From: Selenomonadaceae bacterium
Lineage (GTDB): Bacteria; Bacillota; Negativicutes; Selenomonadales; Selenomonadaceae
DNA length: 24,000 bases
Reading direction: 5' to 3'
NCBI GenBank assembly: GCA_030523645.1
Contig: JAUNIB010000005.1
Span: forward strand, 114,860-138,859
Below, piece by piece: positions 1 to 24,000 of this stretch; within the stretch, counting starts at the first letter, position 1; each line of letters starts with the position of its first letter. The notes beneath the pieces are model-generated. The model did not search any database, was not told the origin of the DNA, and saw nothing but the letters and a program-made list of their open reading frames with translations. The translations under genes and the position numbers were made by a program.

Positions 1-1
1 G

Positions 2-412
2 GCATTGGAAGCAAGTCCCCTCATCGCCCTTGCCATGGGCTACGGCCTTGCCCATCACAGCGGTGAGAATAACTACGATACTGTTTCCGCCATGCGGCGG
101 ATACAGGTAGTCAATGCCGACTATCGGGGCTATCTGAAATCACTGCCGGATAAATCCTTCGACGCAGTGTACTTTGACCCAATGTTCCGATACCCGATGG
201 AAAAATCCGTGGCCCTTTCACCTCTGCGGGAACTGGCCGAGGGCAGCCCCCTGGATGAAGACTCTGTAAGGGAAGCCTGCCGGGTAGCCCGTCATCGGGT
301 GGTAATGAAGGAAGCATGGTACAGCAAAGAATTCGCCCGCCTCGGCTTCAATGAATTCTCCGGCGGCAAATGGTCAAAGGTAAGATACGGAATCATCCGG
401 ATGGACAAATGA
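2..412 (+). CDS. C-terminal part of a class I SAM-dependent methyltransferase, RsmJ-like; the 5' end lies outside the window
   Basis: The frame is open from the window edge to TGA at 410-412. FDAVYFDPMF...KSVALSPLREL...RHRVVMKE resembles the (V)VYLDPMFP block and downstream region I recall from RsmJ-type 16S rRNA m2G methyltransferases. GC content matches the host backbone. Confidence 0.6.
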   Translation, partial: ALEASPLIALAMGYGLAHHSGENNYDTVSAMRRIQVVNADYRGYLKSLPDKSFDAVYFDPMFRYPMEKSVALSPLRELAEGSPLDEDSVREACRVARHRVVMKEAWYSKEFARLGFNEFSGGKWSKVRYGIIRMDK

Positions 413-461
413 AAACGGATACCACACATAGTATTTTGTGCAGTATCCGTTGAGTTAATGC

Positions 462-490
462 TTGAAAAAAAGCCTAAAAAATGCTATCAT
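462..490 (+). promoter_or_regulatory. Candidate sigma70-type promoter (TTGAAA, 17-nt spacer, TGcTATCAT extended -10)
   Basis: TTGAAA lies at 462-467 and TATCAT at 485-490, preceded by TG at 482-483. No CDS follows; only hairpins at 509-524 and 543-571. Confidence 0.3.
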
Positions 491-542
491 AAAAACAACG
501 AAGGTTGCTGACTGCATGCGTCAGCTCCCTAGAAATCGTAGA

Positions 543-580
543 GAAGCCGGCTACTGCAAATAGCCGGCTTCGTGGTATTT
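543..580 (+). terminator. Hairpin with a weak U-tract; possible terminator of a short transcript or of the upstream methyltransferase gene
   Basis: gaagccggcta (543-553) pairs perfectly with tagccggcttc (561-571) around a 7-nt loop. It is followed by gtggtattta, a poor U-run. Confidence 0.35.
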
Positions 581-770
581 ATGTGACAAATTTTATTATT
601 GCAATAAAAAATACTTCTGAAGCCTACCATTCGGGTGTGCATGAGCCTCACCTAACGCCTCCCCTATAGGTGCGTATGAGCACTTATTCGCTGAAAGAGA
701 ATTTAGTGCGAGCCATGCAAACTGCTTAGTGATATCCGAGCGAAGCGATGGATGAACTTAGCATGTTTGT

Positions 771-995
771 AGGAGGTGGCCGAGCGCAGCGAGGTCGGAG
801 GGGTAACAGCTAATTAATCCCGTAGTCTCCCCAGAAAAGGGGAGGTGCCCGAAGGGCGGAGGGGTAACTACTAATCAATCTGATAGCCTCCCATTTAGGG
901 GAGGTGGCTGAACGTAGCGAGGCCAGAGGGGTAACAGCTAATCAATCTCGTAGTCTCCCCTGAAAAGGGGAGGTGCCCGAAGGGCGGAGGGGTTT
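771..995. repeat. About 3.5 tandem copies of a 60-68 bp GC-rich REP-like unit (core ggaggtgSCYgaRSgNRgcgaggNCRgaggggtaac plus a ctcccc-N6-ggggag hairpin)
   Basis: Units lie at about 771-838, 839-898, 899-965 and 966-995 (partial). Each junction forms tctcccc/ggggagg-type hairpins. A related cctcccc-taca-ggggagg hairpin recurs at 16202-16219. Confidence 0.8.
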
Positions 996-1006
996 CCCGC
1001 AAACAT

Positions 1007-1044
1007 TATAAAAGGCACTGCCATCAATTTGGCAGTGCCTTTTT
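1007..1044 (-). terminator. Bidirectional rho-independent terminator at the left edge of the AT-rich island
   Basis: aaaaggcactgcc (1010-1022) pairs with ggcagtgcctttt (1031-1044) across an 8-nt loop, flanked by A/T runs on both sides. It directly follows the stop (1043-1045) of the minus-strand HTH gene. Confidence 0.65.
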
Positions 1045-1258
1045 AATATATAGGCTTCCTTTTTCTGCACGGATGTGCAACATCCGACAGCTCCAAAATA
1101 TAATCCGTCGTTGTGTGATGGAACTGAGCCAACGCTATCAATATAGCCGTCGGAATGTCCCGCTCGCCTAATTCATAATTACTATATACAATGCGGTGTA
1201 GGCTAGTAATATAAAACTTGCTTCTTTTAATCTTCCGGAAGCTCTCCGCAGACATCAT
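1043..1258 (-). CDS. Small XRE-family helix-turn-helix protein (about 71 aa from the MMSAES start; ORF open to 1309)
   Basis: FRKIKRSKFYITSLHRIVYSNYELGERDIPTAILIALAQFHHTTTDYILEL fits the HTH_3/XRE pattern (xxxISxxExGxRxPxxxxLxxLAxxLxVSxDYLL). The start is uncertain and there is no strong RBS. Confidence 0.5.
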   Translation of the reverse strand: MMSAESFRKIKRSKFYITSLHRIVYSNYELGERDIPTAILIALAQFHHTTTDYILELSDVAHPCRKRKPIY

Positions 1259-1668
1259 AAGGAAAACCCACTTCCGTAATAACAAGAGAATCTGCGAATC
1301 CAGCAGCATAGAACACCGGAAGAAGTCTCAGCAAGGATTGAGGGTAGCCCCTGGGAAATAGATATCATTTGTAGGAAGTAGAGCTGGTAAAGAATCTGTG
1401 GTATTTACTCTTGTAGAGAAGAAAACTGACTATTATATAGTAATCAGGATTTATGGAAAGGATGCCTCTTAAGTAATGGCTGCTATGGGATTTTTCGCCA
1501 CCTTGCAGACGAAAGGAATACATTAATCCGACAACGATTAGGATACAGGATGCCAGAAGAACTCTTTGAAAATTTTCTTGATAAAGTATATTTAATAAAT
1601 AGTCACCAATTAGTCTAATTAACCTATTCTATTTGCTATTGCAGTTTGCGAAAATTTTTTCGTACTTC

Positions 1669-1697
1669 TTGAAAATTATAGCGCACTGCGCTATAAT
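1669..1697 (+). promoter_or_regulatory. Near-consensus promoter of the M.HhaI-like gene. Its spacer and -10 overlap a perfect 19-bp palindrome carrying two GCGC sites
   Basis: TTGAAA at 1669-1674, a 17-nt spacer, and TATAAT at 1692-1697. The palindrome TATAGCGCACTGCGCTATA spans 1677-1695, with GCGC at 1681-1684 and 1688-1691. RBS AAGGAG at 1713-1718 and ATG at 1727. Confidence 0.7.
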
Positions 1698-1726
1698 TAA
1701 GAAAATAAAAACAAGGAGTTGTAAAG

Positions 1727-2707
1727 ATGATTTCAATAGAAAAGAAGTTGTTAGCAGGTTATACATTTATAGATTTGTTTGCAGGATTAGGTGGGTTCAG
1801 AATTGCATTAGAATCATTGGGTGCAAATTGTGTTTACTCAAATGAATGGGATGTCCCCGCACAGAAGGTTTATGCAGAGAACTTTGTTGATACACCAGAA
1901 GGGGATATTACAAAAGTTGATGAGAATACGATTCCTGATCATGATATACTCTGTGCCGGATTCCCTTGCCAGGCATTTTCTATTAGCGGCAAGCAACGAG
2001 GCTTTGAAGATAGTAGAGGAACATTGTTTTTTGATGTTGCGAGAATTGTAAAAGTGAAGAGACCCAAAGTTGTCTTTATGGAGAACGTGAAGAATTTTGC
2101 GACTCATGATGACGGTAAAACTCTTGAGGTTGTAGTAGGGACTATGGAGGAATTGGGTTATACATTCTATCAGAAGGTGTTGAACGCTGTTGATTATGGT
2201 GTTCCACAAAAACGAGAAAGAATTTATATGGTGTGTTTTAGAAATGATTTAGAGATTAATAATTTTAAATATCCTAAGCCATTTAAGTTAACACGTCACG
2301 TAGAAGACGTTCTTCTTGAAGACGAAGAAATGGTCAAGGACTTATATGTTGATAGACCTGATACGTATTACAATGGCGTAGAAGACAACCAGTATAGCAA
2401 TAAATCCATTCGTTTGGGTATTGTAAACAAAGGAGGACAAGGCGAAAGAATATACAGCACCAAAGGAATTGCAATTACTCTTTCTGCATACGGCGGAGGC
2501 GTCTTTGCAAAGACAGGTGGATATTTAATAAATGGAAAGACGAGAAAGTTGCATCCGCGTGAATGTGCAAGAATCATGGGATATCCAGATTCCTATAAAA
2601 TCTGTAAGAGTGCAAACCAGGCCTATAAGCAATTTGGAAATTCAGTGGTAATTGATGTTTTGCAGCTCATCGCAGTAGAAATTGGCACAGTGATGGAGGG
2701 AAAATAA
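1727..2707 (+). CDS. DNA (cytosine-5) methyltransferase, M.HhaI-like (predicted GCGC specificity)
   Basis: 326 aa with all C5-MTase motifs in order: FIDLFAGLGGFR (I), GFPCQAFS (IV), ENV (VI), QKRERIYMV (VIII), GNSV (X). It is nearly colinear with M.HhaI as I remember it. This includes the target-recognition block GIVNKGGQGERIYSTKGIAITLSAYGGG and KTRKLHPRECARIMGYPDSYK. Confidence 0.95.
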   Translation: MISIEKKLLAGYTFIDLFAGLGGFRIALESLGANCVYSNEWDVPAQKVYAENFVDTPEGDITKVDENTIPDHDILCAGFPCQAFSISGKQRGFEDSRGTLFFDVARIVKVKRPKVVFMENVKNFATHDDGKTLEVVVGTMEELGYTFYQKVLNAVDYGVPQKRERIYMVCFRNDLEINNFKYPKPFKLTRHVEDVLLEDEEMVKDLYVDRPDTYYNGVEDNQYSNKSIRLGIVNKGGQGERIYSTKGIAITLSAYGGGVFAKTGGYLINGKTRKLHPRECARIMGYPDSYKICKSANQAYKQFGNSVVIDVLQLIAVEIGTVMEGK

Positions 2708-2709
2708 AG

Positions 2710-3015
2710 ATGAATGAGGTTGGATTCAGAAATTGGCTTATCAATAAAGGTGTAAAATCAAAGGTTGCAGGAGATACAATTTCAAGATTAAAAAGAATAG
2801 AACGAGAAATTGAAAACTGCGATATTGATGAACAATACCGCAGTGATAAATGTGAATACTTATTAAAACTTTTTTTGGATATGGGTAACAATGATGAAAT
2901 GAAGAAATACCAAAATGCAAATCTTCCTATAGGAAAGTATTACATGAGTACATATCGTCATGGCCTTAAACAGTATATTCAGTTTTCGGATGATGTTACT
3001 TCAAGCAAGCAATAA
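2710..3015 (+). CDS. Hypothetical 101-aa protein, translationally coupled to the methyltransferase
   Basis: The ATG lies 2 nt after the MTase stop. AT-rich codon usage matches its neighbours. The 3' end overlaps the convergent endonuclease gene by 20 nt. No family recognised. Confidence 0.5.
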   Translation: MNEVGFRNWLINKGVKSKVAGDTISRLKRIEREIENCDIDEQYRSDKCEYLLKLFLDMGNNDEMKKYQNANLPIGKYYMSTYRHGLKQYIQFSDDVTSSKQ

Positions 3016-3787
3016 ACTCTGGTTCGGACATACCAGGTGTAGATGCTTTATGCTTGATTGAAAAAATAACATTAGCATTGTATGTGTTTGAGAGTTTACG
3101 AAGCTCATATTTATCTCCACGTAGAGAAAACATATACTCAATTCCACAAAGAATGAATCTGTGATCATGTAGCTGCTGCGGTGAAATAACAAAAAGTTTA
3201 TCTCCAGCAACACGAAAACCTGTAATAATATAACCGTAAGTTGATATATAATCCATCACAGTATTAAGTCGGCTCTTACCAACATTGCCTGAACCACTTC
3301 GTTTGATTCGATACTTAGCTGTTACTTCGAAATATTCTCTGAAACGCTCAATAGGTAAAATAGTATAGTTATTGGTGATGAAGAAATAGACTCCCTTATC
3401 TTTATATGCCTGGATAATCCAGTCAGCGAAGATATCGGAGCCGTTTGGCATATCAATATCTTTTCCGGCTGTACCAGCTTCTCTGAATGCATCGAAATCT
3501 TCATTCATATAGTCCCTTATCATTTCTGCGTATCTGTTGATGCGATTAACATTGAGACGGCTATATTCAAATGTTCTTGTATCAAGGCTTGGTAATAAAA
3601 CAAACTGTCCGCATTGAGCAGGTGAGTGCTTAGCATCAATGTAAAATGAATTACCAGATTTAGTCTCAACTGAGATGTCAGGTACAGTTGAATCAGCACC
3701 TCCTTGATGAAAAAATCTTGCATATGCACCGAATCTTTTATTAAGATAATCTGTGCATTGAATTTCAAATTCTTCCCATATTGCCAT
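2996..3787 (-). CDS. Type II restriction endonuclease, HhaI-like PD-(D/E)XK (paralogue 1)
   Basis: 263 aa. The N-terminal WEEFEIQCTDYLNKRFG...ADSTVPD-x13-DAK...QCGQFVLLP, plus YRIKRSGSG and LSNTYNANVIFSI, match what I recall of R.HhaI (active site SD-x11-EAK). The ATG lies 3 nt after the stop of the upstream paralogue, with RBS AAGGA. Confidence 0.8.
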   Translation of the reverse strand: MAIWEEFEIQCTDYLNKRFGAYARFFHQGGADSTVPDISVETKSGNSFYIDAKHSPAQCGQFVLLPSLDTRTFEYSRLNVNRINRYAEMIRDYMNEDFDAFREAGTAGKDIDMPNGSDIFADWIIQAYKDKGVYFFITNNYTILPIERFREYFEVTAKYRIKRSGSGNVGKSRLNTVMDYISTYGYIITGFRVAGDKLFVISPQQLHDHRFILCGIEYMFSLRGDKYELRKLSNTYNANVIFSIKHKASTPGMSEPEFIACLK

Positions 3788-3790
3788 TGC

Positions 3791-4639
3791 TTAATCCTTT
3801 TTATTCATTATATTCTCAAATGCTTGAAGATCCTTTTGGTCTTGTACTGTTTTCTTAAGTGATAATTGACAGATTACATTTGGGTTGCTTGTATTTGATA
3901 ATCTTCTAACTTCAAAAACATATTTCTTTAATTTAGAAAGTGCTTTTGAATAATTATTATCCTTAAATTGATATGTGTGTTCATCACACATCATTTTTCT
4001 TTTATGTATATAAGTGTCTGAGTGAAGAAAACACCTTATCTTTCCGCCGACTGATTTGTATTCGATAGCTCCTGAAATACCTTCTTCATTTAATCCTTGC
4101 ATTATTTCTGCATTATTGCTTGATTCGTTAGGTTCTGCTGAACCACTTGTTTTTCTACGATAAAAAGCCTTAATAGTGAAGTAATTAGGAAAACTGCTGG
4201 TTGGAAAAATTATTATGTCTGTTCCTTTGGTCATAAAGAATTCAACTTTTTTTACGGAATAGAAATCTTGGACTAAACCATAGAGAATTGAACTTTTGAC
4301 CTTTACAGGAGATCCCTCTTTTCCGACTTTGTAATATGTCTTATAACGTTCATTCATATACGTAATAATTTTTTTGCAATTATCAGATAGTGGAACTTTG
4401 TTTCTTTTTGAAAAATCAAATGATTTCGTGTCTTCGTTGGGAAATAATACAAACTGGCAGCATTGAGAACTCCCGGCTTTTACTTCAACAAAAAATTCAT
4501 CGGATGTTGCTGGTTCAACTTTGATGTCAGCTTTTGTTGAGTCTGATTTGCCGTATGGTTCAATTGAATTATTATCTCCATACTTATGTATTAAGTGTTC
4601 GTAACACTTGTTTTCTAATTTTTCCCAAGCATTAGCCAT
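3791..4639 (-). CDS. Type II restriction endonuclease, diverged HhaI-family paralogue 2
   Basis: 282 aa and alignable to 2996..3787 along its length. Shared blocks include WE-x-LE-x-C, SDSTKAD-x13-EVK, QCCQFVLFP, FF.T, YRRKTSGS and LSNTSNPNVI. The ATG lies 3 nt after the stop of the upstream methyltransferase, with a GAGG RBS inside that gene's end. Confidence 0.75.
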   Translation of the reverse strand: MANAWEKLENKCYEHLIHKYGDNNSIEPYGKSDSTKADIKVEPATSDEFFVEVKAGSSQCCQFVLFPNEDTKSFDFSKRNKVPLSDNCKKIITYMNERYKTYYKVGKEGSPVKVKSSILYGLVQDFYSVKKVEFFMTKGTDIIIFPTSSFPNYFTIKAFYRRKTSGSAEPNESSNNAEIMQGLNEEGISGAIEYKSVGGKIRCFLHSDTYIHKRKMMCDEHTYQFKDNNYSKALSKLKKYVFEVRRLSNTSNPNVICQLSLKKTVQDQKDLQAFENIMNKKD

Positions 4640-4642
4640 AGT

Positions 4643-5617
4643 CTAGTGTACCTCACTTTCAATGAAATTTTTAATTGAACAACCTAGGGCTTTTATAACA
4701 TTAACTGTCATTGCATTACCTGCCTGCATTAGGAGGTGTCTATCGGATACTTCATTCTTTACTTTGTCAGCATATTCCTTTGGAAATCCTTGAAGGAGCA
4801 ATGCTTCATAACCAGTCAGCTGGTATATTGTATGGTTTTTAACATATAAAACACCATCCCTCTGTGCCCTTAATGTTGGGCAACGGCCGTCATAAATGCG
4901 AAGATCATTCATACGAGTGTCAATTATCTTGCCCTCCATCTTCTTTATGTCATCAACGGTGTACTTACTGTTGTTGGTAGGGTTTTTTAGATAATAGGAG
5001 AGAATATCGAGCCTTTCTGGACTTGCAATGTTATCGTCAATTAAGAAATTAGAAAGAGAAGGTCTCATGACTGGTTCAGGCCATTGAAATTCATTTATAT
5101 CCTTCCCAAAATCCTTTCTGATGCCTACAAAGTAAACTCTTTGACGCATTTGTGGAACGCCATATTCAAGGCTGGTGAGAACCTTATAGGTTACATCATA
5201 ACCAACTCTGTTTAGTTCATTGATGATGATTTTTATCGTTTTTCCTGTGTCGTGAGTTACCAACCCCTTGACGTTTTCTAAAAGAAAACATTTAGGTTGT
5301 GTTTCTTCTAAAATTCTTGCCAAGTGGAATATGATTTGTCCTCTGTCATCAGAGAAGCCTTCTTTCCGGCCTATAACAGAAAATGTTTGGCATGGAAATC
5401 CAGCAATCAACATATCGTATGGTAGTAATTTTTCAGTTTTAATTCTTTTTAAATTATAGTAGTAAGGTTCGTCTGTAGTATCATGCATTAAGGTATAGGT
5501 GCGAACAGCCAATTTGCTTGTGTCTGAGTAACCGGTGCTTTTAAGTCCGGCTTGCTCTAAACCTAGACGTCCGCCGCCAATACCCGAGCATAAATCTAAA
5601 AAAGTATTAATTTTCAT
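4643..5617 (-). CDS. DNA (cytosine-5) methyltransferase (second, with a distinct target-recognition region)
   Basis: 324 aa with motifs FLDLCSGIGGGR (I), GFPCQTFS (IV), ENV (VI), QMRQRVYFVG (VIII), TLRAQRDG (TRD) and QAGNAMTVNV (X). RBS GAAGGA lies upstream of the ATG. Confidence 0.95.
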   Translation of the reverse strand: MKINTFLDLCSGIGGGRLGLEQAGLKSTGYSDTSKLAVRTYTLMHDTTDEPYYYNLKRIKTEKLLPYDMLIAGFPCQTFSVIGRKEGFSDDRGQIIFHLARILEETQPKCFLLENVKGLVTHDTGKTIKIIINELNRVGYDVTYKVLTSLEYGVPQMRQRVYFVGIRKDFGKDINEFQWPEPVMRPSLSNFLIDDNIASPERLDILSYYLKNPTNNSKYTVDDIKKMEGKIIDTRMNDLRIYDGRCPTLRAQRDGVLYVKNHTIYQLTGYEALLLQGFPKEYADKVKNEVSDRHLLMQAGNAMTVNVIKALGCSIKNFIESEVH

Positions 5618-6198
5618 TGTTCTTAATCCTTCACTGGTTTGTTATTTTAGTTCTGGGTCGGTAGATTGTAAAAACAAATTGAATAAATAAAAGACTCACG
5701 GCGAATCTTTTAGTATAATTAAGTTACCATACAAAAAGCTATCAAAGGAAAATGCCCACGAGTCGTATCTATTCTATCACTATTGCACTTAGCCGCGAAA
5801 GAGGTCAGCAGCTAAAATTTGAGTACAGAGTGAGTATCAAGATTTATAGGAAGCTCAAATATATGCTTAGAGCTATCTTGAGCTCTTGCCTGTTCTCTTT
5901 GTTATCCACTGTTATTATGAACTAAAACATGGTGATAGGAATGGTTCAAGAGGATGCTACCCTGAATATAGCCCAGACCGCGGGCAAGCAAACTATGAGA
6001 AGGACCATGTGTGACTGGGGATGGTTCTCATTGACACAATTTTACTTAGCATGAGTCAGATGTTACTGTTCTCAGTGATACAAAAACAGGCTAGGGTTTC
6101 ATGTGAGTCCCTGGCCTTCCTATATGGCACCAATTAGGCATGATAAAATCCACCTGTTCAACTGGTGGTAAGTAAAAATATCTTATAGAAAAGTAAAT

Positions 6199-6254
6199 GA
6201 CCTCCTATGTTACGATTGTGCAAGCTGACAACCACACAAAGAACATAGGAGGTC
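6199..6254 (+). promoter_or_regulatory. Stem-loop that sequesters the RBS of the IS200-type tnpA remnant
   Basis: Perfect 13-bp arms, gacctcctatgtt (6199-6211) and aacataggaggtc (6242-6254). The 3' arm contains the AGGAGG located 7 nt before ATG 6260. An RBS-occluding hairpin is a known feature of IS200. Confidence 0.6.
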
Positions 6255-6259
6255 TTGTC

Positions 6260-6386
6260 ATGAATTATGTAAAGAGATTATCACATAGCAAGTGGAGCTG
6301 TAAATACTACATTGTTTTACACTGGAATATTGCGACAGATAATATACGGTAAGATAAAGGCAGACCTATTAAATGCTTTGTGATGA
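6260..6386 (+). pseudogene. tnpA: Frameshifted, 3'-truncated remnant of an IS200/IS605-family tnpA (Y1 transposase)
   Basis: MNYVKRLSHSKWSCKYYIV matches the N-terminal LxHxKWxCKYHIVF signature. After a 1-nt frameshift near 6316 the next frame reads RQIIYGKIKADLLNAL (canonical KYRRxxIYGxxxxxL). Two stops follow and homology ends. Confidence 0.7.
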
Positions 6387-6515
6387 TTCTTCAACCCATT
6401 TAGTCGTATCGTGGCATTGAATCTGTTAGCTAATAGGTTTATCATAGGAACAATATGTGATGTAGCGAAATTGCACGATGTTAGGGGTCTCGATAATACT
6501 ATAAGGAGAACGCCT

Positions 6516-7145
6516 ATGAAAATAATGAAAAAGTTTACCGAACATACTAATACGTTCAGCAACTTATTGGTAGGTTTTTTTGTGATATTTTTATTACACT
6601 TAGTATTGGTTTGGCTTGCTGGCAATGTGGATACTTCGATTTCACGTGTGGCTAAAATTTTTCTGAAGATGTTAGATCTTTTAACAGCTGATTTGTCATT
6701 GTTATGCGTTATCCTGTCAATGATTATGTACTATAAAGTTCAAGCATTGCTAAATAGGGAGGAAACTGCTAAGAGAATTTTAGCGTCCATGCAAGAAGAT
6801 AACATATATAAAAAAGTGGGACTGAATATGCAAATTGATATCAGCCAAAATCCTACAGAAATGTTGTATGATTTGGAGAAAAATGTAGAAAGGTTGTATG
6901 AGCTTTCTTTATTGACAAGCAAGTCTGTGACAACAGCTGACAATTCACCTCTTTTTGAAAAATGTGCCATAGGGATGCCGAATTGTTACCAAAAAGCCAA
7001 GTTGATTATGCGTTATCTCCAAATACAAATAACAGCATTGGAAATTCAGACTAAAAATGTTCCCAGTGTAAACGATTTTAAAAGGCTTGAGAAACAGCAA
7101 CAGGATTTTATAAGCCATGCTTCAAAAGTGGGATATCGAGATTAA
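6516..7145 (+). CDS. Hypothetical membrane protein: two N-terminal TM helices and a helical or coiled C-terminal half (209 aa from ATG 6516)
   Basis: RBS AAGGAG at 6503-6508 lies 7 nt before ATG 6516. TM segments are FSNLLVGFFVIFLLHLVLVWLAG and LSLLCVILSMIMYYKV. No family recognised. Confidence 0.6.
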   Translation: MKIMKKFTEHTNTFSNLLVGFFVIFLLHLVLVWLAGNVDTSISRVAKIFLKMLDLLTADLSLLCVILSMIMYYKVQALLNREETAKRILASMQEDNIYKKVGLNMQIDISQNPTEMLYDLEKNVERLYELSLLTSKSVTTADNSPLFEKCAIGMPNCYQKAKLIMRYLQIQITALEIQTKNVPSVNDFKRLEKQQQDFISHASKVGYRD

Positions 7146-7486
7146 AGAGATTTTTGTAATTAAATATAAATAGGTAGGTGTTCTTCGCATTTCATGAGAA
7201 GGATTTGCCTGTCTGCAAATTTCGTAAACCAATTTATGATTCGGAAAAATAAGATGGTTTTAGTATCTTCTTGTAAAGTCAAACAATTGTAAAAATCACT
7301 CCTTGTATAATAAGTTTTGTAAGCAAGATATCCGACGTGTCTACAAAATTTATTATACGAGGATATTAGATATTTCAGTAACATAATGAAGTCAATGACG
7401 AGGGACTTGTGCTACTTTTGTGTCCAATCAAACGTATCACAATATGGTGATAGTAGAATATTACAGCAATATTACAGCCAAAGAAG

Positions 7487-7648
7487 ATGGAAGAAATGAA
7501 TGTGGCTAGGGTGAAAGGTGGAGAAAACAATGTGGTTACCATTAGTGAGGTAAACATTAGACTGCTGCGTGAGTATAGAAACAGCGGAGATGTTTTTGGA
7601 TTCAAGCCGCTTCCCGCAGCATATAGTGATTGTAGGAGTATATTTTAA
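7487..7648 (+). CDS. Possible 53-aa ORF upstream of HEPN-like gene A (weak AbrB/MazE-like pattern)
   Basis: My own translation (below the ORF-track cutoff): MEEMNVARVKGGENNVVTISEVNIRLLREYRNSGDVFGFKPLPAAYSDCRSIF. The VVTISxxxIRLLxxxxxxGDVF pattern resembles the swapped-hairpin G-x-VTIPxxIRxxLxxxxGD signature. The RBS is weak. Confidence 0.25.
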   Translation: MEEMNVARVKGGENNVVTISEVNIRLLREYRNSGDVFGFKPLPAAYSDCRSIF

Positions 7649-7694
7649 TGTTTTAGAAGCGTATTCTGCGACATTGTCTTATTAGGGGGCTAGT

Positions 7695-8609
7695 ATGAAA
7701 ATTGAAGATTTAAGAGGGAATGAGCTTGGTAATATTGGTTTTGTAATAAAAAAGTCTAATTATAAGGGGGTAGTTTGGTTTCAGCACCATGAGATTGTAA
7801 ATGAGTTGATGATAGATGTTCTGAAATATTTGACAGCACTTGAGAATCCTCCAAATAACATGATATTCTCAAACAATATAGAATGCCTAAAATTGGTTTC
7901 TATAACATTCATATGTCTTGAATGCTATGTTAACGATGTTTTCAAATTGATTTGTAACAACGATAAAAATGCCTTTATGAGATACAGAGGAAAATCCTTG
8001 GATGCAAGGTTGAAGTTAATTATAAAAACTGCTAGATACTCCAATGTAGAACAAAATGAATTCTATAAATGTGGTTGTTTCCAATGCTTGCGTGAGTTCG
8101 AGGAATATAGAAATATAGTTTTTCATGGTGGATTTTATGAAGAAAAGACTTTCCGAAAAACTTTGTTTTCTGAAAATCCTTTAAACTGTAATGTTGTTGA
8201 TGTTCTACAGGCATTGAAAATATTGGTAGATATTTTTACTTGTTTTCGGTTCATTGTAGTAGATAAGGATATAATGCCGCAATCAGTTATTAATTATGGA
8301 GGAAAAATGTATTTTGAGAAAGTAGACATCACTTATGCTAGAGTCATAGTGCCGATGTTTGGGCATATTTTGAAGAAGCATGCGGTTGAGAGTGACCTGG
8401 AGCCATCATTATCTGATTTCTCTTTCAAATCAACTACGTTACTCCAACCCAAGGATGTTTTGTTCTGTGTACAATGCAAACAGCAAGGATCTCAACTAGA
8501 GCCTTCATGGGAAAGGTCGAATTATATGTCTGAACTTATGAACAAGCTTACAGAAAATGTAATAATTGATAAAGAACATTTTAGAATTCCAAACTATAAT
8601 AAGATGTAA
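7695..8609 (+). CDS. Uncharacterised 304-aa protein with an R-x4-H (HEPN-like) motif, paralogue A
   Basis: RBS AGGGGG at 7684-7689. Blocks shared with 11123..12025 include LENPxN, ExxVNDV(F/Y), REFE(E/Q)(Y/F)RNI(V/M)FHG, FSExP(L/I)NCNxxDVLQAxKI, CFRFIxxxKDIMP, YFEKxDIxY and (I/L)PNYN at the C-terminus. Confidence 0.8.
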   Translation: MKIEDLRGNELGNIGFVIKKSNYKGVVWFQHHEIVNELMIDVLKYLTALENPPNNMIFSNNIECLKLVSITFICLECYVNDVFKLICNNDKNAFMRYRGKSLDARLKLIIKTARYSNVEQNEFYKCGCFQCLREFEEYRNIVFHGGFYEEKTFRKTLFSENPLNCNVVDVLQALKILVDIFTCFRFIVVDKDIMPQSVINYGGKMYFEKVDITYARVIVPMFGHILKKHAVESDLEPSLSDFSFKSTTLLQPKDVLFCVQCKQQGSQLEPSWERSNYMSELMNKLTENVIIDKEHFRIPNYNKM

Positions 8610-8678
8610 TAATTGAGTAGTTGATATTTCCACTATTAAACGGTTATAGGCGTTTTGGGAGAGGAGCCATGTCAGAAA

Positions 8679-9197
8679 ATGGAGGATATAGATTTTTGCC
8701 AGCAAATCAAGATTCAGCGTCATCGCGAGTTATCTGAAAAATTTACGCAATACTTATACAGAGAATTTCCGAGCTATAATAGCTATGGGGCAAGCGGCAA
8801 TAAAGGCGGCCTTATTAACTAACGCTGGTGCAGCGGTGGCCTGCCTCACATTAATGTCGAATGTTATAAAAGAAATGAATGCAAATAAATTAGCGTGTAA
8901 TTTGTTTAATACTGAAATCGTGAATGCCATGACTTGTTGGGGGATAGGGGTGTTTTGTTCTTGTGCGGCATATGTTTTTCATATCTAACACAAGAAAGGG
9001 TATCAATTGAGTTTCAGGCACAGTTGATTTTGTTGGATGAAGCGTTTTGGAAAGATAAGGAATATAGTATGCATTTTTCTATGATTCCTCGAATTTATCA
9101 GTGGGTTGCAATTATAATGGTTGTTTTAGCGTATGCTTTACTATTGTTTGGAACAGTGAAATGCAGAAGTGCATTATTGGTGTTGCTGAATGGTTAA
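8679..9197 (+). pseudogene. Probable multi-pass membrane protein gene broken by two compensating frameshifts (pieces 8679-8822, 8785-8988, 8934-9197)
   Basis: Three overlapping ORF pieces lie in frames 3, 1 and 3. Joined, they give a ~170-aa protein with hydrophobic segments AAIKAALLTNAGAAVACLTLM, CWGIGVFCSCAAYVF and WVAIIMVVLAYALLLFG. The frame switches coincide with homopolymers: GGGG at 8787-8790 and TTTTT at 8975-8979. Confidence 0.4.
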
Positions 9198-9319
9198 ATA
9201 TAATCCTGCTACCATAAATTTTAAGAAAATATTTAGGATGGTACCTTATTTATGAATTAAATGTATGGGGTTGGCAAACATGTGCCATAATACTAATAGA
9301 AGGTGTTTATGTTGCAAAT

Positions 9320-9580
9320 ATGAGTGTTGCCAGCCTGGCCAGACATAACGAATTGATTGTGGAAGGAGTGAAGAGTGTCATGGGTGGAAAGATTCTTAAT
9401 TATGAGGCAAAGGATATTTTGAACAGAGGCCGTCAGGAAGGTCGTCAGGAGGGACGTCAGGAAGGCCGCATTTCGTTGCTTTATTCATTGGTTAAGGATG
9501 GCGTTCTTTCACTGGCAGATGCAGCAAAGCGTGCAGGTATCTCTGAACAGGAATTCAGCAATGGTATTATGCTTCCATAA
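9320..9580 (+). CDS. Small protein with a (GRQE)x3 repeat, resembling the C-terminal tail of Rpn/YhgA-type putative transposases. The true start may be ATG 9380
   Basis: NRGRQEGRQEGRQEGRISLLYSLVKDGVLSLADAAKRAGISEQEF. The EGRxEG repeats followed by a helical G(L/I)SxxE(F/I) segment are typical of the C-termini of that family as I recall. It may be a gene fragment. Confidence 0.45.
   Translation: MSVASLARHNELIVEGVKSVMGGKILNYEAKDILNRGRQEGRQEGRQEGRISLLYSLVKDGVLSLADAAKRAGISEQEFSNGIMLP
9428..9469 (+). repeat. 12-bp coding tandem repeat (ggN cgt cag gaR) x3.5
   Basis: ggccgtcaggaa ggtcgtcaggag ggacgtcaggaa ggccgc. The differences are synonymous third-position changes. Confidence 0.85.
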
Positions 9581-9689
9581 ACATATTAAAAACATCATAA
9601 ATAGTAAATAATTTAGATGCTCTACCGATCCGAAGTCCTGCGTCCACGTGGGGTGCTTTGTAGAAGATGTGGGTCATTATCTCCCATAC

Positions 9690-10328
9690 TTAATACCACA
9701 GTTTAGCTTTTAACTCATCAGGAAATTCATGATATAGTTCGTCGAATAAGCCTTTTTTTACCTCAGACACAGTTTCGTTATACTTGTCTTGGCCAATATG
9801 TCTACGACAGATAAAGAGTACGCGATAAGGTTTGCTGGAATATTCATTAATACTTCGAGGTATTAATGTCACGGGATGACAAATGTTTCCGAATAAGGAA
9901 AATCCTAGAGTTGCAGTGTTACCGTAAGCATATTGGAAATCAACATATTGACTCATCAAATCCTTGTGCCCCAGTTTCATGTAACCAGCTGCCGATATAT
10001 CGAATATGTTAGGAGCGCAAGAACACTTTTCGTTGATGGTTTTGCGGCTATGGTTTCTAGAGGGATTGCAGTCCGAGAGGGTTATCATTTTTGCCGCATT
10101 AGGAAGACAATAATCGTAAAATTTCTTGGGAGCGAGAGTTCTACTTTTTATTCCTAAAAGATGCATAAAATTTTCAGGGTCAAATCGACATTCAAACCAG
10201 AGATAAGGTGATGTCCTGTTCTTTCCAATTATCAGGAAATCATATCCTATTAGCTTTGAGTACGCTTCCGCAGAGGCTTTTATCTGATTGATAAGAGCGT
10301 CATTTGTAAAATTTGAGGTACTTATCAT
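9690..10328 (-). CDS. Putative PBECR4-like (Barnase/EndoU/ColicinE5-D/RelE-like) nuclease, 212 aa
   Basis: YLWFECRFDPENFMHLLGIKSRTLAPKKFYDYCL fits the F-x4-(N)F-x-HL-x-G(I/L)...FY-x-x-CL signature I associate with PBECR4 domain proteins. The GGAG RBS (10341-10344) sits immediately after the U-run of the upstream terminator. Confidence 0.6.
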   Translation of the reverse strand: MISTSNFTNDALINQIKASAEAYSKLIGYDFLIIGKNRTSPYLWFECRFDPENFMHLLGIKSRTLAPKKFYDYCLPNAAKMITLSDCNPSRNHSRKTINEKCSCAPNIFDISAAGYMKLGHKDLMSQYVDFQYAYGNTATLGFSLFGNICHPVTLIPRSINEYSSKPYRVLFICRRHIGQDKYNETVSEVKKGLFDELYHEFPDELKAKLWY

Positions 10329-10344
10329 TGCTTATATATTCTCC

Positions 10345-10578
10345 AAAAAAAAGGGCACGCTAAGATAAGCGTGCCCCATATTTTCAAATACCGGTTTATT
10401 TAGGTGCGTGCCACCCAATGAGAGGCCTCCCACCTCTCTGGCGAACTAGCTGTCCGCTAAAGCATACGCAACGGTTTTACGTCTCCGGTCCGACGACGAT
10501 AAGCTCCTTATATCGTGTGTCCACATTAGTGGGAGGAAACCTCGGCACATACATACTAGCATACGGAATGCTGCAGTG
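10345..10578 (-). ncRNA. Conserved structured non-coding element, copy 1; it ends in an intrinsic terminator (10345-10376) and its class is unrecognised
   Basis: It aligns along its length to 12061-12292 with no ORF conserved between the copies. The minus-strand terminator is GGGCACGC-UUAUCUUA-GCGUGCCC-U8. The internal hairpin at 10420-10438 covaries with copy 2. Confidence 0.55.
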
Positions 10579-10637
10579 TCAATCGTATTTTATGGTTTGT
10601 TCTATCGGGGATTTGACACATTGTAAATGTGTGACCG

Positions 10638-11078
10638 TTATACGGATGATGAATTTCTCTTTATGAATTCGTCTAGAGAATAAGCACTTAATGGTTGCCA
10701 GCTGTTTGTGATTATTTCTTTATCTCCCTTCCAATTGTATTGGTTGTATGCTTTAGCTATAACGATTAGTAATCTATCAAAAAATTGCATAGATGAAGAT
10801 AGCTTTTGATTTACAATGGCGAGTACAGAAGTCAACTTTTCACGATTAGAGCAGCCTTTTTCTAATTCACTAAGCTGAATTTCAATAGTTGCAATTTTAA
10901 TATATCCAAATTCGAGTAATAGATTGCCTAGTGCTTTTGATTCTTTATCCAGAAACTCTTTATGTAAGGCAGAAATTTTTTCGCCAGTGGTGAATTCTAA
11001 CAGCCATGGAGCATAGTTAATGTGTACCATTTGATGATATGAGGTTGTAACTTTATTGCCAGAAGAAAATTTACACAA
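10638..11078 (-). CDS. Hypothetical protein (146 aa from TTG 11078; about 130 aa if ATG 11030 is used)
   Basis: AT-rich ORF divergent from HEPN-like gene B. It lies upstream of, and on the same strand as, RNA element copy 1 and the PBECR4-like gene. The sequence looks helical. There is a faint resemblance (YIKIATIEIQLSELEK versus YLQIQITALEIQTK) to the C-terminal half of 6516..7145. Confidence 0.55.
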   Translation of the reverse strand: MCKFSSGNKVTTSYHQMVHINYAPWLLEFTTGEKISALHKEFLDKESKALGNLLLEFGYIKIATIEIQLSELEKGCSNREKLTSVLAIVNQKLSSSMQFFDRLLIVIAKAYNQYNWKGDKEIITNSWQPLSAYSLDEFIKRNSSSV

Positions 11079-11122
11079 TTATGGGATATAATATTATCGA
11101 CATGAAGGGTGAGGCGAGAAAA

Positions 11123-12025
11123 ATGAATCTCGATAATGTTCGAAGAGATGAGACCGGAAACGGTGCATACTGGATAAACCAGAAGTTGTATTTGTTTCAG
11201 CATACAAAAATTTTCTGTAGTGCATTGCCAGAGTTGATGCGTTTCCTGAGAGAATTAGAAAACCCTGTTAATGATATCTGTTTCCATAACAATGATAAAA
11301 GCTTTGAACTAGTGGCGATGATTTTCATGGGAATAGAGGCGTTTGTAAATGATGTTTATAGAATGAGCCAAATTGCATCTATCGGATTCTTTAAAGATAA
11401 AAAAAGAGAATCGTTACATGAAAGGATTTGGATGATTCTTAAGATAATAGGTGCAGAGAGTAGTATTGAAAAGGCGGAATTGAATAAGACGGGTATAATG
11501 AACGCAATCCGTGAGTTTGAGCAATTTAGGAATATAATGTTTCATGGTAAATATGACAAGCCTGTGATGTTTAAATACACTATGTTTTCTGAGAAACCAA
11601 TTAATTGTAATATTATAGATGTGTTACAGGCTATGAAAATAGCAGTTCAACTGATGGAATGTTTCAGGTTTATTTTTGCGGGAAAAGATATCATGCCTCA
11701 TGTGTTTCTGATGGTCAATGAAAAAGCGTATTTTGAAAAAATGGACATTATCTACAGATGTTTTATAGTACCTTACTTTAAGATGATTATGGAAAAACAT
11801 GGTTTAGAGACAATGTTGGTCCTAGAATATACACCATTTTATTTGACTGGTCCCAGAATAAAGCATCATGGGGGGACTTTCGTGATTGATGATGGCACTA
11901 GGCATGAAAGAATTAGTTTTTCTAGGGAAAAAACAGACTTATTTAATCATATACTGTGTAGGCTAGCGGATAATGTGAATGTTAAACCGGATTCCATTAA
12001 ACTGCCGAATTACAATAGGAGTTAA
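11123..12025 (+). CDS. Uncharacterised 300-aa protein with an R-x4-H (HEPN-like) motif, paralogue B
   Basis: I chose ATG 11123 because MNLDNVRRDETGN aligns with MKIEDLRGNELGN of paralogue A and GGGTGAGG lies 8 nt upstream. TATAAT at 11087-11092 falls inside the longer ORF-track version. The motif is REFEQFRNIMFHG. Confidence 0.8.
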   Translation: MNLDNVRRDETGNGAYWINQKLYLFQHTKIFCSALPELMRFLRELENPVNDICFHNNDKSFELVAMIFMGIEAFVNDVYRMSQIASIGFFKDKKRESLHERIWMILKIIGAESSIEKAELNKTGIMNAIREFEQFRNIMFHGKYDKPVMFKYTMFSEKPINCNIIDVLQAMKIAVQLMECFRFIFAGKDIMPHVFLMVNEKAYFEKMDIIYRCFIVPYFKMIMEKHGLETMLVLEYTPFYLTGPRIKHHGGTFVIDDGTRHERISFSREKTDLFNHILCRLADNVNVKPDSIKLPNYNRS

Positions 12026-12060
12026 GAAGCTATTGTGCAAAACATGATTATTTTCCAACG

Positions 12061-12292
12061 AAAAAAGGGGCACGCCATTATCAACGTGCCCAGATATTTT
12101 CAAATACCGGTTTATTTAGGTGCGTGCCACCAAATTAGAGACTTTCAACCCCTATGGCGAACTAGCTGTTAGCTAAAGCATACGCAACGGTTTTACGTTT
12201 CCGGTCCGACGACGATAAGCGCTTTATATCGTGTGACCACAAAGTGGGAGGAAACTCCTCACATATGTACTGGCATATTGAATATTGCAGTG
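12061..12292 (-). ncRNA. Conserved structured non-coding element, copy 2, with terminator at 12061-12091
   Basis: The minus-strand terminator is GGGCACG-UUGAUAAUGG-CGUGCCC(C)-U6. The invariant blocks are identical to copy 1, for example atattttcaaataccggtttatttaggtgcgtgccacc. The hairpin at 12136-12154 keeps its pairing with a different sequence. Confidence 0.55.
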
Positions 12293-12439
12293 CCCTTTTT
12301 ATTTTGCGTATTGTTGTGATGAGGAACCACTAGTCTATGATTAGCCAACTAGCTAATCTTTTAAATGTAATTGATTGCTGTCTAAAATTTACCTAATATA
12401 TGAACTGCTTGGCTGTTATATAGTCTTTGTCTTGCGGCC

Positions 12440-12784
12440 CTATTCGTCAAAATCCTCAGCCAATTCCACCGAGGTGGGCAGCTCCGGCTGCAGGTCGTGA
12501 CAGTAATCGAGAAAAGCCTGACGGTCGAAGCTGTCAAGGGAAGTGACCGCGTCCTCCAGATAGAGGATAATCTGCTGCACAGCATCCCAGTCCCCATCGA
12601 ACCAGATCAGCAGAATTTGGCGCATACTGTTCCAGACTACATCATGCAGCTCGGCAATCTGAGGAGATACGAGGATGTTGCCCTTGTCCGGCTGCGGCTC
12701 GAAGACCACATAGCGAAGATAATTCTCGGCGGCATCTGTCAGCGCCCTGTCAATAATGTCTGTAATTTCCGGCTGGGTTTCCAT
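12440..12784 (-). CDS. Hypothetical acidic protein (114 aa from METQPEITD)
   Basis: RBS AAAGGAG lies 6 nt before ATG 12784. GC content is host-like. The overlapping plus-strand ORF 12497..12844 is treated as a shadow. Confidence 0.55.
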   Translation of the reverse strand: METQPEITDIIDRALTDAAENYLRYVVFEPQPDKGNILVSPQIAELHDVVWNSMRQILLIWFDGDWDAVQQIILYLEDAVTSLDSFDRQAFLDYCHDLQPELPTSVELAEDFDE

Positions 12785-12905
12785 GAGAAGCTCCTTTCTG
12801 CAGCGAAATCTGCAATATATTATGAGGCAAGTATCAGTTCTTGACAATAGCGGCAGAAAATTTATAAGATAACATCATCAGAGAATTTTCAAGGAGGCAT
12901 CGGTC

Positions 12906-13433
12906 ATGAAATATCTTTCCCGTATATTCCTTTTACTCACGGCATTTCTCATTCTTTCCGCAGAGCCTGCTCTGGCACACAATCTGCCGGACAGCGAGAT
13001 GCGGATGGAGCCTTTTTCCTATGGGGTGCCGATTTCCAAGATTACGGCGCTTTTTGGTGATGCTTATCGGCGGGAGGAGATTCCCTTCGGGGAGGCAGCA
13101 CTGCTTGTGTGGCGTCATTACGAGGGCTTTTCAGTGCAGTATTTCAGCAGCGGCTCCGTAAAGGCGGAAGAGGATGCAGGACTTCGCACCGTGCGGATTA
13201 CTTCCGGAAACCTGGCTACACGCAGCGGCTTTATCACGATGCCCTGCGGCATTGCCGTAGGCGATGATTATAAGAAAGTGATAGAACGGTTTGGCGTAGG
13301 GCAGCGGGTAAGAGATCCCGGAATGGATGATGTGTACTGCTACGAATCATCCGAATATCCCGGCCGGGTGATGAGCTTCAGTGTAAACAAGCAAGGGAAG
13401 ATTACAGCCATCAGCCTTGAGTCTGAGCTGTAA
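12906..13433 (+). CDS. Secreted hypothetical protein with a signal peptide
   Basis: MKYLSRIFLLLTAFLILSAEPALA-HN is a typical Sec signal with an AxA cleavage site. RBS AAGGAGG lies upstream. Confidence 0.7.
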   Translation: MKYLSRIFLLLTAFLILSAEPALAHNLPDSEMRMEPFSYGVPISKITALFGDAYRREEIPFGEAALLVWRHYEGFSVQYFSSGSVKAEEDAGLRTVRITSGNLATRSGFITMPCGIAVGDDYKKVIERFGVGQRVRDPGMDDVYCYESSEYPGRVMSFSVNKQGKITAISLESEL

Positions 13434-13438
13434 GAAAA

Positions 13439-13488
13439 AGCAGATAACCTTTCCGGAGTGCCGGTTTGGTTATCTGCTCTTTTTATTT
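13439..13488 (+). terminator. Bidirectional terminator between convergent genes
   Basis: agcagataacc (13439-13449) pairs with ggttatctgct (13468-13478). It is followed by ctttttattt and preceded by gaaaaa. Confidence 0.7.
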
Positions 13489-15630
13489 CAGAATTTTTGC
13501 CAGGGTGGACAGCAGCTTCGGCACTTCGATGGGCTTTGCAAGGTGACCGTTCATGCCTTTTGCCAGCGCGTTCTGCCGGTCTTCGTCGAAGGCGTTGGCG
13601 GTCATGGCAATAATGGGTATGGATGCCTTTTCCCTGTCGGCAAGGTTTCGGATTTTTTCAGTGGCCTGATAGCCATCCATGTTCGGCATCTGAATGTCCA
13701 TCAGTATTAAATCATAGTAGCCTTCCGGAGCCTGTTCCAGCATCTGCACGCAGAGGTTTCCGTCTGCGGCGTGTTCGACTGTCAAATCGGCATCCTTCAG
13801 AAGCTCTGTGGCTATTTCTGCATTCAGCTCGTTGTCTTCCGCCAGCAGAATTCGCTTGCCGGACAAAATGTCGGAATAATATTCCTCGGCGGTTTCCGGT
13901 GCATCGACGGAATCGGTCACAATGGGATGGGGCAGGGTAACAACAAATTTCGTACCCCGGCCAAGCTCACTTTCTACCGTAATGGTACCGCCCATCAGGT
14001 CTATGAGGCGCTTGACGATAGGCATTCCCAGACCGCTGCCCTCGATTTTGTTTTCCGTTACCGTCCGCTCACGGGAGAATTCTTCAAACAGTATTGGCAG
14101 GTAGTCCTTGGACATACCGATGCCGGTGTCGGTGATGGTCGTTCTTATCAGTGCGTAGCCGTCCCGATCGGATGGCAGCTCCCGGACGGACATATCGATG
14201 CTGCCGCCGGAGAATGTATATTTGTAGGCATTGGATATAAGATTCAGGAATACTTCCTTTACCCTGACTGCATCGCATAGGATGTTGTCGTTCTTTATTT
14301 CAATACTGTGGGTGAAGTTGATATTCTTCTTCTTCATCTCCTCGGCATATATCATGGCCAATTCGTTGTGGAGGTAGGTGACACTGCCGGGGGCTTCCTT
14401 CAGTACGACCTTGCCGCTTTCAATGCGAGCCATTTCCAGAACATTGTTAATCAACCCCAGCAGGAACTCGCTGGAGGTCTGGATTTTGGAAAGGTAGTTG
14501 ATGGACCGTTTCCGGTCGCCGAGGTTTTTCTTCAGCAGGTCGGTGAAGCCGATGATGGCGTTCATGGGAGTGCGGATGTCATGGCTCATGTTGAAGAGGA
14601 ACCGGGTCTTTGCTTCATTGGCGATGACAGCACTGTGGCGGGCATCCTCCAAAATCTGTTTCTGCCGCTGCTCTTCCATAACAATGTCGTTAACATCGTA
14701 GTGATAGCCGCTGACCAGATTGCCTCCGTCGGGCATTTTTACCGCCGTGCCGCCGCATCTGACCCAGATTACTCCCTTTTGGGGATGATGCCATTTGTAG
14801 GTGTTTTCGCTGAATTTTCCGTCCAGCATTTCCTGAACGCTGTTCTGTACCGAGGGGATGGCTTCCGGCAGGACATTGTCATACCAGTTGGCATAGATGT
14901 CTTCCTCGGACAGCTCCTGTCCGGAGAGACCGAGCAGCTCCATCATTTTGTCATTGGCCTGCATTCGGGGCAGCTTGCCGTCCTGCAGGAAAATATGCCA
15001 GATGCCGAGGCCGGCCGCGGCGACAATGTCGTTGTACTCCTTCAGCTGCTGATTCAGGCGGTTTGATTCCTCTATTTGAGCAGCCTGCTCATCATTCAGC
15101 TTTTGCAGCATCTGGTTTCTTTTCCGCTCGTCGGCCATGAGGCTGTCGATATTTATGAAGCCCAGCAGAAAGCTTTTTTTGTTGGGAGTGTTGCGGAAAT
15201 AAAACTTGAAGTAATGTACAGAGCTGGAACCGGGGTCAATAATTTTGAAATTGCCGGAAAACTCATCCTTATCCTGGAGTTCACGCTTTACATTATCCAG
15301 CGGCATTGACCGATCCATGAGTTCTTTGTCATCGGGGTGAATATAGCGGCTGGTGTAGCCGATCCACATTTTTTCATAATGACACTGGGTTCCCTTTTCT
15401 ATGGGTAGCCGCTGTTTAAGCTTTTCACTGAGCTTGATTGCCTCCGTCATTCCGGTTTCGGCATCTATAAGGAACAGCGTATGAAATTCCGAGGTGAGTG
15501 TATTTATCAGCGCTTCCTGCTGTTCTGTGTTTGAAATATGGCTGTCTCTTTCCCGTTTTAGCCGTGTTATAGTATGACAGGTATATGCAAGCAGCAGTGA
15601 CAATACAATTATGGCAATCATGCTCAGCAT
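13483..15630 (-). CDS. Hybrid sensor histidine kinase (TM, PAS-like, HisKA, HATPase_c and C-terminal receiver)
   Basis: H-box FLFNMSHDIRTPMNAIIGF; N, G1 and G2 boxes (LISNAYKYT, DTGIGM, GSGLGM); receiver ILLAEDNELN...LILMDIQMPNMDG...IIAMTANAF; N-terminal TM helix. Confidence 0.9.
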   Translation of the reverse strand: MLSMIAIIVLSLLLAYTCHTITRLKRERDSHISNTEQQEALINTLTSEFHTLFLIDAETGMTEAIKLSEKLKQRLPIEKGTQCHYEKMWIGYTSRYIHPDDKELMDRSMPLDNVKRELQDKDEFSGNFKIIDPGSSSVHYFKFYFRNTPNKKSFLLGFINIDSLMADERKRNQMLQKLNDEQAAQIEESNRLNQQLKEYNDIVAAAGLGIWHIFLQDGKLPRMQANDKMMELLGLSGQELSEEDIYANWYDNVLPEAIPSVQNSVQEMLDGKFSENTYKWHHPQKGVIWVRCGGTAVKMPDGGNLVSGYHYDVNDIVMEEQRQKQILEDARHSAVIANEAKTRFLFNMSHDIRTPMNAIIGFTDLLKKNLGDRKRSINYLSKIQTSSEFLLGLINNVLEMARIESGKVVLKEAPGSVTYLHNELAMIYAEEMKKKNINFTHSIEIKNDNILCDAVRVKEVFLNLISNAYKYTFSGGSIDMSVRELPSDRDGYALIRTTITDTGIGMSKDYLPILFEEFSRERTVTENKIEGSGLGMPIVKRLIDLMGGTITVESELGRGTKFVVTLPHPIVTDSVDAPETAEEYYSDILSGKRILLAEDNELNAEIATELLKDADLTVEHAADGNLCVQMLEQAPEGYYDLILMDIQMPNMDGYQATEKIRNLADREKASIPIIAMTANAFDEDRQNALAKGMNGHLAKPIEVPKLLSTLAKILK

Positions 15631-15771
15631 ATTGTTTTCCTCCTAACGGCCTTTTGGGTAAGCCGCTGTAATGAGTCGGTTGGTCTGATCGCGCAATATA
15701 TTTCAGCTGTTCTTATTATACTACAAATTGGTTTCGTTAATCTATATTTTCAAGAAAAATTATCAGTAAAT

Positions 15772-15816
15772 AATAAAAAACAGCCCATACATGGAATTAA
15801 ACCATAGTATGGACTG
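15772..15816 (-). terminator. Rho-independent terminator of the DUF1858 gene
   Basis: The hairpin pairs cagcccata (15781-15789) with tatggactg (15808-15816), with one mismatch. On the minus strand it is followed by TTTTTTATTA. Confidence 0.6.
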
Positions 15817-15843
15817 TTTGCTTTTACCGTGAAGCTTACTTGC

Positions 15844-16071
15844 TTACTTAGCCTCAGCCTTGGCGGCTTCGGCATCATCTACGGCAGCGTTGAGGGCAGC
15901 CATGAGAAGGTCGATATCGAGGCCGTGAGCGGCAGCACCCTGCTCAATGTTCTCGAAGTGAGCGGCGGCGCAGCCGATGCAGCCCATGCCGCTGTTCATG
16001 AATGCTTCAATAGTCTCGGGGTATTGCTGAACTACTTCAAGGATACCCATATCTTTGGTGATTTTTGCCAT
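15844..16071 (-). CDS. DUF1858 / hybrid-cluster-protein-associated redox disulfide domain protein
   Basis: MAKITKDMGILEVVQQYPETIEAFMNSGMGCIGCAAAHFENIEQGAAAHGLDIDLL carries the characteristic CxGC and ITKDMxIxEV pattern. RBS AAGGAGG lies upstream. Confidence 0.8.
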   Translation of the reverse strand: MAKITKDMGILEVVQQYPETIEAFMNSGMGCIGCAAAHFENIEQGAAAHGLDIDLLMAALNAAVDDAEAAKAEAK

Positions 16072-16201
16072 TTTATATTCCTCCTTGTGGATATATGCAA
16101 ATTAACTAGCAGAGATTATAGCACATACTCTTATATAATGGAAGTTTTTTTGCCGGAAAGGAAAAGAGGCTGCTGTAAGTTATCCTTCCGACCTCGCATC
16201 A

Positions 16202-16219
16202 CCTCCCCTACAGGGGAGG
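16202..16219. repeat. REP-like hairpin related to the 771-995 array
   Basis: cctcccc-taca-ggggagg, the same ctcccc/ggggag core as the tandem units at the left end. Confidence 0.6.
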
Positions 16220-16247
16220 CATATATAAATAGAGGACACCTTATAGT

Positions 16248-16279
16248 AAGAAAAACTGCCGCAGGTCTCCCTGCGGCAG
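16248..16279 (-). terminator. Rho-independent terminator of the carboxyltransferase gene
   Basis: ctgccgcagg (16256-16265) pairs with cctgcggcag (16270-16279). On the minus strand it is followed by TTTTTCTT. Confidence 0.75.
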
Positions 16280-16305
16280 TTGACTTCTGCTCTGTATAGA
16301 AAGAA

Positions 16306-17775
16306 TTACTTGTCGAGAGCTTTATGCAGCTCGGCCTTGAGAGCATTGGCATCTTCGATTTCCAGGAGCTGGCCGAGAAGAGCCTTTGCCTTGTTGGCGG
16401 TGATGTAGCGGAGGTTCTTGTGGAAGAACTCGGAAGCGACCTGCGGGAAGAGAGCATAGGAGAGGATGTCTTCCTCCGGCGGGTTCATATAGCCCTGCTG
16501 CTCCAGCTCTGCCTTGAACTCGGCCATGGTCTTTGCCTTGGCATCGTCAGCACGCATATCGGTGATGATGTCTTCTTCGGCGATGTGCATGGTGTTGATG
16601 AGGAAGTCCTTGTCGATAGCCTTCGGGGTCTTGCCGAACTTGCCGCGGGCAAGGTCCTTGACCTCGTTGGGAACCATCTTGTAGCGCTCGCCCAGCATGA
16701 CATTGAAGGTAGCCTGAGTGCCGACAATCTGGCTGGACGGGGTGACGAGCGGCGGATAGCCGAGGTCTGCACGGACACGGGGCATCTCGTCGAGAAGCTC
16801 CTGATATTTGTCTTCCATGCCCTGTTCCTTCAGCTGGTTGACCATGTTGCTGAGCATGCCGCCCGGAATCTGGAAGTCGAGGACATTGGGGTTAACATCG
16901 AAGTAGCCTTTGAGGCCGAATTCCTTAATGAGGTCGCCCTTTACCTTCAGGAAGTGCTGAGAGATGGGGTTGAGAGCCTGACGGTCAAGACCGGTGTCAT
17001 AGGGGGTGCCTACGAGAGTCTCAATCATGGTCTCGGTGCAGGGCTGGCTGGTGTCGCAGGCGAAGGGAGCGAGAGCACAGTCGATAACATCTACGCCGGC
17101 CTCGATTGCCTTCATATAAGTCATGGAGCCAAAGCCGGAGGTGTAGTGGGTGTGGAGCTGAATGGGAACCTTGACAGCCTTCTTCAGCTTCTTGACCAGA
17201 TCTTCGGCAACATAAGGCTTCAGCAGACCGGACATATCCTTGATGCAGACGGAGTGAACGCCCATCTTCTCAAGCTGCTTGGCCAGGTCAACGAAGGTCT
17301 CGTTGGTGTGGAAGGGGCTGATGGTGTATACGAGGCAGCCCTGGACATGGGGCTTCTCTTTGCACTTGAGAGCCTCATCGATAGAGGTCTGGAGATTGTC
17401 GATGTCGTTGAGGGCATCGAAGATGCGGAATACTTTTACGCCGTGCTCGGAAGCCTTGCGGACGAAGGCGCGGACAACATCATCATTATAATGATTGTAG
17501 CCCAGTAGATTCTGGCCGCGGAGGAGCATCTGAATCGGGGTATTCTTCAAGTGAGAGCGGAGTATGTCGAGGCGCTCCCAGGGATCCTCGTTCAGGAAGC
17601 GGAGGCAGCTGTCAAAGGTAGCACCGCCCCATGCTTCCAAAGAATTATAGCCGATAGCATCAAGGGCATCAAGCTGAGGAATCATCTGCTCAATGCGCAT
17701 GCGGGTAGCACACAGGGACTGGTGGGCGTCACGCAGGATTGTTTCGGTAATTTTTACGGGTTTTTTGGCTGTCAT
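16306..17775 (-). CDS. Pyruvate carboxyltransferase-domain protein (oxaloacetate decarboxylase alpha / transcarboxylase 5S-like) with no biotinyl domain
   Basis: ITETILRDAHQSL, LEAWGGATFD, FRIFDALND, ICIKDMSGLL and QLHTHYTSG are the HMGL-like/OadA signature blocks. There is no AMKM motif at the C-terminus. I chose start ATG 17775 (MTAKKPVKI) with RBS GAGAGG. Confidence 0.9.
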   Translation of the reverse strand: MTAKKPVKITETILRDAHQSLCATRMRIEQMIPQLDALDAIGYNSLEAWGGATFDSCLRFLNEDPWERLDILRSHLKNTPIQMLLRGQNLLGYNHYNDDVVRAFVRKASEHGVKVFRIFDALNDIDNLQTSIDEALKCKEKPHVQGCLVYTISPFHTNETFVDLAKQLEKMGVHSVCIKDMSGLLKPYVAEDLVKKLKKAVKVPIQLHTHYTSGFGSMTYMKAIEAGVDVIDCALAPFACDTSQPCTETMIETLVGTPYDTGLDRQALNPISQHFLKVKGDLIKEFGLKGYFDVNPNVLDFQIPGGMLSNMVNQLKEQGMEDKYQELLDEMPRVRADLGYPPLVTPSSQIVGTQATFNVMLGERYKMVPNEVKDLARGKFGKTPKAIDKDFLINTMHIAEEDIITDMRADDAKAKTMAEFKAELEQQGYMNPPEEDILSYALFPQVASEFFHKNLRYITANKAKALLGQLLEIEDANALKAELHKALDK

Positions 17776-17944
17776 TATTATACCTCTCTCTTTAATTTTG
17801 CCGCAAAAAGGCGACAGGTGAAATATGACTTTATCCATCAGTATATTGTTTGGCTAGTGGAATGTCAATGAAATTTGAAATGAATACATGTAAACATAGC
17901 ACAAAATGATGTGGTTTTTAATCGGTAAGAAAAACTGTGAGAAA

Positions 17945-17970
17945 GCATAATGTATAAATATACATTATGC
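17945..17970. promoter_or_regulatory. Perfect 12+2+12 palindrome in the divergent intergenic region; candidate operator
   Basis: gcataatgtata-aa-tatacattatgc lies between the carboxyltransferase start (17775, minus) and the TAXI gene start (18106, plus). Confidence 0.4.
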
Positions 17971-18105
17971 AATGTTTTTTGAATTTTTTATGAAAGGAGA
18001 TGTGATTTTCTGTTGCGGGAACTGCATAAATGGTGTAAAATAGCGACAGCAGTTTATAGGTTTAGTCTAAAAATTGTACGAGAATCTTAAAGGAGGAGAG
18101 ACTTA

Positions 18106-19131
18106 ATGAAAAAACTGTTTGCGATGCTGATGGCTCTCATGGTCTCCGCTGCAATGTTCACCGGCTGCGGTGGCGGAGATAAGAAGGCTGAGGCTCCTAA
18201 GGATCAGAAGGCACAGAGCCAGAAGGTTGACCGTTCCAAGGAATTCGTCACTGTGCTTACCGGTCCGACCAGCGGTATTTATTTCCCCATCGGCGGTGCA
18301 TTCTCCAAGGTAGTTGGTGAGATGGGCTACAAGACCAGCGCTACTGCTACCGGTGCTACCGGCGAAAACATCAATGCAATCCTCACCGGCAAGGGCGAGA
18401 TGGCCATTGCCATGTCCGACTCCGTCATTCAGGCTGTTGAAGGCTTCGGCGCTTATGAAGGCAAGCCGAAAGCTACCGACCTCCGCGTAATGATGGGTCT
18501 GTGGCCGAATGTTGTCCAGATTGTTACCACTGCCGACAGCGGCATCAAGACTTTCAAGGACATCAAGGGCAAGCGTGTAGGCGTAGGCGCTCCGAACTCC
18601 GGTGTTGAGCTGAACGCTCGTATGATTTTCGAGGCCAACGGCATGAGCTATGCCGATGCCAAGGTTGACTACCTCTCCTACGGTGAGGCTATCGACCAGA
18701 TGAAGAACGGTCAGTGCGATGTTGCATTCGTTACCTCCGGTCTCGGCAACGCTACCATCAAGGAGCTGGGTACTGCTAAGGAAGTTGTATTCGTTCCGGT
18801 TGATGGCGATGCTCTGAAGAACCTTACCAAGAAGTATCCCTTCTACATCGAGTGGAAGATTCCGAAGGAAACCTACGGCACCAAGGCTGACACTGTCACC
18901 GCTGCTGTTATGAATGTAATGCTCGTATCCAAGAACCTCTCTGATGATGTTGTATATGATATCCTTGATGGTATCTACAGCCAGAAGGGTCTTGAGACCA
19001 TCGGTGCTTCCCACGCTACTGCAAAGCGCGAGATTAAGCCCGAGACTGCTCTCCGCGGTATTACCGGCACCAGCCTGAAGCTCCATCCGGGTGCTGAGAA
19101 GTACTACAAGGCAAAGGGCATCATTAAGTAA
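18106..19131 (+). CDS. TAXI-family TRAP transporter solute-binding lipoprotein
   Basis: Lipobox MFTGC. Typical TAXI blocks are LTGPTSGIYFPIGGA, VQIVT.ADSGIKT..DLKGKRVGVGAPNSG and HPGAEKYYKE-like. RBS AAGGAGGAG lies upstream. Confidence 0.9.
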   Translation: MKKLFAMLMALMVSAAMFTGCGGGDKKAEAPKDQKAQSQKVDRSKEFVTVLTGPTSGIYFPIGGAFSKVVGEMGYKTSATATGATGENINAILTGKGEMAIAMSDSVIQAVEGFGAYEGKPKATDLRVMMGLWPNVVQIVTTADSGIKTFKDIKGKRVGVGAPNSGVELNARMIFEANGMSYADAKVDYLSYGEAIDQMKNGQCDVAFVTSGLGNATIKELGTAKEVVFVPVDGDALKNLTKKYPFYIEWKIPKETYGTKADTVTAAVMNVMLVSKNLSDDVVYDILDGIYSQKGLETIGASHATAKREIKPETALRGITGTSLKLHPGAEKYYKAKGIIK

Positions 19132-19161
19132 TACAGGACTGAGATTTGACTAAACCATAAA

Positions 19162-19665
19162 ATGAATATCGTACGCAAGAATCTAATTGCTTGCTTTGCA
19201 CTCCTCATAGCTGCCGCCTCGCTGTACGCGGGGTGGCAGTGGTGGGGGAGTCCGGAGCGGCTTCTCAGAATATACGACTATGAGACCGGCGAGCTGATTC
19301 GTCAGGAGCAGGTCAAGGTCGGAGACAGGCTGTTTTTCGGCTGGGTTCATTCCTGGGAGAAGATTCCCTGGCACGAGTATTATCACATAGAGAAAGATAA
19401 TTCACTGGTGCTTGATACTATCGCTTATCCCGCCTTTGGAGCAGGTATTCCCGAGAATAAGGGAAAGAAGTGCTACATAAAGGACAAGATGATATATATG
19501 GATGAAATCGGTCAGGTTTTCAAGCAATTTGATTGGATAAATTCACATTTCGCCACAAGAGATATTAAACTCAACGATGAGCTTTTGATGACGGGGAAGG
19601 ATTTGCCCGAGCATCGAAGGCTTATTTTACGCATTGAAGAAAGGAGGCTGTGGAATGGAGGATAA
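19162..19665 (+). CDS. DUF1850 domain protein (common TAXI-TRAP operon partner)
   Basis: The N-terminal TM helix, then VGDRLFFGWVHSWEKIPWHEYY...LVLDTIAYPAFGAGIP, matches the HSVEKxPVxE...FGAG(L/I)P pattern. Confidence 0.75.
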   Translation: MNIVRKNLIACFALLIAAASLYAGWQWWGSPERLLRIYDYETGELIRQEQVKVGDRLFFGWVHSWEKIPWHEYYHIEKDNSLVLDTIAYPAFGAGIPENKGKKCYIKDKMIYMDEIGQVFKQFDWINSHFATRDIKLNDELLMTGKDLPEHRRLILRIEERRLWNGG

Positions 19666-21628
19666 CAAGAAGACGGAGGACATTGCCGTTCAGCTGTCCA
19701 CCGATGGTGAGCTGGATGAGAAGTCCGAGGCCGTCCTTAAAAAGCACGATAAAGAATCCGCCACCAGGAAGCTGGCAGGCGCTGTTAAAAAGATTTTCTT
19801 CATCGCCTGCGTTCTCGTTTCCTGCTACCACCTCTATACGGCCGCCTTCGGCCCCCCGGTTACATTGGTGCATCGCTCTCTGCATGTTTCTATGATGCTG
19901 GCGCTGTGCTTCATCATGTATCCGTTTTCGAAAAAATCAGACCATACCAAGCCCAGTATCGTTGATTGGGTACTCGTTCTGCTGTCCTTTGCTGCACCTG
20001 CATACATTTATACCGATTATTTGGGAGTAGTAGAGCGAGCCGGTAATGCCAATCAGACAGATATGATCATGGCTACCTTGCTGGTGGCACTGGTTCTTGA
20101 GGCCAGCCGCCGCGTATCCGGCAACGCCCTGTCTATTCTGAGCCTTGTCTTTATCGGTTATGGTCTGTACGGTCGCAGTATGCCCGGTATGTTTATGCAC
20201 CGCGGCTATGACTGGACCTCCCTTTCCAACCATTTCTTTGCTAATACCGAGGGTATCTACGGTACCTCCGTCAGTGTTGCAGCCAGCTATATCTTCCTGT
20301 TCATACTGTTCGGCTGCGTCATGCAGAAGTCCGGTATGGGACAGTTCTTTAACGATATTGCACTGGCTCTCGCCGGCCATACCAAGGGCGGTCCGGCAAA
20401 GGTTTCCGTAATTGCTTCCGGCTTCCTTGGTTCCATCAACGGCTCGGCGGTTGCCAACGTCGTTACCACCGGCGCATTCACCATCCCTCTGATGAAAAAG
20501 ACCGGCTATTCCAAGGAATTTGCCGGTGCTGTAGAGTCCGCTGCTTCTGTCGGCGGTCAGCTGCTGCCGCCTATCATGGGCGCAGCTGCCTTCATCATGG
20601 CTGAGATGCTCAGTGTCAAGTATTCCTCCATCATCGTATGGGCGGCTGTACCGGCACTGCTCTATTATCTGGGTATCATTATTCAGGTACAGCTTAGAGC
20701 ATCCAAGGATGGTCTGGTAGGTCTGCCGAAGGATCAGCTTCCCAAGACCGGTGAAGTACTGAAGCGTCAGGGTCACCTGCTGCTGCCGGTATTCTTCCTG
20801 CTCTACATGCTGTTCTTCTCCGGCACCACCGTTATCTACTCTGCGGTTCTCACCATTCTGGTGACGATCGTGGTTTCCTGGTTCAAGAAGGAAACCCGGA
20901 TGACCCCGTCCGACTTGATAGATGCACTGGCTGACGGTGCCAGGCAGACCGTATCCGTTGCTATCGCCTGCGCCTGCGTAGGTATTATCATCGGTGTTTC
21001 CTCCAAGACCGGTTTCGGTCTGACTATGGCCAACACCATTATTTCTCTTGGCGATACCAGCATCCTCTTCACGCTGGTGTTCACCATGATTACCTGCATG
21101 ATTCTCGGTATGGGTCTGCCGTCTATTCCGGCATACATCATTACCGCTTCCATCGCTGCTCCGGCTCTTGCCAAGCTTGGCATTGCTCCGGCTGCTGCCC
21201 ACATGTTCAGCTTCTACTATGCGATGTTCGCAAACCTGACACCGCCGGTAGCGCTGGCTTCCTTTGCGGCTGCAGGTCTTTCCGGCGGCGATCCCATGAA
21301 GACCGGCGTTGCTTCCGTAAAGCTGGCTATCGCAGGCTTCATCGTTCCCTTTATGTTCGTCTATGCACCCCAGCTTATGCTCATTAATACCACTCTGGCG
21401 GAGGGTACTACTGTTGCCCTTACCGGCTGTCTCGGCGTATTCCTCATTGCAGTTGCAGTCGAGGGCTACTTCCTGGCACCGGTTGCCATGTGGCTGAGAG
21501 CGGTTGCTACCGTTGGTGCATTGATGCTCATCAAGCCGGGTCTCGACACCGATATCATCGGCATCGTCGTAATGGTAGTGCTGTACTTCCTCCAGAGGAA
21601 GAAGGCTTCTGCTGCAGCAGCGACCTGA
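19655..21628 (+). CDS. TRAP transporter fused permease (4TM/12TM DctQM-like)
   Basis: Polytopic membrane protein of about 657 aa following the TAXI and DUF1850 genes. I chose start ATG 19655 (MEDNKK) with AAGGAGG at 19641-19647. It overlaps the DUF1850 gene's end. Confidence 0.9.
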   Translation: MEDNKKTEDIAVQLSTDGELDEKSEAVLKKHDKESATRKLAGAVKKIFFIACVLVSCYHLYTAAFGPPVTLVHRSLHVSMMLALCFIMYPFSKKSDHTKPSIVDWVLVLLSFAAPAYIYTDYLGVVERAGNANQTDMIMATLLVALVLEASRRVSGNALSILSLVFIGYGLYGRSMPGMFMHRGYDWTSLSNHFFANTEGIYGTSVSVAASYIFLFILFGCVMQKSGMGQFFNDIALALAGHTKGGPAKVSVIASGFLGSINGSAVANVVTTGAFTIPLMKKTGYSKEFAGAVESAASVGGQLLPPIMGAAAFIMAEMLSVKYSSIIVWAAVPALLYYLGIIIQVQLRASKDGLVGLPKDQLPKTGEVLKRQGHLLLPVFFLLYMLFFSGTTVIYSAVLTILVTIVVSWFKKETRMTPSDLIDALADGARQTVSVAIACACVGIIIGVSSKTGFGLTMANTIISLGDTSILFTLVFTMITCMILGMGLPSIPAYIITASIAAPALAKLGIAPAAAHMFSFYYAMFANLTPPVALASFAAAGLSGGDPMKTGVASVKLAIAGFIVPFMFVYAPQLMLINTTLAEGTTVALTGCLGVFLIAVAVEGYFLAPVAMWLRAVATVGALMLIKPGLDTDIIGIVVMVVLYFLQRKKASAAAAT

Positions 21629-21650
21629 CGAAAAGCTACATTAAATACAC

Positions 21651-21695
21651 AATCACCGATGGCTTACGGCCATCGGTGATTTTACTTTATTTCCA
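21651..21695 (+). terminator. Rho-independent terminator of the TRAP operon
   Basis: aatcaccgatggc (21651-21663) pairs with gccatcggtgatt (21669-21681). It is followed by ttactttatttcc. Confidence 0.75.
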
Positions 21696-21800
21696 TCAAA
21701 TAGTGTGATATAATGCAATGATGGATTAGGCTCTAATGGGCTTATTTATGTTGTTCATTATTAAACACGAATGTTTCTGCTTTGAGCAGGGAGGAGCTAA

Positions 21801-24000
21801 ATGGAAAAGAATGATGCGTCCAAAACCGGCAGAGCCACGAAGGCCGGAACCGGTGAAAACCGGACGCGAAAGAAAAAGAAGAGCGGTATGGGCAAAGCGG
21901 TCCGCATTGTCAGCTACTTCACGCTGGTAGTATTTATCCTGCTGGCTGGCATCGGCTGCGGCTTTGTAACGGCGACCCTGAACACGAAGGATGACATCAC
22001 GGATATCAACCCGGTGGCATCTTCTCATATCTATGATGTGAAGGGCAGGGAAATCACCAGCATCCACGCCGAGGAAAACCGCGTGCCGGTGAAGCTGGCT
22101 AATATCCCAAAGGAGCTGCAGGACGCTTTCGTCTGTATAGAAGACAGACGATTTGATGACCACTTCGGTGTTGACCCCTGGGGTATTCTTCGTGCAGCAG
22201 TTGCCAATGTACTTGGCGGCTCTGTCCGTGAGGGCGGCTCCACCATCACCCAGCAGCTGGCAAAGAATGCCTATCTGACTCAGGAGCGTACCCTGCAGCG
22301 TAAGGTGCAGGAGGTATTCCTGGCTATCAAGCTGGAGCGCAAATATACCAAGGACGAAATCCTTGAAATGTATCTCAATCAGATTTATTTCGGACAGGGT
22401 GCCTACGGCGTAGAGGCTGCGGCTCTTACTTATTTCGGCAAGCATGCCAGCGAGCTGAGCCTCAATGAGTGTGCAATGCTGGCCGGTGTCCCCAAGAGCC
22501 CCAATTATTATTCACCCTTCCATCGGGAGGGCGACAGCTGGCCGGCTCAGGAACGAATGATGGTGGTTCTCGATTCCATGCAGAAGTTCGGCCGTCCCGC
22601 CAAGAAGCGTTCCTATGGCAGTGCTTTAATCAATGAGGCAAAGAATACGCCTATCAAACTCAGGGATATAAAGAAGGGTGAGCAGGAGGAGGCCTCCTAC
22701 TTCATAGATTATGTTCTGCAGGAGCTTATTGCTGATCCCCGGTTCGGTGCCGATGCCGTTTACATGAACGGTCTGAAGATATACACCACCATCGACCTCG
22801 ACCTTCAGCGCTATGCGGAGCAGGCGGTCAAGAACAATCTGCCGCTCTATTCCAAGTACAATGGTATTCAGCAGCCGCAGGCCGCACTGGTGGCAATCAA
22901 TCCCCACAACGGCTATATACAGGCCATGGTAGGCGGCCGCGGCACAGACCAGTTCAACCGTGCTGTATTGGCTACCAGACAGCCCGGCTCCGCCATGAAG
23001 CCTTTCGTCTTTGCGGCAGCGCTTACCGAGAATTTCACGCCTGACACCATCATTGAGGATAGCCCCATAAAGATTGGTGACTGGGAGCCGATGAACTATA
23101 ACCGCAACTTTAATGGTAAGGTTCCGCTCCGTACCGTAGCGACCTTCTCTCTGAATGTTCCTACCGTCCGCATTGCTCAGGCAGTGGGCATGGGCAAGGT
23201 CATCGATCTGGCAGAGAAAATGGGTATCACCACACTGGTTCGTGAGGGCAGCATGAACGACATGAATCTGGCCTCTTCCCTCGGCGGTCTTACCCGAGGC
23301 GTTACTCCTTTGGAGATTACCAGTGCTTACGGTACCTTTGCAAACTACGGTGTCCATGTGCCGGCTACCGGCATCATAAAGGTCTGCGACCGTTATGACA
23401 ATGTACTTTATCAGGCAGAGGCAGCTCCCACCACGGTTTTCTCTGAGGAAATCGCCACAGAGATGAACGATATGCTCCAGTCGGTAGTCTTAGCCGGTAC
23501 CGGTACGGGAGCGAACATTGGTCGCCCGGCTGCAGGTAAGACAGGTACTACCAGTGATTACCTTGATGCATGGTTTGTCGGCTATACACCGGACCTTGTT
23601 ACCGGTGTATGGATTGGCTGCGATGACAATGAAGACCTTGACGGCATGACCGGCGGTACCCTGCCGGCTTCCATCTGGCAGGTGTTCATGTCTGCAGCGA
23701 CCAAGGGTATGCCGGTGAAATACTTTGACGGCAGCCGCCGCTCCGTCGCAAAGCCGGTAAAAGAAATCCTTGACCCCAATTCCAAGGGCAAAAATGATCC
23801 CAAGAAGAAGACCGGCAAGGACGGTAAGACTTCGGTAAAGGGCAAGACCGAGGCCCCGGCCGGCAAGGAAACCCCGAAGAAGAATGAAGCGCCTGAGTCG
23901 GCGCCCGAAAAGAATACCGCTCCGGCGGCCCAGCAGGCTCCGGCCCCGTCAGCTCCCCCTCCAGCCGGTCCTTCAATCGGTGCAGGCGGTAAGGGAAAGA
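21801..24000 (+). CDS. Class A penicillin-binding protein (PBP1A-type transglycosylase/transpeptidase); the 3' end lies outside the window
   Basis: This gene is missing from the ORF track because there is no stop in the window; the translation is my own. GT51 motifs: EDRRFDDHFGVD, GGSTITQQLAKN, RKVQE. Transpeptidase motifs: SAMKP, SLN, KTGTT. RBS GGGAGGAG lies before ATG 21801. The tail is Lys/Pro/Ala-rich and low in complexity. Confidence 0.9.
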   Translation, partial: MEKNDASKTGRATKAGTGENRTRKKKKSGMGKAVRIVSYFTLVVFILLAGIGCGFVTATLNTKDDITDINPVASSHIYDVKGREITSIHAEENRVPVKLANIPKELQDAFVCIEDRRFDDHFGVDPWGILRAAVANVLGGSVREGGSTITQQLAKNAYLTQERTLQRKVQEVFLAIKLERKYTKDEILEMYLNQIYFGQGAYGVEAAALTYFGKHASELSLNECAMLAGVPKSPNYYSPFHREGDSWPAQERMMVVLDSMQKFGRPAKKRSYGSALINEAKNTPIKLRDIKKGEQEEASYFIDYVLQELIADPRFGADAVYMNGLKIYTTIDLDLQRYAEQAVKNNLPLYSKYNGIQQPQAALVAINPHNGYIQAMVGGRGTDQFNRAVLATRQPGSAMKPFVFAAALTENFTPDTIIEDSPIKIGDWEPMNYNRNFNGKVPLRTVATFSLNVPTVRIAQAVGMGKVIDLAEKMGITTLVREGSMNDMNLASSLGGLTRGVTPLEITSAYGTFANYGVHVPATGIIKVCDRYDNVLYQAEAAPTTVFSEEIATEMNDMLQSVVLAGTGTGANIGRPAAGKTGTTSDYLDAWFVGYTPDLVTGVWIGCDDNEDLDGMTGGTLPASIWQVFMSAATKGMPVKYFDGSRRSVAKPVKEILDPNSKGKNDPKKKTGKDGKTSVKGKTEAPAGKETPKKNEAPESAPEKNTAPAAQQAPAPSAPPPAGPSIGAGGKGK

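Follow-up and report, generated by a model that had tools for sequence, protein, structure and literature searches.

Few effectors of prokaryotic immunity are as common as HEPN RNases, examples of which are Cas13, Csm6, PrrC, RnlA, ApeA, AbiD/F and HepS. A central question is how those without a partner can sense infection yet stay harmless. It may bear on two genes in the window analysed here (the whole stretch of 24,000 nucleotides from a Selenomonadaceae bacterium), both MAG entries labelled 'hypothetical protein'. The original prediction, made from the sequence alone, took their products for diverged paralogues of an unassigned ~300-aa family with a HEPN-like R-x4-H motif, in a location fitting a defence or toxin role. 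Are these proteins HEPN RNases, and do the two copies form one system or two?

Two related genes in a low-GC island

Both genes lie in an island of 35% GC, as seen in the GC profile, together with two C5 methyltransferase genes and a PBECR4 nuclease gene identified with Pfam (Table 1). They are located outside any restriction-modification (R-M) operon, the nearest methyltransferase gene being at least 2 kb away, and small ORFs without annotation flank both of them. The copies are 2.5 kb apart, separated by at least four ORFs and the nuclease gene in opposite orientation, and share no operon. A 215-nt direct repeat brackets paralogue 2, which suggests that this copy was acquired separately.

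Table 1. Features of the window that bear on the two paralogues (positions in nucleotides, position 1 being the first letter of the window; residues numbered on paralogue 1).
Feature	Position	Strand	Basis or remark
C5 cytosine DNA methyltransferase; R-M context, same low-GC island	1727..2707	+	Pfam PF00145, E 5.5e-98
Further ORF downstream of the second methyltransferase	2996-3787	-	
ORF downstream of the second methyltransferase, weak NOV_C restriction-like match	3791-4639	-	PF13020, E 6.4e-4
Second C5 cytosine DNA methyltransferase	4643..5617	-	Pfam PF00145, E 4.2e-68
Paralogue 1, 304 aa (NCBI Q4D07_07095)	7695..8609	+	ORF and BLASTP
Predicted HEPN core of paralogue 1, residues 30-183	7782..8243	+	AF2 model and HEPN definition (PMC3710099)
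Codon of E76, helix 2, predicted accessory acidic residue of the RNase site	7920..7922	+	92% conserved
R139-N-I-V-F-H144, Rx4H motif of paralogue 1	8109..8126	+	C-terminal end of helix 3
C-terminal alpha/beta region of paralogue 1, residues 184-304	8244..8606	+	AF2 model, conservation
PBECR4-family (Barnase/EndoU/colicin-like) nuclease gene, between the paralogues	9690..10328	-	Pfam PF18813, E 1.8e-18
Paralogue 2 (NCBI Q4D07_07120), 300 aa when read from its probable start	11123..12025	+	ORF and BLASTP
R-N-I-M-F-H, Rx4H motif of paralogue 2	11528..11545	+	Sequence, BLASTP

The two ORFs proved to be real and alignable end to end, as had been proposed. In a BLASTP comparison, 104 of 304 positions are identical (34%) and 59% are positives, with 6 gap positions (E = 3e-64), and the alignment spans residue 1 to the C-terminal PNYN/PNYK. 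This similarity is far beyond chance, and the genes are paralogues. The islands LENPxN, ExxVNDV[FY], SLxxR, REFExxRNIxFHG, FSExPxNCNxxDVLQAxKIxV, CFRFIxxxKDIMP, YFEKxDIxY and PNY, listed earlier by eye, are all found in both proteins.

Paralogue 1 is preceded by a GGGGG ribosome-binding site ~6-7 nt 5' of its start. For paralogue 2, the NCBI annotation begins at 11081 and yields 314 aa. The start used in the original prediction (Table 1) is the better one, because a GGTGAGG ribosome-binding site lies ~9 nt 5' of it, a promoter-like site at 11070-11097 would let the transcript begin only after 11081, and the family N-terminus M-x-[LI]-E-x-x-R, with M1 in 95% of members, aligns to it.

Sequence searches show a genuine family, though a rare one. 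Among 1.84 billion representatives, its clusters at 50% identity number 149 with a cut-off of E<=1e-3 and 109 with E<=1e-10, and they are mostly of ~300 aa. Its description as unassigned holds, since Pfam, NCBIfam, PADLOC 2.0 and PHROGs returned nothing significant for the two proteins, for 79 members or for the family consensus. Homologues are absent from 50,697 phage and 72,556 plasmid records. Neither DNA comparison nor tblastn, with the protein or the family consensus as query, produced a match in E. coli genomes, plasmids or phages, and two scans of genome contigs, with alignment A2 and with P0175, returned zero relatives. Among N-terminally extended members no informative fusion was found; the one GatB tail is probably due to a mis-called gene start.

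The motif and its structural setting

Conservation was assessed in 79 full-length members with ~20% pairwise identity. R139 is kept in 90%, N140 in 87%, H144 in 87% and E76 in 92% of them, so that the arginine and histidine are indeed conserved across homologues, a point on which the original prediction could have failed. All three motif residues occur together in 66 of the 79 members, R and H in 69, and both window copies keep R, N, H and E76. The glutamate is present in every one of the 69 members with R and H and is lost in six of the ten without them, to five different residues (Fisher p 7.6e-7, uncorrected). E50, N166, D169, R185, D192 and P195 show no such coupling to R/H loss. E76 thus appears to be freed from constraint solely upon loss of R/H, as expected of a working catalytic site, and the co-variation suggests that it lies close to R139 and H144. 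In this family the helix-2 acid takes the form Ex3N; the typical HEPN form is Ex3[KR].

P195 (99%) and D169 (96%), the best-conserved positions of the whole family, lie outside the RNase motif, and three acidic residues are nearly invariant across the family. P195, D169, E50 and D192 persist in an eight-member clade that lacks R and H, which implies some conserved function independent of catalysis.

An AF2 model of the paralogue 1 monomer (m19a024987161) reached a pLDDT of 95.1 and a pTM of 0.91; an earlier model built from 5 sequences (pLDDT 62) was too weak and was left out. The predicted core, probably a four-helix bundle, has long helices at residues 30-50 (H1), 62-89 (H2), 128-143 (H3) and 167-183 (H4). 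Their order and lengths fit the HEPN layout, an up-down bundle of two alpha-hairpins; the Foldseek matches to HEPN structures (E 2.6-4.8) are not significant. Between H2 and H3, residues 91-125 form an insert made up of short helices at 91-97, 102-112 and 117-125, the least conserved stretch of the core. The third helix ends at F143, placing R139 in its last turn and H144 as the first loop residue, so that R-N-x3-H has the helical context that had been predicted for it (pLDDT 95). In the published definition of HEPN domains, the motif closes core helix 3 and an insert separates helices 2 and 3 (Anantharaman et al. 2013; PMC3710099), and the model appears to share each structural feature listed there. 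The C-terminal region of paralogue 1 contains a near-invariant D192-[LI]-M-P195, a beta-hairpin (196-209) and a helix (210-228). Divergence is greatest over the last 70 residues, where the paralogues are 15% identical. We infer a role of this region in sensing or oligomerisation.

Searches with established models gave sub-threshold matches only. Among the 79 members, weak Pfam matches were obtained to HEPN_Apea in 6 (best E 3.6e-4, reached by one member and below gathering), RiboL-PSP-HEPN in 3, MAE_28990 in 2 and pEK499_p136 in 1. One HEPN_Apea (PF18739) match that was seen individually scored 15.2 bits against a gathering cut-off of 24.4 bits, and the window proteins themselves had no Pfam match to this family. 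The HEPN_Apea matches and a weak HepT-like_2 match of a single member centre on the motif helix. PADLOC gave weak matches to RTasHEPN, CARF_HEPN, Csx1, Cas13-ApeA and Cas13a. In a Foldseek search of the PDB, the HEPN structures 1ylm, 3jrt and 1jog ranked 4, 14 and 16. The probabilities of 1jog (0.16) and 1ylm (0.14) are the two highest among the top 50 listed, that of 3jrt is 0.02, and 1jog and 1ylm have target-normalised TM-scores of 0.52 and 0.40. The best E-value in the PDB was 2.1, which is not significant; BFVD returned nothing. Profile searches of PDB sequences with 5 sequences, with 79 sequences or with the HEPN core alone gave chance matches, for instance to Hsp70, Hsp60 and eL31. In an hhalign comparison of the family with a single Abi_C protein from locus L004, the RN of both were aligned without significance.

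The sub-threshold matches from three libraries or methods nevertheless converge on HEPN. In the profile and structure comparisons proposed earlier, HEPN models and structures are enriched among the weak Pfam, PADLOC and Foldseek matches, and none is significant. The assignment of R-N-x3-H as a HEPN motif gains from its conservation, its helix-3 position and the coupling to E76. Because no match to a known HEPN protein is statistically significant, membership is inferred rather than proven.

Gene neighbourhoods of the relatives

At 29 distinct loci, the ORFs lying up to 3.5 kb from the gene were compared all against all by BLAST; no neighbour proved recurrent, and the hypothesis of a conserved partner was rejected on these grounds. 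No conserved MNT, antitoxin-like or ATPase partner was found beside the members examined, and the PBECR4 nuclease of the window showed no link to the family at the 29 loci.

The defence setting proposed for the family was recovered at some of these loci. P0197 (locus L015) lies on the same strand between mod (N6_N4 methyltransferase) and res (ResIII) of a type III R-M operon, tightly packed with a 2-nt gap and a 1-nt overlap, and P0010 is appended to a type I R-M operon, with its start 83 bp 3' of hsdS. A DUF6508 gene and a 52-aa ORF separate another relative from a helicase and a GmrSD type IV enzyme that lie ~1.1 kb upstream of it, and a further one is found amid relaxase, integrase, Abi_C, PIN and TIR genes. 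Other relatives adjoin an AbiJ_NTD3-ATPase or an HD-CE/GHKL protein. R-M linkage was seen in only ~4 of the 29 loci. Housekeeping neighbours (DnaE, ThrA, DeaD, AsmA) occur at about half of the newly sampled loci, and Pfam assigned ten large neighbours mostly to housekeeping genes. When 20 new metagenomic loci were compared by BLAST with reference proteins of R-M and defence systems, not one match emerged, and a universal linkage to R-M was rejected on this basis. In the clade that has lost R, H and E76, the gene is translationally coupled to that of a membrane-anchored 301-aa protein (L021/L022), to which the ORFs upstream of the window copies bear no relation.

Proposed function and related defence systems

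The family probably represents a self-contained HEPN RNase of ~300 aa that serves as a defence effector, its copies acting independently. It looks like a new family, lacking a curated model, of a known kind of system, because it resembles a single-protein HEPN RNA-cutting anti-phage enzyme. The motif residues R139, N140 and H144 would form, with E76 of helix 2, a metal-independent endoRNase site. By analogy with the HEPN superfamily, this site would be completed by dimerisation, and its products would carry 2',3'-cyclic phosphate ends. Two parts outside the core, the N-terminal strands (residues 14-28) and the alpha/beta region at the C-terminus, may keep the enzyme inactive and sense a phage cue; such built-in inhibition and sensing would account for the fact that no antitoxin or partner gene is needed. 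Triggering would lead to cleavage of RNA of the host or the phage (tRNA, mRNA or rRNA) and would stop the infection. Its role would most likely be defence against phages or mobile elements, as a second layer beside restriction-modification. The two window copies would be old and separately evolving, most likely independent homo-oligomers with different trigger or substrate specificity.

Several other explanations have to be weighed. The failure of any method to yield a significant HEPN match would also suit a different helical-bundle enzyme, for example a metal-dependent hydrolase using E50, E76, D169 and H144, in which Rx4H is coincidental; the near-invariance of three acidic residues and the unrelated four-helix bundles in the Foldseek PDB list (a hemerythrin domain and cytochrome c') point the same way. 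Such a coincidence would have to extend to the full form of the motif (R, polar N, spacer of 4, H), its exact position, the H2-H3 insert, the helix-2 acid and the agreement of three independent libraries or methods, and it is E76, not E50 or D169, that co-varies with R/H. This reading is quite improbable. If the fold is HEPN, the core function might still lie outside catalysis, in regulation or in the binding of RNA, nucleotides or ligands, with the RNase motif dispensable or vestigial. Motif-less HEPN domains are known as binders of RNA or substrates (PMC3710099), and the residues that outlast R/H in the eight-member clade lie outside the motif. The retention of R, N and H in such divergent sequences, including both window copies, and the release of E76 only where R/H are lost make a vestigial motif unlikely. 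A further reading, to be held tentatively, is a new single-gene anti-phage system whose hallmark and best-conserved feature would be, in place of the RNase site, a second site. This would comprise E50, N166, D169, D192 and P195, located where the HEPN core meets the C-terminal region, and would be what survives in the clade coupled to the membrane-anchored protein. A novel trigger-sensing module would then drive either the built-in HEPN RNase or a separate membrane effector, and the window copies would be two sensors of different specificity.

The remaining alternatives concern partners. Many HEPN toxins have a cognate antitoxin (PMC7641770, PMC3710099), and the small unannotated ORFs beside both copies, like the weak HepT-like_2 match of one member, would be compatible with a toxin of a toxin–antitoxin pair (HepT/MNT-like or RnlA/RnlB-like). 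This is nonetheless improbable, because neighbour families do not recur in the 29 loci, an MNT nucleotidyltransferase domain stands beside no member examined, the two window copies have unrelated ORFs upstream, and the packing of the L015 gene between mod and res leaves no space for an antitoxin. The original prediction had left it open whether the paralogues act as a heterodimer or as independent effectors, and the comparison of loci favours the latter. An obligate heterodimer, with one composite HEPN site built from both paralogues as one system, appears very improbable. HEPN enzymes do act as dimers (PMC13043305), and the copies share one island and have R, N, H and E76 intact. Of the 29 distinct loci, however, this window alone has a second copy within +/-6-8 kb, and P0006 from another organism is as similar to each copy (38% and 37% identity) as they are to each other (34%). 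The heterodimer is less likely for these two reasons; the lack of an adjacent, co-oriented arrangement and the repeat around paralogue 2 also speak against it.

The self-contained RNase that is preferred here has its closest counterpart in HepS, the HEPN Solo defence element of the Gifsy-1 prophage of Salmonella, a partner-less HEPN Abi protein that is inactive by default (PMC13043305). It, too, is a single HEPN protein with a canonical Rx4H motif and no co-occurring partner or inhibitor gene; it is presumed to be inactive until triggered and proposed to unite sensing and effector function (PMC13043305). HepS therefore offers the best working model of how a cell can tolerate a solo HEPN protein. 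It differs in showing no detectable sequence similarity (the family profile finds no PDB chain), in providing no chain among the top 50 Foldseek PDB matches listed, and in being prophage-borne, whereas the window family has no match in phage records. ApeA (PF18739) also senses and cleaves within one polypeptide, is a single-gene HEPN defence protein found in R-M operons of some lineages (PMC3710099), and belongs to the Pfam family matched most often, if weakly. These matches cover the motif helix only, and ApeA carries a ~300-aa beta-rich N-terminal domain ahead of its HEPN domain (PMC3710099), whereas the window family has a predicted N-terminal HEPN domain followed by a ~120-aa alpha/beta region in the AF2 model.

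Many HEPN families are embedded in R-M operons, AbiD/F among them (PMC3710099). Abi2/AbiD/AbiF (PF07751) and RiboL-PSP-HEPN, a distant AbiD/F relative that weakly matched the three members mentioned above, are stand-alone HEPN Abi proteins of ~300-350 aa with an R-N-x3-H-type motif. Abi_2, however, was matched by no member among the 25 families listed at E<=1, and the PADLOC Abi models gave no match. PrrC and RloC are HEPN RNases embedded in an R-M locus that act as a second line of defence when R-M is disabled (PMC3710099), a position mirrored by P0197 and P0010. They differ in that an N-terminal ABC ATPase regulates the nuclease; Pfam and the AF2 model show no NTPase domain in the window family, which lies outside R-M operons at most loci, this window included. 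HepT/MntA shares the Rx4-6H RNase chemistry that is predicted for the family, and 1jog (HI0074) and 1ylm (YutE), the two structures with the highest probabilities among the 50 listed, belong to the minimal-HEPN group. HepT, however, has ~130 aa and always occurs with an MNT nucleotidyltransferase; the window family has ~300 aa and extra domains, and no MNT neighbour at the 29 loci.

The gain is incremental, because the expected mechanism is a familiar one. The family nevertheless offers a compact (~300 aa) and confidently modelled example of such proteins, with a distinct accessory region, outside the four libraries searched. A profile from alignment A4 would let annotation pipelines name ~150 clusters that are now 'hypothetical'. 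Its natural active and inactive clades permit comparison, and the lineage inside a type III R-M operon provides a ready-made test of R-M-coupled second-line defence.

Two diverged genes in a low-GC island

The two genes lie in an island of ~35% GC (about 1000-12300) within surroundings of ~51% GC, and both are entered at NCBI as 'hypothetical protein' of a Selenomonadaceae MAG. Both predicted open reading frames were confirmed, and BLASTP aligns their products over the full length (104/304 identities, 34%; 59% positives; E = 3e-64). All eight conserved islands quoted in the original prediction were found in copy 1 and copy 2. For copy 2, the originally predicted start at 11123 has more support than the one in the database (11081), because a GGTGAGG ribosome-binding site lies just 5' of 11123, a promoter-like site (11070-11097) would place the transcript start 3' of 11081, and the conserved N-terminus of the family (M1 in 95% of members) lines up with 11123. 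The NCBI start is therefore probably 14 codons too far 5'.

Features of the island and its left edge
Feature	Position	Strand	Remarks
Copy 1	7695..8609	+	304 aa; NCBI Q4D07_07095
Copy 2	11081..12025	+	314 aa (300 aa from 11123); NCBI Q4D07_07120
C5 methyltransferase	1727-2707	+	in island
C5 methyltransferase, second	4643-5617	-	in island
PBECR4 RNase-toxin-like gene	9690-10328	-	in island
~215-nt direct repeat	10340-10560 and 12056-12276		92% identity; flanks copy 2 plus a divergent 146-aa ORF on both sides
DUF3800-VIII RNA motif (Rfam RF03075)	9616-9678	+	44.1 bits vs gathering 40.2, full length
61-nt tandem unit	772-1020		about 3.2 copies, with GGGGAGG...CCTCCCC hairpins

The two ORFs behind the second C5 methyltransferase are probable restriction genes, and the methyltransferase nearest to copy 1 is 2 kb away. 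On the minus strand, both copies of the ~215-nt repeat resemble a small structured RNA or a leader. In the left copy, which lies immediately 5' of the PBECR4 nuclease gene, a promoter-like site (10582->10553) precedes a stretch of about 175 nt with a folding energy of -81 kcal/mol (z = -3.3); a strong terminator (10377->10352 plus T8; right-hand equivalent 12091->12068) comes next. The repeat matched no Rfam family, and a 27-mer from it had no exact match in metagenome or viral contig collections. The RF03075 match falls in the interval bounded by an 86-aa ORF (9320-9580) and the 3' end of the PBECR4 gene, and nothing nearby was recognised as a DUF3800 gene. The 61-nt array lies at the left edge of the island, where a SAM-methyltransferase gene and a terminator-like hairpin end just 5' of it; it could mark a junction or be REP-like.

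A sparse family and its probable HEPN core

For copy 1, word-indexed searches of 5.8 billion proteins returned four relatives and no more; for copy 2 they returned nothing but the protein itself. An exhaustive HMMER search with a five-sequence profile against 1.84 billion cluster representatives matched 149 clusters at E<=1e-3, of which 109 passed E<=1e-10 and 40 passed E<=1e-30; nearly all are ~300-aa proteins aligned end to end. This makes the family a genuine one, ancient and sparsely populated. Its members come from metagenomes (human-gut, soil, marine, other) and Chitinophaga isolates, whereas searches of 50,697 phage records, 72,556 plasmid records and complete E. coli genomes gave no member. 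The original prediction named no Abi or HEPN clade for the proteins, and searches of Pfam, NCBIfam, PADLOC 2.0 and PHROGs with the window proteins, 79 members singly and the family consensus likewise gave no significant model. The closest full-length relative of copy 1, P0003 (L002 7078-8004; 66% identity), is interrupted at codon 208 by an in-frame stop (YF*KVD) and is called as pieces of 207 aa and 88 aa; it is either a pseudogene or the result of an assembly error.

The HEPN domain is defined as a four-helix up-down bundle of two hairpins, in which an insert of variable form separates helix 2 from helix 3; the motif lies at the end of helix 3, its R is followed by a polar residue, and helix 2 often carries an acidic residue beside the motif (Anantharaman et al. 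2013, PMC3710099). Across an alignment (A4) of 79 full-length members, ~20-38% identical to copy 1, the predicted active-site R and H are kept (R139 90%, H144 87%, copy 1 numbering), as is N140 (87%), and 66/79 members have the complete R-N-x3-H. The AlphaFold2 model built on A4 (pLDDT 95.1, pTM 0.91) has long helices at 30-50, 62-89, 128-143 and 167-183 and three short ones within 91-125. R139 lies in the final turn of the third long helix, in keeping with the predicted helical context, and H144 is the first residue of the loop. The order and lengths of the modelled helices, the insert and the motif position match the HEPN definition.

The second long helix also carries E76, a residue shared by 92% of members. 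It is present in all 69 members with R and H and replaced in six of the ten without them (by H, N, N, S, S, D). The Fisher p of 7.6e-7 for this dependence is not corrected for phylogeny and overstates the number of events, because eight of the ten motif-less sequences share one clade, the other two being independent losses of H only. No dependence on R/H was seen for E50, N166, D169, R185, D192 or P195 in the 79 members. Within the motif-less clade, E76 drifts to several residues while the rest of the protein is conserved, a pattern that would be expected if E76 and R/H make one catalytic unit.

Weak matches from three independent sources converge on HEPN. Sub-threshold Pfam matches among the 79 members (HEPN_Apea 6, RiboL-PSP-HEPN 3, MAE_28990 2, pEK499_p136 1, HepT-like_2 1) were, where checked, centred on the motif helix, and those in PADLOC were to RTasHEPN, CARF_HEPN_mCpol, Csx1, Cas13-ApeA, Cas13a and CARF1-CARF_HEPN. 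Foldseek against the PDB ranked 1ylm (YutE) 4, 3jrt (integron-cassette HEPN) 14 and 1jog (HI0074) 16; 1ylm and 3jrt are listed as HEPN structures in PMC3710099. The probabilities of 1jog (0.16) and 1ylm (0.14) are the two highest among the best 50 listed, that of 3jrt being only 0.02; the 1jog alignment spans 117 columns (rmsd 4.8 A, TM 0.52 normalised by target). Profile and structure comparisons of this kind were proposed in the original prediction; neither the profile libraries nor Foldseek against the PDB gave a significant match to known HEPN proteins.

In the model, the N-terminal strands (14-18, 26-28) and the C-terminal region make up about 40% of copy 1. The C-terminal region, modelled as a beta-hairpin (196-209), a helix (210-228), a strand (255-259) and a helix (277-285), matched no known family or fold. 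Its first half holds the residues that the family conserves best (D192 87%, M194 89%, P195 99%, K228 87%); D169, which starts helix 4, is 96% conserved. The last 70 residues are the most divergent, with 15% identity between the copies against 51-56% around the motif. Such a pattern would fit a core under constraint that carries a rapidly changing recognition surface.

Copies 1 and 2 are 38% and 37% identical, respectively, to P0006, a member from another organism, and 34% to each other; they are not the product of a recent tandem duplication. Relatives 50-66% identical to copy 1 exist elsewhere, and the stretch between the copies holds four or more ORFs as well as a nuclease gene in the opposite orientation. 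The original prediction allowed for a heterodimer or independent effectors. An obligate heterodimer is unlikely, since a hmmsearch of 29 distinct loci, including this one, found a second member in this window only and a single copy at each of the others. Two independent effectors of differing specificity are the simpler reading.

Genomic neighbourhoods

An all-against-all comparison of ORFs up to 3.5 kb from the gene at 29 distinct loci found no recurrent neighbour; the family gene is therefore a solo unit, with no conserved antitoxin, MNT or ATPase partner at these loci. The predicted defence location has counterparts among several relatives. P0197 lies between N6_N4 methyltransferase and ResIII helicase-nuclease genes, a type III mod-res pair (2-nt gap, 1-nt overlap), and an integrase adjoins. 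P0010 starts 83 bp 3' of hsdS in an hsdR-hsdM-orf-hsdS operon; IS elements and genes for a DNA helicase and a PLD nuclease lie on the flanks. Upstream of P0003, ~1.1 kb away and separated from it by a DUF6508 gene and a 52-aa ORF, are genes for a GmrSD type IV enzyme and a helicase, and P0172 is surrounded by TrwC relaxase, integrase, Abi_C, PIN, TIR and DUF6602 genes. Further members adjoin an AbiJ_NTD3-ATPase or an HD-CE/GHKL protein; others are lone-gene insertions among housekeeping genes. BLAST against R-M references found no R-M genes at 20 metagenomic loci, so the linkage is recurrent, not obligatory. HEPN genes within R-M operons are a documented theme (AbiD/F, AbiU2, AbiJ, ApeA, pEK499_p136, PrrC; PMC3710099), and 'guilt by embedding' was validated experimentally for HEC-08, a different HEPN protein.

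The most widespread close relative, P0175 (66 contigs from human-gut samples), always lies 80 bp behind an AAA_14/DUF4143 ATPase gene on the same strand (observed at L007-L010 6691-7920), the pair being located between a variable polysaccharide-synthesis cluster and polA. This pairing was not seen outside the P0175 lineage.

Eight clusters (P0056, P0065, P0066, P0081, P0082, P0094, P0100, P0104), including Chitinophaga proteins, are without R/H and often without E76, and retain E50, D169 and P195. For P0066, an upstream gene runs 29 nt into the family gene (observed at L021 6124-7029 and L022 506-1411) and encodes a 301-aa protein of no known family with an N-terminal transmembrane helix. This context of one member suggests a two-gene variant with a membrane partner.

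Proposed action and place among HEPN systems

The family unites a conserved R-N-x3-H/E76 unit, a confidently modelled helix order of HEPN type, a solo gene and recurrent defence or R-M neighbourhoods. By analogy with the HEPN superfamily, its proteins would dimerise into a composite site, be auto-inhibited at rest, become active when the non-HEPN part senses a phage-derived cue, and cleave RNA independently of metal, leaving a 2',3'-cyclic phosphate; tRNA, mRNA, rRNA and phage RNA are the candidate substrates. Resting auto-inhibition and activation by a phage cue have been described for HepS (PMC13043305) and proposed for ApeA. The R-M-embedded lineages may serve as a back-up once restriction is neutralised, as for PrrC (PMC3710099).

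In function, the family is closest to HepS, ApeA and AbiD/F, all solo HEPN defence proteins, and its R-M-embedded lineages are closest to PrrC. It fits the membership definition of none of these: it has no significant sequence or structure match to them and lacks the N-terminal domain of ApeA, the ABC ATPase of PrrC and the partner of MNT-paired HEPN systems. The best description is that of a new family inside the HEPN superfamily. One more R-M-associated HEPN Abi candidate would be no surprise to a specialist; the interest lies in the well-modelled accessory region, in residues under stronger conservation than the catalytic motif, and in the motif-less clade with its candidate membrane partner.
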